Source: a virus. From it: a stretch of DNA of 64,000 nucleotides. This document shows positions 1-64,000 of this stretch, piece by piece (positions within the stretch are counted from its first letter, which is position 1; every line of letters begins with the position of its first letter). The stretch is taken from positions 1-64,000 of IMG/VR virus record IMGVR_UViG_3300043446_004967; one strand, 5' to 3'. The translations under genes and the position numbers were made by a program. Under the pieces are notes generated by a model. That model was not told where the DNA came from. It did no database searches and worked only from the letters and a program-made list of their open reading frames with translations.

Positions 1-741
1 CCCCGCCGGATTTCCACGGCATGGCGTCTCCGAGGTCAATCTCTCCTCCCCATTTCCACGGCATCGCCGTGCCAAGGTCCGCGCCCCCGCCTCCTTCGAA
101 CAGACTGCCGAATATGCCGCCTAACCCGAATTGTTTGTCCGGCACGATGCCTAGTCGTCCGCTTGGCAGACGCGTAACGGGAAAAAGCTTACCGTTGACC
201 GCTTCTATCGCAAGTCTGTTCCCGTCTTTACGTAAGGGCATGATCGCTTCAGGACCGGCTTCGCCTAAAACACCCAATCCGCCTTCCTTCATAGAGAAAG
301 CCGTCGGACGCTCTATGATGCCTTTTCCGCTTTCTTTCAGTGCGCTAATGGCACCTAGGTCAAAGGCTGCGCCCTTAGCGAACCGGCGTATATCCGGCAT
401 TCCTCGGGAAAACGTTGCCCCTTTAGCAAATCCGAAGAAGCTCATGGCGGAGCCGAAAGCCCCGGAAAGCATGTCTATGAGGTCCCCGCCGCCACCTCCA
501 CCCCCGAAAAGGTTGCCGAGCGCGCTAGTAATGCTGCCGAAAATACCGTCGCTGCTAAACAGCTTACCTATCCCGTCGAACAGCCCGTCAAAGATTCCGC
601 CCCCGCCGCTTCCGCCGCCGAACAATCCACCGAGGCTATCGGTCAGCTTGCTAAAGAGGTCCCCGCCGGATTTCCACGGCATGGCGTCTCCGAGGTCAAT
701 CTCTCCTCCCCATTTCCACGGCATCGCCGTGCCAAGGTCCG
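1..741. repeat. Exact 81-bp direct repeat (1-81 = 661-741) inside the tape measure gene
   Basis: Identical sequence at both positions, in frame (660-bp offset); encodes DLGTAMPWKWGGEIDLGDAMPWKSGG. Confidence 0.95.
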
Positions 742-3700
742 TTTCTTTTTGTCCGCCGCCAAGGAAAGATTTGAACAAATCAAAAATACCCGAGAGGGGG
801 CCGCCCTGACCTCCTGCCGCACTTCCGGACGCGGCGGCTACGATCAGGCTTTGTCCGCCGCCCGCAACGATGTCAAGCAGTCCGGAAAAGAGACTGTTTA
901 GCCCGCCTGTTAAGCGGGAAAAGAGTCCTTTTACTTTAGCGAACAGTCCGCCCTCGGTCCCGGTCAATAGTGAAATAAGCGCTTTTTGCAGTCCGCCGAC
1001 TGTCCCGCTAATCCCCTTCTTTAAGCTCCCAAAGAGAGACGTTACCGTGGCAAATAGCCCAGAGCCTTCCTCCATCTGCGCGGCTGCTTGCGGGGACGGA
1101 GCTTCCGTCTTCCACGGAAGCGGGTCCCCCGGAATCTCCTTAAAGAAGGATTCTGCAAACGCTTGCCCGTCCTCCAACGATTTTTGAGGGGAAGCTAGCT
1201 CCTTAAGGACGCCTGAACAGGGGCCTTCGCACGAAGAAGATAGCGCGCCGGCCTGTTTATACGCCTCTTGGCCCACCGGCGGAGGCGGCGCTTCTTTTTC
1301 CGGGGCGCCGAAGATGGCCTGCCCGATTTTTGTAAAAAATGACATGGGAGAGTCGGAAAGGCCGTCCGCGCCTCCGCCCTTTCCGTCTTTACCTCCTGCC
1401 GCCTTATCCACCCCTCCTAACAGACTTGCCGTCAGGTCGCTGAAGGCCGTAGTGAACGACTGTTTCAGCACAATTTTGTACATGTCCTTAGAGAACTGTG
1501 CGTAAAAATTATGCCAGTTAAAGTCTTGTTCTGTAAAGAAGTCGGCGAAAGCGTCGGACAGACTCGAAATAGACTTGGACGCTAACTCTTGCCCCACGGC
1601 AAAGTTTCGCTCACTATTCCTAGTCTGTTCGCGTTGCAGAGTCGATAAGGCTCCGCCTAGCGCGCTATTTCTTGCCCGCGCGGTATCTTCAATCTTGGTC
1701 AGCTCCTCGTCCAAGGCTTCCATGTACCGGCGGTGAGTCTGCGCAACAGAATCCGCGTAGCGTTCTTCCGCCTCCCGCCTTGCGTCAATAGCGGCGACCT
1801 GCGCGTTTACGGAATCCGTGAGCGCTTTTATCTCTTGCTCGTTGGTATCTGACACTGTGTCCCGTATAGCCTCGTAGGCCCGCTCCGCCTCCTTCTTAGC
1901 CTCTATAGCGTCGTCAAAAATCTTGTCTAACTCCTTCTGTCTACGCGCGGCGATCTTTTCTTGTAAAGTCCCGTCCCCCAATTGGAGCGCGGTATATTTC
2001 GCATCAGCCTCGGCGCGCAGGGACGTATCTGTATAATCACGCAGCGCGTAGCCGTGCGCCCGCTCCGCCTCTTGGCTGCGCTGGACCGCCTCGTCTAGCT
2101 GTGCCTGTCGCCCTTGCTCTATGGCGGCTGTCCCTTGGTCCAACATCTGCTTAGCGATATCGGGAGGAAGCATAATTTTCGGATTGGTAAGTGCTTCTTC
2201 TAACTGTTGCCGCAGGTCGGCTGTTTTGTTTTCCGCGCGTAAGTCGATCTCCCGTTTCGCTGCTTCCAACTGCCCTTTAAAATCGTCCGGGTTGCGCTCC
2301 GCCGCTGCTTTCTGTATTTCAACAAGGGAAAGTGCGGAGTCCCTTTGTATCTTAGAGACCTCCCTTGCCCTCTGTATTTCTTCCTTGCTGAAGGTTTTCG
2401 ATAGCTTCGCTTCCTCCGCCCGCGCAATTTGTTCTTCTTTATTCACATAGGGCGTCGCTAAGCTTGCGAACCTGTCAAAAAGTGTTTTGACATCGGGATT
2501 GGCGCTATACTGCCCCATCGTATTAAGCGGGCTGAAATACCCCCACTCTGCGGGGTGTCCACGCGTCTGAGCGTCGGTTACAGCATCGGGCGAGGTGCGG
2601 TTCAGTAAGAATCTGTCACGCTCCACATAGTATCTTTCCCCATGCTCTGCCTGAGTGAGCAGTTGTCCCTTAAACTCCCCCTCCTGCGGGATAAACGGCT
2701 GGCGGAAAAGGGCATTACGCTCGTTAATCTGCGCCTCCCCTACGGGCAGTCGGCCGGCTAAGGCAGGGTTGGCTTCCGTTACCCCTTTAAAAACCACCGT
2801 GTCTATATTTTGCAGTTCCCGATAGTATTTTCCCTCAAGGTCTATTTTTTGCGCTTCGAGTTGTGCGAGGGGTGTATTCGGGAGACGGGCGGCGCTTAAT
2901 CTGTTTGCCTGACTAGTGGCGATGGTGTTTAGTTCTGGGACAGGACGCTCGATAAGCGGGGTCGTGCCCCCCGGGGCCGCACTCCCTAGAACTTCCTTTA
3001 CTTTTTGGTTAAACAGTTGAGTGGTTACGGCTTCCGGAGTCTTTTCTACGGAAATATTTTTTTGTGCTAAATCTTGCGCGACTGCGTCGAAAACCTTGCT
3101 GTACTGTTCCACGAAAGCATTTGCCAGAGAGGACACGGCGAGCCTGTCGCGCGAGACCATCGCAAGCTCCGGCACTTCTTGGACGGAAACCGGGCCGTAA
3201 GTCTCTAGCGCCTGTACCGTGGGTTGGCGTTTTGCGACGCTGAGGATGGTCTCATAGGCAGACGCGCTAACCCCACGAGCGGCGCTCAGCTGCTGGATAA
3301 TCCACTTAAAGTTGTTAACGGATTCCTTGTGCAGAACCTGACCAGAAGTCGGGTCCACGCTATCCCCTAGGCTCAGTCGCGGCACATACGCCGGAAGTTT
3401 CGCGGCGGCTTGCAGGTTGGCTTGTTCTTTTTTTGTGAACTCGCGGTACTCGGACTTTTGTAGCACCTCGTCCGACCTAAATGCGTCTATTCCAGTGAAG
3501 TCTGCCAGCCCATTCCCTATCGCCCTAACGGCTCCGCCCAGTGCGTTTAATTGTGACTCAAAGGGGCCCTTCCTATCCTTCGGAATTTCTACGCGCTGGA
3601 TAGGAGTATATTCTAGCGGAGGCGGAAGGTCTGCCTGAGCCGCAGGGGGCAGGGCTTTAGCGTAAGTCTCATATATGGCCTTACCTTCGGCTGTAGTCTT

Positions 3701-5959
3701 TTCCCCCAGCCGGTTTATGAGCGCTATCAGATCGTCAATCTTCTGCTGTTGCGTATTTACGTCGACGATGGCGGAAGTCTTGCCTTGTCGGTATACGTCC
3801 AGCTCCTTGGCCGCGTTTTGCGTCAGAAGGTTTACGGCGAACTCTTTGCGCCATTGAACGGGGTCAGGGGTATTCTTAGGGGGTTGCGCCTCTGTGGCGG
3901 CATGAAGCAGGGAGTCGCGTACCGCCTTCGGGACGGCCTCCACGATGAGGCCTGCAAGCTCCTTTCCCGCCGCTTCTGCTTCCGGCGTATATTTATCCGG
4001 CGACTCTGTGGCGTACAGCCTTCCACTGAGGTCAGGATACTTTTGGTTTATAAAGCTCCCCAAAAGTGTCTCGTATTTAGTGTTCCCGTCCCTTGCCGTT
4101 TGTAAATGTTTTTCTAAGAGACGCTTAACGTCCTCCTCCCTCAGCGGATCGTTAAGGGCAGACGTGCCGCTAGACACCTCATAGGTGTCTGCCCCTAACG
4201 ATCCGCCGCGTTTTACCCCCCCGACTAAGGGAGGCAGAGCGTCCCCCGCAAAGCGGCCCCGTGCGCTATTGTCTGCCGCTCGTATATCAAGGAAATCGTC
4301 CTTTACCAGCGCGCCCGCGAGGGGTAAAAGCTTCTCCAAGTTCTCTTGCCTGCCCGACGGAGCGATGAGCGTCTGCTTATATCTGGCTAATTCATCTTTT
4401 AGCTGCTTGAGTTCTTCGAGCCTTGCCGCGTGGTCGTTCATAAGCCCTTGGGCGCGTTCGTCTGGGGCGGCCTGTTCGCGCAGTGCTATGGAGTTTTCTA
4501 TGCTTTCGGATGTGGGGACATCGCTAAATGTAGGGATGGCGGCCTTGTGAGCTTTTGCGTAGTCCTCTAAACTTTGCCGGCTTTTCTCGGAGAGTCCCCC
4601 AATGTTTGCCATGTGGAAGGCGACGGAGGCTAACGCCCCGACTAGCGAGGCGATAATGCCGCGCAGGATTATCCATTTTGCTGCCCCTCCGAGCAGGTTG
4701 CCAAGGAGACCTACAGTGCGGGCTAGGTTGGGGGTAAGCTTATTTAACTTATCCCACATAAACCCTAGCGCACTTCCTGCTTGTTTGACGGTTCCGACAA
4801 AGCCTGCCCCCGCTTTGGTGAGGCCGATAAATACGGCGATGGCGATGCCCCCCATCACCGCAAAATTTTTGGCAAAGTCGGGGGCGTCTCTCCATCCGCT
4901 TGTAAACTCCCGCACGCCTTCCGCAGCGGAAACTAGTTTAGGGGCAAGTGTTTTGCCTAGCTCGATGCCTAAGTCGGAGACCGCGTTACGCGCCAGCTTT
5001 AGAGATCCGTCCAGCGTGGTCAGCTGCGCGCCGGCCTGCTCGAACGCGGAGTTCGTCCCTGTTATCTGTTCTTCCATCGCGGCCCATTTGTCTATCAGGC
5101 GCGGCAGCCCGTCCTTCCCTAATACCTGTACCTTTGTAATAGTGGAATCCAAAAGGGCGCGGGCGCCCGCAAGCCCGTCTACCCCGAACATCGACACGAG
5201 CACGCTGTTTGACGGGTTCTTCTGGGCTAGCTCTTGCAGGACATCTTTCGGGTTACGCGGCTTGCCCTTTTCCTGAAGATTGATGCCGTAGGCTTTGTAG
5301 TATGCCGTAGCTTGCAGGGAAGGGGCTTGTAGCCCCGTAAGAATATTTCGGAGCGACGTTCCCGCTTGTTCCCCTCTTAGGCCCACGTTGTACAGAGTCG
5401 ATAAGGCCGCCGTGGTTTCCTCGATAGACAGTCCTGATGACGCCGCGACGGGGCCCACTTGACGGAAAGAGAAGGCTAGTTTTTGCAAACTAGCCTGCGA
5501 CCGGGCAATGGACGCGGCAAAGACGTTAGAGATCCTCGTTGTCTCCGACGCCTTCTCCCCATAAGCGCTGAGCGTCGAGGCAAGCAAGTCGGAAGACGCT
5601 CCGGCGCTTTGCTGCGTGGCCTGCGCTAGTAAGAGCGTACCGGTAAGCGCCTCTAAACTTTCCTTAGTGCTGTACCCCGCTGACGAAAGGTAGTACAACG
5701 CTTGCGCATTTTCCGTCGCAGTGGATGTGGTCACTAGCGCAAAGTCGCGGGAAGCTTTCTCCATTGCCGCAAATTCAGCGCGGGTACTTCCCGCCGCCGC
5801 AGCGGTCAACGTTAGCGCCTTTTCCATACCCCGGAAAGCGTTTACAGCTCCGCCTAGCCCAGTAGCTGCCGCCGTCATGGTTACAAAACTTTGCGCGGCG
5901 TTTTGTAGGTGTTGGGCTAACCGGCCGAACTGTGCCGTTGCGCCTTCTCTTGTAGCCAT
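1..5959 (-). CDS. Tail tape measure protein (3' end beyond window)
   Basis: Missing from the ORF track, consistent with no in-frame stop before position 1. ATG at 5959 gives MATREGATAQFGRLAQ...; TP901-type core (AQALYYLSSAGYS, VGPVAASSGLSIEETTAALSTLYNVGLRGEQAGTSLRNIL); lambda-type C-terminal motifs (SLSDAFADFF, GEAGPEAIMPL); follows the tail chaperones. Confidence 0.93.
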   Translation of the reverse strand, partial: MATREGATAQFGRLAQHLQNAAQSFVTMTAAATGLGGAVNAFRGMEKALTLTAAAAGSTRAEFAAMEKASRDFALVTTSTATENAQALYYLSSAGYSTKESLEALTGTLLLAQATQQSAGASSDLLASTLSAYGEKASETTRISNVFAASIARSQASLQKLAFSFRQVGPVAASSGLSIEETTAALSTLYNVGLRGEQAGTSLRNILTGLQAPSLQATAYYKAYGINLQEKGKPRNPKDVLQELAQKNPSNSVLVSMFGVDGLAGARALLDSTITKVQVLGKDGLPRLIDKWAAMEEQITGTNSAFEQAGAQLTTLDGSLKLARNAVSDLGIELGKTLAPKLVSAAEGVREFTSGWRDAPDFAKNFAVMGGIAIAVFIGLTKAGAGFVGTVKQAGSALGFMWDKLNKLTPNLARTVGLLGNLLGGAAKWIILRGIIASLVGALASVAFHMANIGGLSEKSRQSLEDYAKAHKAAIPTFSDVPTSESIENSIALREQAAPDERAQGLMNDHAARLEELKQLKDELARYKQTLIAPSGRQENLEKLLPLAGALVKDDFLDIRAADNSARGRFAGDALPPLVGGVKRGGSLGADTYEVSSGTSALNDPLREEDVKRLLEKHLQTARDGNTKYETLLGSFINQKYPDLSGRLYATESPDKYTPEAEAAGKELAGLIVEAVPKAVRDSLLHAATEAQPPKNTPDPVQWRKEFAVNLLTQNAAKELDVYRQGKTSAIVDVNTQQQKIDDLIALINRLGEKTTAEGKAIYETYAKALPPAAQADLPPPLEYTPIQRVEIPKDRKGPFESQLNALGGAVRAIGNGLADFTGIDAFRSDEVLQKSEYREFTKKEQANLQAAAKLPAYVPRLSLGDSVDPTSGQVLHKESVNNFKWIIQQLSAARGVSASAYETILSVAKRQPTVQALETYGPVSVQEVPELAMVSRDRLAVSSLANAFVEQYSKVFDAVAQDLAQKNISVEKTPEAVTTQLFNQKVKEVLGSAAPGGTTPLIERPVPELNTIATSQANRLSAARLPNTPLAQLEAQKIDLEGKYYRELQNIDTVVFKGVTEANPALAGRLPVGEAQINERNALFRQPFIPQEGEFKGQLLTQAEHGERYYVERDRFLLNRTSPDAVTDAQTRGHPAEWGYFSPLNTMGQYSANPDVKTLFDRFASLATPYVNKEEQIARAEEAKLSKTFSKEEIQRAREVSKIQRDSALSLVEIQKAAAERNPDDFKGQLEAAKREIDLRAENKTADLRQQLEEALTNPKIMLPPDIAKQMLDQGTAAIEQGRQAQLDEAVQRSQEAERAHGYALRDYTDTSLRAEADAKYTALQLGDGTLQEKIAARRQKELDKIFDDAIEAKKEAERAYEAIRDTVSDTNEQEIKALTDSVNAQVAAIDARREAEERYADSVAQTHRRYMEALDEELTKIEDTARARNSALGGALSTLQREQTRNSERNFAVGQELASKSISSLSDAFADFFTEQDFNWHNFYAQFSKDMYKIVLKQSFTTAFSDLTASLLGGVDKAAGGKDGKGGGADGLSDSPMSFFTKIGQAIFGAPEKEAPPPPVGQEAYKQAGALSSSCEGPCSGVLKELASPQKSLEDGQAFAESFFKEIPGDPLPWKTEAPSPQAAAQMEEGSGLFATVTSLFGSLKKGISGTVGGLQKALISLLTGTEGGLFAKVKGLFSRLTGGLNSLFSGLLDIVAGGGQSLIVAAASGSAAGGQGGPLSGIFDLFKSFLGGGQKETDLGTAMPWKWGGEIDLGDAMPWKSGGDLFSKLTDSLGGLFGGGSGGGGIFDGLFDGIGKLFSSDGIFGSITSALGNLFGGGGGGGDLIDMLSGAFGSAMSFFGFAKGATFSRGMPDIRRFAKGAAFDLGAISALKESGKGIIERPTAFSMKEGGLGVLGEAGPEAIMPLRKDGNRLAIEAVNGKLFPVTRLPSGRLGIVPDKQFGLGGIFGSLFEGGGGADLGTAMPWKWGGEIDLGDAMPWKSGG

Positions 5960-5991
5960 GGCCGGCCCTCTTTACTTATCGTTACTTTGGG

Positions 5992-6390
5992 TCATTTCCC
6001 CGAGCGTACTCTTGCGGAAGCCCCGCGCTCCTTGGCCTTCCGCCGTGCTTCCTCCGCCTGCTGTACCCGGAGGTGACAGGTGTCCGCCGTCGTTTTCACT
6101 AACGACATTAAGTGCGGAAACGCCGCGCACTGGTCGTTCATCCCTCCCCCGTAAGGAAGAAAGCCGTTCTTGTAATGTGAGTAGGCCCCTAGCACACGAC
6201 CGAACAACTCCGGGTTTTCAAGGATGGGCCGCCGAGGGCAACGGCTTTGCGGCGTCCCGTCCAGATCTGACCAGTAAGGGAACAGCGCGTCCTTGTCGCA
6301 CCCCCGGTCCGATTTTTGAACGGGGGTGCAGGTCGCACAGTTGTAGGTAGGGAACTCAATGAGGGCTATTAAGCCCCCTCTGAGTTTTTT
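5992..6390 (-). CDS. Tail assembly chaperone, frameshifted C-terminal part (gpGT-like)
   Basis: The -1 frame after A AAA AAC (6390-6384) reads open: LRGGLIALIEFPTYNCATCTPVQKSDRGCDKD...RCPRRP...YKNGFLPYGGGMNDQ to the stop at 5992; directly upstream of the tape measure. Confidence 0.8.
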   Translation of the reverse strand, partial: KKLRGGLIALIEFPTYNCATCTPVQKSDRGCDKDALFPYWSDLDGTPQSRCPRRPILENPELFGRVLGAYSHYKNGFLPYGGGMNDQCAAFPHLMSLVKTTADTCHLRVQQAEEARRKAKERGASARVRSGK

Positions 6391-6785
6391 GCGGTCGGCT
6401 CGTCTAAATCGTTAGCCTTAATCAAGGCTTCGCCTAACTCGGCGATAAGCCACAGAGGCAGACGGTTTAGCGAAGCCTCGCTAAGCACTTTTCCTTTTCC
6501 GACCTTTGCGTCTTCGGTAACGCACGGGATGTCTTTTCCTTGCTCATCTTTAAAATTGCGCCAGTCTTTTACACCGGCCCTTACTGCGTCCAAGTACACT
6601 TTATTCTTCAATGTGTAGATGGAGGCGTCTCCGGTTCCGACCCCGCGATACACATGCAGCCCGTCAGCCGCGACGGCGCGTTGCTCCGCCGTCAATGCGC
6701 CTAAGGTGAAGGGTGTCTCCTTCCCTACGTCTTTCACGGAGTAGAACGTAAAAGTTTCCGCCAAACTTAAACCGAGGATAGCCAT
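6369..6785 (-). CDS. Tail assembly chaperone (gpG-like)
   Basis: 138 aa between tail tube and tape measure; ends ...AKNSEGA over a slippery heptamer. Confidence 0.82.
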   Translation of the reverse strand: MAILGLSLAETFTFYSVKDVGKETPFTLGALTAEQRAVAADGLHVYRGVGTGDASIYTLKNKVYLDAVRAGVKDWRNFKDEQGKDIPCVTEDAKVGKGKVLSEASLNRLPLWLIAELGEALIKANDLDEPTAKNSEGA

Positions 6786-6907
6786 TGTTAAGCCTTCTTA
6801 TTTAATGGTCGTGGGTATGCCTTTCGCCTCGGGGCCACCTCATGGCGAGAAAGTAATTCTACTATACACTTCTGGTACGTTATGTCATGTATAAACGTAT
6901 AAAAATG

Positions 6908-6933
6908 GAAAGGCCGCACACAGGCGGCCTTTC
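6908..6933 (-). terminator. Rho-independent terminator after the tail tube gene
   Basis: GAAAGGCCGC/GCGGCCTTTC stem followed by a T-rich tract on the minus strand. Confidence 0.7.
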
Positions 6934-6958
6934 TTAGCGGTACGCGACTAGTCCTAGC

Positions 6959-8632
6959 TTACCCAAAGATGATGCGTAGCTCATCGTTACCGTTAGCCGT
7001 CGTAGTCACTGCCGCTAGATTTACCGTGTAGGCCCTTAGCCCGTCCCGGTCCGCGTAGGATATGTCGCTGATCTGAAGGTTGTCCGACTGGAACCGGACA
7101 ATATTCCCCATAAGCGTGCCTACTCTGATGTGGAAGGAAAACAGCGACCCTAGCGTCATGTATTCCCAGAGTGCAAATTTGGCCTCCGGCATGGCCTCCG
7201 GGTCAATGGTAATCTTCGGGGACCGGTCTGTTATACGGAACCCTGCGTAAGCGTCCGCGCGGTTTAAACAAGTACGCGGCGTTACCGTATTACTGCAATC
7301 CACGGTAAACGAGTTTAGGCAGAAATCGTCCGTCCCCCCCAAAGAGGCTTGCGCCAGCTCCGTCTGTACCGGTACGCTTTTCTCGAAAACGGCGGTCGTC
7401 GGTAACGCCGCGTCTACCGGAGCGATGTAGTTGCCCGAAAACGTAAAGTTTGCCTGAGTGAACGCCCCGCCCTGCCCCGTAAAGGAGACGGTCCCCGCGC
7501 ATCCCGTGATTTTGTGCAGCACTTGTTCATAATAACAGTAAATAGTGCAGGTCTCTAGGTTGTCCGACACCGGCGTGTAGTGCATGCCGTACTCGGAGAT
7601 GGTTATGTCCCAAGCGTCGCCTACGTTTAAGCTGCCCGTCCATGTGCTCATGGCGAGCGTGGCTCCCCCCGATCCGACCAAGGGGATTGTGGTATTGCCC
7701 GTGCTTGCCGTGGTGATTGCGGAAGAAGTGTACGATTGAGACGTGGGCGACGCCACGGTAAACGCCGGCAAGGTCGTCGCCGTGGCTACCAACCCGTAGT
7801 AGGAAGCCGCGCCGCCTACGGCGTTTATCATGTTAATTATACCTTGCGCCACAAGACTTGCGGTCGTGTCCGTGGTTTTCACAGTGTAGGGGAACCGTTT
7901 TCCGCAATAAATAAGCGTCAGAATGTCGCCTGCCGTGACCGTCCCCGCTACGGTGTAGGTCACGGAGGAGCGATCGGTACTGGCCCCCGGGGCCGTCACG
8001 TTTAAGCGCGTGTTCGACTGTACGCCGTTAGCCCCGCCCGTCGCGGTGCGCTCCAAGGCAAGAAAGGACGTACTGATATCGTCGGAAGGCAGGCACGTAT
8101 CGTCCCCGAAGGCCGGCGTCCCTGTAACGCGCACTTTTGCCGTACCCGGAGCGCCTCCGTTAATGACCGTCAGCCTGTATTTCCCCGTTCGGCGGTTGGT
8201 TCCGCCTTTCGTCCAAGTGATCGTCCCCGCAGGCGTACTGAGCGCGTTGGGCCCCGAAGCGAACGCGGGAGACACGACTATGCCGGAGGATGCGCCGTTA
8301 GGCACGCCGGTTCGCGCGTATCCGCAGGCGCGCAAAAGGGGGTCTAGCGCCGGAGCTACCGCACGGTCCCCCGACGCTTTAAGGTCTGCGGAAAAGGTAA
8401 TGGACGTTCTTTTCCGCCCGACAGAGGAGGCCACGGGGGACAGCGATAGGCGCGAAAAGGTTCGCTGTAGCAGGTCTACTTCCGGCTTAACCTCCGGAAC
8501 CCCCACAAGGATTGCGTCAGTCAGCGGGGAGGGTAACGCGTCCCCGCCCGCCGCCATCGTAGCGGCGTCTTCTATTTTAGCCAACAGCAACGCGCGGTTA
8601 CTGAGCTGAGGGGTCTGTAAGACTAGAGTCAT
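6959..8632 (-). CDS. Major tail tube protein with a large internal beta-rich insertion
   Basis: N-terminal LLAKIE...DAILV...PLLRACG and C-terminal YTPVS...HKITGCAGTVSF...ITDRSP...Y.DRDG match phage tail tube proteins; a ~240-aa Thr/Gly/Ala-rich insert lies between. Confidence 0.8.
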   Translation of the reverse strand: MTLVLQTPQLSNRALLLAKIEDAATMAAGGDALPSPLTDAILVGVPEVKPEVDLLQRTFSRLSLSPVASSVGRKRTSITFSADLKASGDRAVAPALDPLLRACGYARTGVPNGASSGIVVSPAFASGPNALSTPAGTITWTKGGTNRRTGKYRLTVINGGAPGTAKVRVTGTPAFGDDTCLPSDDISTSFLALERTATGGANGVQSNTRLNVTAPGASTDRSSVTYTVAGTVTAGDILTLIYCGKRFPYTVKTTDTTASLVAQGIINMINAVGGAASYYGLVATATTLPAFTVASPTSQSYTSSAITTASTGNTTIPLVGSGGATLAMSTWTGSLNVGDAWDITISEYGMHYTPVSDNLETCTIYCYYEQVLHKITGCAGTVSFTGQGGAFTQANFTFSGNYIAPVDAALPTTAVFEKSVPVQTELAQASLGGTDDFCLNSFTVDCSNTVTPRTCLNRADAYAGFRITDRSPKITIDPEAMPEAKFALWEYMTLGSLFSFHIRVGTLMGNIVRFQSDNLQISDISYADRDGLRAYTVNLAAVTTTANGNDELRIIFG

Positions 8633-8662
8633 GGGGAAATCTCCGGAGAGTGGGGCGGTAGG

Positions 8663-8908
8663 CTAGGACGCGACGGGTCGTTTTATGCCGGTCACGGGGT
8701 CAATTTCGTAGGCCCCGCCCTTATTCTTATAAAACTCCGCGCTTACCCATGCGGCAAGGTTCGGGTCCGCCGGAAGCACAGGGGCGGCAGGCTCCACAGC
8801 GACGGGGGTTTCCGCCGAAGAAGGCGTCGCCGTGGCGGTCTCTTGCGGGGCTTCCGCGTCTTTAACGGAAGTCTTAGGCGTCGCGGGAGTGGAAGTGACG
8901 GCCATCAT
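8663..8908 (-). CDS. Small hypothetical virion-module protein
   Basis: GAAGGAG RBS; Ala/Pro/Thr-rich with C-terminal GGAYEIDPVTG; upstream of tail tube. Confidence 0.6.
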   Translation of the reverse strand: MMAVTSTPATPKTSVKDAEAPQETATATPSSAETPVAVEPAAPVLPADPNLAAWVSAEFYKNKGGAYEIDPVTGIKRPVAS

Positions 8909-8926
8909 AGGTCTCCTTCTGTCACG

Positions 8927-9412
8927 TTAAGGCATCCGGGTGTACGGGTCGTGGGTTACATGCCTGTACTGGAGAGAAAGCACCAGACAACCGCCGGGCC
9001 GATTGTCGTTCCTGTCTACGATACGCGGAACGCTTCCGGCTTCGGAAATAGCGTCCGCTAAAAGAAGTCCGTTACTCTCACTTCTGTACAACAATGTTTT
9101 TTGTACTATTCCAAGATAGTAGTTAAAGTCGTCAAAAACGTCAATACCTATTCTATTTTGGAAACGAAACTCCACAAAGATCGTAAGCCGTTTTCTTACG
9201 CAAGGCCAAGCGTCTTCGATGACGTCTTCCTCGCCCTCCTCCATACCCGCTATAGGGAATTGTGATACGTCAACGATATCTAAGTCTTCTTTGACTACCT
9301 TGTTAAATGCCGATTCTTGCGTAACAGGGTCGCGCGCGTTTTTCAGTTGCTCAAAAAGTGCGTCTAAGATCTGTTGCCTTACCGTGCGTACAGGGCGATT
9401 AGCTGCGGCCAT
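8927..9412 (-). CDS. Putative tail terminator / head-tail joining protein
   Basis: Size, position, and N-terminal RQQILDALFEQL typical of gpU-like proteins. Confidence 0.6.
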   Translation of the reverse strand: MAAANRPVRTVRQQILDALFEQLKNARDPVTQESAFNKVVKEDLDIVDVSQFPIAGMEEGEEDVIEDAWPCVRKRLTIFVEFRFQNRIGIDVFDDFNYYLGIVQKTLLYRSESNGLLLADAISEAGSVPRIVDRNDNRPGGCLVLSLQYRHVTHDPYTRMP

Positions 9413-10148
9413 ACGTGCGCTTCCTCCCTTTCAACGATATTCTGGGGCGGAAGCTTGCGACAATCGGCGCCAGTGAGGAGTCCAGCACTTTATACGTCTT
9501 TCCTTTTGAGTCGATCAGCTCCATTAAGTCTAAATTGGTCAGTTCGTGCGCGAAAATCGCCGCCCACGCCGCCATAAGCTCGGGCAGCTTCTCCCTATGA
9601 GTATCCCGGAGGCGTAATCTGGGGAAAAACGTGGCGTATTTGATAAAGACATACAGGAGCACCAGTTTCCCGTTCGCCCCCTTGTAGGCGAGGTAACTCT
9701 GCCCGGTCTTTCTGCTCGTATAGGTAAAGGTTCCGAACCGTTTCCAGCTGCGCGGGCCTTTTAGCTTTGGCGTTCCGTCAGGGCGCAGCGCAGCGGATAG
9801 GGGAAGCGTCAGTACCTTAGCCTGTCTCGGCACTACTTGTCCGCCGTATTCGTGTAACCAAGCATAGTACACCCCGGCATACCTGCCTTCGAGTGAGGCT
9901 AAGCTTGTGCCTACAGCGCGTGAGCTTTTAAGCAGAGAGCTTATCAGCCGACTTTGCTCTCCCGAACCGCCAACGTTGTCCGCTACGTCAAGGATTACGT
10001 CTCGCATAAACGCCAGCATGGCGGCGCGCATCGGAGGGGCTACGCGCCTCTCGAACAGCCCTAGTTTTCCCCTGACCATCGGGGCGAGAGCGGACCGCGC
10101 GGACGAGGGGACTTTGAAGGAAAAGAGAAGGCGAGAAGCGCTACCCAT
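9399..10148 (-). CDS. Putative tail completion / neck protein
   Basis: YAWLHEYGG and KVLTLPL motifs; between adaptor and terminator. Confidence 0.6.
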   Translation of the reverse strand: MGSASRLLFSFKVPSSARSALAPMVRGKLGLFERRVAPPMRAAMLAFMRDVILDVADNVGGSGEQSRLISSLLKSSRAVGTSLASLEGRYAGVYYAWLHEYGGQVVPRQAKVLTLPLSAALRPDGTPKLKGPRSWKRFGTFTYTSRKTGQSYLAYKGANGKLVLLYVFIKYATFFPRLRLRDTHREKLPELMAAWAAIFAHELTNLDLMELIDSKGKTYKVLDSSLAPIVASFRPRISLKGRKRTYGRS

Positions 10149-10791
10149 ACAGCTGCCCAGTCAGAGTACGCCTGAACGGTAAAAGCAGCATCGTCGCTTC
10201 GGGTACGGGACCGGTAAACACGGACGGGTGCCGCGCGATACCCGTGCCGCCTTTATCCGTGCGGGAAGTTCTACGCCCGGTGTCTTTGTTCAGCAGGCTA
10301 TCCAACATGTAGGTGGCCTGTATCGCCGTGGCCGTTTTTATAGGCTGCGGCACGGCGACTAAACCTGCGGCGTCCACGGAGTAGCCCGCGCGGTACTCAA
10401 TGCGAATGCCCGCGCGGCTATGATAGGTTCCGCCGAATAGCGTGATTTTCCCCTGAAGCGCGTCGGTCGTATAATAGTCAGTCGCTAAGGCGGAAACGGC
10501 GCTCCACACAGGGACAAACTCGTAGGAAACTTTAACGATAGGCGCGGGGGACAGTAAAACGGGGGCCTGCTGAAGGCGGAACACCGCAGGTTCGGAGCAA
10601 AGAACCGTAGGGAAATACTCCACCAGCGCGGCGCCGTCGTCCGCGAAACTTCGGCGGCAAAAAGTGCGGACTATTTCCGTGGCGGCGGGGATCAACTGCT
10701 CCGCTAGCAAACTATCGTGAGCCGTAAACGAGGCGGACATGGAACCGAACGCTTTTACGTCTTCGACCGTACAAAAAGAGTAAACAGGCAT
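10141..10791 (-). CDS. Head-tail adaptor (gp6/gp15-like)
   Basis: TVEDVK...IPAATEIVRTFCRRSF...IEYRAGY...VPQPIKTA...LLLPFRR pattern. Confidence 0.8.
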   Translation of the reverse strand: MPVYSFCTVEDVKAFGSMSASFTAHDSLLAEQLIPAATEIVRTFCRRSFADDGAALVEYFPTVLCSEPAVFRLQQAPVLLSPAPIVKVSYEFVPVWSAVSALATDYYTTDALQGKITLFGGTYHSRAGIRIEYRAGYSVDAAGLVAVPQPIKTATAIQATYMLDSLLNKDTGRRTSRTDKGGTGIARHPSVFTGPVPEATMLLLPFRRTLTGQLYG

Positions 10792-10816
10792 AAGCTAATC
10801 CCCTCGCGTGAAGCCG

Positions 10817-11161
10817 CTAGGCGCGCGCCGCACGGATCCTTTTACGCACTTCGGTAAGGCCGTCTTCGTTGTCTGCGGCGCCTGCTCCCGCGTCGCCGTC
10901 GGCGACGTTACCCCTAAACTTCCGAGGCTTTACAGGCTCTTTAGCTTTCTCCGGCTCGACCCATTCGGAGAACCCAAAGAAGGGCTTTTGTCTGATTTCG
11001 CCGTCCGAGTCTATAGAAGGATACGTTAAGTCCTCTAGCTCGCAGGCCAGCTCCTCCCCTACTTTAACGGGAGTATCTTTATAAAAGTTTATCCCTTTAT
11101 AGCTGTAGAATCGACCTTTTATTAGGTGAGCCGCGTAATACGTTTCGTGAGTTTCCGTCAT
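10817..11161 (-). CDS. YqbF-like protein downstream of the capsid gene
   Basis: HLIKGRFYSYKGINF resembles the PBSX/skin YqbF N-terminus; same gene position. Confidence 0.55.
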   Translation of the reverse strand: MTETHETYYAAHLIKGRFYSYKGINFYKDTPVKVGEELACELEDLTYPSIDSDGEIRQKPFFGFSEWVEPEKAKEPVKPRKFRGNVADGDAGAGAADNEDGLTEVRKRIRAARA

Positions 11162-11224
11162 AAGGTGTCCCCTGTGCTTTTAGTTTTTTCGGGCCACAAA
11201 ACTATAGCACAGGGGGTATCCGCC

Positions 11225-12178
11225 TTAGGCGTCAGCGCCGATCATCGTCGCTTTGACCACCATGTCTTCTTCCTCATATTTGTGGTCGATACGCAACGTC
11301 ATCACAATCACAATGGCACGTTCCCGTATTTCGTTCTCCATCGCTAGGGAGATTCTGCGCTGCACGCCGAAGATGATGTTCTTCGGGTTCAACAGGAAGG
11401 CCATCGTGTCGGGGATCAACGCTGCCCCTTTCACATCCACGTTCAGCATTTTCAGCGGAGCGCTGCCCGTCAGGACCGTATCGCCGAGGGTTGTCTGTCT
11501 GCTGGCAATCGCGGACCGCAACGAGATTTCCCGCTGCATGGACGTATAAAACCTAAACTGAGGCAAGAGACGGTGATACCGGGTAGGCAGCCCCTGTAAC
11601 ATACGCTTAAAAACATCAGGGCTAATGGGCGCCCCGCCGACGTTCACAATGTTAGAGGTAGTCCCCGCTACGATGCCGTTTTGCATTGCCAAGTACGGAT
11701 CGGCTGAAGTAATATCCCCGAGAATAATCTTTTCTTCCAAGTCTAACGCCGCCCGCTCCGCCATCATGTCCAGCAAAGTTTGCTGCAAAGCTTCCCGTTC
11801 GATGTTGTCTTCCAGTACCTCAATGGGAATGTTGAGTTCCGCGATGACTTCTTTCGTGCTCAGCGTCACTTTACTGGTGGTCGGCACAGTCCGCTGGGAT
11901 CGGGGCAAGGCGCGTCCGCCTACTTCTCCTAATTCCGGCGTGGAGATCAGACCTTGCGGGGCGGGGTACAGAATACGTTGGCCTAGTCCGAGTTTGTTGA
12001 TCTCCATCGTCGGGCTGTTCATTTGAACGACGCGGACTTCGTTCAACAGGGTGGGCGTGTCCATCATGCGCCGGAAGAAGCGATTCGCCTGCTCAGGAAC
12101 GAGATAGCCGCCGCCACCCGTCAAATCGCTGAGGGCAATGTCGGCTTTTTGCAGTAGAGCTTGGTTTGAGGTAGACAT
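11225..12178 (-). CDS. Major capsid protein (XkdG-like, HK97 fold)
   Basis: NQALLQKADIALSDL.GGGYLVPEQANRF, EVLEDNIERE, LLNPKNIIFGVQRRI. Confidence 0.9.
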   Translation of the reverse strand: MSTSNQALLQKADIALSDLTGGGGYLVPEQANRFFRRMMDTPTLLNEVRVVQMNSPTMEINKLGLGQRILYPAPQGLISTPELGEVGGRALPRSQRTVPTTSKVTLSTKEVIAELNIPIEVLEDNIEREALQQTLLDMMAERAALDLEEKIILGDITSADPYLAMQNGIVAGTTSNIVNVGGAPISPDVFKRMLQGLPTRYHRLLPQFRFYTSMQREISLRSAIASRQTTLGDTVLTGSAPLKMLNVDVKGAALIPDTMAFLLNPKNIIFGVQRRISLAMENEIRERAIVIVMTLRIDHKYEEEDMVVKATMIGADA

Positions 12179-12225
12179 ACCGTTTGTCCTTTATTCTAGG
12201 GGGGAGGGGCGTGGCCTTACGGCAG

Positions 12226-13410
12226 TTACTTTTTAGGGTCAATCAGGGAGATATACCCCAACCGATCTTTGACCCTACGGAAAGCGTCGTCCTCGTCGCT
12301 AAAGAGGCCGGAGTCGGACGAATTTTGTTTCCTTACAAAGTCGGGCGTTTTAGCTTTCTTCTCCGGCACAGAGTTCTCCAGCGCCTTTACCGAGGCTTCC
12401 AGTCCGGAGGCTTTCTCGGCTGCGGCGCCGACAGCCTCCTCAACGGCGGACATCTTTGCGCCTAGCGTTTCTACGGATTTGGCGACGGCGGCGAGCGCGT
12501 CTTTGATCTCTTGCAGTTCTTGCACGGGGGTCTCCGGAGCGAGGGATTGTAAGGGTTGACTCTCAGGGGGGAGGAGGCTTTTCGCCTCCGCGCTACCCTT
12601 GAACAGAGTGTACAGGGAGCCTACAAGTTGGCTAAACTCTGCCAGTATGGCGTTCACGGCGGAGGCCGGGTCGTCCGCGTGCCGATGGGCATTAACTATG
12701 GCGGCGGACATGGCGTCCTCCAGTTCTTCGTAGCCGGGAGGCACCCCGTCCGTCATTCCCGCCAATAGTACTTCAGACAGCTTGTAGCTATTGCTACACT
12801 CCGCGTAGTAGCACCAGTATTTCTTCTCTTTAACAGGGCGGGAAGACGCTTTGCTTGCCGCCGTGCTGTCTGTCGGCGCACTTTCCTGTGGCTTTTCGGG
12901 CGGCTCCGGGGCGTCTTCCGTGGGAATCTCGTCGGACTTTTCCACGGGGTCGGGCACATTGTCCGTCGAGTCATCGGATTCGTTCAGGGCGGCGGGGGCG
13001 TTTTCGTAGACAACGCCGGTCACACCGGCTTCCATCTCGATTTCGCGCAAAACGCCGCCCGTCTGGGCTTCGTTACCCTTTGCAAAGAAAGAATCTTCCT
13101 TTACCTCAATAACGTAGCCCGTCCAGTCGTTGCCGTCTAAGTAGGCGGCTACCTCAGCTTCGGAAGGGAACACTGCTTTAGCAAAACGCAGCCCGTAAAC
13201 CGCGATATTTTGCTCGTTCCTTTTAGCCGCCCTTTCCGGGGCTTCCGGAGCTTTCCTTGGCTTTCGTGCCACGGCGGTCTCCTTACTTAAGGTTTTCAGC
13301 GCGGCGAAAGGGGTTTCGTTCGCTCCGCGATCAACCAAGGAGACGAACAGCGGGGTCGCGTCTTTCAGGTAGTTAACCCGCCGGACTACTTGCCTCACTT
13401 TCTGCTTCAT
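12226..13410 (-). CDS. Capsid scaffold-like protein with an N-terminal protease-type motif
   Basis: Likely ATG at 13410, 4 nt after the protease stop; N-terminal FVSLVDRGAN, acidic/Pro linker, C-terminal coiled coil; upstream of capsid. Confidence 0.65.
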   Translation of the reverse strand: MKQKVRQVVRRVNYLKDATPLFVSLVDRGANETPFAALKTLSKETAVARKPRKAPEAPERAAKRNEQNIAVYGLRFAKAVFPSEAEVAAYLDGNDWTGYVIEVKEDSFFAKGNEAQTGGVLREIEMEAGVTGVVYENAPAALNESDDSTDNVPDPVEKSDEIPTEDAPEPPEKPQESAPTDSTAASKASSRPVKEKKYWCYYAECSNSYKLSEVLLAGMTDGVPPGYEELEDAMSAAIVNAHRHADDPASAVNAILAEFSQLVGSLYTLFKGSAEAKSLLPPESQPLQSLAPETPVQELQEIKDALAAVAKSVETLGAKMSAVEEAVGAAAEKASGLEASVKALENSVPEKKAKTPDFVRKQNSSDSGLFSDEDDAFRRVKDRLGYISLIDPKK

Positions 13411-13414
13411 ACCG

Positions 13415-14032
13415 CTACAACAAAAAATATCTATGCGAGTGGCCGGCGGAGTCTTCCGTCGAGGAGCTGCACGCAATCTCGTGCGTATGCCCGGCGTCTT
13501 CGGACGTATGGCCGCCTACCACTTTTCCATTATTGTCTAGTTTTACATAATACACATGCGAATGTCCATTACTATCTTCGGTTTTTCCAAACATTTGAGA
13601 CATTACGTTTACGGTAACGGGGACTTCCTCCTTATAGGTGTATATTTCCATAGAGTAACCGTTGTACTTCCCCGATTTAATTTCGCGCCACAAAGTGTCG
13701 TCGTGCACTTTTACTGCTAAAACCCACGCGCCTTCAGTAAAGTCAGGGTCGCCCGGCCGGGCAATGAAGGATTCGACTGCCGTAGCCGCCGCCTTTATGT
13801 TGTTATGCTGTGTGTCGATACACTCCGCCTTACCGTGGAGCAGGAATTTATGTGCTAGCTTTTCCAGCTCGTCGGCGGACATGGCGTCCCCGTGAGAATC
13901 CACTACCTCAGGCGCATAAACCTCCCCGTAGACGATCTGCTTTTCGCCGTGTACTTTTTTGAAAATGACCTGCGCAGCGGAAGACGTGTGCTCCGGCAGC
14001 TTCGCTTTAGCAATAAGCTCATGCTTGTTCAT
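13415..14032 (-). CDS. XkdF-like prohead serine protease
   Basis: EKQIVYGEVYAPEVVDSHGD, IDTQH, VESFIA, GAWVLAVKV, IKSGKYNGYSM. Confidence 0.88.
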   Translation of the reverse strand: MNKHELIAKAKLPEHTSSAAQVIFKKVHGEKQIVYGEVYAPEVVDSHGDAMSADELEKLAHKFLLHGKAECIDTQHNNIKAAATAVESFIARPGDPDFTEGAWVLAVKVHDDTLWREIKSGKYNGYSMEIYTYKEEVPVTVNVMSQMFGKTEDSNGHSHVYYVKLDNNGKVVGGHTSEDAGHTHEIACSSSTEDSAGHSHRYFLL

Positions 14033-14047
14033 AGCGTTACCTTATGG

Positions 14048-15748
14048 TTAGGCTGCGGCGGAAAGGCCGGCAGCGTATGAGGAAAGTAATTCCGCCGCCT
14101 CTTTAGCGAGGGGCTTGCCCGGCAAGGTAGGAGCCTCCGCCGCTGCGGCCATTTGTTGAATAAATGTGTCGAGACCCTTAATAACGGTCCCTTTCTTCAC
14201 CATCTCCAGTATGACGGCGAAGGGAGCGTTACCCCAGTCCTCCGAGATACTGGGGACGTCTATCGCCAGTATCTGGTTAGCCAGCCCGATCACGACGTTA
14301 GGCGTCAACGCGCCTTGCCCGCCAAGAGAGTCTACGATTGTGGCAATGGACTCCGGGTCCGACAACGGCGCCCCAAGGGACTTAAACCTCCAGTATTTAG
14401 GGCTATAGGTGGAGAAGATCTTCGTGTTGAGAAACTCATCAAACCGCATACGCTCAGGCAAATACACTTGATTTTCCGCAACCTGCATGGAGGCTATGGC
14501 CGACGCGCGGGTGTAATCCTGCGCCCTTCCTTGGCTAATCGGAGGGAGGCGAAACACGGAGCGTCCTTTCTCCGCGTTCTTGCTGTCGTACTCTTGGAAA
14601 AGTCCTTCTTGCTGTCTTTCCGAAATCATAGGCCGCATATCGATGCGCGGCGCAGGCTGGGAGTGGTCCAGCCCGCCCGCTTGGTCGTCCGCTAAAGCCT
14701 CTATGACAAGGACGCGATTCATCGAGCCTTGTCCCCTGCGGCTGACAATCGACTCTTCTAACGCGGCGAACGACTCCTGCGTTAAGTTACCCCCCGACAC
14801 AAGCACTGCCATTGCCGGAATAGCGTTCTCCCGGAAAAAGTTTAAGTTAACCTCCTCCGCTTCTCTGCTTCCGAGAATGGCGGGCAAAATGCCTACCCAT
14901 TTCGGCACACCGTACAGATGGCCGGGCATGTACTGCGCGTCCATATAGATCTCCGTCGCTTGCTCCTCAAACGGAAGATCCGGATTCACCTCGCCTGTTT
15001 TGGGGTCTATCGTTCGAGGGTCGCCGAACTCTTTAAAGTATACGCGTTCCAGCGTGCCGGGACTAATCTGAACATACCTGCGAAAATACCTAGGGACAGT
15101 GCGCACAAACGGATCACCGTTAGCGTCTACTTGCGTGACCCGCACATACGCCGGCGTAGGGTCCACGCGCGTCATCCTTAACGTAAACATCGGGACATGG
15201 TCGAACAGGACGACTTGTCCTTTCCGATTTCGCGCGACCTCAAATGCCCGGCCCCCTAGGATCTCATAGTCGCTCCTTGACTGTTTTCGCGTCTCGACAA
15301 GCGATCTTGACTGGGAGAACCCCGTAACTACGGACTCCAGCATCTTCATCTCTTTGAGGGCGGCGACGCTTTCTTGCTTCCCTTTCGGCCCTATGTACTC
15401 CCAGATATGCCCGTAACCCTCGATGTTAATAGCCATCGATTCGACGCACGGGCTAAGGATGCTGCTTTGCGCGTAAATATTGATTAGGCGATTGAACGTA
15501 TAAATCGGCTCCTCGATACAGTAAACCATGTCCCCCCCGTAAACGGAGGAGAAAGGATCGCTTAGCTGTTGACTATGCTCCCCTTTCCGTAGTATTCCGT
15601 CTTGGTATACGGTGAGCGGCTCAAGCTCGGAGATTAGCGGGACACGTCCGCCCGTGCGGGGCGCGCGAGCCTTCGCCTCCGTAGGCACGGTTTCGAGTTT
15701 CGGCGCTTGAACGGAGTTGTGCACACGCGGATGTCTTTTTCTAGCCAT
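14048..15748 (-). CDS. Portal protein (PBSX/XkdE-like)
   Basis: VYFKEFGDPR, YGVPKW, NLNFFRENAIPAMAVLVSGG, FRLPP...DYTRASA. Confidence 0.9.
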   Translation of the reverse strand: MARKRHPRVHNSVQAPKLETVPTEAKARAPRTGGRVPLISELEPLTVYQDGILRKGEHSQQLSDPFSSVYGGDMVYCIEEPIYTFNRLINIYAQSSILSPCVESMAINIEGYGHIWEYIGPKGKQESVAALKEMKMLESVVTGFSQSRSLVETRKQSRSDYEILGGRAFEVARNRKGQVVLFDHVPMFTLRMTRVDPTPAYVRVTQVDANGDPFVRTVPRYFRRYVQISPGTLERVYFKEFGDPRTIDPKTGEVNPDLPFEEQATEIYMDAQYMPGHLYGVPKWVGILPAILGSREAEEVNLNFFRENAIPAMAVLVSGGNLTQESFAALEESIVSRRGQGSMNRVLVIEALADDQAGGLDHSQPAPRIDMRPMISERQQEGLFQEYDSKNAEKGRSVFRLPPISQGRAQDYTRASAIASMQVAENQVYLPERMRFDEFLNTKIFSTYSPKYWRFKSLGAPLSDPESIATIVDSLGGQGALTPNVVIGLANQILAIDVPSISEDWGNAPFAVILEMVKKGTVIKGLDTFIQQMAAAAEAPTLPGKPLAKEAAELLSSYAAGLSAAA

Positions 15749-15784
15749 AGTGATCTGCCCGACGACATAAAGTAAATTACCATA

Positions 15785-15812
15785 ACTATATAGTAAAACG
15801 GGTTAACGTCAA
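15785..15812 (-). promoter_or_regulatory. Putative sigma70-like promoter for the head operon
   Basis: TTGACG-N16-TATAGT upstream of the portal start. Confidence 0.45.
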
Positions 15813-15827
15813 TTGTAAGACACATAT

Positions 15828-16436
15828 ATGCTTTCCCCTACGCAGACCGACGACTTTGTTCCCGACGACGAATTAATGAAATTTTTTCATGGCAAAGATT
15901 TGACAGAAAACGTCTTAAGCTCCGCTAGCCGAGAGGCGATTGTGCGCGCTCGACCCGCCTCTCGGGAAGGGGTCCGCGCCGTAGTGGAGGATACGCCGAG
16001 AGGTCGCGTGCTGCGATACCCTCCTGATGAAGACGGTAAAGTGTGCGAGGTGCTTATACCGCAGGAGCGCTTAAAGGAGGTTGATGTTACGGCGCTTCGC
16101 GACACGCTATACGCGCTAATGGCAGTGGCGGCTTGGGAGCCCTTTGTTAGCCTAGGTCTTACCCCCGTACCACAGGAAGACGCTACGGAGGTGGTCGCCA
16201 TTATGCGGGCTATTGCGCGTGAGCACGGCAAGCCCATTTTAGACGGGCCTGATTTGATAGAGCATATTCTAGCCCATGAAGATAAAGAGGCTCCGCTAGG
16301 AAAACGTTATCGAAAAGCAGTGCCCGCGTATCCCGCAGCTTTTGCGAAGTTCAAGGAGGAGCAGCGCGTAAAACGCTTGCTCCGTCGAAGGAAACGACTG
16401 AACCGTGGAAAGAGACGGAGCAAGAAATCCCGTTAA
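15828..16436 (+). CDS. Hypothetical protein with an Arg/Lys-rich C-terminus, opposite strand between portal and terminase
   Basis: 202-aa ORF filling the gap. Confidence 0.65.
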   Translation: MLSPTQTDDFVPDDELMKFFHGKDLTENVLSSASREAIVRARPASREGVRAVVEDTPRGRVLRYPPDEDGKVCEVLIPQERLKEVDVTALRDTLYALMAVAAWEPFVSLGLTPVPQEDATEVVAIMRAIAREHGKPILDGPDLIEHILAHEDKEAPLGKRYRKAVPAYPAAFAKFKEEQRVKRLLRRRKRLNRGKRRSKKSR

Positions 16437-16477
16437 CATTGTTCAGGGGTTCAGGGGGTGGAGCAGCGCGTAAGCCA

Positions 16478-18484
16478 TCATCTTCGGCTAACCACGCGTC
16501 GCAGTGTCACCCTCCTCTTGGTTGCCTTCCTGTTTAAATAGGACACCGCCGTGCGTTCACAGGACCCGTCCTTAATACTTTCCGCTGTGGCGGGGTCGCC
16601 TAGCAGGCGTGTCCGTTCGTCAAAGCTGTAGTCTCTGGCCATGGACCACGACGATTTTCGCGTCATCAGGAAGCTAGTAACACCGCACAGGGCGTCCGCG
16701 ACGTCCTTGCTGGACTGCGGGCGGTGATCCACCTTGATCTTGTTATTCTTAACAACCTGTTCCAGTTCGGAAAGCTCGGTCCGCGCAATAATATGACGTG
16801 GGAGAAGTAGCCGGCCTTCGTACAAAGCATCTCGTAATACGTTGTACGGCTCTATCTTCTCTACGGAGATATATTCGGTCGTGAATCCTTTAGTCTTTAG
16901 GATCTGCCGCGAGTCTACGGACTGGAAGCCGTCAAAGGTTACCCACTTCAAGGGAAGCGCATAGTCGTCTCGCAGGGCAATCAGCAGGGCGCGAATGGAG
17001 GCAAACTCAATCTCTCCCCCGGGAGGAGCCACCACGCGCAGCGCAAAATCTATGGCGATCACCGGCATCCATTCTTGCCGCCTCTTTTCGGTCACGGGAT
17101 CGTAAGACTCAACCATGCGCAGCCCTGCCACATGCCCGACGGCGATCCCGCAAGCGTCCTTTTTGAGCCCTAAGTCTACGTGACACGCACGCGGACTGTC
17201 CACGTCCAGCCGAACATACTCAGTGACGGGGCGAGGCATCCCCAGAGATAAGTCCACGCTTTCTTGTCGAAAGATGTTACGGTAGCCCGCCTTTTCCGCC
17301 GCCTCCATGCACTCGGCGATGCATTCCCTTCTGAGGATAAAAGGCGAGGTGGCGAGCGTCGTTTTGCCGGCAAAGTCTCTGATGGCCCCATCCGTGTTAT
17401 TCTCAAAATCAGTTCGGAAATCCTCGGGCACGTCGATAACTTCGCAGCCCGCCGGCGCCGTTTCTCCCGTAGCTAACACTTTTGACCGGATCGTATCGTT
17501 ACCGATCAGAACCCGAAAAGTCCGGTCGGAGAATGTCCCTTCCGGCTTGACCTCCCACTGTGCATATGAGTATACGTAGATGGAAGGGTCGGCGCCCCCG
17601 CACATGGTAGACTGGGCGGCCTTCAGTTCCGTGAAGTCGTCGGGAAACCGCGACGAGGAGATTAAGTACAGCGTTCCCGGTAATTTCCCTTTTTGCATAA
17701 ACCGGGATTTGCGTCGCTTAGCTAACGTGTCATACAGGGCTTTGGCTTGGTCGAACGACCCGTCCGCGTTGGCTTCGGAAGACTTAGACTCACCGATCTT
17801 CTGCATGAAGTTCATTTCGTCCAAGATGCCGCCCATGACGTTCATGGAGATAGCCCCTGTCGTAGCGGACGACACCGGAACGACGGAGACGTTGTTCCTC
17901 CTGAAGATCATCTCGCTGAGGACTTTTTTGTCGTAAGGATAAATTTTCTCAAAATACGGGGACTTGCGGAGGTACTGCCCTAGCTCGTTGAATACCGCTT
18001 TCTTTGCCGTAGACAGTCGGATCGACTGGATGGTAAAGATAATCGAGGACTTCGACGGCAGGCCGAAAGTGTTTTGCGGGTTACGCATACACGAAAGCTT
18101 ATACAGATCCCGTGAGAGCATCAGGTTCGCCAGCGTAGACTTCCCGATCCCCAAGGCTCCTTTTAGTACGGCTTCCGTATAGATCCCCTTGTCCAACTCA
18201 TGGCACGCCTCGATAATCCTCGGGTAAACCTTACTTTCCTCCACGCCCAGATAGGCGGGGTCGAATAAGAACGTATCGATTGGCACAAGAGGACGCGCGT
18301 AGGCGCATTGCTCTAGCAGTAAGGCAAGATCCCCCGTTCTCGCCGCCGTCTGTATGGCGTCCCCCCATGCCTCCCGCGTTTTACGGTCGGACATTCCCGT
18401 CAGCTCGATGCGTAACTGCTCGATTAGCGCGCGCAGTTCTTCGTCTTCGTCCCACGAAGATCTACTCGTCGTCTTTCTTATCAT
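16478..18484 (-). CDS. Terminase large subunit
   Basis: Walker A GALGIGKS, Walker B GILDEMNF, YLISS, nuclease HVDLG, TFDGFQS, DH..SSKDVADA. Confidence 0.93.
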   Translation of the reverse strand: MIRKTTSRSSWDEDEELRALIEQLRIELTGMSDRKTREAWGDAIQTAARTGDLALLLEQCAYARPLVPIDTFLFDPAYLGVEESKVYPRIIEACHELDKGIYTEAVLKGALGIGKSTLANLMLSRDLYKLSCMRNPQNTFGLPSKSSIIFTIQSIRLSTAKKAVFNELGQYLRKSPYFEKIYPYDKKVLSEMIFRRNNVSVVPVSSATTGAISMNVMGGILDEMNFMQKIGESKSSEANADGSFDQAKALYDTLAKRRKSRFMQKGKLPGTLYLISSSRFPDDFTELKAAQSTMCGGADPSIYVYSYAQWEVKPEGTFSDRTFRVLIGNDTIRSKVLATGETAPAGCEVIDVPEDFRTDFENNTDGAIRDFAGKTTLATSPFILRRECIAECMEAAEKAGYRNIFRQESVDLSLGMPRPVTEYVRLDVDSPRACHVDLGLKKDACGIAVGHVAGLRMVESYDPVTEKRRQEWMPVIAIDFALRVVAPPGGEIEFASIRALLIALRDDYALPLKWVTFDGFQSVDSRQILKTKGFTTEYISVEKIEPYNVLRDALYEGRLLLPRHIIARTELSELEQVVKNNKIKVDHRPQSSKDVADALCGVTSFLMTRKSSWSMARDYSFDERTRLLGDPATAESIKDGSCERTAVSYLNRKATKRRVTLRRVVSRR

Positions 18485-19133
18485 ACGAACTGCCTAGCAC
18501 TTTTTCTGCTATCTGATGCGTTATCATATGTAGCCGGGACGCTTGCGCTTCTTCGGCTTTAATGCCGCGAAGCGTATCACGCACGTCTGCGGGAAACGAG
18601 GCGAAAGAGTCCCCTTCCGACGCTGAGACGCTGCCGCCAAGCCCTTTTATTTTTGCAAGCTTGTCCAGAAATTCCGCCGCCACAAGAAACTCTTTTGCCG
18701 TCGTCGGCAAAAGTTTGCGCATCGTGCGCTCATGAGCTACGTCTATGGATATGCGCTCCTTTTGCAGGCGATACAGTCGGTTTAACTCGGCTTCTACGTC
18801 TACGCCGGGGCGGTTCGCCTCCATGAGGGCATCCAGCGGCGCGTGAGTAGCGTCGGAGGTCAGCAGATGTATATTTTTCGCTCGAAAAGTATTTAACGCA
18901 GCCGAAAAGGTGCGCTCGGAAACGTCGAGCCAACCGTTAGTCGCAAACCATTTAGCGATGTCGGGGACGGACTGCCCTTCCCGCAAACTAAGGACAATCG
19001 CGGAATAGCGCGGGTTCCTCAGTACGATGTTGATCGCCGCCTGATCCTTTCTTTGCTTGTCCGCGTCAGCCGCGCTAGGCGGCGCCTTTTTAAGCGCGGG
19101 TCTTCCTAACGGACGAGAGCTTAGTTTTCGCAT
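18462..19133 (-). CDS. Putative terminase small subunit
   Basis: HTH-like N-terminal half plus helical segment; overlaps the large subunit start. Confidence 0.6.
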   Translation of the reverse strand: MRKLSSRPLGRPALKKAPPSAADADKQRKDQAAINIVLRNPRYSAIVLSLREGQSVPDIAKWFATNGWLDVSERTFSAALNTFRAKNIHLLTSDATHAPLDALMEANRPGVDVEAELNRLYRLQKERISIDVAHERTMRKLLPTTAKEFLVAAEFLDKLAKIKGLGGSVSASEGDSFASFPADVRDTLRGIKAEEAQASRLHMITHQIAEKVLGSSYDKKDDE

Positions 19134-19929
19134 TGCCCGGAACCTCGTTTGTTACCCACTGCTTCACTACGTCCGCCATAGCGCGCCCGTCTTCCGCGCA
19201 TTTCGCTTCAAGGGCCGCCAGCTTCTTTTCCGTTTCGCGGTCGATAGGGATGTAATGGTGCTTCTTGCCTTCAAAGGAGAAGACCAGAAACCCTTTTTCC
19301 ATATCCGTCCCGCCTTCCCGGAAAATTCCGTTTAACACGGCGGATAGATCGTCCACGGATTTAATAGTCTCTTTCGCGTCTTGCAGCTTCTTGCGCTGCG
19401 CCGGCGTCACTGACTTCTCGACGCTCGAGTACAGCTTTTTGAACGCCTGCTCTTTGGTGAATCCCATCTGCGCCTTGATAAGCGCCTCTTCCAGCCCCGC
19501 CCGCTTTAATTTGTCGTACAGGCGCACGAATTTTTCGGGATCCGTCGTACCTCGCAAATTATTCCGGGCCATTCCCTCGATGTCCCGTTTCGTCTCGTCC
19601 CAGTCATGGTGAATTATCGCCGGAAGCTTGGTGAACTTTAGCAGTTTCGCCGCTTTATACCGATGCTCTCCGCTGACCATCGTGTACCAGCCGGCCTTCT
19701 TGGGGTCCGGCGCGACATGCACGGGTTCGTCAAAACCGTCGGTCCTGATTTTTTCTACAAGAAGGTCGAACGTCTTGTCGTCCTGAACGTTAGGGTTCTC
19801 CTCCCATAAGGTAATTTTGTCGATAGGGATGTCGTACACCTTAACGGTGGAGGACATCGGCGCCGGAGGCGTCGCGGGCGCCTTATCCTTAGCGGAAAGC
19901 GCGGCGCGTCTTTTAAGTACGGGAGGCAT
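19090..19929 (-). CDS. ParB/Srx N-terminal domain protein
   Basis: IPIDKI..WEENPN, GFDEPVHV, VSGEHRYKAAK, LPAII. Confidence 0.85.
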   Translation of the reverse strand: MPPVLKRRAALSAKDKAPATPPAPMSSTVKVYDIPIDKITLWEENPNVQDDKTFDLLVEKIRTDGFDEPVHVAPDPKKAGWYTMVSGEHRYKAAKLLKFTKLPAIIHHDWDETKRDIEGMARNNLRGTTDPEKFVRLYDKLKRAGLEEALIKAQMGFTKEQAFKKLYSSVEKSVTPAQRKKLQDAKETIKSVDDLSAVLNGIFREGGTDMEKGFLVFSFEGKKHHYIPIDRETEKKLAALEAKCAEDGRAMADVVKQWVTNEVPGNAKTKLSSVRKTRA

Positions 19930-19931
19930 GA

Positions 19932-21452
19932 TTAACCTTTTAAAGAAGCAAGGAATTTGTCTTTTCTGATGAAGATCTCTTCGGCGGTCGTGCAGTCGTC
20001 CACGTAGCCCGCTTCCTTCATGCTGTGGTTAATGGCGGACCTCGCGTAGGTGAACCCCGTCCGCCTCGTCATGTCGCCGACGACCACTCCGTTGGTGTTT
20101 TTTGCCAACGAGTTAACATAGGCGCAGACGTCGTTCAGCTTGTACTTGGTCCCCTTGAGCGAGTTCACCATTTCTTGCACGCCCTTCGGCGTTTTGTAGC
20201 CGTTTAAATACTTGCGTGCCGGCTTCTCCACTTCGTCCGCGAGCCGGCGGATACACAGCGGGGCGTTATACTTTTCCCGAATAATATCTCTCCACGGCAG
20301 CACTAGTTTCCGCGCTTCCTCTTTATTGTCGCGTATCCACATAAGCGTGCCGACCAGTTTGTCCTTCTTTTTCCGGGGGATAACGAAAGGATAATCGGGG
20401 AAGAACGTGCGCTGGTAATCGGATTCCGTAATAATCCCGGGCACGCCCATATATAACGCTTCAAAGATGCCCGTCGGGTGATCTAAGTGAGACAGCGGGC
20501 ATACGAAGCACGCGAACTTCCGCAGCATACGAATGAAGTTGTCGCGCGGGTTGTTTTCCAGAATAACGAATTGTTTTCCTACGTTCGCAAAGTCGAACCC
20601 CGCCCGTTTCAGCTTATTTTTCATCGGCCCTTGCAACCTGCCCGACAAGGAAATGGTCAGGCACACGTCCGTCATGCCCGCTTTAAACAGGTAATCGAAC
20701 CATGGCACGTATTCGATGTAAGAAGGCCCGAACAGTCGCCCGAGGCAAAGCACCTGAAACCCTTTTTCCGCCTTCCAGCGGTCCGGCATGTAAAGCTTGT
20801 CCAGTTCGGCGCACTCGACGCCGGCGGGGATGACTTTTGTCCGGTCCGACCACTTACGTATGACGCTGAGCGCGAAAGTGTCCGTCATAGCTTCCGCGAC
20901 TTCCGTGCGGTTATGATCGGAGAGGAAGATCGAACTGTCGGCGGCCAGATAGCCCAGACATTGCGCCCACCAATAAGCCCGTGTTGTGAACTGGCGCTTT
21001 CTTGTCTGGGGGAACTCCTCGATAACGACAACGGGCAGCCCGTAGCTTTTATCGGAAAAGACGTCCTCTACGTCAAAAAAACGAGGGCTTTCTAACGTGC
21101 GTTTATACGTCAGCGCCAGCGAGGTTCGGCAAGTAACAAGAACGTCAATATGATACGTTCCTGCTATTCGGTTAAAGAGGTTAAAGAACTTATCCGTAAT
21201 CAGCCCGTCCACGACAAACTGGTCGGTGATATGCTCGGTACGAATAATCCCGACGTTCGGGTGGGACTCAATTTCGTTTGGCGTGTATTCCGTGTCAGGA
21301 AGCATCCAGTAAACAAAATGTCCGCGAGCAGTGAGTTCGCGGACAAGGGAGACATATTTATGATACGTACTCGACCCCGCTAAGTTCCCTGACTGAACGT
21401 ACACGCCGTCGATCAGGACGCGAAGCCTAGGGACGTATAAATTTTCCGCCAT
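19932..21452 (-). CDS. Glycosyltransferase (GT-B fold, GT4-like)
   Basis: LTARGHFV, IFLSDH, VIPAGVE, LGRL, PTGIFEALYMGVPGI. Confidence 0.72.
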   Translation of the reverse strand: MAENLYVPRLRVLIDGVYVQSGNLAGSSTYHKYVSLVRELTARGHFVYWMLPDTEYTPNEIESHPNVGIIRTEHITDQFVVDGLITDKFFNLFNRIAGTYHIDVLVTCRTSLALTYKRTLESPRFFDVEDVFSDKSYGLPVVVIEEFPQTRKRQFTTRAYWWAQCLGYLAADSSIFLSDHNRTEVAEAMTDTFALSVIRKWSDRTKVIPAGVECAELDKLYMPDRWKAEKGFQVLCLGRLFGPSYIEYVPWFDYLFKAGMTDVCLTISLSGRLQGPMKNKLKRAGFDFANVGKQFVILENNPRDNFIRMLRKFACFVCPLSHLDHPTGIFEALYMGVPGIITESDYQRTFFPDYPFVIPRKKKDKLVGTLMWIRDNKEEARKLVLPWRDIIREKYNAPLCIRRLADEVEKPARKYLNGYKTPKGVQEMVNSLKGTKYKLNDVCAYVNSLAKNTNGVVVGDMTRRTGFTYARSAINHSMKEAGYVDDCTTAEEIFIRKDKFLASLKG

Positions 21453-21460
21453 AACGCCGG

Positions 21461-21967
21461 CTAGTTTAGGATTACATAGTCTCCCCCTTGGCCGTCGCGT
21501 TGCGCGCTTAACACGGGAGGTTCCTCCTTATTAGGAATATACATTTTTATATCTCTTGTCAAGACGGGCTGTTTACCCTGCTCCGGAACTGTCTTAGTGT
21601 CGAAGGTCCCGTCGTCTTTCTCATAAACGTAGAGCCTGACCCTTAACGCACGCCTTCCCAGCCCTGTTATGTTACACCCGGAGACGGACAAGGTTCCCAC
21701 CTGCCTGCCCGACCACGGACATTTGCGTCGGCCAATCTCAAACACAAGCCCTTGGTTCTTAAGGTCTGCAACTCTACGACTTACCGTAGTAAGTTCTAGG
21801 CCCAGAGTTTCCGCTATCTGCGTGCGCGTGCAGCCGAAGTGGGTTTCAATGAAACAGTACAGACGGTATGTTATCGTACCGTGCATAAGCAGAGGGTGCC
21901 GGCCTTTATACCCCGAAGGGCGTCGTTTTTGCGCGCTCATCTCATACTCGCCGGCTGGCTTTGTCAA
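21461..21967 (-). CDS. Winged-helix DNA-binding protein
   Basis: CTRTQIAETLGLELTTVSRRVADLKNQGLV. Confidence 0.75.
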   Translation of the reverse strand: MTKPAGEYEMSAQKRRPSGYKGRHPLLMHGTITYRLYCFIETHFGCTRTQIAETLGLELTTVSRRVADLKNQGLVFEIGRRKCPWSGRQVGTLSVSGCNITGLGRRALRVRLYVYEKDDGTFDTKTVPEQGKQPVLTRDIKMYIPNKEEPPVLSAQRDGQGGDYVILN

Positions 21968-22868
21968 GGCCCGCCCACAATAACTCCATATCGGGCTGTA
22001 GCTGCGCTTCTTGCTGCATTATCGCGGCGGGTAAGTGTTTGATGAACAGACTCTCAGGCAGTGTAAGTCCCGCCTCCTTAATGCGGCGCTCCGTGATGCC
22101 CACCCAGCATATCCACCGCCGTATAGCGGCGTAGTCTGCGCCCCTGTCGCGGCCTATGCCTGCGGCTAACGGTATAAAATCTCCGTCCTCTGCCGCAAGG
22201 TAGGCCCAAGCGTCCCGCCCTGCGTCGGCTAGAGTTCCCGGGGCGACTAGGGAGGGGCGAACCTGAAGCCCGCCGTATAGTAACCATTTCACGACCCGTT
22301 CGGGGAGCGCACTAATTACACTGAAGTTCTCCGGGGTGGGCAGCGCGGAAACAAGACCCAATAGTTCCTCGTCCGTTGTTGGGTTATCCCCGTGGGGCTC
22401 TTTTTCGTGCCAGAACGCTCCCTCTATCCCTCCCGGTAACTCCGCGATAGTCCATGTCTGAAGCGCCATCACCAACCAGCTGCTCAGCGGCCGGCGCTCC
22501 TCCGGCTTGCGGTCTGCCGATTCGTACAGTTCCTGAAAGGTAAGCCCTACCTCCGTGTAAAAAGCGCCCAAACGTAGCATTACGTACCGCGCCGCGTGTT
22601 CCGCCCACTCCGAGTCACGCAGCATGAAATAATAACGCTTCTGCCACACGTCTAAAGCGGCAAGGTAGGAGCGCAATAAGGGCATCTCTACCGCTGCGGG
22701 AGCGGCGTCCCCGTCTCCGCATAGCAACGCAATACGCCGTCTTATGTTTTGCCCGCAAGGGGTTCGCAAAAGGTAGTCCCTAGGTAAGTCTTTGTTGAGG
22801 CGTCGAGGAGGCTGAAAGTATCCCAGTACCCGCGTCTTCGACGGAGCCGTTTTGGTGAGTTTCACCAT
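21942..22868 (-). CDS. Hypothetical protein
   Basis: ORF in the operon; likely ATG at 22868. Confidence 0.6.
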   Translation of the reverse strand: MVKLTKTAPSKTRVLGYFQPPRRLNKDLPRDYLLRTPCGQNIRRRIALLCGDGDAAPAAVEMPLLRSYLAALDVWQKRYYFMLRDSEWAEHAARYVMLRLGAFYTEVGLTFQELYESADRKPEERRPLSSWLVMALQTWTIAELPGGIEGAFWHEKEPHGDNPTTDEELLGLVSALPTPENFSVISALPERVVKWLLYGGLQVRPSLVAPGTLADAGRDAWAYLAAEDGDFIPLAAGIGRDRGADYAAIRRWICWVGITERRIKEAGLTLPESLFIKHLPAAIMQQEAQLQPDMELLWAGLDKASRRV

Positions 22869-22873
22869 AGACA

Positions 22874-23527
22874 CTACCCCCGCACGTCTTCCACCGTGAA
22901 CTCCAGCCGCATCGTCGGCGGATTTTCCTCGTCGGCACATCGCAGCGCCCGCAATGCGCGGTACTGCTGCCCCTCTCGCGTAAGAAAGAAACCTCCGCGC
23001 GTACCTTCTATATCTTGGTACGTTTCGCCCCATCGGATAAACTCCGTGCCGGGCGAGGCTAGTCTAATTAATAGGGACGAGCTTCGCGGGATCGACGTAA
23101 GCGGCCCCATTTCGGCGATAAACCGCACGTCCGGCACGATAAAGACGACAGGCGTGCCCTCGGCTTGTGCTGAGAGGGTAATCGCGCGCGCGGCTCTCTT
23201 AGCAAAGAAGTCCGCCCCCCAGTTCGGTTTGATGCAACTTTCCGCCAGAGACGCCCAGACCTCCCGCGGACGCTTGCCGTCAAATTCCGCGAGCGGAGTT
23301 TCTTTGTCTTCGTCTTTTACACAGTCTTCCCGCAGTCTGTAGAGGGCGGCAGCAGCCGCTTTCAGCGGATCCGCCAGCCGCACGGTGTGCACCGTCTCGC
23401 CTTGCTTCCGCAAAGACGCGCCAATAATTTCAGCGAGCGTATCTTTCCCCGAACGATCCGGACCGTTTATAAGGATAACCCGAATAGGGTATAACGCCAT
23501 AGACCCTAATGTAATGATATGTTCCAT
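22874..23527 (-). CDS. Deoxynucleoside monophosphate kinase (T4 gp1-like)
   Basis: NGPDRSGKDT, LADPLK, RPREVW, VPDVRF.AE. Confidence 0.8.
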   Translation of the reverse strand: MEHIITLGSMALYPIRVILINGPDRSGKDTLAEIIGASLRKQGETVHTVRLADPLKAAAAALYRLREDCVKDEDKETPLAEFDGKRPREVWASLAESCIKPNWGADFFAKRAARAITLSAQAEGTPVVFIVPDVRFIAEMGPLTSIPRSSSLLIRLASPGTEFIRWGETYQDIEGTRGGFFLTREGQQYRALRALRCADEENPPTMRLEFTVEDVRG

Positions 23528-23606
23528 ACTTTTAATATTTTCCAGTCTATTTGCAGGGTAAAGTATACGTTTAGGGGGGCGGAAAGCCCCCCTTAGTCTT
23601 CTACCA

Positions 23607-24425
23607 TCATACTTTGCTGTGCGCAAATACCGCGTACTCCCCGTCGGGGGAGTCCAAGATCTGCATATCTTGGTAGAGGGCCGAATATGCCTTCTTGAAG
23701 ATTCTTGCGATCTGAAGGAAAACTTCGCGCATCTCCTCCTCCGCGCTCGGCGCCGTGCGTAATTCTATAAGTTGCCGCCATGTCCGAGGGTTCCCCGTCA
23801 GCACGATACCGGTGCAAAGCCCTTCCGGCATTACTCTACGGTTCGCGGACTGAAAGAGTTTTTTCAGACTGAACGGCATGTCGGGGTTGTCCATCCCGCA
23901 CAATTCCGTTAACTCTTGCGCCACCTCTCCCAAGTGCGTAATTGTGCGCTCGAAAATACTTCGGATTTTGTCCGCAGTTTCCTCCGGCAGCTGCGTGTGG
24001 TAGACCTCCGGGAAGTAGGCCGCCAGCGTTATCGGGCGCACGAAGCGTAAACTTTCTTGGGAGGGGCTAAGCTCCTCCCCGGGAACTAAATGCCGGTGAC
24101 GTATCACTTCGTGAGTGAACACGCGAGACACGTTTTCAATAGCAATCGTGTCGTACACATGCTCCAGTACGCTTCCGTGACCGGACTTTAAAATGTTGCC
24201 GATGTACGGCATGTTTCCTTCCCGAACTCGGGTGAGGTTCGGGTTAAGATGCGTGCCGAAGGCGTTGTAACAGCGACGTCCGGCGATTTCTACCAAAGTT
24301 TCGGCGTCCGTAGTTGCGCCGGTAGACCATTCCGGCGCCCCGAGGCTGCGTAGGTAAGCCTCTACGTTCTCCTGAATAAGTCTAGTTTGCCCTATGTGAA
24401 AAACACTGGGTGTCGTGAACTTCAT
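23607..24425 (-). CDS. thyX: Flavin-dependent thymidylate synthase
   Basis: AGRRCY, GHGSVLEH, SRVFTHEVIRHR, SQESLRFV, AEEEMR. Confidence 0.95.
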   Translation of the reverse strand: MKFTTPSVFHIGQTRLIQENVEAYLRSLGAPEWSTGATTDAETLVEIAGRRCYNAFGTHLNPNLTRVREGNMPYIGNILKSGHGSVLEHVYDTIAIENVSRVFTHEVIRHRHLVPGEELSPSQESLRFVRPITLAAYFPEVYHTQLPEETADKIRSIFERTITHLGEVAQELTELCGMDNPDMPFSLKKLFQSANRRVMPEGLCTGIVLTGNPRTWRQLIELRTAPSAEEEMREVFLQIARIFKKAYSALYQDMQILDSPDGEYAVFAHSKV

Positions 24426-24466
24426 AGTCTCTTACCTTTTAAATAATGGTTGCGGTATTAGAGGCG

Positions 24467-24796
24467 CTACTGCACCCGCTCGGGCGCCGTATAGGAGGAG
24501 ATCTGCTCCAGAACGGTTAACTGTAACACTGTAACTCTCTGCCGTGCGGCCTCCCTTCCTTCGGGGAACACTTGATTAACCTCCAAGCAGAGGCTGGGTA
24601 TCAAGAAAAAGTTTACGTACACCGTCTCGTTTCGGACGCAAGCGGCATACTTATATTCTCCTTTAGCTGCCACAGAAGCTGTCACATCTCCGAGGTGCGG
24701 CAGTCCGGTCGCAAAGGCAATTGCGGGAAGGGAGAGCCATACTCGCCCCTCGTGAAAAAACCCTCCGTCGGCGAATGTCGTTCCTTGCGCGGTCAT
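24467..24796 (-). CDS. Hypothetical protein
   Basis: ORF with GGGG RBS in the operon. Confidence 0.5.
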   Translation of the reverse strand: MTAQGTTFADGGFFHEGRVWLSLPAIAFATGLPHLGDVTASVAAKGEYKYAACVRNETVYVNFFLIPSLCLEVNQVFPEGREAARQRVTVLQLTVLEQISSYTAPERVQ

Positions 24797-24825
24797 TTTA
24801 TCCCCTGATTTTTACCTTTAAATAG

Positions 24826-25644
24826 CTATACTGCTATGATTAACTGTTCGTCGAACTCCGGGTTCGCGGGCAGCCCGGCGGAATCCGGGTATCCCGCAGG
24901 ATTGCACACTACGCGACAGCCGTCCACTGTATAATCCGCGCTATTATGCATGTGCCCGTGTATCCATAAGGAAACCCCGTACTCTTGCATTACCGGCTCA
25001 AGGTTGGAATAATAAGCGCTGTTCAGCGGGCTATGCAGGTAACGTGGCGGTACGCTTCGCCGACTGGGCGCATGGTGTGTGGCTACGATCTTTCGCGTAG
25101 CCTTATCCTCCTTGGATAGAAGGGACGCTAGTTTTCTTACGCTTTTGCGGTGCATCTGCCGGGTGTCTTCGGGCGTGAGGGCGGCCCCCGCCCCCTTATG
25201 GATATATTTATAGTCTGAGATACGCGACGCTATGTCGGGCGACGACCCCACCTCCGACCAAAGCGTGCCGTAGAAGATAGCGTACTCTTGCGATCCCTTA
25301 GCCCAACGATACACGCCTATGCCGTCATACCCTACCTTTTTGCCGGGAGGCGGCACATATAACCCGACGCGCGCCTCTACTGCTAGTTCCGTCATCCACC
25401 TGTCCGTAAGGTACGGATCGGACCCGTAATACTCATGGTTCCCCGGGAGGTAGATAACGTCCCTGTACTGCGTCAGCGCGTACAACCACTCCACAAAGCG
25501 GTCGTAGGCCACTTCCGTAATAAGCGCGGCGGATATGATATCCCCCGCCAAAATTAATACATCTTCGCCGAGGTACTCTAGCGGAGGAATCGGGCGCGGG
25601 CCGAGGGCCTCTAAGTGCAAGTCACTGACCGGACGTATTCGCAT
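24826..25644 (-). CDS. Calcineurin-like metallophosphoesterase
   Basis: SDLH, LAGDI, GNHEYY, THHAP, HGHMH. Confidence 0.9.
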   Translation of the reverse strand: MRIRPVSDLHLEALGPRPIPPLEYLGEDVLILAGDIISAALITEVAYDRFVEWLYALTQYRDVIYLPGNHEYYGSDPYLTDRWMTELAVEARVGLYVPPPGKKVGYDGIGVYRWAKGSQEYAIFYGTLWSEVGSSPDIASRISDYKYIHKGAGAALTPEDTRQMHRKSVRKLASLLSKEDKATRKIVATHHAPSRRSVPPRYLHSPLNSAYYSNLEPVMQEYGVSLWIHGHMHNSADYTVDGCRVVCNPAGYPDSAGLPANPEFDEQLIIAV

Positions 25645-25653
25645 AACCCTCTC

Positions 25654-26430
25654 CTACGTTTCATATGTCCGGCTGTCGGGCAGTTCGACTACCGCCTGTA
25701 TTGTCTCGAAAATCGCCAACGCAATTTCAGGAACAATGGCGTTCCCTACAAGCTTAAGTCTGTCCAGCCCGCCGGGTACCCCATCATTTTTTCTGCAAAC
25801 GAGGGGTTCAGGTATATCGGATCTTCCGCGCAAATCCTCAACCCTTCCGACGCCTTGGAACCTCTGTATTCCGGGCTGCCACGGAACCGCGCTCTGCCCG
25901 CCCCCATGCCTTCGGACGCCGTACAGGTCGGAACGCGGAGATTCCGGTCTGTGCCCGACGATCCATACCCGGTTCCGCAGGTGGACGGCCCCGACGGCAC
26001 AAGCCGGAATAATAAATGGCCGCACGGCGTAGCCGAGGTTTTCCAGATCATCCTTTGTCCGACGGAATCCCATCGGGAGGAAGTTTGCAACATTCTCGCA
26101 AACAACCCAAGAAGGTCCGACGGCGGCGATGACCCGGCGCATCTCTGGCCAAAGGTCGCGTCCGTCGGAAGTCCCCCGTCGCTTTCCGGCGACGCTGAAC
26201 GGCTGACAGGGAAATCCTCCGACGATAACGTCGATGGCCCCGAGCGTGTCGCGTTCCTGCTCATAGTTAAATCCTTTAATGTCCGCGTACAGCGGTATTC
26301 CGGGGAATCGTTTTCGGAGGAGTGCGGCGCACTCTGGGTCATTGTCACAAAAGGCAGCGACGCTCCACCCGAGGTAGTCGGCGGCTATTGCAAACCCGCC
26401 GATGCCGGAGAATAGATCTAGGACCCGCAT
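25654..26430 (-). CDS. dcm: DNA cytosine-C5 methyltransferase (large subunit)
   Basis: Motifs I (DLFSGIGG), IV (GGFPCQPFS), VI (ENV), VIII (HLRNRVWIV) and X (GNAIVP); no clear motif IX. Confidence 0.9.
   Translation of the reverse strand: MRVLDLFSGIGGFAIAADYLGWSVAAFCDNDPECAALLRKRFPGIPLYADIKGFNYEQERDTLGAIDVIVGGFPCQPFSVAGKRRGTSDGRDLWPEMRRVIAAVGPSWVVCENVANFLPMGFRRTKDDLENLGYAVRPFIIPACAVGAVHLRNRVWIVGHRPESPRSDLYGVRRHGGGQSAVPWQPGIQRFQGVGRVEDLRGRSDIPEPLVCRKNDGVPGGLDRLKLVGNAIVPEIALAIFETIQAVVELPDSRTYET
25746..26348 (-). CDS. Nested out-of-frame methyltransferase small subunit (carries motif IX); true start may be internal
   Basis: Ends PTCTASE...LNPSFAEKMMGYPAGWTDL, a motif IX-type sequence. Confidence 0.65.
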   Translation of the reverse strand: MTMTQSAPHSSENDSPEYRCTRTLKDLTMSRNATRSGPSTLSSEDFPVSRSASPESDGGLPTDATFGQRCAGSSPPSDLLGLFARMLQTSSRWDSVGQRMIWKTSATPCGHLLFRLVPSGPSTCGTGYGSSGTDRNLRVPTCTASEGMGAGRARFRGSPEYRGSKASEGLRICAEDPIYLNPSFAEKMMGYPAGWTDLSL

Positions 26431-26726
26431 GTCTCACAAGCCTCTGCTAGCTCCTCTAGTGCTTGCTCTAGCTCAGACCTACAGTTTATATAGGCGGACG
26501 ACTCCGCATCGGTAAACTCACGTACCCAACGGACGTGATTGAGGCCCCGCAGTCTGTCTACGCACCGCTTCGCCTTCGTCAAGTTCTGCCGGAAAAGGGT
26601 TCTTTGAGCAGGGTTCCACCCATCAAGCAGGCAGCGGGAGGCCACTCGTAATAGATGTGTGGACTTGTGCAGGGCAACCCCTGCGGTGATGGCTTTTTTG
26701 TAGCGTTTAAGGTGGCTAAAAATCAT
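26418..26726 (-). CDS. Hypothetical protein
   Basis: AAGGAG RBS; overlaps the dcm start. Confidence 0.6.
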   Translation of the reverse strand: MIFSHLKRYKKAITAGVALHKSTHLLRVASRCLLDGWNPAQRTLFRQNLTKAKRCVDRLRGLNHVRWVREFTDAESSAYINCRSELEQALEELAEACETCGS

Positions 26727-26769
26727 AAGTTCGACTCCTTAGTTTGTTTTTAGGATGTGCACGGTCCCC

Positions 26770-27177
26770 CTACTCTTTACCCGTTAATAAATAATCGACG
26801 CTTACGTCTAGCACCTCCGCCAACTGTGCCAACACAAAACACTGCGGTCTGCTTTCCCCGGTTTCGTATTTGTGCAGTTGCGTCCTGTTCACAACACAAG
26901 TTGGCAGCCGTGAGGTGATGTCGTTTAGCGATGCCGTCCGGCCGCCTTTGCCCGGGTGGCGTATTATCAGGTTAAGCCTAGCGTCACGTAGCCGGCACCC
27001 CAGCGCTTCATAGAACTCCTTTTCCGCGTTATTTTTGTTCCGCCACTCGCTTTTAGGCGGAGACGCGTCGGAGGGAAGGGCATCCTTTATCGGACCGGAT
27101 TCCGCACTTTGTACGGGGGATTCGGTAGTCGGGCGCCTAGGCGCCCTTTTATTACCATTTAACGTCTGACCAGTCAT
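26770..27177 (-). CDS. XRE/Cro-C1 HTH transcriptional regulator
   Basis: LGCRLRDAR...QLHKYETGESRP...LAEVLDVSVDYLLTG. Confidence 0.85.
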   Translation of the reverse strand: MTGQTLNGNKRAPRRPTTESPVQSAESGPIKDALPSDASPPKSEWRNKNNAEKEFYEALGCRLRDARLNLIIRHPGKGGRTASLNDITSRLPTCVVNRTQLHKYETGESRPQCFVLAQLAEVLDVSVDYLLTGKE

Positions 27178-28135
27178 TTTTGCTCCCTTTTGCATAACTA
27201 GTTCCTCTTGCTTCAAAAAAGTTTGGAAATTCTACCCCGCCTAGCACTTCGTCCATCCACGGTAACGGATTGCGGGAAACCCCGTAACGCGCGGGCAACC
27301 CTAGCTCCTTAAGACGCAGATCCCCGATGTAACGGACGTACTGCTTAACGTCCGACGCGGAAAGCCCTTGCACGTCTCCCAAAGAAAACGCCAAATCAAT
27401 GAAAGCGTCTTCATGCCGGACCACCGTTTCGCACGCTTCTGTGATACGCTCGTTCAGCCGATCTCGGTCAATGGCCGGATTCTCCGCAAGAAAAGCATGG
27501 AACAGCTTTATGATGCCGTGGGTGTGTAACGCTTCATCCCTCACGGACCACGTAATGATCTGCCCCATGCCCTTCATTTTATTAAAGCGGGGAAAGTTCA
27601 TCAGCATAGCGAATGAGGCGAACAGCTGCAATCCCTCCGTAAACGCCCCGAACACGGCGAGGGTTAGGGCACACCCTTCCGCGTCCGCCGCGTCAAATTG
27701 CGCCATGTACTCGTGCTTATCCCGCATTTCTTTATACGACAGGAACGCCTGATATTCCGTTTCAGGCATCCCCACAGTGTCCAGCAAGTATGCATACGCC
27801 GCCATGTGGACCGTTTCCATCGCGGAGAACGCGGAAAGCATCATTCGCACTTCCACAGGCTTAAACAACCGTAGGTAATGGTCGATGTAGCAGCCCCCGA
27901 CGTCCACGTCAGCCTGCGTGAAGAACCGAAATATTTGCGTTAGCAAATGTTTTTCCTGCGGCAAAAGGTTCATCCTCCAATCACGGACGTCCTCCGCCAG
28001 CGACACTTCTTCGGGCAGCCAGTGCATTTGCTGCTGGGTGTGCCATAAGGTATACGCCCACGGGTAGCGAAAGGGCTTATACCCTGTTGACGGCGTTAAG
28101 AGTGACGGCGTGCTTAACGGTTGGCCCCAAGTCAT
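27152..28135 (-). CDS. nrdB: Class Ia ribonucleotide reductase beta subunit
   Basis: YKPFRYPWAY, HWLPEEV, ETVH..AY, TEGLQLFASF, RDEALH, NFFE. Confidence 0.96.
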   Translation of the reverse strand: MTWGQPLSTPSLLTPSTGYKPFRYPWAYTLWHTQQQMHWLPEEVSLAEDVRDWRMNLLPQEKHLLTQIFRFFTQADVDVGGCYIDHYLRLFKPVEVRMMLSAFSAMETVHMAAYAYLLDTVGMPETEYQAFLSYKEMRDKHEYMAQFDAADAEGCALTLAVFGAFTEGLQLFASFAMLMNFPRFNKMKGMGQIITWSVRDEALHTHGIIKLFHAFLAENPAIDRDRLNERITEACETVVRHEDAFIDLAFSLGDVQGLSASDVKQYVRYIGDLRLKELGLPARYGVSRNPLPWMDEVLGGVEFPNFFEARGTSYAKGSKNDWSDVKW

Positions 28136-28148
28136 GTGCGAGTCCTTG

Positions 28149-28583
28149 TTAATTCGTTGTTTCCATGGTGGAGATGGCGTCTCCGTTCAGCTCGGCTAGC
28201 ATGTCTTCCGTTAGCCCGCTTAGAGCGTCTTCCCAAAAACGGGCGACCCCGTCATCCAGCAGGGCGTCTTGTGTCCCCGTGTATTCTTCCAGAAGAAATT
28301 CGCCCTTATATGCCCGCTCTTGAAACTCGGCGTACAGCTGCGGGTTTTTTATAGCCGCGCGAACTAGCGGCAGGTAGGCACCCAGCGCACTTTCGACACA
28401 CGCTACTCCCGGGGCTTCTGCGATAACGCGAGAAACTCGCTTCAGGCGACGCTCCGTCAACGCCAAATATTTGTACAGCGTCTCTTCTTCGGAGAGCGGG
28501 ATACGCGAAATCATACCATTACTCCTTTTCCTTATGTAAAGTCTTTCGGGGGCGCCCCGCGCGTTTTCTTTTACGGTAGACAA
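28149..28583 (-). CDS. Hypothetical protein
   Basis: ORF between nrdA and nrdB; start uncertain. Confidence 0.55.
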   Translation of the reverse strand: MSTVKENARGAPERLYIRKRSNGMISRIPLSEEETLYKYLALTERRLKRVSRVIAEAPGVACVESALGAYLPLVRAAIKNPQLYAEFQERAYKGEFLLEEYTGTQDALLDDGVARFWEDALSGLTEDMLAELNGDAISTMETTN

Positions 28584-29004
28584 CTACGGGGCCCTTCCCT
28601 AAATAACGCGGCACTTTTTTGGCGGCGCGCCGTTTATTGACGGGCGCACCGGGCGCCTCGCCCGCCGGGTAACAATGCCGCAGCAGACGAGGTGACGCGC
28701 ATCCCTCCAGTTCAGCGCGCAGCTCAAATAAATCTTTGCGCTCGCCCGCCTTGCCTTTCGGCTCCGTTAAAATTATCCGTGTCAAAGTTGCCCCATACAG
28801 GCGGCTTTCTTGTACTTTGGGCACCACCACATCCACCTTTTTCCCGATGTATGGGGAAAGCCTGCCTACAAGCTGCCGCACTTTGTCTCCCCGCAGTCTA
28901 CACTCCCGCAGGAACGCCTTCAACGGTAAAGTAAATAATTCCGCCGCGTATAGGCGGGCCAGCTCATCGCTGGCCTCTATGAAGGCTGTGCGCATGTCAG
29001 TCAT
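28519..29004 (-). CDS. Hypothetical protein, basic C-terminus
   Basis: ORF coupled to its neighbours. Confidence 0.55.
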   Translation of the reverse strand: MTDMRTAFIEASDELARLYAAELFTLPLKAFLRECRLRGDKVRQLVGRLSPYIGKKVDVVVPKVQESRLYGATLTRIILTEPKGKAGERKDLFELRAELEGCASPRLLRHCYPAGEAPGAPVNKRRAAKKVPRYLGKGPVVVYRKRKRAGRPRKTLHKEKE

Positions 29005-29515
29005 GGCGGCGCGCCTCGATGTCGCGTAACGGCTTAGTAACGCGCTCTACCACTCTTACCGTGTAAAAGCCGAGCATGGGAGACGGACGTTCGGGCAGCG
29101 CGTTCGGGAGGGCGCGGGACAGAGCCTGCGCGTAAAAGTCGGCGACATATCGCCGCGCTTCCTCCCCCAACGGACGGCGTGGCGCAGCGACCGCGCACAG
29201 CTCATAGAATAGGCAGGGCTCTCCGGATTGCACTAAGCAGGCAAACTCGGCGGTCAGGGTGACTCCTTCCAGCAACACCGTGCGCTTGATTTGACCGGAT
29301 AAAGGGTCCGCATACGTGGGGTAGCGTTTTGCCCACCCTAGGTTGATCTCCTTAACTCCGGGCAGTCCTGCACACACTCGCTCGACGCCGCTTGCTTCGT
29401 TGCGCGCTTGGATAAGCGCAGAGGCAATGCGCTCCACGACGGGTTTCGCTAGCTCAGAGGGAGGAACTACGCCGTAGCGGCGCAGCTCCTTTTCTGAAGA
29501 TACTCGTATAAACAT
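28997..29515 (-). CDS. Hypothetical protein
   Basis: GAGG RBS after the nrdA stop. Confidence 0.6.
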   Translation of the reverse strand: MFIRVSSEKELRRYGVVPPSELAKPVVERIASALIQARNEASGVERVCAGLPGVKEINLGWAKRYPTYADPLSGQIKRTVLLEGVTLTAEFACLVQSGEPCLFYELCAVAAPRRPLGEEARRYVADFYAQALSRALPNALPERPSPMLGFYTVRVVERVTKPLRDIEARRHD

Positions 29516-29532
29516 GTTCCCTCTTGTGACTC

Positions 29533-31308
29533 TTAGCCGCAGGCGGAGCAGTCTTCGGTGTTGTTGATGCGCCTCTCCGGCGCATCCGGGTTTTTTGCCG
29601 CTAATGAGCGGAGGTAGTACAGGCTTTTTACCTGCTTTATATACGCGCTTTTGTGTAAGTTGTGGAGTTCTTGCGGAGAGGTCTCCGGGGGTAAGAATAG
29701 GTTAAGAGACTGCGCTTGGCAAATATACGGCGTGCGGTCCGCCGCAAGGTTTATGATATCGTGCTGGTTAATCTCAAACGCCGTGCGGAAAACGTCTTTA
29801 TCCTCGGGGGTTAGACAAGACAACTCTTGCACGCTGCCTTCCGCTCGGGTGATTTGTGACCACACTTCTTCCTTCAGTTGCTCGTTTAACCCTTCGGACC
29901 CGCCTAGCGCTTCGGAGAGTCGCTTGTCCAAGTAGCGATTTCTAAGCGCGAGCGTTCCGCTTAGGGTTTTCTGTGAGTAGCTGTTCCCATAGTAGGGTTC
30001 AATACCCGGCGAGCACTCCCCGCATATGATAGAAATAGACGCCGTGGGCGCTACCGCTAATGCGTGCGCGAAACGCTCTTGCAGGCCGGCTTCCGCCGCG
30101 TCAGGACAGGCCCCGCGCTCTGCGGCCAGTTTCGCCGACGCCCGTTTGGCATGTCCGTGCAGTTCGGAAAAAATCTTATTATTATACGCGCGAGCGGAAG
30201 CGGAGCCAAAAGGCAGTCGTTGTGATTGGAAGAAAGAATGCAGACCCATGACCCCGAGCCCGATGCTTCTTTCCCGAAACGCCGAGTAGGCGGCGGCGGG
30301 GACTTGAGAGCGCGCGATATAATCCTCCAACACGTTGTCTAGCATTCTGAGACAGTCTTCCGTGATCCGCTCGAAATTTTCCGCGCCCTCGCGCTGCCAC
30401 GTTAAATAGTGCTCTAGGTTCAGCGACCCTAGGCAGCATACTGCCGTGCGGCGCTTGCCTAAATGGTCTTTGCCCGTGTGCAAAGTGATTTCGCTGCACA
30501 GATTAGAGGTCTTAACGTCAAGACCTAATTTCTTATATACGTCCGGGCGCAGCCGATTCACTGTATCCGTGAATAAAATGTAAGGTTCGCCGGTCTTTAG
30601 GCGGAGATTCAGTAGTTTAGCCCAAAGCTCCCGCGCGCCGACCTCCCGGACAACGCTCCCGTCCGCCGGACTGGTAAGCGCCCACGAAGAACCCTGCTCA
30701 ACCGCTCGCATAAAGCCGTCGCATACTGACACGCCATGATGGAGATGTAACGTTTTGCGGTAAGGATCTCCCCCCGTAGGGGTACGTAAAGCTAAAAATT
30801 CCTCTATCTCCGGGTGAGACATCGGCAGGTATACGGCTGCGGAACCCCGACGCAAACTGCCCTGTGAGATTGCCAGCGTCATCGATTCCATCACCTTAAT
30901 AAAAGGGATAATCCCTGAGGTGACTCCGCTGCCCTTTACCTGCTCCCCTATCGAACGGATATTCCCCCAGTAACTCCCCAGACCGCCGCCGCCGGACGCC
31001 AGTAAAATATTCTCATCCCACAAAGCACGTATGCCGTCTAGGCTGTCGTCTGTTTCGTTGATAAAACATGATATAGGATAGCCGCGTCCCGCGCCGCCGT
31101 TGCTGAGTACGGGTGTGGCGGGCATGAACCATCCTCGTGACATATAGCCAAAGAGGCGAAAAGCGTGCGCTTCGTTATCGCCATACGCACGGGCGACGCG
31201 CTCGAACATGCCGGAAGGGGATTCTCCGGGCAGGGTATACCGACCGTCAATAACGCGAAGGCCGGCGGAAGTTAAAAAACTGGGGGGCGAGGTAAAGGAA
31301 GATTGCAC
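29533..31308 (-). CDS. nrdA: Class Ia ribonucleotide reductase alpha subunit (no ATP cone)
   Basis: ATPVLSN, PISCF, SNLCSEI, VCCLGSLN, APTAS, SLYYLRS, C-terminal CSAC; likely GTG start at 31308. Confidence 0.96.
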   Translation of the reverse strand: MQSSFTSPPSFLTSAGLRVIDGRYTLPGESPSGMFERVARAYGDNEAHAFRLFGYMSRGWFMPATPVLSNGGAGRGYPISCFINETDDSLDGIRALWDENILLASGGGGLGSYWGNIRSIGEQVKGSGVTSGIIPFIKVMESMTLAISQGSLRRGSAAVYLPMSHPEIEEFLALRTPTGGDPYRKTLHLHHGVSVCDGFMRAVEQGSSWALTSPADGSVVREVGARELWAKLLNLRLKTGEPYILFTDTVNRLRPDVYKKLGLDVKTSNLCSEITLHTGKDHLGKRRTAVCCLGSLNLEHYLTWQREGAENFERITEDCLRMLDNVLEDYIARSQVPAAAYSAFRERSIGLGVMGLHSFFQSQRLPFGSASARAYNNKIFSELHGHAKRASAKLAAERGACPDAAEAGLQERFAHALAVAPTASISIICGECSPGIEPYYGNSYSQKTLSGTLALRNRYLDKRLSEALGGSEGLNEQLKEEVWSQITRAEGSVQELSCLTPEDKDVFRTAFEINQHDIINLAADRTPYICQAQSLNLFLPPETSPQELHNLHKSAYIKQVKSLYYLRSLAAKNPDAPERRINNTEDCSACG

Positions 31309-31491
31309 GTCGGCCTCTAAGTGTTTTATGTAAAAAAATTTTATGTGATACAACCACGGATTAACCGTGTTTTGCCTGTCAATTATAGCGTGAACGCGCG
31401 ACTAAAGCATGTATAATTGTACGCCGCGGGCGCAACGACGGAGAAAAAAAACGCTCTTGCCGCCGCGACGAACTTTTAAAAAAGTATATCT

Positions 31492-32664
31492 ATGGAAATA
31501 AAAGAAGTCGAAAATATTTACTGCATCGAAGGCACGTTCACTTCGGGCGACCGTGCCAACCTAACGATAGACGGGGTCGCGGACCTCCCCAAAGTTTTCC
31601 GGAAAGGACGCAGGTTGACCCCCCTTGACCCGCGTCGAATCTTTTTTACCCGCACGGCGGCGGAGGCCAAGAAGATCTTCAAGGAAGTGCTATCCGGGTT
31701 TTACGTGGACGGAGACGCCCGCAGCGGCGTGTTGCGCCTGATCGAGACTCCCGCACTGGGCTACTTACAAGAGCTTACTTTGCTGGCCCACTGTAACGGA
31801 AAGTACGAAAAAAAGGTGCTACGGGTAAGCCGTCGTAACCTTCTTTCGATACGAAGACACATACTCTCCGTGCACGGAGAGCAAAGAACCGCGTTAGCCG
31901 CCGCTATTGACGCGCGCTTCCACGGACTGATGTGGACGGAGGCACCGCATTACGACGAGCGGCCGCGTACATGCACTCCCCCGATCGCCACCCAAGGAGA
32001 CCTTCTGAAGGCGCTGCCGAAAGTTATCGCAGCACAAGAGAGGGCTATACGGAGGATTATAGAAAGCCACGCCGCCCTTCAGTGTTCCTCGTTTAGCTGG
32101 CCGGACGCGCTCCGCCGCCAAGGGTTTACGCAAGACAAGCTTACCGCTCCTCTCGAATATGGCGCGGTCCCTACTCTAGGCCCCTTGGCGCACTTGGCAA
32201 AGCGCGTTAAGGGTAACAGGGCCTTACAAGAGGTTCTACAGAACGGGATCGTCTCCGAGGAGGACGAGGCCCAGCTATTTCTGCTGTATAAGGAGGGGGA
32301 AGACGGGCGGCAACGCTCCCTAGACGCGGAACTCGCTATGACTCTACACCATCTGTCAGCAATAGTCCGGCAGGAGCTCTCCCCGCATAGTCAGGTCCGG
32401 TTGCTGGCGCTGAAAAAGCTCTTGAGCTCGGACAACTCCGAGCTTTGTCAATTGAAAAGAGGGATCGTTGGTATCCGTAACGACTGGTTGCGGCGGATAA
32501 GCGCAGGCGTGTTGCGGAAAGCGGAGGCCATCAGCCTTTACGCCGGAATACCCGACGGCATCTGCTGGGGCAGTGGTCCCGTCGCCCAGCTTTACGACAC
32601 GAGCCTCCCTTACGTGGATTTCACAGGGTTCACCCTGCCGGGGGATGAACATGAGGGGGACTAA
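31492..32664 (+). CDS. Hypothetical protein
   Basis: 390-aa ORF, first gene of the divergent plus-strand block; TATAAT upstream. Confidence 0.7.
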   Translation: MEIKEVENIYCIEGTFTSGDRANLTIDGVADLPKVFRKGRRLTPLDPRRIFFTRTAAEAKKIFKEVLSGFYVDGDARSGVLRLIETPALGYLQELTLLAHCNGKYEKKVLRVSRRNLLSIRRHILSVHGEQRTALAAAIDARFHGLMWTEAPHYDERPRTCTPPIATQGDLLKALPKVIAAQERAIRRIIESHAALQCSSFSWPDALRRQGFTQDKLTAPLEYGAVPTLGPLAHLAKRVKGNRALQEVLQNGIVSEEDEAQLFLLYKEGEDGRQRSLDAELAMTLHHLSAIVRQELSPHSQVRLLALKKLLSSDNSELCQLKRGIVGIRNDWLRRISAGVLRKAEAISLYAGIPDGICWGSGPVAQLYDTSLPYVDFTGFTLPGDEHEGD

Positions 32665-33091
32665 CTGTCTTGCGCGCATAGAATTTTTGGTAACAACAGG
32701 AAAGATTACCGTTCTTGTGCGCGTGTCCAACGAAACTATCAGGCGACGGGCAACTGCCGCGCGTGCCGCTTTTAACGCGCGTAGGCCCCCTAGAGAATAC
32801 ACGTCTTGGCGCGCGGCACAGTGGGGCGCACAATGGGATAAAGCGTTGCTCAGGGAATACCCGTTGACAAGGTTCATCCGGCGAACGTACCCTAACGATA
32901 CGCTTCATTGGGCAGCGTCTAATGATCCTACTCGCGGCCGGCGGGCCTCCTCCTATTTTTACACAAAAGAAGAATTTATTTGGTGGCGTCATTATGAAAC
33001 TTCTGTGTTACAGCTCGGGGAACCCCGGACCGCTTCAGGTAACGGAACGCCTACGGGAAAATCTTCCGTCGCTGGCGGAACTGGCCGATAA
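32645..33091 (+). CDS. Hypothetical protein
   Basis: Overlaps both neighbours; start uncertain. Confidence 0.4.
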   Translation: MNMRGTNCLARIEFLVTTGKITVLVRVSNETIRRRATAARAAFNARRPPREYTSWRAAQWGAQWDKALLREYPLTRFIRRTYPNDTLHWAASNDPTRGRRASSYFYTKEEFIWWRHYETSVLQLGEPRTASGNGTPTGKSSVAGGTGR

Positions 33092-33941
33092 GGAAAGTCC
33101 GTATAAAAGCGCCGCACGAGCGGCGTTAAGGGAGGTGATCCCTATCGCCGCCGCCCACAACCACGCGGAAACGCTGTATAACCAGTGGATCGACACGCGG
33201 GAATACGGTCCCGACGACGTGCGACGCGGCGTCGTCCGCGCTATTCGGGAAACAGCCCTCCCGTTAAGCCGTATCTATAGAAAGAAAGCGCGCGCAAAAT
33301 CGCTGGCGGTTCTCCGGAAGTTTACCTTTCTGGAGGACAGGGACGAGTGCGCGGAGGCTGCGGAGGAATTGGGCTACCGCCTTAACAGCTGGCGGGGAGA
33401 TGTAAGCGCCTACGGGGATCTTTTGATAGAAGCTTGGTTTTTATCCCGCCTGTTCGCGCCGGACCTTCGTTCTTACGAACGGGCGACGCTGGAGATGATC
33501 GCGCCCAGATTACCGAATTTTCAGGTACGAGAAGACCTTCGACGGCGTTATGCCAACGCGGATCCCGGCCCAGTCCCTTACGTCGTGTACGACGCGTTGT
33601 TTTCGCAGGCGAGGCTAAAGCTGCCGGAGCTGAAAGACAATGAAGAACTAGCACAATACCTCCTTTATTTGGCTGGGCTCGCCGGGAGCCGCCTGCGGAG
33701 GTGGGATCCTCTTAGGGCGGACGGAAAAGAGGAGTCCGGCGCGGAGGATAATCAAGCCTACAGCTTAAGGGCTACGGTCTGGCTGGAGCTTAACTGCGGA
33801 GTGCGGTATGCTGTACGTCGGCACGCGACAGCGATGGACAAGTTGTACGCACTTCTCAAACTCTGGTGGATGGCAATAGCTCTACGCCGAAGCGCCGCAG
33901 CCGGCGAATACCCCCCCCTCCTCTCTCCGGACTTCCCGTAG
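32994..33941 (+). CDS. Hypothetical protein
   Basis: Long helical ORF. Confidence 0.65.
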   Translation: MKLLCYSSGNPGPLQVTERLRENLPSLAELADKESPYKSAARAALREVIPIAAAHNHAETLYNQWIDTREYGPDDVRRGVVRAIRETALPLSRIYRKKARAKSLAVLRKFTFLEDRDECAEAAEELGYRLNSWRGDVSAYGDLLIEAWFLSRLFAPDLRSYERATLEMIAPRLPNFQVREDLRRRYANADPGPVPYVVYDALFSQARLKLPELKDNEELAQYLLYLAGLAGSRLRRWDPLRADGKEESGAEDNQAYSLRATVWLELNCGVRYAVRRHATAMDKLYALLKLWWMAIALRRSAAAGEYPPLLSPDFP

Positions 33942-34003
33942 GGTAGGACAACCAACCTCAACCGACCGACAAAATTAACAGAACTAGCAACGGAGGCCCC
34001 CTA

Positions 34004-34447
34004 ATGTCCATAGATCATGAAGCCGCCGTGAACACCATGCTTCAAGACGCCCGAGAATTGTTTAAAGACGAGAGATATGACGAAACCCTCGCCGTTTTGG
34101 CCGCGGCTCTTGTGTATGCGGAGAAGCGTCTGCCTACACCAGACACAGTAAGCGCCTACCGGACCCTTATTTACCGCTACTTGGCGGAGGCCGCCTACGC
34201 GCTAGGTAGGGTTAAAGACGCCGTAATCCTGTATAAGATGGCGTTAAACGGGATCGCTAGGTACACCCCCCAACTACGGACTTTTATTGTCACCACGCTT
34301 AGGATGCTCTTAAGTAGTTCCACGGCAGCGGAAGATTGGGATACCGCGGAGGAAGCGCTTGCGAAGCTCCGTCACTTACCGCCGGAGGTTGCCTGCGAGG
34401 GGGCTGACGTGAGCGAGGTAACCCTTCCGGGATCCCGGCTACATTAA
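34004..34447 (+). CDS. TPR-like protein
   Basis: YRYLAEAAYALGRVKDAVILYKMAL; GGAGG RBS. Confidence 0.65.
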   Translation: MSIDHEAAVNTMLQDARELFKDERYDETLAVLAAALVYAEKRLPTPDTVSAYRTLIYRYLAEAAYALGRVKDAVILYKMALNGIARYTPQLRTFIVTTLRMLLSSSTAAEDWDTAEEALAKLRHLPPEVACEGADVSEVTLPGSRLH

Positions 34448-34544
34448 TGCGGCGGAAGCGAAAACTCCCTTGCTCCCGCCTCGTTTTCTGTGTTACCCTG
34501 TGGTTTGAACTCAGTTCAGGGGTAGTCGCATGACTGCCGGAGGA

Positions 34545-34579
34545 AAGGCCGTCCAATGTGGGCGGCCTTTTTTCTTTTC
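34545..34579 (+). terminator. Rho-independent terminator
   Basis: AAAGGCCGTCC/GGGCGGCCTTT stem plus T-tract. Confidence 0.75.
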
Positions 34580-34675
34580 CTTGTTGCTTGACGCACGACA
34601 AGCCTTAGTGTACGGTTAGAGGAGCCGCAGTCTAGGCGGCGTGGAAAAAACAAAAAATCAAGGAATAGAAAGAAA

Positions 34676-35020
34676 ATGTCTAATACGCTCTTTTCAGCGG
34701 ATATTAATTACGACCCGTCTCGGGAAGCGGCGGAGATGGCGCTCCACATGGCGCACCTCGCTTATTTCTCTGACCGTCTTACGGAGGCAAGTCAGCATTT
34801 GATGACGGCGCTGGTCTACAGACTTATGCTATACGGAGGGGCCGCGCAGAAGACGAAAGAGGTTGTCGCGGTTCTCGAAAAATGGTACGAGGAGTACGCG
34901 ACCCCGGGTTCCCAAGTAGCAGAAATGCTGGAGAATGTAAGAAATTATGTAAACAGCGTGCCCGAAAAACCCAAAAAGTTCTATCGCCCCGGCGAGGAGC
35001 AATTATGCAGCGGCTCATAG
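34676..35020 (+). CDS. Hypothetical helical protein
   Basis: ORF with AAGGA RBS. Confidence 0.6.
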   Translation: MSNTLFSADINYDPSREAAEMALHMAHLAYFSDRLTEASQHLMTALVYRLMLYGGAAQKTKEVVAVLEKWYEEYATPGSQVAEMLENVRNYVNSVPEKPKKFYRPGEEQLCSGS

Positions 35021-35211
35021 GCTCTTGGGCTGACTCCTGCCGTGCAATAACGGTGGGGGACATGTTAATTCTTCTGGGCGTACTCGTGGCTACACTGGCA
35101 GCCTTACGCTACGGGATGCGCTGGAGCAAAAATGAGGTTTTCCGTGAGGCGTTACCCTCAATTCTTTTTGTATGGCTCTGCATTGGAGCGTCGTGTGTAG
35201 TGGTGTTCTAG
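35005..35211 (+). CDS. Small two-TM membrane protein
   Basis: Two hydrophobic segments. Confidence 0.55.
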   Translation: MQRLIGSWADSCRAITVGDMLILLGVLVATLAALRYGMRWSKNEVFREALPSILFVWLCIGASCVVVF

Positions 35212-35241
35212 TGCAATTGGAAAACATAAGGAGGGAGAAGC

Positions 35242-35685
35242 ATGTTGTTTATTTTTGATCTCGACGGAACATTGGCGGACATACGGCACCGGCGGCATTA
35301 CGTCGAAAGTCCCCCGAAAAGGTGGGCGCAATTCTTTGCAGAATGTACGGAAGACACCCCTAAAAAAGACGTGATCGCCGTGTTGGAGTCGTTGAGACGC
35401 GCGGGAGCTGAAATCCGTATATGGTCCGCGCGCCCCGAAAGCACTGCGGAGGCCACGAAAGCGTGGCTGGCCCGACATATTAAAGGGGGCGACGAACTTC
35501 CTTTACGTCTCCGACAGAAAGGGGACTTCCGCCCTGACGCGGAGATCAAGCAAGAGTGGCTTAGGGAACTTACGCCGGAGGAGCGTGAAAGGCTGCGAGG
35601 GATCTTTGATGACAGAGACATTGTTGTTCAGATGTGGCGCTCGAACGGCGTCACCTGCTTTCAAGTAGATAACTACGAGAACTAG
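35242..35685 (+). CDS. HAD phosphatase (like the 3'-phosphatase domain of T4 PNK/PseT)
   Basis: FDLDGTLAD, SARPE, R.D..IK, FDDR..VV.MWR..G..CFQV. Confidence 0.9.
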   Translation: MLFIFDLDGTLADIRHRRHYVESPPKRWAQFFAECTEDTPKKDVIAVLESLRRAGAEIRIWSARPESTAEATKAWLARHIKGGDELPLRLRQKGDFRPDAEIKQEWLRELTPEERERLRGIFDDRDIVVQMWRSNGVTCFQVDNYEN

Positions 35686-35698
35686 ATAAGGAGGCCCC

Positions 35699-36511
35699 AT
35701 GCCGGTATATTTAAACGGCACGTTAATTGAAAAGCGGTATTATCCGTGCGGGGAGATCTCAGTGAGACTGGACGACCCCGCCCTTGCCTCACAGGGGAAT
35801 ACCCTGCGGGTCGACTATAAGGACTCTGATGACATCATTCAGATGCTGCTAGTCGCGGACGCAGTACGTAGAGTAGCCCCCGACAGGGCACTCTCTCTTG
35901 TCCTTCCGTACATCCCTTACGGCAGGCAGGATAGAGTCTGCCACCCTGGGGAACCTTTTTCGCTTAAAGTTTTGGCGGATATTATTAACGTCCAGAACTT
36001 TACCGCAGTGTACACGGTAGAACCGCATTCTGTGGCGTCGGCTAACTACATTCACCGCCTTTGCTCAGTAAGCGCGGCGACGTTAATCACCTACGAGGAT
36101 GGGAAAGGCGTGCGCGACCTGATACGGGAGGAAACCCCCGTGCTGCTCTCTCCCGATAAAGGCGGGAGGCAGCGGGTACTTGAGGTGGCGACCGCACTGG
36201 CCCAACACAATATCGTCTGTGCCGCCGCATACGCCGACAAGCGTAGGGAGGACGGGCAGGTAACGTTTACCCACGTGCCGGAAATTTGCGCCGGGAGAAA
36301 TATCTTGGTCATAGACGACATTTGCGACGGCGGGGCAACGTTCCTAAAGTTGGCGGACGCCTTACAAGAGCGCGGAGCGAGGGATCTTTACTTGTATGTG
36401 ACTCACGGATTTTTTACAAAAGGAACCGAGGAGTTACTTAAAAAATACAAAAAGATCTTTTATTACAAAGACTACCAACACATTGCCATATTGGAGCAAA
36501 AAAATGCGTAA
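35699..36511 (+). CDS. prs: PRPP synthetase homolog (likely NARP1 ADPR-PP synthetase)
   Basis: PYIPYGRQDR, EPHS, SPDKGG, K.R, VIDDICDGGATF, YVTHG. Confidence 0.9.
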   Translation: MPVYLNGTLIEKRYYPCGEISVRLDDPALASQGNTLRVDYKDSDDIIQMLLVADAVRRVAPDRALSLVLPYIPYGRQDRVCHPGEPFSLKVLADIINVQNFTAVYTVEPHSVASANYIHRLCSVSAATLITYEDGKGVRDLIREETPVLLSPDKGGRQRVLEVATALAQHNIVCAAAYADKRREDGQVTFTHVPEICAGRNILVIDDICDGGATFLKLADALQERGARDLYLYVTHGFFTKGTEELLKKYKKIFYYKDYQHIAILEQKNA

Positions 36512-38039
36512 CCCTATGTTTATTACCGACTTTTATAAGATCTCCCACCGAAACATGTACCCGCAAGGTACAGAGGAAGTGTACTCGAACTTGACCCCAA
36601 GGAGCGGTAAGCTCGCTAAGGGCGTTGCAGGCGGTCTGCCGTTCACCGACGGAGTATTTGTCTTCGGGACAGAAAACTTTATACGGGACTACCTTTTAGG
36701 AGAATGGGAGACGGGTTTTTTCCGGCGGCCTTTAGAGGAGGTTTTGGAGGAGTACGTCAGTCTGCTATCTGACACACTCAACGGACCTGTGGAGAGTTCG
36801 CACGTTGCGGAATTGCACGGCCTCGGCTATCTGCCGTTAGAAATTAAAGCGCTCCCCGAGGGCGCGTTCGTGCCGGTACAAGTTCCGATGGTGACGGTAC
36901 GCAACACGTTGCCAAAATTCTACTGGCTGACGAACTACATAGAAACGGCCATGTCCGTTTACTTGTGGAAACCTTCCACAATTGCCACCATCGCCGCAAA
37001 TTACCGCGCGGTTTTGCTCATGTACGGGGAACGCACGACCGCCGACACAAGCTACGTGGACTACCAAGCCCACGATTTTTCATTTCGGGGACTGACGTCT
37101 CTGCGCGACGCGGAGCTGACCGGCGCGGGGCACCTCACAGCGTTTAAGGGGTCTGACTGCGTACCCGCGTTCCAGTTCCTGCACCGGCTCTATGCCGCCC
37201 CCTACGGTGAACTGGGGGGTTCAGTTCCCGCCAGTGAGCACTCCGTTATGTGCGCGGGGGAAGAAGAAGGAGAGTTTGAAACCATCCGCCGGTTGGTTAC
37301 GGAAGTGCATCCGACAGGGACCGTCTCCATTGTCGCGGATACGTGGAATCTGTGGCGTGTGCTTACGGACTATTTGCCGCGTCTGAAAGACGTAATCTTA
37401 GCCAGAGAAGGTAAAGTAGTCATTCGTCCCGACAGCGGAGATCCTGTAAAAATCGTAACGGGAGACCCCGAGGCCGGAGGTGACGGGCCTTACGCGGACG
37501 CGGAGCGTAAAGGAGTGGTACGCGCTCTGTACGATATCTTCGGGGGAACCGTAAACCCGAAAGGCTACAAAGAGCTGGACCCGCATATCGGGGCCATTTA
37601 TGGCGATTCCATCACCGTTTCCCGGGCGCAGGAGATACTGAGCCGTTTAGAAAAAAACGGCTTTGCCGCAAACAATATATATTTTGGGGTCGGGTCGTAC
37701 TCTTACGGGCACATGACCCGAGACACGTTCGGTTTTGCGGTAAAAGCGACCTCCGTTACGATCAACGGAGAGCGGCGTGCCATCCAGAAAGATCCTGTCA
37801 CGGGGGACCGCGAAAAAAAATCCGCTCGGGGTTATCTTGTCGTGGCGTATGACACTCTCGCAGGAAGGTACGTGTTGAGTGACGGCAGACCGTCCCCGGA
37901 AGGCGGGTTTCTGGAGACCATTTTCCTCAACGGGAAGCGCGTCGGGCCCGAGGCCACGTCATCTACGTTCGCCACGATCAGAGCGCGGGTACAGGGTAAG
38001 GCGGCGGAATGGGCAACCCGGTATACGCAGGGGATGTAA
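36504..38039 (+). CDS. nadV: Nicotinamide phosphoribosyltransferase homolog (likely NARP1 nicotinamide ADPR-transferase)
   Basis: TDFYKISH..MYP, HDFSFRG, PASEHSVM, SIVADTW, IRPDSGDP, IYGDSI, TRDTFGFAVKAT, KKSARG. Confidence 0.93.
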   Translation: MRNPMFITDFYKISHRNMYPQGTEEVYSNLTPRSGKLAKGVAGGLPFTDGVFVFGTENFIRDYLLGEWETGFFRRPLEEVLEEYVSLLSDTLNGPVESSHVAELHGLGYLPLEIKALPEGAFVPVQVPMVTVRNTLPKFYWLTNYIETAMSVYLWKPSTIATIAANYRAVLLMYGERTTADTSYVDYQAHDFSFRGLTSLRDAELTGAGHLTAFKGSDCVPAFQFLHRLYAAPYGELGGSVPASEHSVMCAGEEEGEFETIRRLVTEVHPTGTVSIVADTWNLWRVLTDYLPRLKDVILAREGKVVIRPDSGDPVKIVTGDPEAGGDGPYADAERKGVVRALYDIFGGTVNPKGYKELDPHIGAIYGDSITVSRAQEILSRLEKNGFAANNIYFGVGSYSYGHMTRDTFGFAVKATSVTINGERRAIQKDPVTGDREKKSARGYLVVAYDTLAGRYVLSDGRPSPEGGFLETIFLNGKRVGPEATSSTFATIRARVQGKAAEWATRYTQGM

Positions 38040-38040
38040 A

Positions 38041-38523
38041 ATGGAATACCTGTATCAAGATATTACTCAAGTTAAGGGACCGTGCGCTATCGCGCACGGC
38101 GTTAACTGCTTAGGGAATATGAACTCCGGCGTAGCACGCGCTCTTTTTGAGCGATGGCCGGAAGTCAAAACGGAATATTTAAAAGTTCACCGGGAAGAAG
38201 GCTGGACGTTGGGGAAAGTACGCCCCGTTAACGTCGGGGACGGGATAACCGTACTCAACTGCGCGACGCAGTTACGCCATAGGCAAGCGGGAGACCCGCC
38301 AAATTACGTGTACGCCGATTGGCGGGCAATCCGTAGCTGTTTAACGGAGGCCGCAAGTTTTTGCAAAAACCAAAGCATTGACACGCTGTATGCCCCGAAG
38401 ATAGGGTGCGGTCTTGGCGGACTCGACTGGCGCAACGTCGAACCCGTTTTTAACCAAGTAGCCGGACGGGCAAAATTGCGTATGGTCGTTTGCCTTACAG
38501 ACACAGGAAGCTCCTCTCGCTAA
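38041..38523 (+). CDS. Macrodomain protein (Poa1p/DarG-like class)
   Basis: DIT, IAHGVNCLGNMNSGVA, PKIGCGLGGLDW; ATG 1 nt after the nadV stop. Confidence 0.9.
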   Translation: MEYLYQDITQVKGPCAIAHGVNCLGNMNSGVARALFERWPEVKTEYLKVHREEGWTLGKVRPVNVGDGITVLNCATQLRHRQAGDPPNYVYADWRAIRSCLTEAASFCKNQSIDTLYAPKIGCGLGGLDWRNVEPVFNQVAGRAKLRMVVCLTDTGSSSR

Positions 38524-38758
38524 TCTGGCCGCATGGAGGAAAGGGAATGCCCGACGAGATAATCGTAAGCCTGCATTACAAAGATATGGGGGAAAGAGCT
38601 TTTCGGTCTTTTGGACCATAGAGGAAGCCGGCGAACCGAAAGCCGGCGAACCGAAAGCCGCGTGGCCCGGAGACAATAGTGTGGAAATCGCGCTTGACGA
38701 GCGTCACATAAACCGGCTTAGTCAAAAAGCAGATAACCCCGAACAATAGGAAGAAAAA

Positions 38759-39136
38759 ATGTCCGAATCTGCGAATAACGACGCGCTTGTAGTAGCCCTG
38801 AAGGGGTCGCGTACCATGGGTTTTACGCAGGCGTTTGAGTCCGTGACTATCGAAATGCACGAGGAAGGCGCCTTTCGTGTCTGCCTGCCCGTATTTCTGC
38901 TCGCGGATCCCGTCGTTTACGGAAATTTAGAACTTCTTGTGGAGCAGGATTCGGCGCTCTCCGCCGAACTAAGCGAGGCTTTCATAGCAAGAGACGCGAA
39001 TAGGCTTACCGAAGCCCTTCGCCAATGTGCGCTGAGCGGGCCTATGAGAACCTTTCTAGCTTCGGCTATGCAGATCACGAAAAACCACGCTGACCCTTGG
39101 AAAGACACGCGCACTCTTACCCTACAGCCGGTGTAA
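38759..39136 (+). CDS. Hypothetical protein
   Basis: ORF with AGGA RBS. Confidence 0.6.
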   Translation: MSESANNDALVVALKGSRTMGFTQAFESVTIEMHEEGAFRVCLPVFLLADPVVYGNLELLVEQDSALSAELSEAFIARDANRLTEALRQCALSGPMRTFLASAMQITKNHADPWKDTRTLTLQPV

Positions 39137-39168
39137 GATAAGAGTACCCTATCAGTCTAGGAAACCCC

Positions 39169-39939
39169 ATGAAACTTATCTTAGAGAACATCGGGCCTGT
39201 AAAAAAGGCCGAAATACACCTAAAGGATCTCACGGTCGTGGTGAGCGAAAACCCTTTATGCTCTGCGTTACTGCCTAAGGTCATTGACGCAGTGGCCCGT
39301 ATGGTAGGGCGCACCCCCACGGACTTCTGGGGAGACTCGTTAAAAGAGGTGCTAAAGGGCCTACAAAAAGAATTTTTGTGGGCCACCAAACCGTGGGAAG
39401 ACGGGAGCAGAGAGGGGAGGATAAGGGTTCATAGCGAAGGAAGTCTTGTGCTGGAACTTTCGGTGACTTGTACGACAGTCCTAAACGTAAGGCCGCCGGC
39501 AGAAACAACGGTAGACGACATTCAGGTGGGGGTGCGAGTTGAGGAGGCTATCACACACTCAACGCTTTCTTGTTCTTGTGGTGTCGCACACCCTTACAAC
39601 TTCTTACACTGGGCCAACCACCGTTATCCGGGCAGCCGAATGACGGTCGCAGGCGCTTTAATAGAGAGCGGAGTCCATCCTGTAGACCAACTTGCGCTAG
39701 CTAAGAATGTAGTGGAAACGGCGAGAAACTTTGTATTCGTGTGTGTTACTTCCCACAGCCCCTACATGGTGGAAGCTTTAAAAAGGTATTCCGACCGCGA
39801 AGGAGTGTCCGCTCGTTTCGGGCTGGTGGGGGAAGACGGAATCCTCCGATACGATTGTTTGAGCGACATTTTTGCCGGGTTCGCTCAACCTTTCGATGAA
39901 TTTAGGCGGATGGACGCGGAAGATATGCGTGATGAGTAG
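39169..39939 (+). CDS. Degenerate ABC/AAA_15-type ATPase homolog lacking Walker A
   Basis: MKLILENIGPVKKAEI..DLTVVVSEN, ESGVHPVDQ and VTSHSPYMVEAL retained; GKS/T absent. Confidence 0.75.
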   Translation: MKLILENIGPVKKAEIHLKDLTVVVSENPLCSALLPKVIDAVARMVGRTPTDFWGDSLKEVLKGLQKEFLWATKPWEDGSREGRIRVHSEGSLVLELSVTCTTVLNVRPPAETTVDDIQVGVRVEEAITHSTLSCSCGVAHPYNFLHWANHRYPGSRMTVAGALIESGVHPVDQLALAKNVVETARNFVFVCVTSHSPYMVEALKRYSDREGVSARFGLVGEDGILRYDCLSDIFAGFAQPFDEFRRMDAEDMRDE

Positions 39940-39987
39940 GAGAGGCTCAATACATCAATAACCACTTTACCTCACAGAGTTTTTTAT

Positions 39988-40440
39988 ATGGAAACACAAG
40001 AACGAAGCTATATCACCATTAGTCTGACGTCGAAAGTCTCCGGCGGCAAGAAATTGACGGAGGTGGAAGTCGAGTTCACGACCGTCTTTTACAGCAGACA
40101 CCATGAGTCAGATGACTGGAACAGGGAGTCCCGCGAGAGCTTTACACAGACTATTGACCCTCTCCCTTTTGGCAGAGAGTGGTATCAGATTATTTCCGGC
40201 GCGAAAGAACGAGACACCGAACAAATCATGGACGCCTTACGTAGTTATCTGCATAAAGCGCCGGGAAGGGTAACACATCCGGAGAAGTACATACAGCTGA
40301 CCCAGGTTTGTCGCAGACTAGACTATGACGCTAAGGCTAGCACAGAAAGCCAGTTGCGGCTAGTGTTCTCCGTGCCGCTGACCGCGCAGGAGCAGGAATC
40401 ATGGGATTGCGTCCCAGAAGAAAAAACAGCTAGCGTATAG
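39988..40440 (+). CDS. Hypothetical protein
   Basis: ORF. Confidence 0.6.
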   Translation: METQERSYITISLTSKVSGGKKLTEVEVEFTTVFYSRHHESDDWNRESRESFTQTIDPLPFGREWYQIISGAKERDTEQIMDALRSYLHKAPGRVTHPEKYIQLTQVCRRLDYDAKASTESQLRLVFSVPLTAQEQESWDCVPEEKTASV

Positions 40441-40470
40441 CCGTAGTGAGTTTTATGTGAGGGATGTACC

Positions 40471-40830
40471 ATGACTACGCATTGGCTTGAGGCTTACAAA
40501 ACACAAGCGAAGGCTGCCGCCGAACATTATGCGCGCGCAAGTCGCGAGGAAAAAAGAAAGTGCGTTATCGCAGAGATCAAAAAGCTAGCGGAAGGTGAAG
40601 CTAAGAAGCTGTATCCGGGCCGGCGCGTCGCCTGTGCATTTAAAGGAAAAAGCAAATTCTTCCCGTCCGAAGGGCAGTGGATCATCTATCAAGCGGAAGG
40701 TGGGCGGTTCAATATTCATGTTGTCCCGTTGGGGATTGGGCCTGACTATGTAGGCCCTCCCCCGAATCCGTGGGAGGTTTGGGAGGAGGGTGAAATAAAC
40801 AAACTGGAGGAGGTAATATGGACGGAGTAA
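40471..40830 (+). CDS. Hypothetical protein
   Basis: GAGGG RBS. Confidence 0.6.
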   Translation: MTTHWLEAYKTQAKAAAEHYARASREEKRKCVIAEIKKLAEGEAKKLYPGRRVACAFKGKSKFFPSEGQWIIYQAEGGRFNIHVVPLGIGPDYVGPPPNPWEVWEEGEINKLEEVIWTE

Positions 40831-40890
40831 TGGGCGCGATGATATGGCGAACCTAAGTTCCACGTCTCCGGTAAGCTCTCAACCTAAAAA

Positions 40891-41370
40891 GTGTGGATAA
40901 CTCGTATGTCTGTATTTAGACTAAAGGCGACGTTCATTTATTACAAGCCTGTTAGAAGCTTTGATATTGAGGAATATCAGCCGATTATAAAAGATAACCC
41001 CGGAGTTTTTGCTACATGTACCTTTGGTCTAAGGAGGGAATGGCAAAAAATAGCAGATTTTGACGAAAATATAAGGGGGCGGAAGTTTAAGTATAACAAC
41101 ACAGAGTGCATAGCGTTGCGAGCATATTCCCCTTGGTATTGTTGGGGGGGGCGTCATCTGCTTCTTTTTGCGTTTAGCGACCCTAAAGACGGAGCGATAA
41201 AAACAAAAACAAATATTACCAGACCCACCGAAAGAGAGTGCGTTGATTATTTTAATCGGCGACGCGATTTCCTTCTTGGGCAATCTACAGGAATGCTTGA
41301 TTGGCTTGACGCCGATTACGTCAAGAGAATACCCCCGCTTTTAGCAACGCATTCTATAACGTTAGTGTAG
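40891..41370 (+). CDS. Hypothetical protein (AT-richer than neighbours)
   Basis: ORF; start uncertain. Confidence 0.55.
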   Translation: MWITRMSVFRLKATFIYYKPVRSFDIEEYQPIIKDNPGVFATCTFGLRREWQKIADFDENIRGRKFKYNNTECIALRAYSPWYCWGGRHLLLFAFSDPKDGAIKTKTNITRPTERECVDYFNRRRDFLLGQSTGMLDWLDADYVKRIPPLLATHSITLV

Positions 41371-41386
41371 TCGTAAAAGGAGAGGG

Positions 41387-41480
41387 CGGCGGGGACGGTA
41401 GGATTTGAACCTTCGACGCGGCTGCAACGCCGCGTAACGGTTTAGCAACCCGCCGCCTTAAGCCGCTCGGCCAATTCTCC
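41387..41480 (-). tRNA. Degenerate tRNA-Ser(GCT), probably a pseudo-tRNA
   Basis: D-arm TGGCCGAGCGGCTTAAGGC, anticodon loop TT-GCT-AA, long variable arm, T-loop GGTTCAAATCC; acceptor stem has 3 mismatches and ends CCG. Confidence 0.7.
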
Positions 41481-41489
41481 CTCTGATAA

Positions 41490-41514
41490 TCCCGCCCTTT
41501 TTTAAGGGGCGGGA
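41490..41514. terminator. GC-rich hairpin, possible terminator
   Basis: TCCCGCCCTTT/AAGGGGCGGGA inverted repeat. Confidence 0.45.
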
Positions 41515-41683
41515 CCGATCTACCGGATCGAGGGTAATGCTAACAATAGGCGACGACGTCGTCAAGCCTAAAAAACGGGGAGTACGCCATTCCCCCTTAC
41601 AGTGCGCCCTTTCTTCGCGCCTCTAAATAAGGCAAGACTAACCCCCCGTGCCGACGGCTACCGCCGCAACGCTCAGAGCCATG

Positions 41684-42265
41684 TTACTCTCCTTTACTGT
41701 AGATTACGCTTGCCGGCGGATACGGGTAGTCGGCGCTCACGATCTGACGGTCCTTGATGTCCTTAATAATAAAGGCGGGAAAGTCCTCCAGTGTATCGCT
41801 TGGACGGTAGGCGTACCGCAAATACTGTTCCGCCATTTCCTCATGGTTTTGCGCCAGATAAAAAGCGTGCAGCTCCAGCGCCGCCGCCCGAAGGGCGAAC
41901 CACTTGACATCCCTCCTTAGCGCTACGGAAAATCGTTTGCACACTACCATACCGGCTAGACGCGCTTTCGCGGCGTTTTCACAGTCCCGCAAACTTGCGT
42001 ATACATGCGCGTATAGATTATTGGCGCATAATAAAATCTCGGGGTAGTATAACGCCGCTGTTTGGTTGAGGCGTGCGGACATAGCCGCCATCAGCGAAAA
42101 AGCTTTGTTTACGTCAGTCTCCTCCGCCAAGTCCCCGCTTATCATTAAAACGTCTTGGTACGCCTCGTAGCCGGCGTCGCCTGCGGAAAAACGGTCGCGG
42201 CTTAGAACCGCGTGTCGCATTATGTCGCGGGCGAGGCCGGATACCTCTTTTTGATACTCGTACAT
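41684..42265 (-). CDS. Hypothetical helical protein
   Basis: AGGAG RBS; isolated minus-strand gene. Confidence 0.7.
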   Translation of the reverse strand: MYEYQKEVSGLARDIMRHAVLSRDRFSAGDAGYEAYQDVLMISGDLAEETDVNKAFSLMAAMSARLNQTAALYYPEILLCANNLYAHVYASLRDCENAAKARLAGMVVCKRFSVALRRDVKWFALRAAALELHAFYLAQNHEEMAEQYLRYAYRPSDTLEDFPAFIIKDIKDRQIVSADYPYPPASVIYSKGE

Positions 42266-42348
42266 GGCTTCTCCTGTTTATGTCGGCAGGGTCGTCTTTT
42301 AATTAACGCTAGCCGCCCCCGACGGCAAAGTCAAGTGTCCCCTCCCGG

Positions 42349-42378
42349 TTGACAAGAGGGCTGCCGGCAAGGTAATCT
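42349..42378 (+). promoter_or_regulatory. sigma70-like promoter
   Basis: TTGACA-N18-TAATCT upstream of 42410. Confidence 0.5.
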
Positions 42379-42409
42379 GCGGAAGGCCCGTAAAAAAAGA
42401 GAGAAATCA

Positions 42410-42688
42410 ATGATAATAGTGTTCCCGCTGCCGGAGGCTAAGGACAGGCTGCGCGAGCCGGACGCCGAGATTAAAGAAATTACGGCGGACATGAGCGCAA
42501 CCCTAGAAAAACTATCGACTCTTGTGAAACTCGACCGCTGCAAGCATGGCGATTACCTTGTATTCAGTAGGCGAATCCGGCTACTGAGCGAGTTATTAGT
42601 CGAACTGGTAAACGAAATAGGCGTACAGGAACAGCGCATATGTATAATGCAAGAGGTTCCTCGGGACTCCGCCGAGAAGATCTCGTAA
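42410..42688 (+). CDS. Hypothetical protein
   Basis: ORF after the promoter. Confidence 0.55.
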   Translation: MIIVFPLPEAKDRLREPDAEIKEITADMSATLEKLSTLVKLDRCKHGDYLVFSRRIRLLSELLVELVNEIGVQEQRICIMQEVPRDSAEKIS

Positions 42689-42711
42689 CCTTAAAATAAG
42701 GCACATTCATT

Positions 42712-43452
42712 ATGTTTACTCTGTTTACCCCAACCCCGATTGACGCGGCGCCCGCCGAGTATCCGCGACTGTTTGTTGTAGGCCCGGGCTTGGAAAATTT
42801 CCGTCAGTATGAGTCTAACCACCCGGAAATCCAGTGGTTTTACCGGCCGGTTATGCAGGCGCAACACGAAGGAATGCTCCTCGCCATCGGCGCCTGTTTC
42901 GGAGAGTACGGATTGCCCCTCTCTGAGGTTGTCGTGGACGAGGCTACCGAGTACGGACGACATATCGCAGAGAAGCTCCGCGAACAGAATAACTTACGCG
43001 CAAAGAAGACGCGCATTAGTCTTCCGGGTACGCCTTTCAAGTGGGAGCCGCCGAAATACCCGCTCAAAGAGCGAAAACTCTCCTTTTCTGAGCCGACGCC
43101 GTGCTACGTCGATGTGGCGGAACGTAATCACCCCTATTACGCCGAATGGATAAAAGCAGAGATACGCGACTATTCCCTCGGCGGCCTCGCGGAGACGCTG
43201 ACCGTCGCCGTTATTATGGCGGAGGAGGACTTACCGCTGGGAGTGTGGGGAAGGGATCTTGAACGCTTCGTCGAGCGAAACGACGATAAGGTTCTACGGC
43301 TCGCCGCCGCGTGGAAATTCTTTTCCGAAGAAAGGACGCCCTATTACGACGACTATGTTAAAGCGCGGCGCGCCGCTTTTCAGGAACTGTACGACAAGCT
43401 AAAAGAAGCCCTCACGGCGTCTATAAATAAGGAACAAAAGGAGAAGGCGTAA
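42712..43452 (+). CDS. Hypothetical protein
   Basis: 246-aa ORF coupled (TAATG) to the next gene. Confidence 0.7.
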   Translation: MFTLFTPTPIDAAPAEYPRLFVVGPGLENFRQYESNHPEIQWFYRPVMQAQHEGMLLAIGACFGEYGLPLSEVVVDEATEYGRHIAEKLREQNNLRAKKTRISLPGTPFKWEPPKYPLKERKLSFSEPTPCYVDVAERNHPYYAEWIKAEIRDYSLGGLAETLTVAVIMAEEDLPLGVWGRDLERFVERNDDKVLRLAAAWKFFSEERTPYYDDYVKARRAAFQELYDKLKEALTASINKEQKEKA

Positions 43453-44099
43453 TGGAAGACTCATTAAAGGCGGGGTACATTATAGGCGACGTCATCGCGG
43501 TCGCGGCGGACTGGGAACACCCCCGAGATTGGCAAACCAAAAAGATGCTTCCCCTGTGTCGCCAGCGACTAACCCCAGAAGTACGCAAAGAGATTGAGGA
43601 GGAGCAGAAACAGTGGGACGCCGGGCTTGAACTATGGCTTGCGGGGAGACACCCGGATCAATTAAGCGGCGAGTACGGGCATACAAGGCATATCCTATAC
43701 GAGCATATCCATGACACCCGCCCCACTTTTTCCGACTACCTTCCGGATTGGGGAGAGCATGAGCTAACGCACATCGTGTTCTTCTGTCGAGGCACAGATG
43801 TAACCGCAAGTCCACTTTTTTCGTCAGTAGAAAAGGCGGCGCAATGGGCAGTACGGTACTGGCAGGCGCAGCGACGTACAGAAGTCCGGTACGCTGATGA
43901 AAAGGAAGTCAGCTATGCCGATGCGCTGGCGTTTGTCGTTCGCTGCGTCCTGCGACACGAGGGCGCGCGGTTCCTCGAAAAAATAAGCGAAAACATCAAC
44001 GCTTGGCCGGAGTTCGACTGCCGGGAGGGCGAAGTTTGGAGCGCGAGCGAGATGAATCGGCGAATCATCCTTCCGTATTTAGAGTCAAGGAGGAAGTAA
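43452..44099 (+). CDS. Hypothetical protein, 'ADW.HP...LTH' family copy 1
   Basis: VAADWEHP...YLPDWGEHELTH...SPLF. Confidence 0.7.
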   Translation: MEDSLKAGYIIGDVIAVAADWEHPRDWQTKKMLPLCRQRLTPEVRKEIEEEQKQWDAGLELWLAGRHPDQLSGEYGHTRHILYEHIHDTRPTFSDYLPDWGEHELTHIVFFCRGTDVTASPLFSSVEKAAQWAVRYWQAQRRTEVRYADEKEVSYADALAFVVRCVLRHEGARFLEKISENINAWPEFDCREGEVWSASEMNRRIILPYLESRRK

Positions 44100-44428
44100 T
44101 GAGAGCCTTATCCGGCGGTAACGCCCTCGTTAGGTTTATAAAATACCTTAAAAACGAGTATTATCTGAAAAAAAGCGTGAAGGAGCTTAGGAGAGTGCTT
44201 GACACTTTCAATCACGCGACAAGGAACTTAGGGGCAGTCGGCGAGGTACGGCGCAACCTCTGTGAAGATAACTTTAAATCTATAGTCCTCTGCCTGAACG
44301 ACCTCCGTGACATGAACGCCTTGTCTATGTTACGGGAACTGACCGAGCCGGAAAAACTGAAAGTACAGAGACTGAATAACACTTTCTGGGAGCTTCTTGC
44401 GGATATACGCAGAAATATGTATCTTTAG
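44099..44428 (+). CDS. Hypothetical protein
   Basis: TAATG coupling, GGAGG RBS. Confidence 0.6.
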   Translation: MRALSGGNALVRFIKYLKNEYYLKKSVKELRRVLDTFNHATRNLGAVGEVRRNLCEDNFKSIVLCLNDLRDMNALSMLRELTEPEKLKVQRLNNTFWELLADIRRNMYL

Positions 44429-44473
44429 TAGCCCGTCTGTCCGAGGCGGAAAAATAATCGAAAGAGGTAACAA

Positions 44474-45379
44474 ATGCTAATTAAAAACAGGACGGATATC
44501 CCGGTTCCCGAGGAGTTTCTTAGGGGATTTGAGGTGCCGGATGGGCTTTGCGGGCAAGATTTGGCCGAGGAAATAAATAAAAAGGTTGACCTAGACTGGA
44601 GGTTTCTGGACCTGACCGACGCGAATTTGAGCGGCGCGAATTTGAGCGGCGTGGATTTGACCCGCGCGAAACTGATCTACGCGGATTTGACCGACGCGGT
44701 TTTGAGCGGCGCGAATTTGACCGACGCGAAAATGATCTACGCGAAACTGAACGACGCGGATTTGACCCGCGCGGACCTGACCGGCGCGAAACTGATCGAC
44801 GCGGTTTTGACCGACGCGAATTTGACCGACGCGGATTTGACCGGCGCGATACTGATCGACGCGAAAATGACCGGCGCGAAACTGATCGGCGCGGACCTGA
44901 CCGACGCGGTTTTGACCGGCACGGATTTGACCGGCGTGGATTTGAGCGACGCGGATTTGACCGGCGCGGTTTTGACCGGCGCGAACCTGAACCGCGCGAA
45001 CCTGACCGGCGTGGATTTGACCTATGCGGATTTGAGCTACGCGGACCTGATCGGCGTGGATTTGAGCGGCACGGATTTGAGCGGCGCGAAATATCTTGCG
45101 ACCGCAAAACACGATCGGATCATTAAAATCGATTTCCCAAATGCAAATAATTGGGCCGTCGGTGTTTTTGTCTCGTACTGCGGTAAAAAAGATATCTTAG
45201 CAATAGGGTGCAAAAGCTTTTTATTGAGTAAATGGGAGGAAATGGCGGAACATGAAATAGATGAACTCCATGATGATGCGTCAATGTTTTGGAAGAAAAA
45301 CAAAGAAGCAATTTTGGCGGAAGCCAAGAAAGCAATTAATGAATTTAGAGAAAAGGAGACAAAAAATGACCGTCCGTAG
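44474..45379 (+). CDS. Pentapeptide repeat protein
   Basis: About 30 tandem A(D/N/K/V)Lxx repeats; C-terminal IGC..F...W domain. Confidence 0.95.
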   Translation: MLIKNRTDIPVPEEFLRGFEVPDGLCGQDLAEEINKKVDLDWRFLDLTDANLSGANLSGVDLTRAKLIYADLTDAVLSGANLTDAKMIYAKLNDADLTRADLTGAKLIDAVLTDANLTDADLTGAILIDAKMTGAKLIGADLTDAVLTGTDLTGVDLSDADLTGAVLTGANLNRANLTGVDLTYADLSYADLIGVDLSGTDLSGAKYLATAKHDRIIKIDFPNANNWAVGVFVSYCGKKDILAIGCKSFLLSKWEEMAEHEIDELHDDASMFWKKNKEAILAEAKKAINEFREKETKNDRP

Positions 45380-45983
45380 AGTAGCGGCCGATTGGAAACA
45401 TCCGGTGATCCGTAACGGCTCCATGTTCCCGACGTCGGGAATATGGGTAGAACAGACCAACCCGGGTTACCTCCCCTTGCTGCCCAGAAGATGTATGGGG
45501 ACGGAATCCGAGTTCCGCGCCCGGCAAAAAGCGTGGGACGATAATCTAACGCGATGGACGGAGGGAACCCACCCCTTGCAAACGCGAAAAGACGCGCCGA
45601 ACCAACCCGTATACACAAAATACGACGTATACCCACACGTCGTAGGGGAAAGACCTTGCAGGACAAGGTATATGCCCGCGTGGCCCGAGGAAGATCTTAC
45701 CCACCTAATGCTCTACAGCGGCAGATACGACGAACCCCTTACGGGGAACGCCTTCCGCACGATAGAAGAACTGGCGGAAGAGCTCCTACGGATGGCCCGC
45801 GAACGCCCCGCAAAAGGGAGATTCTACGGAGCGTCCGATTACGCCGAAGCGATCAGCATCGTAATCGACGGAATCAAAGACGATCTCCTGCCGGAACCCG
45901 GCGAAAGCGAGGAAACCTTCAAACAAAGGCAACAAGAAACGGTAGAACGGTATAGAAGACCTCAGGAAGCCGTCACCGGCTGA
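45366..45983 (+). CDS. Hypothetical protein, 'ADW.HP...LTH' family copy 2
   Basis: RRVAADWKHP...YMPAWPEEDLTHLMLY; AAGGAG RBS. Confidence 0.7.
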   Translation: MTVRRVAADWKHPVIRNGSMFPTSGIWVEQTNPGYLPLLPRRCMGTESEFRARQKAWDDNLTRWTEGTHPLQTRKDAPNQPVYTKYDVYPHVVGERPCRTRYMPAWPEEDLTHLMLYSGRYDEPLTGNAFRTIEELAEELLRMARERPAKGRFYGASDYAEAISIVIDGIKDDLLPEPGESEETFKQRQQETVERYRRPQEAVTG

Positions 45984-46089
45984 ACGGACGGACCCGATTA
46001 GACTTGCGTTACCCGCTCATCGCCGGTAATGTCGCTTTACGGGCGACAACCCGACAAAAAACAAGGGAACTCAGAAAGGAGATATAGAC

Positions 46090-46470
46090 ATGGACACATG
46101 GGAACCCGTGCACACGGATACGACTAAGAGAAAAACCGCAGAAAAATGCCCGGAAAAACAGTTCGACGACGCGCTGATAACGCTCTATGACTGCTTAGCT
46201 CCCCTGCTTAAAGAAGGCGCCACTCGTACCCTGCCTATCCCCGAGTACGAGAGACTCTTCAGAACGTGTGGGCTCGTAGTTGAACTGTTAAAAGCTCGAG
46301 ACCTTTTAGAGTACCGGGACGCCCCGCCGAAACCGGAAGAAGGCACGCGACCGGAAACCGGCGTAATCTTACAGACGACAATCAACCCGGAACATAAGGA
46401 CGCCTCCGTATGGAGACCTATCCCCGAGCTTAGTCCCGTGCAAAAGACCGGAAACCGACGGACAGGATGA
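46090..46470 (+). CDS. Hypothetical protein
   Basis: AAGGAG RBS. Confidence 0.6.
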   Translation: MDTWEPVHTDTTKRKTAEKCPEKQFDDALITLYDCLAPLLKEGATRTLPIPEYERLFRTCGLVVELLKARDLLEYRDAPPKPEEGTRPETGVILQTTINPEHKDASVWRPIPELSPVQKTGNRRTG

Positions 46471-46708
46471 CGAAACCCTGCTGTTCGTCGAAACCCGGAC
46501 GCTGATCGACGAGATCAGAAACGAAGTCTTCTTCAACCGCGCGTCGGACGAAAAATTGCAGGACTTGTGGACCTCGCTGCAAGAACTCGACGAACTTAAA
46601 GGAACGGATGAAAAAACAGAACGGCTAAAAAAAGAAAAAACCGCCGTAGCGCGTAGACTCACTGAGTATATGGCGGAACGCGGGGTAGAGCGGCCCGGAC
46701 GACAATAA
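46463..46708 (+). CDS. Unannotated paralog of 47516-47902 without a canonical start (frameshifted or pseudogene)
   Basis: Manual translation LIDEIRNEVFFNRASDEKLQDLW...RLKKEKTAVARRLTEYMAERGVERP aligns with the 47516 protein. Confidence 0.6.
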   Translation, partial: QDDETLLFVETRTLIDEIRNEVFFNRASDEKLQDLWTSLQELDELKGTDEKTERLKKEKTAVARRLTEYMAERGVERPGRQ

Positions 46709-46730
46709 ATAAAACAAAAGGATAAAGACA

Positions 46731-47120
46731 ATGGGACATGACATTTTTCACGACAGCACCGACTTGATCGTTATCGGCACTACAAACCGAGGAAGAAAGT
46801 TCATTTATGCCGGAGCCAGAGAACTAGAGCCCTATGACGGGGACGAAAAAACCTTTACCCACGAAGAAGTAGAAGCCTTCGGGCTGAGGGAATACGACCT
46901 CTCTTTCTCGGACCTTGGAAAAGACGTAGCCGATCTGATGGAACGGCAGACGGAAAATGAGGACGAGGAGGGGGAAGAGGAAGTAATCGTAACCGTTACA
47001 TTGTACCAGCTTAGACAAGTAAGGAATGAAGAGGAATACGAAGATGACGAAGATGACGAAGATGTGAGGTATAGAGTGTCCAAGATGCTGGTGTATTACA
47101 GCCCGTTCATTGTAGACTAA
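46731..47120 (+). CDS. Acidic hypothetical protein
   Basis: AAGGA RBS; E/D-rich tracts. Confidence 0.65.
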   Translation: MGHDIFHDSTDLIVIGTTNRGRKFIYAGARELEPYDGDEKTFTHEEVEAFGLREYDLSFSDLGKDVADLMERQTENEDEEGEEEVIVTVTLYQLRQVRNEEEYEDDEDDEDVRYRVSKMLVYYSPFIVD

Positions 47121-47147
47121 AAAATCAGACCCCGAGGAGAAGTAAAA

Positions 47148-47489
47148 ATGGCCGATCATTGGGTTCGTGCCGTTCCGTCACCGGAACTCTGGAGACACCC
47201 GGCGGACGACCGAGGAAAGCCGATCCCGATCAGGAGCTTCCCAAGCGCAGACCGGTTCGCTTTGACACATTACGCGGTCTACGAGTCGGCTAGAGATGAA
47301 GGGGAGATCGGGGACGAGGAGATCCCCTGCTCCCCGGTGTTCGGCACCTACCGAGACGCGATCTTCTGGTACTTAAGGGAAATCTACGTCACAAACGATA
47401 AGACAGCCCACGAGCTGTTCGACCGCTACAGGTACTTCGGGGGCTTAGTGACGGGAAGTCCGTCAGACTTCGACGACGACAATAACTAA
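47148..47489 (+). CDS. Hypothetical protein, short 'W.HP...LTH' family copy 3
   Basis: VRAVPSPELWRHP...LTHYAVYE...PCSPVF. Confidence 0.65.
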   Translation: MADHWVRAVPSPELWRHPADDRGKPIPIRSFPSADRFALTHYAVYESARDEGEIGDEEIPCSPVFGTYRDAIFWYLREIYVTNDKTAHELFDRYRYFGGLVTGSPSDFDDDNN

Positions 47490-47515
47490 CAAACTAATAC
47501 AAAAGGATAACTACG

Positions 47516-47902
47516 ATGGATGATGAACTGTTTATGCAGAAAGTAACGGAGGATAGCCGGTCGCTGTCGCAACTCGGGTTCCCGCTCGAAGGCGCCGTGG
47601 TGTATAGGCAGGGGCGGAGAGCGGAAGCCCTCGAAAAACTGATCGACGAAGTCAAAGACGAGGTGTTCTTTATCCGCGCATCAGGTAAAAAATTACAAGA
47701 ATTTTATACCGCACTGAAAAAGCTCGGCGAGCCGGAAGGGACCGACCCCCGAACGCAACGGCTAAAAGAAGAAAAAACCGCCGTAATCGCCGCGCTAACC
47801 GAGCATATGAGGAAATGCGGGGTGCGGCGGCCGGAAGACGAAGATGCATTCCCCTACAATCCGGAAACTGACCCGGACGATACGGAAAGCTACCTCAGAT
47901 GA
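47516..47902 (+). CDS. Hypothetical protein
   Basis: AAGGA RBS; paralog of 46463-46708. Confidence 0.65.
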   Translation: MDDELFMQKVTEDSRSLSQLGFPLEGAVVYRQGRRAEALEKLIDEVKDEVFFIRASGKKLQEFYTALKKLGEPEGTDPRTQRLKEEKTAVIAALTEHMRKCGVRRPEDEDAFPYNPETDPDDTESYLR

Positions 47903-47999
47903 AGGGAAACAGAGTAACCCAATAACTAGCGCAAGTTTAGTGTAGTATTGTCCGGCCGTACTTTACGAGGCGGTCGGACAGATAAAAGGAGGACATAGT

Positions 48000-48359
48000 G
48001 TGACCGACGAGCCAAGACTAATACGCACGTACACTTACGATAAAGTCACGTTTACCTTACACGATACGTCAGGGCTTTTCGTGGAAATCACAGGTAAATC
48101 TAAAGTGGAGGTGTACATCACACATAAGCTCCAATTTCGAAAAGACACGGGAATGTATAGAGTCCTTGACTCCGCTTGGGCCCTGCGGGAACAAGACGAC
48201 GACGGGTTCAGCTCCGAGCACCCTCCCATCCTGCTGTGGAGCTACGTGCCGGGACAGGCAACCGAACCCGTGAAGGAGTTCCTAAAGAGCGGGCTTCGCC
48301 TCACCAGCGCAAATTCCGGAAAACGTTCCAGAACTATGGAATACACGAAGCCATCTTAA
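48000..48359 (+). CDS. Hypothetical protein
   Basis: AAGGAGG RBS, GTG start. Confidence 0.65.
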   Translation: MTDEPRLIRTYTYDKVTFTLHDTSGLFVEITGKSKVEVYITHKLQFRKDTGMYRVLDSAWALREQDDDGFSSEHPPILLWSYVPGQATEPVKEFLKSGLRLTSANSGKRSRTMEYTKPS

Positions 48360-48414
48360 GGCTCCCTCCCGGGGGTAAACCCCTAAGAAACCGACAGGGA
48401 CGGTAGTGATACCG

Positions 48415-48618
48415 CTACCGCGCGCTGTCCCCGCAGAAATGGGCGCGCACCGCCGCGTCCTTAGCCTCCAAAAGCTTCCGTAACGCGACCGAACGCTCTT
48501 CGCAATCATGTACGTTGGCCGCGACCCAGTGCGCGACCTCGCAAAATTGAGCAGAAATGCGCTGCGCGGGCGTCTCCAAGTGTTTATAGACGAAAAAACG
48601 AAGGATCTCGGTGGACAT
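48415..48618 (-). CDS. Small helical-hairpin protein, possible Acb2/Tad1-like nucleotide-signal sponge
   Basis: 67 aa, FFVYKHL...ERSVALRKLLEAKDAAVRA. Confidence 0.55.
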   Translation of the reverse strand: MSTEILRFFVYKHLETPAQRISAQFCEVAHWVAANVHDCEERSVALRKLLEAKDAAVRAHFCGDSAR

Positions 48619-48670
48619 TTTGTAGCCATTTTTAGGTGAAAAATCCCGTGCGGGCGGCCTAATTATAGAC

Positions 48671-48810
48671 CAAAAATCGCCAAAAATCGCCAAAAATCGC
48701 CAAAAATCGCCAAAAATCGCCAAAAATCGCCAAAAATCGCCAAAAATCACCAAAAATCACCAAAAATCGCCAAAAATCGCCAAAAATCACCAAAAATCGC
48801 CAAAAATCGC
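48671..48810. repeat. 14 x 10-bp tandem repeat CAAAAATC(G/A)C
   Basis: 11 copies of CAAAAATCGC and 3 of CAAAAATCAC. Confidence 0.98.
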
Positions 48811-49012
48811 CAAAAAAAACCCGTTTTCAAAAATTTTACCCAAAATTTTTAGAGGGTTAGCAGCGTAGGGGCCCCTCTCGGCCTTCCCGGTTTTTTGGGA
48901 GGAGGGGAGGGGATAGATTTGTAATTATAAAAACGTATCTGCTACTTGATAGCCATAATTCCATAGATTTAATTGTATTGGGCACAAAAAAAGGCGCCGA
49001 AGCGCCGATTTT

Positions 49013-49426
49013 TTATGATTTTTTCCGGGCGTAGGCCACCCTGCTGGTGAAGCCCGGCGGCAACACCACGGAAACGCGGGCGCCTTCCACGCCTTCCGCG
49101 TACTCCGCAAGGCGTGCCATAGCGTCAAGCACGGCGTTAGCGCTTTTATGCGCGTCGCCGGTATCTGCCGGAGCAAAACCCTTCGCGTCTAACACCGGTG
49201 TTTCTTTTGGTCCTTTGACAAGTTTTAATAAAGGCTTATCGCCTATGACTTCGCCCGGCCGCGCAATGCGAATTGCCGGAGCGAAGCGATTTTGTAACGC
49301 TTCCTTAGCGTTTTGTTTCGCTGTTTCCTTAATCTTTTCTTTTGAATTTGTCACAATGTCAAACACATGTACCGCCATAGCGGCAACTCCGCACGCTAGG
49401 GCGGTGATTATCACTTCGCTTATCAT
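49013..49426 (-). CDS. Hypothetical protein with N-terminal TM helix
   Basis: AAGGT RBS, hydrophobic N-terminus. Confidence 0.65.
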   Translation of the reverse strand: MISEVIITALACGVAAMAVHVFDIVTNSKEKIKETAKQNAKEALQNRFAPAIRIARPGEVIGDKPLLKLVKGPKETPVLDAKGFAPADTGDAHKSANAVLDAMARLAEYAEGVEGARVSVVLPPGFTSRVAYARKKS

Positions 49427-49451
49427 TTTATTTACCTTTTTTTAGTTGTTT

Positions 49452-49475
49452 GAGATGTTTCACGTGAAACATCTC
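49452..49475. promoter_or_regulatory. parS: Perfect parS consensus TGTTTCACGTGAAACA (49456-49471) within a 24-bp palindrome
   Basis: GAGA-TGTTTCACGTGAAACA-TCTC, intergenic. Confidence 0.75.
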
Positions 49476-49483
49476 TTTTTTTG

Positions 49484-50080
49484 TTAAACGGTTGCGGGCG
49501 CCCTCTTAGCGGCGGGCGCGCGCGGTCGGATGGGCTTTTTTGCTGCAACCGGCGCGGCCGGCTTAGGCGGTTGATATATTTTTAGTTCGTTTTGTGGGGA
49601 TTGCTCCCACGTTTTTACATCTTCGTTAAGCTCAAATGTTAACGCATGTTGCGTCAACATAAATCGTGCGCCCGGGTTTATCGCTTCGGACGGCGTGGCT
49701 TTTTCCGGCGTAATAAATTTATGATGTATTAAATAATTTAGCACGCCTGCATCTAGGCCGAACGCGCGCTCAACAATTTTACCATTTTTTAGCGTTACTT
49801 TAACTTCTCCGAAGCGCGGAAAGTACGCTTCGCCGAAGGCGTTCCGAAGAACGCTCAGCGCCGCTTGGTTGCGCGGCGTAAGCGTGGCGCCCGCGTGTTC
49901 CGCCGTGGCGTACTTTACCGGCGTTACGGTTCTGTTATTTTTCGAGGCGTGGGGGTTTGGCTTTGAAACTACCCCGGAATCGCCGGCGTAGCACGTCGGT
50001 ATGCACGGAAGGGCGTTCCCGTTCATTTTCGCTACGCAGGCGGCGCGCGTTAAGACTTCGCGCATATTGCTTCTTTTCAT
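49484..50080 (-). CDS. Hypothetical early protein
   Basis: Directly downstream of promoter copy 1. Confidence 0.7.
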   Translation of the reverse strand: MKRSNMREVLTRAACVAKMNGNALPCIPTCYAGDSGVVSKPNPHASKNNRTVTPVKYATAEHAGATLTPRNQAALSVLRNAFGEAYFPRFGEVKVTLKNGKIVERAFGLDAGVLNYLIHHKFITPEKATPSEAINPGARFMLTQHALTFELNEDVKTWEQSPQNELKIYQPPKPAAPVAAKKPIRPRAPAAKRAPATV

Positions 50081-50284
50081 TTTCTTAGCTCTTTGGTTTG
50101 TGCTTTTCTGGTAACCCGAATATATTCCCCTCTTCGTCTCTTGTCAAGAGACAAAATGCGCTAGCGTGTCGTATTATATTGTATTGTATTGTGTCGCCCG
50201 CGCCCTGCATTTTGTCTCTTGACAAGAGACGCGCCGGCGTGTATTGTAGGGGAGTCAAACGAAACAAACAAAGGAGAATTTAAA

Positions 50285-50458
50285 ATGATGATAAACCAAG
50301 AGATTATTAACTCACTCGCCGCATGCGTGCAAGAATTGCACGCGGCAGGCGCCCGCGCGGCATATGATAGTATGCTAAAAATATATGAAGAAGCGTGTCG
50401 CCGGTACGCGGCGGGCGAGCCGGCCAGTGCCGACATGCTGGCGATTTTGGAAGCATAA
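50285..50458 (+). CDS. Small hypothetical protein
   Basis: AAGGAG RBS behind the divergent promoter copy. Confidence 0.65.
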   Translation: MMINQEIINSLAACVQELHAAGARAAYDSMLKIYEEACRRYAAGEPASADMLAILEA

Positions 50459-50494
50459 AACAAATCTTTTTTGCAAGAAATTGCAGAAAAGGGC

Positions 50495-50523
50495 TTGACC
50501 ACCGTTCCCGTCTCCGGTATAAC
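50495..50523 (+). promoter_or_regulatory. sigma70 promoter without an obvious downstream gene
   Basis: TTGACC-N17-TATAAC. Confidence 0.55.
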
Positions 50524-50867
50524 TTAGATATCAGAGACGGGAAACGGAGAGAAAAAACAAAAACCGAAAAAAAACAGGCTGACACCCGGGAAGGGCGGGG
50601 GGTAAAATAAAAATACCAAAAAAGGCGGAAGCTCGGGCTTCTCGGACAGGCTCGACGATAATCACAAACTTATGGGAAAATGGGGACGGTCGGCTCGCCC
50701 TTAGTCCGGACCTGCCAAGGGGGTACTCCGCCCGGCGCAGCAGGGGTGGGGGCTACTATACTACTAGCCGAAGCGCCGTCTACTATTTACTATTTACTAT
50801 CTACTACTAGAAAAAGTCCCGTTTACTATCCGAAACCACAATTTACTATACTATTAGGGGAATTAAT

Positions 50868-50892
50868 AAAAGAAAAGGCCCGTTATGGGCCT
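50868..50892 (-). terminator. Rho-independent terminator
   Basis: AGGCCC/GGGCCT stem plus T-tract after the stop at 50898. Confidence 0.7.
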
Positions 50893-50897
50893 ACTCC

Positions 50898-51434
50898 TTA
50901 ATCCGTTTGCGTTACAATGTCCAGAATCTTTAACACTTGGGCTTGCGTTAATTTCCGCAATTCTAATGCACATCCAGTGTCCGGCGTGCCGGCGTATCCT
51001 TTAATAGTAATCTCCCTATCCTTACCCCCACGGGCGATAAATTCCCTCCCGACGGCCTCTAGGCCATACCGTGAGGCAATATCTGCCGCTATTGTGCGGA
51101 GGTATTCCGCCCTCTTTTGCTCTTCCTCATTTTTCTTTTTGGCGGCAATAAATGCCTCCGTGTATCCGTCTAATAGACGGCGTTTTAACTCCCGGGCAAT
51201 TTGTGCCGAGGGTTTTGTTGAAGATATATTTATACTCTTATTATCTCTTAGTATATGTGAAATCGTAGACTCAAATATTATATGTCGCCCTCTGTCGCAC
51301 GCTTCAACAATCGCGCCCTCCGCGTTCTTTATATAAAAAAGATACGCGCTCTTTGTATTTTTTTCATCTATCTCCCATCCGTCGGGAGACAATCGGTTTA
51401 AGTCTTCACATACTGATCGCAACAAAGCTCTCAT
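50898..51434 (-). CDS. Hypothetical early protein (paralog of 52599-53264)
   Basis: Own promoter and RBS; SINISSTKPSAQIARELKRRLL. Confidence 0.75.
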   Translation of the reverse strand: MRALLRSVCEDLNRLSPDGWEIDEKNTKSAYLFYIKNAEGAIVEACDRGRHIIFESTISHILRDNKSINISSTKPSAQIARELKRRLLDGYTEAFIAAKKKNEEEQKRAEYLRTIAADIASRYGLEAVGREFIARGGKDREITIKGYAGTPDTGCALELRKLTQAQVLKILDIVTQTD

Positions 51435-51592
51435 TGTCTTATCCCCTTTTTTTTCTGATACCTCGAATATATTCCCTTTTTCGTCTCTTGTCAAGAGACA
51501 AAAATGGGGAATCTTGCAAAAAATTGCAGGAGTAAACTACTACAATAGGCTATAATAGGGCACAAATTACTATACTATCCATACACATGCTA

Positions 51593-51618
51593 AAAGAAAA
51601 GGCGCGTTAAGCGCCTTT
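51593..51618 (-). terminator. Rho-independent terminator
   Basis: AAAGGCGC/GCGCCTTT stem plus T-tract. Confidence 0.7.
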
Positions 51619-51621
51619 CCC

Positions 51622-52179
51622 TTAATCCCGGAAAATCATCTCGTATCCGGGCGTTGGCTCGTTAGCTTCCTCTACCAAGCTAAACCCGTTATCAAACACG
51701 GCCCGAAACACTGGTTTATAAGCTATTCCCGGGTAATAACTGACGTACCCTGTATGTTCTACCCGAATGACGTGCAGAAAAGTGTTACCTTTTTTGTCAA
51801 AGATTTTATCCCCCACGCGAAAGCGTGGTTGCATCCGCTCAAGTAATAACATACTCCGGGCTAACGCGTGAAATTTTGTCCCTGTTTGTACAATACGTGC
51901 GTCTCGCTCGCTGCATTTAAGTACATGTTGCTGTATCTCGTAAACAGCGCGTTGACACTCTCCCACAGTAGCGGAAGCTACTTTAGCCATTTTCCCTATG
52001 ACAGGCTCGAAGGCGATAGCGATAAACCTATCAACGCGCCACCAAAGGCGCTTTGCTTCTTCGTATTCTTCCGCATGGGTATCTTCCGTGCGAAAAAGAT
52101 GCTCCATCATTAATAATCCTTCCAAAAAAGGAGAAAGTGTCTGAAGCTCTCGTTTTATTTTTTCTCTATTGTTAGTCAT
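51622..52179 (-). CDS. Hypothetical early protein
   Basis: Own promoter, AAGGAG RBS. Confidence 0.75.
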   Translation of the reverse strand: MTNNREKIKRELQTLSPFLEGLLMMEHLFRTEDTHAEEYEEAKRLWWRVDRFIAIAFEPVIGKMAKVASATVGECQRAVYEIQQHVLKCSERDARIVQTGTKFHALARSMLLLERMQPRFRVGDKIFDKKGNTFLHVIRVEHTGYVSYYPGIAYKPVFRAVFDNGFSLVEEANEPTPGYEMIFRD

Positions 52180-52598
52180 TGTCTTATCTCCTTTTTCTTT
52201 CGATACCCCGAATATATTCCCTATTTCGTCTCTTGTCAAGGGACAAAATAGGGAATCTTGCAAAAAATTGCAGGAGTAAATTACTACAAAGCACTACACT
52301 ATACCGCCCGCCAACCACGTTAAATTTACTATACTATTCGTCACTTACGTTACTAGCCGACACTATGGCTATGTATAATTTACTATACTATCCTGCCGAT
52401 TACTATACAAAAATCTACTATAAAGTAACTCAATAAACCGCCTACTATTTACTATCTACTATTCCCGTTTACTATTTACTATCTACTATTTGCTAGCTAA
52501 ACCTACTATACTATTAGCCAAGCCGAAAAGAGCCAAGGAAGGCCAAGGAGCGCGTCCCCTAGCCTTCCGCTACCCGTGTAGCCTGTAGCCCCTGCGGG

Positions 52599-53264
52599 CT
52601 ACGCTACGAGCCTAATATTGGCCTTAGCGGCGGCTTCCAACCTGCCCGCTCGTAAAAATTGTAACACTGCCGTCGATTCCTCAACAGTTAAGTCTGTTAG
52701 GGTTAAACTCACCTCCGCAGGGGAATCCTTATCCGCGTTAACCTCAATAGTTGCAGGTACTCCCGGGATAAAAGCCCTGCGTTCCGGGGAAGGCTTGTAC
52801 CGGCAGTCCACCGCATAAGTATGAATCTTTTTCGTATAGCTATTTACGGGGTTCCCCGTTAGCGCGGTAAACTTGGCGTAAGCCTCGTTCACAACTTGCT
52901 CCCGCCGCGCGTTAGCGTCGCAGCTGGCTTTAGCTTGTTTAAACCAAGCTAAATATTCCGGTAATAACCGGCGGGAAATTTCCGACGCTACCGCCTTAGC
53001 GTCGCGATCATACCCCACGTTAATGCTTTTCGTAGGGTTGCCACCCAAATAATCTTTTGGGACACATCCGGATATCCGCCAAGGCTTCCCGAAGCGGTAT
53101 GAAATAAATAGTTCCGCCCCTTCGGGACTAATCAACGTCCCCCGTAAAAGCCAGTCCACAAACGGCGTTTCACCCGGCCTCCAGCCGGACCCCAAAGCGT
53201 TGCAAACATTCTGTAATTTTGTTTTAAACTCGCAAAACGTCTCTGCGTCGAAAGAGTCTTTCAT
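52599..53264 (-). CDS. Hypothetical early protein (paralog of 50898-51434)
   Basis: Own promoter; SINVGYDRDAKAVASEISRRLL. Confidence 0.75.
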   Translation of the reverse strand: MKDSFDAETFCEFKTKLQNVCNALGSGWRPGETPFVDWLLRGTLISPEGAELFISYRFGKPWRISGCVPKDYLGGNPTKSINVGYDRDAKAVASEISRRLLPEYLAWFKQAKASCDANARREQVVNEAYAKFTALTGNPVNSYTKKIHTYAVDCRYKPSPERRAFIPGVPATIEVNADKDSPAEVSLTLTDLTVEESTAVLQFLRAGRLEAAAKANIRLVA

Positions 53265-53338
53265 GCCGGTCTCTCCTTTGTTTGTCTGGTAATCCGAATA
53301 TATCCCTTTTAGTGTCTCTTGTCAAGGGACACTTTGCC

Positions 53339-53818
53339 CTATTTATACCAATAATACCCGCAGTCTACGTCCGCGTCCACGACATCAGGTGCTCCCTCCG
53401 CTCCGGCGGCTTTTGCCGTCAATAGCTCATTCGCAAGGCGCACCAATTCAGCGCGGTGACTCGCCGCCTCTGCGTGTGCCCCCCACCATAGACCTAACTT
53501 CTCCAGTTCTGCGGGCAGAACGGCCACGTAAGGGCGGATAAGCTGGAAGAACATCCAACTAAGGGTGCCACGCGCATCGCCTACGGCGCGGCTAAATGCT
53601 ACTTCAAAAGCCCACGAGATTGTCGGCATCCCAAAGCTTTTTACGTAAAAACGGTCTAAGACCCCCTCAAGCAGGGGCAGGCACGCCTTAACCATTTGGG
53701 CTATGCCGTACTCTTTCTTTACGGCAGGCGGTAAGATTCGCATTGCCAATATGCAGTGCGCGTGCAGAATAGCGCAATTCCGCGCCATATCATGGAAATT
53801 GTCCCGAAAATCCGTCAT
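53339..53818 (-). CDS. Hypothetical protein
   Basis: ORF with AAGGG RBS. Confidence 0.65.
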   Translation of the reverse strand: MTDFRDNFHDMARNCAILHAHCILAMRILPPAVKKEYGIAQMVKACLPLLEGVLDRFYVKSFGMPTISWAFEVAFSRAVGDARGTLSWMFFQLIRPYVAVLPAELEKLGLWWGAHAEAASHRAELVRLANELLTAKAAGAEGAPDVVDADVDCGYYWYK

Positions 53819-53904
53819 AAAATAACTTACCCTTTTATTAGTATTGTCACAAAGGTTCCCCCCGGAAAAATAATTTTCGAGGGAATCAAGTTAGTTTCCC
53901 GCAA

Positions 53905-54357
53905 TTATTTGCAGTAAGCGGGGAGCCGCCCGTTAATCGGGCGATACGCGTGAATTAGTTGATAAAAGAAGTCATCTTCCGCGAGGTCGAAAACCCCCCG
54001 CAGATGAGACGGGGTTTGCGCCGGATAAGGCGCGTCGTTAATTAACCGCGCCGAACGATACGGCCTAACCTTTCTACGCCCCGCCACCGGCACGAGGCCG
54101 ATACGTACAGCTTCGCCGGTGAGGCTGACGCCATACCCGGCCGCCCGAATAACCTCCGCCTCCCTGCGGAAAATTTCCCGCACGATACGCGCGGGCCTTA
54201 GGGCAGGAGAACGCCCCGTTAACTCAAGATAGATACTTCCCCATACGGGGAGGCGAGCCTCCACCGCCGAAAGTCTAAAGGTGCGCTGCCGATTCAAGCA
54301 GCGCAGATATTCCCAATAGGATTTCTCCTTCTTTTCATTATCAGATGATAAAGACAT
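53905..54357 (-). CDS. Hypothetical early protein
   Basis: Own promoter, GGGAG RBS. Confidence 0.7.
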   Translation of the reverse strand: MSLSSDNEKKEKSYWEYLRCLNRQRTFRLSAVEARLPVWGSIYLELTGRSPALRPARIVREIFRREAEVIRAAGYGVSLTGEAVRIGLVPVAGRRKVRPYRSARLINDAPYPAQTPSHLRGVFDLAEDDFFYQLIHAYRPINGRLPAYCK

Positions 54358-54543
54358 TTTATCTCCCTTTTTTCTGATAACCCGAATATATTCCCTTTTT
54401 CGTCTCTTGTCAAGAGACAATTAGCCTACCGGAACCAGTAGGCGAGACTACCCTCTTTCTTACGTAAGGTTGTTACAGACGTCCCCCCCCCCGGAAAAAT
54501 AATTTTCGAGGGAATAAGGTGCGCGCTGCAATTATTGCAGAGC

Positions 54544-54939
54544 TTACCCAATATACTCCCACCCCAGCCAAAAATGGGCGCAGTCATCCGCTAGCGGACT
54601 CTCGGAATAATTCAACTTGATTCCGCACGCCTTAAACAGCGCCCGACGTCGGGCGTGCAAGGTGTAGTGTGACTCCGGGTATATGATCACAATGTCATGA
54701 TATGCCGGGGCGCAGTCGTCACGGTGGCACTGCGCCACCTTTGCCGTTAAGTGAAAAATAGTTACAGGGGCCTCCTGTAACGAGTCCGTGAAGTCAAATT
54801 TGACTTCAATCCTAGGGACCAGCGAACCCGCTTGGCCCACGCTGCCGAAAGAGAGCGTGGCCGCACGCCCCCCAAAAACGGGAGTTAGGCGAAGATGCTC
54901 CTCGCCAAAAATAAACCGCCCTGCGTCGATCCCCGGCAT
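54544..54939 (-). CDS. Hypothetical early protein
   Basis: Own promoter, AGGT RBS. Confidence 0.65.
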   Translation of the reverse strand: MPGIDAGRFIFGEEHLRLTPVFGGRAATLSFGSVGQAGSLVPRIEVKFDFTDSLQEAPVTIFHLTAKVAQCHRDDCAPAYHDIVIIYPESHYTLHARRRALFKACGIKLNYSESPLADDCAHFWLGWEYIG

Positions 54940-56585
54940 ATTGTACCTACCTGCTAATGTTTGTTTGTCTGGTAACCCGAATCTACCTTTTATCGTGTCT
55001 CCCGTCAAGAGACAAAATAAAAAACCCTCAAAAAAAATGCGGGCGAAGAAACGCGAAGGGTATACTCATAGTAAGTCAGTGATAGTTGGACCCCGGAAAA
55101 ATAATTTCCGCCGAAACGGCCGCCCCCGGATAAATAATTTCTACTATACTATCGTACAATACCACGTAATAAAATACCCGCCGACCCGCCGCAAGTTCTT
55201 GCAATATAACCTGCTATAAGACACCTTCGCATCCCGCAATGTAATTTACTATACTACCCCATAATGGGCGACAACCGCCCCTAACCCGATTTACTATCTA
55301 CTATCCGTAAAACCAATTTACTATCTACTATTTGAAAATCCCGTCTACTATTTGGAAATAAAATACCGTCTACTATCACGCAATCCAATTTACTATCTAC
55401 TATTTGGGGCCGCAAATTCTTGCAGAAAATAGGGAAAAAGGGCTGCAATAACTTGCAAAAAATGCTTAGATAAAGGCCCGGCTAAGGTAAGATTGGCCTT
55501 TCTGCAAGAAATTGCAGGCACAAAAAAGGGCAAAAAAAGGGGCAAAACAGAGCTGCAATAACTTGCAAAAAATAGGAAAAGCGGGCAAGATGAGGCTCTG
55601 CAAATTCTTGCAGGACCGCAAAACAAGGCAAAAAGGGCCGCAATTTCTTGCAGAAAAGGGCCGCAATAACTTGCAAAAAATACCCAAAACAGCCCTTTTG
55701 ATGACCTTCTCCCCGATAGGAGAATCCGCTAAACCCCCTTTTGATGACCTCCGCTCCGATAGGCGAAAACGCCCCGGTACCCCCAAAACAGGCGAAAACA
55801 GGCCCAAAAGTGCCAAAACTAGGGCAGATTGAGCGAATCTGCTATGGTTTTGGGTCGGATTTGGGTCGAATTTACCCCCGATTTACCCCGAATATTCCGT
55901 CTAAAGATAACTTCTCTCTTAGTAGGTATCTTGGGTATCTTGGTTGTAGTTGGACCCCGGAAAAATAATTTTCGTTTTGTTGGCCCGGAAAAATTGCCGT
56001 TTATTGCCGTTTATTGCCGTTTATTGCATGTTATTGCAAGAACGCGCAGGGGATCCAAAAGGGATTGAGAAGGTATTGAGGGAGAGGGGTATAGGTAACG
56101 TAGGGTATCTAGGGGAAGTGTGGCCCCGGAAAAATAATTTCGTAAAAGAACCCCGCAATAATATGCAGTAGTAGGTAATAACGTGAAGTACGGGAGGAGG
56201 TAACGGACGGGTATAGGTAGGGGAAGTGTGGCCCCGGAAAAATTAAACGCAAAATATTGCGGATACAAAAAAGCCCCGACACCGATCGACGATACCGAGG
56301 CTTTCAAAATAACGGGAACCCGGCCCCCCTACCTCCCCTTAGGAAACGGAGGAAATTGCAAATCATGCAGACGCGACACTTTCGCGTCAACCCGCCTTAT
56401 CGCCCAAAAAAGCATTAACCAATTTAGAAAATTTAATAAATCGGCGTAATGGGTAAAGAACGCCGCTACGTCTTTTAATAAATCAGCCATGCTTTACAAG
56501 CCCTCAAAGTAAAAATGTAAAATATACACAGTAATGCTAATCAGCATTACCAAAATAACCCCTGCCTCCGGAGTCATTAAAAACA

Positions 56586-56870
56586 TTATAACAGCATCCC
56601 CCAAAAAAAGTCAAAGGCCACATGCCTTCGGTACATCGGACCCTTCTTTACCTCCGCCGTACCCTTGAAAAACGTGAGAAGCGGCGCCGCTTTGGTATCC
56701 TCCCCTAAATAAACCCGAGTCTCCGAGGACTCATCCATAATCGCCGCGACCCGTGTAAAATAGGGCACCGCCTCAGACACAAATGAGCCGCGCCTAAACA
56801 CAACGCCCGTATCATGAGCCTGTCCGTTACGGTCGTAGGTGCGCCACAGGTAAGAAATATACTCTCTCAT
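56586..56870 (-). CDS. Hypothetical protein
   Basis: ORF with RBS. Confidence 0.55.
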   Translation of the reverse strand: MREYISYLWRTYDRNGQAHDTGVVFRRGSFVSEAVPYFTRVAAIMDESSETRVYLGEDTKAAPLLTFFKGTAEVKKGPMYRRHVAFDFFWGMLL

Positions 56871-57327
56871 ATACCCGCCTTAGTCCCCAGAAGACGTTAT
56901 CACTAACGCGCCTAATACCAAAAACGGCACAAAAACAATCAAAATCTTTACCGTTTCCATAAAAAGCTACCCCTTCCATAAAATTTTAATAAACACACAT
57001 AGGAAACCTAAGAAAGGCAGCATTCTAACCTCTTTTATTGTTAAAAGATTAATTAAAAGACTAGGCAACCTCAGAGCACGTACCACACTGGCATAGGCCC
57101 TGCCCGTCAAAACGGAACTGGGCGAAACGCCCGCCTCTACACGGGCGCCCGCTGAGGTATACAGCACGGCAGCCTCTTTTTCGTCGGCTAATACCCCAAA
57201 ACTACACCTTTTAGTGTCGCTTGTCGAGGGACAAAACAACGCACCCCTAAAAGAAACTGTGGTCAATCTGCTACGGTTTTTTGCCGCGAGGGGTAGCGGC
57301 CACACACATACCCGCCAAGGTGGCCGC

Positions 57328-57735
57328 TCATTTTCGCGCAATTTCTGAGGACAAGGGGTTAACTGCAACCCCTTGTCGGAGCACTTCGTAGTGAAGATGA
57401 GGCCCCGTGGAATATCCCGTAGACCCTACGTAACCAATTATCGCCCCTCGCGTCACGGACGCCCCCGGCCTAACGCCATCAGCAAAACGGGATAAGTGCG
57501 CGTAACGAGTAGCTAAGCCCGCAGCGTGACGTAGCGTAACCATATTCCCGTAGCCGCCACGCCTTCCCGCAGACTTTACCACGCCGTCCCCCGTCGCATA
57601 TACGGGCGTCCCCAAAGGGGCGGCAAAATCCACGCCCTTATGCATACGAGAGCACTTAGCAATAGGATGACGCCGGCGTCCGAATCGAGAAGTAATCCGG
57701 GCGTGTTTAATAGGCAGCCCCAACGAAGGGCACAC
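57328..57735 (-). CDS. M23 family peptidoglycan endopeptidase domain
   Basis: ITSRFG.R.HP, HKGVD (HxxxD), GGYGN, YAHLS, STGPHLHYEV (HxH). Confidence 0.95.
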   Translation of the reverse strand: MCPSLGLPIKHARITSRFGRRRHPIAKCSRMHKGVDFAAPLGTPVYATGDGVVKSAGRRGGYGNMVTLRHAAGLATRYAHLSRFADGVRPGASVTRGAIIGYVGSTGYSTGPHLHYEVLRQGVAVNPLSSEIARK

Positions 57736-57746
57736 GGCGCCCCCGG

Positions 57747-58370
57747 CTACGAGGCAGGCTTTTTTCCGGAAGGCTCTCCCTCTTTAGAAGGAAGGCCGTC
57801 GCCCCCAAAAAACCGATCAAGCAGACCCACGTCTGACTTAGGGGGAAGCTGTTCCCCCTCGTCCCCGGCTGGCGTATCGCCGTTGTACCTTGGGCCCGGC
57901 AAAACTCCGTCGGGGCCTGACCCCGAAGACGGCGCAATGACTTTCGTCTGCCCCTCCCCGTCGTGCTGGTCAACGAAGTCCCCCAAAGAGGACTCCTTCT
58001 CCGGGGCATACGCGACTTCCGCCCGAGCCGTTTGCCCCGAAGCAAGAAAAGACCTGCGAGCCGGGTAATAAGCATACTCGTTACCGCCCTTAACAAAAGC
58101 GACCCTCGCTCCCTTACCGTGAATCTCCGAAGCAAACCCTATTAATGCCCCCGGCCCCCCTTCCAAAATGTGCCGCTGGTAAACGGACTCGCATCCGTCA
58201 ATGATTTTATCCTCAGTGTACGTATAGTCGCATACGTAGCGGGTAGCTCTTTGCGCCTCCGCCAAAGACGCCTCCAACCCTTTCAGCTGCGAGCGGGCGC
58301 TTAGTCTTCCGCTTACCGCTCCAACGACAACCGCAACTACGGCGACCGCCCCAAACAATTTTTTTGTCAT
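57747..58370 (-). CDS. Membrane-anchored protein, putative N-terminal part of an M23 fusion
   Basis: N-terminal TM helix; ends SGKKPAS over A AAA AAG. Confidence 0.7.
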   Translation of the reverse strand: MTKKLFGAVAVVAVVVGAVSGRLSARSQLKGLEASLAEAQRATRYVCDYTYTEDKIIDGCESVYQRHILEGGPGALIGFASEIHGKGARVAFVKGGNEYAYYPARRSFLASGQTARAEVAYAPEKESSLGDFVDQHDGEGQTKVIAPSSGSGPDGVLPGPRYNGDTPAGDEGEQLPPKSDVGLLDRFFGGDGLPSKEGEPSGKKPAS

Positions 58371-58416
58371 AATTTTTTAGTCTCCTTATTTTATAAATTG
58401 CCCCCGGACAAGCCGT

Positions 58417-58749
58417 CTAAGGACGCAAAGGAGCAAGCAAAACGCTCGGACGAGATGCCCGCGCGGAGGGGTTCCCCTCATCGTCATCGTCATCGCCATC
58501 TTCATGGCTGTCCCGCTCCGGAGCCGGAAGATACGACACGGGCGCCGCGCGAGGAATAGCCCGAAGATGCGGGCTAAGCGCGTGCTGGAATCCCAGCCCC
58601 AAGGAAAGCAGCGAAACGGCAATTAAGGCCGCCGCCGTTGTAATCCAAACCCCCCCACGCTCAGCGGTCTTCGCCTTGGCCCCGGCGAATAAGGCCGCAA
58701 CACCGGAAATAATAGTAACGCCGAAAGCTAGTAAAATGTAATAGTCCAT
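58417..58749 (-). CDS. Two-TM membrane protein (holin candidate)
   Basis: Two hydrophobic helices, charged C-terminus, next to the M23 locus. Confidence 0.5.
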   Translation of the reverse strand: MDYYILLAFGVTIISGVAALFAGAKAKTAERGGVWITTAAALIAVSLLSLGLGFQHALSPHLRAIPRAAPVSYLPAPERDSHEDGDDDDDEGNPSARASRPSVLLAPLRP

Positions 58750-58853
58750 ATTATGTAGGCCCCTTCTTCTTTACTGATTTTCATTTTATGGGGGGCCTCA
58801 GAACGACCCCCCTAGGCATAGTACCGCAACGAAATTAAAAATGCACGGAGAAA

Positions 58854-59207
58854 TTACCACTCCTCCTTGGGCGCAGGTTCCTGCGTGCGGACCCATGCTA
58901 GTAGGGAACTGACGGCCCCGAAAAAATGAGCGGCCACAGCGTCCCCTTCGCACTTCTGCTGCATAGACGGTAACAAATCTGCAATAACTTGCGCCGCGCT
59001 TCGCGGGATCGGGCATGTAGGAGAGGTCAACACCTCAACACACTCCGCCCCCACGCCTAACGAAGCGAAAGTATGATAAGTAACGAGTAATTCGTGCAAG
59101 GTACACGCCCCCGCATTGACTACGACGGGTAACGCGTCGTTCTCCTCCTCCAGCCCCGCTAAAGCCACGCGCAGCTGCCCTAGGTTAGTAATCGTGCGCC
59201 CCCTCAT
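58854..59207 (-). CDS. Hypothetical protein
   Basis: GAGGGG RBS. Confidence 0.6.
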   Translation of the reverse strand: MRGRTITNLGQLRVALAGLEEENDALPVVVNAGACTLHELLVTYHTFASLGVGAECVEVLTSPTCPIPRSAAQVIADLLPSMQQKCEGDAVAAHFFGAVSSLLAWVRTQEPAPKEEW

Positions 59208-59209
59208 AA

Positions 59210-59725
59210 CTAAACGACCCCCTCGTCTTCGTAGCGTAAGCCGGTGTTGCTAAGCGTTAAACTCTTTACCGAGGCGCCTGTCTGCCCGGTGGAACCAAAC
59301 CCCCCCGCACCCCGCTTGGTGTCGCCCAGCTCCTCAGCCCACGCTAAGGCGACCTTTTGCACGCGCGCAATAACCATCTGCGCCACCCGTTGCCCCGGCT
59401 CAATTAAGCACGGCTCGTCAGAAAGGTTAATTAATAAAACGCTAATCTCCCCCCGATAGTCGGAATCTACCGTTCCCGGCGCATTGGCGACAGTTACCCC
59501 GAACTTAAGCGCAAGGCCGGAACGAGGGCGAAGCTGTGCCTCATAGCCTTCCGGCAGTTCCAACGCGATTCCGCACGGAATCAACGCGCGGCGCAACGGT
59601 TGAAGGATCAGCGACTCGGGGATAGCGGCGTGCAGGTCCATACCTGCGCTTCCTTCCGTCGCGTAAGCGGGAAGCAGCGCCCCGCCACGCACGTCTTTAA
59701 CTTTAACCCTGAGCATCAGTACCAT
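59210..59725 (-). CDS. dut: dUTP diphosphatase
   Basis: [35 protein letters not shown]. Confidence 0.97.
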
Positions 59726-60110
59726 CTCCTTGGTTATGCACGCGCATGAGGCTCAAGGTCACGCGTGCTGCGGTAAGTCTTAGTTTAATTACGCCTTCCG
59801 ACGTAACGGATATGCCGTCCGCACGAGGTATGGGATACGTTGCTACACGACCTGTCCGCATTTCCTGTAGACGAAAACTCCTCTTTACCCCCCGATACCT
59901 CCCTAATATGCCGGAAAGTCCGTTATCCGACGGCAGCCCCCAAGGAAGTAGCTCGACCTCCGTAGGGACACAGGGGAACCCGGGCGTACCGCACTTAGAC
60001 GGTACCCTCGGACTAAACGGTTCCGCCTGTAGGGTAAGGCGGCAACGAGGGGCCAACTGCAACCACCTCGTTACCTCCGAGGGGTTTTTTAACGGAACAG
60101 CAGCCCCCAT
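59703..60110 (-). CDS. Hypothetical protein
   Basis: ORF. Confidence 0.5.
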
Positions 60111-60205
60111 AAAAGCGCCCCCAAAATAATAATTATTAGGGCGTAAAAAAGCACCTTAGCCAGTGCCCCTAACGCACAGCTAAGCGCCTCTAAAAATTCC
60201 TGCAT
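60089..60205 (-). CDS. 38-aa membrane peptide
   Basis: GGAGGAG RBS; [38 protein letters not shown]. Confidence 0.55.
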   Translation of the reverse strand: MQEFLEALSCALGALAKVLFYALIIIILGALLWGLLFR

Positions 60206-60215
60206 ACTCCTCCGC

Positions 60216-60434
60216 TTATACCAACGGCGGCTGCAACGTCACGAAGTGTTGCGCCACCTTTAAAATATCTTTTTTAGTTTTGGGGCAGGCGGCCCCGGCC
60301 AGCCGCTGGAACTCGCGTTTTTTGCAAGCCCCGCACACAGGCGCGATCACGGCCCCTATCGCCGCCAACAATTCTTGCAGCGTTACAAGGTCATCCTCAT
60401 ACTGCTCCCACTGAAAAACAGGCTTCGCCGACAC
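60216..60434 (-). CDS. Hypothetical protein
   Basis: ORF with a CxxC motif. Confidence 0.5.
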   Translation of the reverse strand: MSAKPVFQWEQYEDDLVTLQELLAAIGAVIAPVCGACKKREFQRLAGAACPKTKKDILKVAQHFVTLQPPLV

Positions 60435-60451
60435 CGCACGCCCCCAAAAAA

Positions 60452-60868
60452 TTAAAGGTTAGCCGGAACGTCTAACAGCTCTGCAAGCGTTTGCAGAACC
60501 TTCTTCTCCTCCTCGTTCGGCTCCTCACCGGCGACAACCCACCCGAAAGCATAAATGTCTTGCGCAATGTCCCCGGTGCCCTTCATCGCCACCACTTGAC
60601 GCCGCAGCTCCAACTGGCCTTGTACATCCCCCACAAGGGACATGGCCTCGTTAAACGCCCCCCTAATCTCCTTCTCTTCAAAATAATTTCCGATTTTTTT
60701 GTGTCTTAGCAGTAACGCCAAGGTTACTTCACGCTCTGCGGGCTCCGCCTTCTTGTCTGCGTAAGCAACTAAGGCACACGCAGCAGCGGCCGCTGACAAC
60801 ACCTTCTGACGCTCAACGCCTTCACCCGTAAACTTAGCGAACGTCTTACCAAAATTAAACAATCCCAT
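60452..60868 (-). CDS. terB: TerB-family protein
   Basis: AAACALVAYAD...AERE...EEEKKVLQTLAELL. Confidence 0.8.
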   Translation of the reverse strand: MGLFNFGKTFAKFTGEGVERQKVLSAAAAACALVAYADKKAEPAEREVTLALLLRHKKIGNYFEEKEIRGAFNEAMSLVGDVQGQLELRRQVVAMKGTGDIAQDIYAFGWVVAGEEPNEEEKKVLQTLAELLDVPANL

Positions 60869-60922
60869 AGTAAACCCCTTTATAGCTTAAATTTTTTGTT
60901 AGAATTATCCCCCGCCGTAACC

Positions 60923-61048
60923 TCAGTCGTCCGGACGGCGGAGCTTATCCCACCAGCGAACTATTTTTACCGTACACCAGACTAACAAAACTATGCCGCC
61001 CAGCGCGAGGCCCGCGACAATCTTATTACCAGACACAAATACGTCCAT
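60923..61048 (-). CDS. 41-aa membrane peptide
   Basis: GAGG RBS; MDVFVSGNKIVAGLALGGIVLLVWCTVKIVRWW... Confidence 0.5.
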   Translation of the reverse strand: MDVFVSGNKIVAGLALGGIVLLVWCTVKIVRWWDKLRRPDD

Positions 61049-61267
61049 TTTTTCCTCTTTTTATACAAATTCCTTAGACTCTTAGACGGTTCTAGCCCGC
61101 TTACGTGATTAGCGCAAGCGGAATCGCTCAGGGCCGATCGTTCCACAAAAACAACGCCAAAAGTGCAATACCGCAAACTAACACAACGGGGCCGTCCCCC
61201 GCCGCTCTTATCTCGTGAAACAGCGCGCCCGCAAGATGATAGAGGAGAATAAGGCCGCTGACTATAA

Positions 61268-61783
61268 TCATCCCAAGGAGGAAGTACTCGACGGGATCCT
61301 TATTAGTATTATTAACTCCCCTCCCCTCCCCTCCGTCGGAACGGGAAGGGGGTCCGCGTTCGGCCTGCTCCGTTTTTGCGGACCCCGCTCTGCAAAAATA
61401 TCTATAAAACGTTTTCGTACGTCCTCGTTGGAAAGGGAACAACACTCGCGTTCGGCGCGTGTTATTTTGCGTAGGTGCTCCGTAAGGCGGAACTCCGTCT
61501 TGCTGACATGACGAGGATCCAATCCAAGATCTTCCATGACATCTTTAACATTGCTCCCCTCGACAAAGCGGAGCGCCGTCTCCAAGGTGCATTTAACCTC
61601 TCGACAACGCTTTAATAGACTTCCCATACTCATGTCCACGTACCGCTCGTGGCCGAGAGGCCAACGGCACCTCGACACAACGTCGCTATGGAGACGCGCG
61701 ACCTCACGGTCGGCGTGAAGCGTAACTTTGTGGTATTCGGCCACAACCGGAGGAACCCGATCAAACCTGTCCCAGTGCGTCAT
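61268..61783 (-). CDS. Hypothetical protein (WPxGHExY motif)
   Basis: GGAGG RBS. Confidence 0.65.
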   Translation of the reverse strand: MTHWDRFDRVPPVVAEYHKVTLHADREVARLHSDVVSRCRWPLGHERYVDMSMGSLLKRCREVKCTLETALRFVEGSNVKDVMEDLGLDPRHVSKTEFRLTEHLRKITRAERECCSLSNEDVRKRFIDIFAERGPQKRSRPNADPLPVPTEGRGGELIILIRIPSSTSSLG

Positions 61784-61798
61784 TAAGGCGCCTCCCTT

Positions 61799-62176
61799 CT
61801 ATTGGAAAATTCTTTTTATTAACTCCCGCGCCCCTTCGTCGGAAAGGGAGGGGAGTTCGCGTTCTGCCTGGGCTACCCGAGATAACCCCCAAGCGGGGCG
61901 TTCCTCCGCTAACTCTATGGTCGAGGAGCCGTAGCAAAAACTAGCCATCGCACCCTCCACGCCGCTCTCTCGCCAGAAATTTGCAGCAGCGACGAAATCT
62001 TCTTTTATCCAGACCAGCCGCTGGGCTATCTTTTCTTTATTCATTTCCCAATATTGTTCGTGGCCCGGCGGCCAGTCATCCATTGAGGAAATATCGCTCA
62101 GGAGATTTTCTATTTCCCCTTCCGCGCTGCGCATAAGTCTGAGAAACTCTTCATAAGTTTCTAAGGGGCTGTTCAT
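61799..62176 (-). CDS. Hypothetical protein (WPxGHExY motif)
   Basis: GAGGGG RBS. Confidence 0.7.
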   Translation of the reverse strand: MNSPLETYEEFLRLMRSAEGEIENLLSDISSMDDWPPGHEQYWEMNKEKIAQRLVWIKEDFVAAANFWRESGVEGAMASFCYGSSTIELAEERPAWGLSRVAQAERELPSLSDEGARELIKRIFQ

Positions 62177-62355
62177 TTATATCCCCTCTACTTCTCTACT
62201 TTAACTCGTTCACTTTTGGCTTTTGTTGTGCCAAAATAACATCTAAGGTGGCATTTAACTTCGTCACGGCAATGAGAAGTTTTAAAACCGCTTCGCATGC
62301 CTCTTTTTCTTTTTTCTTTTTGTCAAATCAAAACATTAGGAAGCCTCCTTTTTTG

Positions 62356-62718
62356 TTACAAATCGTTTTCTTCTATATCCACTACTTCGTCATAAACCAT
62401 CTCTACCTCTGGATGGCGCTCAAACAAATCGTATAGTTTATCAAAAAACTCATAGTAATCGCCGTTTCCTGCGCATAGTAGATAAGGTTTTCGGTGTAGC
62501 ATTATGATGTACCCCCGCGCATAGAAACTCGACATACTCAATGTTATTTCAACATTAACACGCCGATTGCCTATCATTTCCTCAAAATGTCTGTTGTAGT
62601 CCATAAAGAGAGGTATCATGAGGCGCAAAAGCTTCCCCAAATTCGGATCTTCACTAATAGCGCTCTCAATTTCTTCCTTTTGTTTATATAGGTAGAAATT
62701 TTCTGGGTTCCAGTTCAC
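62356..62718 (-). CDS. Hypothetical protein (AT-rich)
   Basis: Coupled GTG start, GGAGG RBS. Confidence 0.65.
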   Translation of the reverse strand: MNWNPENFYLYKQKEEIESAISEDPNLGKLLRLMIPLFMDYNRHFEEMIGNRRVNVEITLSMSSFYARGYIIMLHRKPYLLCAGNGDYYEFFDKLYDLFERHPEVEMVYDEVVDIEENDL

Positions 62719-63308
62719 TACTTTCCCTCCTCCGCTCTTGACGACGCCACTCGGCTAAGATTTTGCGGTACACCCGTCGGGTTTTTTTCCGTTATTTCCA
62801 AGTCAGAACACGCACTGACTGCTTTAATAAGCTCGGCTATTATATGAAGATTGTCAAACTTATCAAATGAACCCAGTTCATAAGCCCATCCCAAATGGTT
62901 ATGCTGGTACGCTTCTTTTTTTTGCTCCTCTTTATGTGAAAATTTTATGTAGTATCGGTCGTGCGGCCATACAAAATTGTTTTGGTAATTGTTTTTTTTG
63001 CTTCTGGCTTTCGCTTTTTTCCCCCACCTATCCTCCCATCTTTTGTCCCATCGACGCCCGCCCTGTCTCTGAATGCGGACGGTAAATTCGCCTGTTTGGT
63101 AGTCTTCGCCGATTTGGCCAAGGGTGACCCATAACGAGGCAGGCCCCCATTTGCGCCCCCCTTCATCATCCTTGCCTTCTCGCCTTTTTCGGCTGTCTTT
63201 AAACGTTTGTGCCACCAAGTAGGCAAACTTGGCAGCTTCATATAGCCTGCCATGATCCGGAAAGGCGTAAATACCATCTTTTGTGATGGTGCATTTTGCA
63301 ATTGTCAT
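62718..63308 (-). CDS. Hypothetical protein
   Basis: ORF with RBS. Confidence 0.65.
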   Translation of the reverse strand: MTIAKCTITKDGIYAFPDHGRLYEAAKFAYLVAQTFKDSRKRREGKDDEGGRKWGPASLWVTLGQIGEDYQTGEFTVRIQRQGGRRWDKRWEDRWGKKAKARSKKNNYQNNFVWPHDRYYIKFSHKEEQKKEAYQHNHLGWAYELGSFDKFDNLHIIAELIKAVSACSDLEITEKNPTGVPQNLSRVASSRAEEGK

Positions 63309-63324
63309 TTTTATGCCCCTTCCT

Positions 63325-63969
63325 TTAGATTAATAATAATTTCTGGGTATCGGCCTCTACGTTCCTTTTTGGGAACATTTCTTCCGACGTATTGATGTGA
63401 TATTGAAGCATTCCGTTTTGCTTCGATAAGTTATATGTCGGAGTCTGCGAGTCCCATTCGCAGATCATTAATGTTCTTATTGCATCATTAATACCTATTA
63501 TTAATAAGTAATCCTGCATATTTGTTTCAAATATTTTAAACTGCAATCCCATTTTTTTAATTTCATTAAATACTTCAAATAACGCAATTTTTTTCCTCAC
63601 CCTGTGCGCGAGTATATGGGGAAAGGTTCTCTCTCCGTGACCAGTTTGTGCCTCGTCGCAATAATAATCAACCTCCTCGTAATACTTTTCTTCCGCCAGC
63701 TCAATAAGTGCGGATTTGTATTGATCCTCTTTAATAACATCATTTTTAGAGTATTCGTAAAATACCTCCTTACACTCATCTTCTTGTTGGCTTATTCTTT
63801 CGCCCAAGACTAAAAACGACTCGCTTCTTCCGTAGTCCTTTGCTACATTTTCGTGTGACTTTTTTTCGCTATTGATTATTTTATTCCTCATTATTTCTTT
63901 TTGAATATCTTTATTCCATTCGTAAAAATACTCAAAATGAAGCCCGGCCATTCCCTCATCATACGTCAC
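63325..63969 (-). CDS. Hypothetical protein (very AT-rich)
   Basis: 214-aa ORF. Confidence 0.6.
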   Translation of the reverse strand: MTYDEGMAGLHFEYFYEWNKDIQKEIMRNKIINSEKKSHENVAKDYGRSESFLVLGERISQQEDECKEVFYEYSKNDVIKEDQYKSALIELAEEKYYEEVDYYCDEAQTGHGERTFPHILAHRVRKKIALFEVFNEIKKMGLQFKIFETNMQDYLLIIGINDAIRTLMICEWDSQTPTYNLSKQNGMLQYHINTSEEMFPKRNVEADTQKLLLI

Positions 63970-64000
63970 GTATGTTTTATATCTTTTAGTCTTTCTTGAG

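Follow-up and report, generated by a model that had tools for sequence, protein, structure and literature searches.

A consensus chromosomal parS site in the genome of an uncultured fresh-water phage

What would read a chromosomal parS site carried on phage DNA, and what might the phage gain from having it read? ParB dimers are loaded at parS sites, where they bind CTP and become closed clamps able to slide over several kilobases, and a site of this kind, identical to the chromosomal consensus, lies in the genome of an uncultured phage from a fresh-water metagenome. The stretch of DNA analysed here, called the window throughout, comprises positions 1 to 64,000 of the IMG/VR virus record IMGVR_UViG_3300043446_004967. 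The complete record is a virus genome of 110,897 bp whose ends overlap by 127 bp, indicating a circular assembly.

The palindrome and its genomic setting

The original prediction, made from the letters of the window, described a perfect parS inside a 24-bp intergenic palindrome of the phage early region. We find the palindrome at 49452-49475, as described, and its core (TGTTTCACGTGAAACA) agrees with the consensus (tGTTNCACGTGAAACa) at all of the positions compared (16/16). The site does fall between two genes, both of which are encoded on the minus strand. According to a literature search, studies of Caulobacter, Bacillus, Burkholderiales, Hyphomonas and others use exactly this 16-mer as their ParB site. 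The features of the locus, from left to right, are these:

48993-49006, either strand: GC-rich intrinsic terminator, bidirectional, at the end of the parS-containing unit
49013-49426, minus strand: 137-aa gene downstream of parS, for a membrane protein with an N-terminal hydrophobic helix
49452-49475, no strand: perfect 24-bp palindrome, made of the core plus 4 bp on each side (GAGA...TCTC)
49456-49471, no strand: 16-bp parS core, identical to the consensus chromosomal parS
49476-49482, plus strand only: run of seven T after the hairpin, which on the coding (minus) strand is an A-run before the hairpin
49484-50080, minus strand: 198-aa gene upstream of parS, ending 8 bp from the palindrome
50119-50152, minus strand: promoter TTGACA-17-TATATT, inside a 17-bp operator-like palindrome; it drives the parS-holding unit and is the last of eight cassette copies

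This is the only site in the 64-kb window with three or fewer mismatches to parS and the only one in the whole genome with at most one mismatch, where base composition leads one to expect 1.8e-5 copies per genome. The 24-bp palindrome is also the longest perfect palindrome of the genome, and 20 shuffles of the sequence gave 20 bp at most. The runner-up in the genome itself, a perfect palindrome of 20 bp at 54789-54808, lies in the early block too.

The genes around the site are arranged in three blocks. Minus-strand genes for the head, packaging and nucleotide metabolism (portal, capsid, RNR) occupy 1-31.3 kb, a plus-strand block with PRPP synthetase-like, NAMPT-like, PNKP-phosphatase-like and pentapeptide-repeat genes occupies 31.5-48.4 kb, and minus-strand genes resume from 48.4 kb on. 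Within the plus-strand arm, the PRPP-synthetase-like and NAMPT-like genes (both within 35699-38039) form an NAD salvage pair, and the pentapeptide-repeat protein (44474-45379) has 301 aa. The unit that holds parS belongs to the third block and reads, in minus-strand order, promoter, 198-aa gene, parS, 137-aa gene and terminator. Its promoter is of a strong sigma-70 type that recurs in eight copies over 50.1-57.2 kb, each copy standing before small genes. Throughout this array (50136-57232) the -35 box lies within a 17-bp palindrome, GTCTCTTGACAAGAGAC or close variants of it, and the palindromes at 50136 and 50214 make up a divergent pair. The 17-bp palindrome has the appearance of an operator common to a set of early cassettes with one gene each. 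We found no family match for the small genes behind the eight promoters, and we infer that this block is an early, host-takeover region; the placement of parS in an early region, as first proposed, is plausible given eight copies of one strong promoter-operator.

A plus-strand ORF at 49047-49445, which overlaps the 137-aa gene antisense, is taken here as a non-coding shadow frame, the minus-strand reading being supported over it by homologues of both the 198-aa and the 137-aa proteins. Seven metagenomic homologues of the 198-aa protein (P0002-P0008) share 52-63% identity with it. The longest contigs of the homologues of the two proteins have the same sizes (3,644, 4,845 and 90,171 bp), suggesting that the pair is probably syntenic in relatives. 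The family of both flanking genes was seen in metagenomic contigs only.

Between the plus-strand arm and the parS-holding unit, positions 48670-48816 consist of 14.7 tandem copies of a 10-bp unit, which places one A5/T5 tract on each helical turn. On the minus strand this array adjoins a TATAAT box and a small gene (~48626-48415) that matches phrog_1761/phrog_5120, and the assemblies of the source runs break exactly at it. In the source runs, a contig covering 48780-51493 has 1.6-2.3x the depth of the long contig that ends at 48699, and in both runs the k-mer depth of the contigs from 48780 to at least 52500 is ~1.2-2.5x that of the long contig next to them. The early block may be a collapsed long terminal repeat, T5-like, with the A-tract array as its left edge; if it is, each virion DNA would have two copies of parS, and the site would lie ~0.65 kb from one end. 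The contigs of the source sample carry no variants at the stretch. No RNA sequencing run containing the stretch is listed, the matches being two runs of the probable source sample.

Kinship of the phage and the distribution of parS

In its capsid protein the phage shares 44-46% identity with the Agrobacterium phage JP1, the Rhizobium phages RHph_I4 and L338C and the Rhodobacter phage RcTiptonus, and 42-44% with Vibrio, Stenotrophomonas and Aeromonas phages; the host is likely to be proteobacterial. We found no integrase or resolvase in the phage, which has replication genes of its own (a DnaB-like helicase, other helicases, a UvsX-like recombinase and RNR), and these observations together make a virulent lifestyle likely. 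The phage is probably a virulent siphophage of ~111 kb.

Closer relatives were found as metagenomic proteins only, namely the homologues of the flanking genes. An MCP scan gave no relative above 55% MCP identity, and neither the 24-mer in IMG/VR nor the 198-aa and 137-aa proteins in viral and metagenome contigs led to a close relative. Megablast of 20 kb against known phages returned no match, and tblastn of all phage ORFs against the 118 parS-bearing viral loci listed revealed no kin. A survey of related phages for parS had been suggested at the outset; L338C, RHph_I4, JP1, RcTiptonus, DLP5 and three IMG/VR relatives proved to have none. Its absence from these five cultured phages and three IMG/VR relatives indicates that the site is no trait of the wider lineage.

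We then searched for the motif among viruses at large, using as a control the reversed palindrome ACAAAGTGCACTTTGT, which has the same composition and symmetry as parS. At least 118 IMG/VR contigs (loci L003-L120) contain the parS motif and 2 the control, which amounts to an over-representation of at least 59-fold and leaves chance to account for at most ~2% of the viral parS hits. Both the composition expectation and the reversed control thus show parS to be more frequent than chance, in keeping with the original argument that a chance match was improbable. On its sequence, we consider 49456-49471 to be a true consensus parS and no chance match.

We looked more closely at the 31 IMG/VR records with a perfect parS and a length of at least 30 kb. 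A ParB_N protein is absent from 28 of them, and the same holds for 13 of the 15 surveyed records that are at least 90% complete. The control motif was found in none of the 31. A single site is present in 18, and two to six sites in the other 13. With ParB_N lacking in 28/31 large carriers, orphan parS sites of the host type recur among viral genomes. Some of the small viral contigs with three to five clustered parS sites may be plasmid-like or fragments of host DNA. Among unselected viral parS sites, A is favoured at flank positions -1 and -2, and palindromes extended by at least 4 bp make up 7 of 160 sites, about 10x the chance rate.

The identical 24-mer recurs across many bacterial phyla, with at least 120 genomes (GTDB, L129-L248) containing it, and is found in chromosomes of Alpha-, Beta- and Gammaproteobacteria, including fresh-water Proteobacteria. 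Spread over so many phyla, these matches give no clue to the host. A T-run stands on one side of 52 of 119 bacterial copies (44%), so chromosomal parS often has a terminator-like look, and the T-run beside the phage site is no evidence against parS. When the flanks of the phage site were compared with the 119 bacterial 24-mer loci in search of a donor, no similarity was found.

Candidate readers and competing explanations

No ParA-type ATPase was found in the phage, in agreement with the original prediction. One ParB-family candidate is encoded:

19090-19929, minus strand: ParB_N protein ('ParB-like nuclease'), the only one of the phage, ~30 kb from parS in the head and packaging arm

This protein aligns weakly with Noc/ParB (E ~1e-7), the alignment reaching part of the HTH region, and in it the GERR CTP-binding motif reads GEHR. 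The canonical ParB/Noc recognition-helix signature is absent from its HTH region. Orthologues at 30-48% identity are found in RcTiptonus (Rhodobacter), JP1 (Agrobacterium) and DLP5 (Stenotrophomonas), and the complete genomes of these three phages contain no parS with up to two mismatches, suggesting that the function of the ParB_N protein is not tied to parS. Given orthologues in parS-free phages and the missing recognition-helix signature, it is unlikely to be the parS reader, and the alignment supports the earlier remark that the phage ParB-like protein has no clear parS-reading HTH. The ParB_N protein is also conserved in related Arthrobacter phages. A self-encoded ParABS system would place a parA-parB operon next to parS; none adjoins it, and the neighbouring genes are without family match. 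The phage resembles phi29 in having no ParA of its own and, in all probability, no parS-reading ParB.

The 198-aa protein remains a minor candidate reader. It has no match in Pfam or PHROG, its AF2 model is of low confidence (pLDDT 41), for which a fold search was skipped, and an Atlas search gave weak winged-helix-like neighbours below the Atlas significance guide of 0.9. Throughout the family a basic, Pro-rich C-terminal tail, KKPIRPR, is invariant. This tail recalls minor-groove (AT-hook-like) binders. The A-tract array is 0.7 kb from the gene; to connect the two would be pure speculation.

With the phage's own candidates judged less likely and the match to the consensus exact, host chromosomal ParB becomes the likeliest reader. 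We assume that the host has a cognate ParB. After DNA entry this protein would find the 16-bp core, form a CTP-dependent clamp and spread over the neighbouring few kilobases, that is, over the early-gene block, and a partition-type nucleoprotein complex would form on the phage DNA. Through ParA, SMC or a polar anchor, the phage genome could then be coupled to host chromosome segregation, and phage DNA would be positioned, or inherited by daughter cells, when lysis is delayed, as in starved hosts or the carrier state. Once the phage has replicated, its many copies might titrate ParB as a second effect. We hold it somewhat more probable than its negation that the site is functional in this sense and that host ParB-CTP loads there. 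By analogy with phi29, coupling to segregation is the most likely benefit to the phage, and PopZ tethering, SMC loading and ParB titration are purely conjectural as outcomes.

Several observations count against a host-ParB site. There is a single site in one genome, the members of the wider lineage that were examined have no parS, and the depth hint that parS may lie ~0.65 kb from a DNA end bears on it as well, since sliding clamps could run off there. The single copy also fits a neutral passenger with no role in the phage, either a small host-derived fragment or a rare match by chance, as does the absence of parS from all of the distant relatives examined. We consider a passenger unlikely, however: its flanks are unlike those of the 119 bacterial loci with the same 24-mer, the family of the flanking genes is confined to metagenomic contigs, the control sets a low ceiling on chance among viral parS hits, and ParB loading on replicating phage DNA would hardly be neutral. 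The palindrome could also matter as a hairpin only, the parS match being incidental, and serve either as a plus-strand terminator against antisense read-through or as an intercistronic stem-loop in mRNA processing or stability. As RNA it would form a 10-bp stem of ~-15 kcal/mol, stable on either strand, the terminator scan lists it with its T7 tail, and the one-sided T-run is shared with the 52 bacterial copies counted above; hairpin and T-run allow a structural reading and to that extent weigh against host ParB. The original prediction had named a terminator as the alternative, and the T-run does follow the hairpin on the plus strand, but that strand is antisense to both flanking genes, which weakens the alternative. 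On the minus strand, to which both neighbours belong, an A7 run precedes the hairpin and an A-rich tract follows it, with no U-run, whereas a Rho-independent terminator closes a co-oriented unit and its stem-loop is followed by a U-run in the strand that is transcribed. Moreover, the interval from 48.4 to 49.45 kb yielded no plus-strand promoter, the plus side is already guarded by the bidirectional terminator at 48993-49006, which lies 450 bp from parS and is much the better of the two, Rfam gave no match of note at the site, and the centre of a 24-bp palindrome would spell parS with odds of only ~4^-8. A purely structural role is thus very unlikely.

The palindrome might otherwise be the operator of a phage protein, the 198-aa or the ParB_N protein, with its likeness to parS due to descent or convergence. 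The closeness of the 198-aa gene to the palindrome and the weak winged-helix-like neighbours of its product point in this direction, as do the alignment of the ParB_N protein with Noc/ParB into the HTH region and the fact that the phage already has another palindrome as a promoter operator. Yet that operator differs in sequence from the parS palindrome, and a private operator needs no exact 16/16 match to the host consensus. Orthologues of the ParB_N protein occur in phages without any parS, its recognition-helix region is unlike that of ParB or Noc, and for the 198-aa protein the model is unreliable and the Atlas scores fall short of the guide. We regard a private operator as improbable. A further proposal keeps host ParB as the reader and gives it another task: by analogy, clamps might slide over the ~8-kb block of eight operator-gated promoters and quieten the early genes in the manner of KorB/KorA, or, once the phage has replicated, the site might act as a sponge that draws ParB away from the host origin and arrests host segregation and division. 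This, too, we judge quite unlikely, and coupling to segregation through host ParB is the reading we prefer.

Relation to known partition systems

From a parS-like palindrome, a clamp of the ParB family such as KorB can travel to promoters where a partner protein sits on an operator of their own. Our locus is like the RK2 KorB-OB/KorA arrangement in having such a palindrome, a putative clamp site, beside operator-gated promoters, and the likeness is one of analogy only. Unlike RK2, the phage has no KorB or KorA homologue, and silencing is proposed here by analogy. With the chromosomal ParABS systems of Caulobacter, Bacillus and others the phage site shares the identical 16 bp and even the 24-bp form; chromosomal sites, however, cluster near oriC beside parAB, whereas the phage site is a lone one without parA or parB. 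Centromere-like sites on phage genomes are also found in P1 (ParAB-parS), N15 (SopAB) and the cluster A mycobacteriophages (parABS). These phages are temperate, encode ParA and ParB of their own and use private parS sequences, whereas the present phage lacks ParA, a canonical ParB, an integrase and a resolvase.

The closest precedent is the Bacillus phage phi29, which has five parS sites and whose genome is brought into the prespore by host Spo0J (Meijer et al. 2005, summarised in PMC2731898). The principle is therefore already known, and is less novel than the original prediction implied. Like phi29, our phage would be a virulent phage without partition proteins of its own that carries a host-consensus parS and, as proposed here, relies on a host ParB homologue. 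Phi29 is a protein-primed podophage with a 19-kb genome and a spore-forming host, and its five sites work together with Spo0A boxes. Ours, by contrast, is a ~111-kb siphophage with one site and with cultured kin on Alpha- and Gammaproteobacteria, its host is probably non-sporulating, and it is known from sequence alone. It adds an example from a phage of a very different sort. In the literature we found no natural host-type parS beyond the phi29 family or in a phage of a non-sporulating host, and papers on parS in phage DNA during infection, judging by their titles and abstracts, apparently concern an engineered label.

If host ParB loads at this site, 16 bp suffice to plug a phage into host chromosome segregation. 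The survey, with at least 118 contigs against 2 and 28/31 large carriers without ParB_N, suggests that the orphan parS trick is widespread and little studied. The example described here comes from a large phage, probably proteobacterial and virulent, in which spore entrapment cannot be the purpose. If promoter quietening or a ParB sponge were the true role, the site would amount to a means of host takeover by DNA alone, in a host that does not form spores. Coupling to segregation, if true, would be relevant to the persistence of lytic phages in slow-growing fresh-water hosts.

Follow-up and report, generated by a model that had tools for sequence, protein, structure and literature searches.

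A conserved programmed −1 ribosomal frameshift of the dnaX type probably joins a 207-aa open reading frame (ORF), which carries an N-terminal anchor or export segment, to an M23 peptidase in the phage analysed here. The slip signals stand in phase, the enzyme encoded in the second frame is intact, and relatives keep both the split and the KK-PAS-stop at its border; from these observations we infer the slipping itself, its efficiency and the roles of the two products. The window, namely the whole stretch of 64,000 nucleotides that was analysed, opens a virus record that is 110,897 bp long and bears direct terminal repeats. The phage is siphovirus-like, with genes for a portal, a major head protein, a tape measure protein of 1,986 aa, a ribonucleotide reductase and NAMPT. 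Its tRNA set consists of tRNA-Ser and tRNA-Met only. The frame change would involve the following features:

58382..58387, minus strand: Shine-Dalgarno sequence (SD) of the anchor gene, a canonical AAGGAG located 11 nt 5' of the ATG (anti-SD energy −9.3 kcal/mol)
57747..58370, minus strand: zero-frame "anchor" ORF of 207 aa, with its ATG at 58370 and its TAG at 57749-57747
57776..57781, minus strand: internal SD-like AGGGAG, 10 nt 5' of the heptamer (anti-SD energy −8.5 kcal/mol)
57759..57765, minus strand: slippery heptamer A_AAA_AAG, in phase with the 207-aa ORF and encoding K203-K204
57328..57783, minus strand: −1 frame encoding an M23 (LytM-type) metallopeptidase, 151 codons from stop to stop, of which 143 are used after the slip

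An earlier note on this DNA had described an AGGGAG-N10-A_AAA_AAG-CCT GCC TCG TAG array on the minus strand, and every element of it was located where it had been placed. The final codons of the anchor ORF are AAA GAG GGA GAG CCT TCC GGA AAA AAG CCT GCC TCG TAG. The heptamer is read in the zero frame as GG[A AAA AAG] (G-K-K), is separated from AGGGAG by the 10-nt spacer AGCCTTCCGG, and is followed by CCT GCC TCG and the zero-frame stop TAG. The −1 frame had been said to be open straight into the M23 domain, and this was confirmed: closed by a TAA at 57786-57784, the frame is open from 57783 down to the TGA at 57330-57328, reading ...RKK ACLVAGGAVCPSLGLPIKHARITSRFG... and continuing into Peptidase_M23. 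Both frames are open over positions 57783-57750 only (34 nt), so any frame change must fall within this overlap, and the heptamer is the sole slippery site inside it. The predicted products are a zero-frame protein of 207 aa and a trans-frame protein of 347 aa (204 + 143).

In-phase A_AAA_AAG is found nine times in the ~32,600 codons of the phage genome (approximately one per 3,600 codons), and the chance of meeting one in an 11-codon window is roughly 0.003. At the same distance upstream, only 1.9% of random positions pair with the anti-SD as well as AGGGAG does (−8.5 kcal/mol), and none of the eight other in-phase heptamers of the genome is accompanied by a comparable SD-like element. The heptamer is not avoided in other genes of the phage, where A_AAA_AAG accounts for 9 of the 41 Lys-Lys pairs that follow NNA, a tolerance suggesting that by itself this sequence provokes little slipping in the host. 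In E. coli, the decoding of AAG by a single tRNA-Lys(UUU) makes A_AAA_AAG highly slippery, and in about half of bacteria slippage is reduced by a second tRNA-Lys, which decodes AAG tightly (PMC5009743).

The anchor ORF starts with a hydrophobic signal (MTKKLFGAVAVVAVVVGAVSG), which is followed by a small domain with two conserved Cys and by a Gly/Pro/Asp-rich, linker-like tail. Its N-terminus is composed of MTKK, 15-16 G/A/V-rich hydrophobic residues and a conserved AG|R. Of the "membrane anchor" claimed in the earlier note, the N-terminal hydrophobic stretch therefore stands, but the conserved AG|R could mean a cleavable Sec signal; judging from its sequence, the segment may act as a signal-anchor, resemble a SAR segment or be a Sec signal that is cleaved off. 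Whichever of the three applies, the M23 domain has no other export signal at its disposal, and the two come to lie on one polypeptide only if the frameshift occurs. The tail of ~85 aa (residues ~120-207) is of low complexity, is predicted to be disordered and ends in KKPAS. A disordered tail that ends where a domain begins would make sense as a linker to that domain. The AlphaFold model of the anchor protein had a mean pLDDT of 42, with values below 50 for residues 93-207, and was not used for a fold search. As to the function of the small domain, no match was found in Pfam, PHROGs and the ESM Atlas, or beyond its own cluster in an exhaustive HMMER search. We also considered the anchor ORF as a diverged N-terminal region of a MepM-type protein and rejected the idea, as Pfam gave no hit and tblastn with MepM-like N-terminal regions returned nothing credible.

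The −1 frame matched the Peptidase_M23 profile (PF01551) with 122 bits against a cut-off of 28.7, and all 96 of 96 profile positions were covered. The zinc-binding/catalytic motifs HKGVD (HxxxD) and HLH (HxH) are present and aligned to those in 3SLU, and by its sequence the M23 domain is complete and catalytically intact. The closest solved structure is 3SLU (E = 6.6e-37; alignment from 'PIKHARITS'), with 6MUK and ShyA as further structural relatives, and the domain shares 60-69% identity with alphaproteobacterial MepM-like proteins. Just 5' of the heptamer, the −1 frame reads RGRAFRKK, which aligns with the conserved GRS[LI]RK preceding the M23 domain in MepM-like proteins. This resemblance (GRAFRK) extends over six residues, for which we roughly estimate a chance probability of 0.02-0.06. 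If the MepM relic is real, its codons GGG AGA ... CGG AAA AAA could supply the SD-like hexamer and the A-run by descent, and the argument from coincidence would be weakened accordingly; by the same token, it would hint at the way in which a frameshift cassette came to be recruited. Neither Csd3_N2 (PF19425) nor an equivalent was detected N-terminal to M23 in the same ORF by Pfam or tblastn searches. A lipoprotein signal in the −1 frame (RKKACLVAGGAVC) was discarded as a candidate, since the stretch from the TAA at 57786 to a GTG at 57735 holds no start codon, and the Cys is preceded by a residue that misfits a lipobox.

Two further features overlap downstream of the heptamer:

57717..57755, minus strand: possible 3' stimulatory hairpin, starting 3 nt past the heptamer (minimum free energy −21 kcal/mol)
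57733..57735, minus strand: GTG, the rival start of a 135-aa M23 protein, 11 nt past the TAG

The hairpin was another element of the earlier proposal. A GC-rich hairpin can indeed form at this position, but it is no better than those of dinucleotide shuffles (z = −1.2; 24/200). In stability it is among the top 1.2% of all 45-nt windows of the genome, yet the GC-rich anchor gene alone holds two others that equal it. Its helix has many G-U pairs, its 5' arm is within the invariant P-A-S codons described below, and it also contains the G-run and the GTG of the rival M23 start.

The anchor protein has homologs that share the same arrangement. In a collection of 5.8 billion proteins, we detected eight distinct sequences falling into four 90% clusters, 56-62% identical to the protein in the window; they derive from Logan, ENA and JGI assemblies, i.e., from three data sources and at least ten contigs. 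In all eight, KKPAS directly precedes the stop, and not one continues into an M23 domain. An exhaustive HMMER search of 1.84 billion representatives recovered only the anchor's own cluster, with no fused or differently arranged relative. Within the final 12 residues of the anchor, invariance is confined to K196, G198 and K203-S207, G198 being the Gly encoded by the codon at the core of the SD-like AGGGAG. At the protein level the invariance is complete from the slip site onwards, in a stretch that would be translated in two frames and that includes the 5' arm of the hairpin, and we count it in favour of the frameshift. Conservation of the signal in homologs is thus borne out for the encoded residues (KK, PAS and the stop are invariant in the eight sequences, and M23 is always a separate ORF), the junction being known from protein sequences, in which KK does not distinguish AAA AAG from AAG AAA. 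Searches for the DNA of the orthologs found none in two scans of metagenome contigs (the A1 patterns gave no relative, and P0008 gave only MepM-like genes at ≤65% identity), in three protein scans and one DNA-pattern scan of viral contigs (44 DNA-pattern hits proved by tblastn to be chance matches), in one scan of genome contigs, or by blastn and tblastn against GenBank phages.

The contigs with anchor homologs also encode M23 orthologs (P0007 beside P0003, and P0251 beside P0002, for example), whose identity of 75-81% indicates that the domain is under selection. The contigs that carry the anchor/M23 pairs measure 9,987 nt (P0002/P0251, Logan), 14,352 nt (P0003/P0007, Logan), 12,808 nt (P0246/P0250, JGI/ENA/Logan) and 4,647 nt (P0248/P0008, JGI). 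They were always called as separate, truncated ORFs of 101-106 aa that start inside the domain, one of them without the first zinc ligand. Prodigal starts cut into the M23 domain in the same way for the gene in the window, despite its upstream GTG. We therefore did not accept the truncated calls as proof that a start is absent; that argument is weak because the GTG in this genome was ignored as well. The split thus appears, from the homologs compared, to be old and maintained, and as the M23 domain is under selection, its translation must depend either on a change of frame or on a start of its own.

The M23 locus adjoins a dUTPase gene and small genes, and a non-coding repeat region lies 3' of the M23 gene. 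We looked for a spanin-like gene downstream of M23 and saw none, and mobile-element features, inverted repeats included, are absent from the locus. M23 was the sole wall-hydrolase family detected in the phage record: across the whole record, there were no matches to the Pfam families Phage_lysozyme, SLT, Amidase_2, Peptidase_M15_4, Peptidase_M15_3, VanY and GH19, the search for the last of these having been run without a working control. As no other wall-hydrolase family was found, it is likely that this is the wall-hydrolase or lysis locus of the phage and that M23 has a role in lysis. The next ORF upstream of the anchor gene deserves attention in this context:

58417..58749, minus strand: ORF of 110 aa, a holin-like candidate whose two hydrophobic segments are followed by an acidic, charged C-terminus

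Its transmembrane-like regions comprise residues 1-26 and 32-58 on the Kyte-Doolittle scale, and it matched no family in PHROG or Pfam.

Genome-wide, other −1 overlaps with heptamers were noticed at 29596, 19944 and 62727. The last of the three was inspected and dismissed as a frameshift site, being an ordinary coupled pair with its own start. A separate candidate −1 site was observed at 6390, where A_AAA_AAC and a hairpin are located directly upstream of the tape measure gene, in the canonical position of tail chaperones; neither of the two ORFs there has a family match. We count this candidate, too, in favour of a programmed shift at the M23 locus.

The mechanism that we favour would operate as follows. 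Ribosomes on the 207-aa ORF would reach A_AAA_AAG with two Lys-tRNAs in the P and A sites, while AGGGAG would pair with the 16S rRNA tail and the GC-rich helix would stand at the mRNA entrance. A fraction of the ribosomes would slip back by one base and continue for 143 codons, giving a 347-aa fusion predicted to run from the N-terminal Sec signal/anchor through the small domain and a long, flexible linker to an active M23 endopeptidase. All other ribosomes would terminate three codons later and release the 207-aa protein without the enzyme. The fusion would be exported in the manner of cellular MepM-type enzymes and, since it would be the only form of M23 with an export signal, the rate of slipping would set the amount of hydrolase that reaches the periplasm.

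The SD-to-heptamer spacing in E. coli dnaX was reportedly given as 10 nt by Larsen et al. in 1994. The likeness to dnaX drawn in the earlier note holds, in that the heptamer A_AAA_AAG and the SD-like AGGGAG are identical in the two systems and a 3' hairpin is possible in the phage. The three signals of dnaX, AGGGAG included, are documented; frameshifting efficiency falls to 50% when the SD is mutated, from 84% to 20% when the hairpin is deleted, and to 2% when the heptamer is mutated (PMC5389563). In shift sites of the dnaX type, the SD-like element is expected about 10-14 nt 5' of the heptamer and the stem-loop about 5-8 nt from it. The two systems differ in that the dnaX hairpin starts ~6 nt after the heptamer, as opposed to 3 nt in the phage, where the hairpin is not statistically distinctive. 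Moreover, the shifted ribosome stops almost at once in dnaX, which yields a truncation, whereas the shift proposed here would add a whole catalytic domain.

The OrfA/OrfAB shift of the IS3 family (IS911, IS150) takes place on A_AAA_AAG, with an SD-like element before it and a structure on its 3' side, and the zero-frame stop comes soon after the slip site. As proposed for the present case, a short product is accompanied by a trans-frame fusion bearing the catalytic domain, albeit the enzyme is a transposase rather than a predicted secreted wall hydrolase, and the proteins are unrelated. The stimulators in IS911 are mentioned in the literature (PMC5009743). The tail assembly chaperones G/GT likewise rely on a conserved −1 shift in dsDNA phages to produce, in a set ratio, two proteins with a common N-terminus, but they are located between the tail tube and tape measure genes, and both the module and the proteins differ from those of the M23 locus. 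In our assessment, the logic of the cassette is closer to IS3-family OrfAB and phage G/GT than to dnaX. With regard to the protein, the predicted fusion would copy the plan of cellular M23 DD-endopeptidases of the MepM/ShyA/Csd3/NMB0315 type, in which an N-terminal export or anchor segment and one or more upstream regions precede a C-terminal LytM domain. The cellular enzymes are single ORFs with Csd3_N2, whereas the upstream ORF of the phage is in another frame and bears no detectable similarity to them.

Among phage lysis proteins, the endolysins CD27L, Lys170 and Ms6 LysA are known to yield two products from one gene by means of an internal start in the same frame, and in SAR or signal-anchored endolysins the wall hydrolase itself bears an N-terminal segment for export or anchoring. 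Both resemble the arrangement proposed here, the former in giving two related polypeptides per lysis locus and the latter in having such a segment, but the two-product endolysins depend on an internal start in the same frame and not on a change of frame as proposed here. Our literature searches turned up no endolysin or M23 enzyme that depends on a frameshift, in agreement with the earlier statement that no such case had been described for a phage wall enzyme. A large review on recoding never mentions endolysin, peptidoglycan or hydrolase, and the MS2 lysis gene is the only one of its kind cited. Expression of the MS2 L gene depends on frame errors and on termination-reinitiation in the coat gene (cited in PMC5009743), a mechanism different from the −1 shift proposed here.

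The alternative that deserves most discussion is that the two ORFs are ordinary, translationally coupled genes, in which case M23 would be made only from the GTG, as a free cytoplasmic endolysin of 135 aa. The GTG would be used by initiation, or by reinitiation after a terminating ribosome has melted the hairpin; the enzyme would reach the wall via the upstream holin-like protein, and the heptamer and AGGGAG would be coincidental or inherited. The earlier note had itself named such an outcome as one that would overturn its proposal. We regard this as possible but rather doubtful. In its favour, a GGGGG at 57744-57740, 4 nt 5' of the GTG, gives an SD energy of −8.6 kcal/mol, which places it in the better quarter of the gene starts of this phage, and the distance of 11 nt from the stop makes termination-coupled initiation plausible; short-spaced coupled pairs do occur in this phage. 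The product would include 7 residues ahead of the point at which the M23 fold begins and would be a minimal but complete domain, of the size of known minimal catalytic M23 domains, and the holin-like ORF with its two transmembrane-like segments could release it from the cytoplasm. In-phase heptamers are tolerated elsewhere in the genome, the possible relic GRAFRKK could account for both runs, that of G and that of A, and the closest relatives of M23 come from alphaproteobacteria, the second tRNA-Lys of about half of bacteria being one that lowers slippage (PMC5009743). On the other hand, the window from −25 to +20 around the GTG folds at −21 kcal/mol with 73% G+C, and it is more structured than 129 of the 130 putative gene starts and 99.5% of random windows, so that the GTG would be sequestered; a spacing of 4 nt is also short for an SD, and a typical coupled pair of this phage uses GGAGGAGG. 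The upstream protein would end in a long linker joined to nothing. Three coincidences would have to be accepted as well, namely the in-phase heptamer, the SD-like element at the dnaX spacing (0.019 by the comparison with random positions) and the invariant KK-PAS-stop with no dual-coding reason for it. The frameshift and the initiation at GTG do not exclude each other, and both products could be made.

The remaining accounts place the frame change in the nucleic acid itself. If RNA polymerase added one A at the A6 run, the frames would be fused exactly into a single ORF of 348 codons on the mRNA. We consider such transcriptional slippage highly improbable: productive sites are runs of about 8-9 or more identical bases, compared with which six A's make a short run, and the SD-like element and the hairpin would be left without a role, although a precedent is known in the dnaX of Thermus thermophilus (PMC5009743). 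We give next to no weight to an error of assembly or sequencing, or to a recent inactivating deletion in an A7 run that turned a single anchor-M23 gene into a pseudogene. Homopolymer runs are hot spots for indels, and one extra A would restore a single ORF; the earlier note had pointed to a seventh A as one observation that would overturn its reading. Nevertheless, eight diverged homologs from independent assemblies stop at the same KKPAS and none of them is fused, which makes a sequencing error very unlikely as the cause of the split, and the conservation of the M23 part at 75-81% also speaks against a pseudogene. Programmed frameshifting thus remains the reading that we prefer.

To our knowledge, nearly all programmed −1 frameshifts described in dsDNA phages belong to tail chaperones and to a small number of capsid genes. 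The timing of lysis, for its part, is generally attributed to holins, antiholins, SAR domains and alternative starts. If the coupled-gene account is right, the locus is an ordinary gene pair of little interest. If the frameshift is genuine, it would be the first programmed frameshift described in a phage wall enzyme or endolysin, that is, a known mechanism in a new functional setting, and standard annotation, which gives a hypothetical protein plus a truncated M23, would miss the real product. It is attractive to speculate that a MepM gene was captured from a host and that its GR..RKK codons then came to serve as the stimulator and slip site of the cassette. Dosing or timing of wall cleavage through a fixed ratio of the two products, as suggested in the earlier note, would be a reasonable interpretation. 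The fuller proposal, on which we would lay an even bet, is that in a small family of phages a conserved dnaX-type −1 shift attaches the only export signal or anchor to the only peptidoglycan hydrolase, that the frequency of slipping, and not a promoter or a holin alone, meters the M23 enzyme in the periplasm, and that the excess anchor-only product may act as a partner or brake. The locus would then represent a compact natural cassette for ratio-controlled secretion and, for the phage, a new layer of dosage control over lysis or wall remodelling during infection.

The M23 peptidase was the only peptidoglycan-hydrolase Pfam family detected in the whole record (110,897 bp), and no match to lysozyme, SLT, Amidase_2, M15_3, M15_4, VanY or GH19 was found anywhere in it. 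CheckV estimated the completeness of the record at ~80%, although terminal repeats are present. Directly 5' of the anchor gene, we noticed a further ORF that may belong to the lysis functions:

58417-58749, minus strand: holin-like ORF of 110 aa.

Two segments of its product are hydrophobic, and a stretch close to the C-terminus, HEDGDDDDDEG, is strongly acidic; the ORF found no family match in PHROG or Pfam.

In-phase slippery heptamers were also noticed at other loci, among them:

5992-6785, minus strand: candidate canonical tail-chaperone (G/GT-type) -1 frameshift.
49541, minus strand: further A_AAA_AAG, in a 198-aa ORF (49484-50080).
62700-62740, minus strand: coupled gene pair, typical of this phage.

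At the first locus, A_AAA_AAC (6390-6384) lies in phase within a 138-aa ORF (6785-6369) and is followed by the hairpin GAGGGGGCU-UAAU-AGCCCUC. The -1 frame stays open as far as 5992, directly before the tape measure gene (1,986 aa; PhageMin_Tail and Tape_meas_lam_C); neither the 138-aa ORF nor its -1-frame ORF matched PHROG or Pfam. The heptamer at 49541 is located 19 codons from the end of its ORF, and no Shine-Dalgarno-like element was found upstream of it. The coupled pair, in which GGAGGAGG is followed after 6 nt by a GTG overlapping the TAG of the upstream gene (TAGTG), is a useful contrast to the M23 junction; the in-phase G_GGA_AAG within the pair is probably meaningless.

The phage also bears genes for nucleotide and NAD metabolism, and its tRNA genes number two, with tRNA-Lys absent:

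29533-31353, minus strand: ribonucleotide reductase large subunit (PHROG 84, E = 2e-159).
36483-38039, plus strand: nicotinamide phosphoribosyltransferase (PHROG 448, E = 1e-176).
41391-41481, and 93300-93375 of the whole record, both minus strand: tRNA-Ser(GCU) and tRNA-Met(CAU), respectively.

Finally, the -1 frame upstream of the M23 slip site, which appears untranslated there, encodes a short motif:

57760-57783, minus strand: RGRAFRKK, 5' of the slip site.

With marginal statistical support, the motif can be aligned with the conserved GRS[LI]RK located N-terminal to the M23 domain in alphaproteobacterial MepM-like proteins. RGRAFRKK may be the remnant of a gene captured from a host, the codons of which now constitute the Shine-Dalgarno-like element and the A-run of the heptamer.
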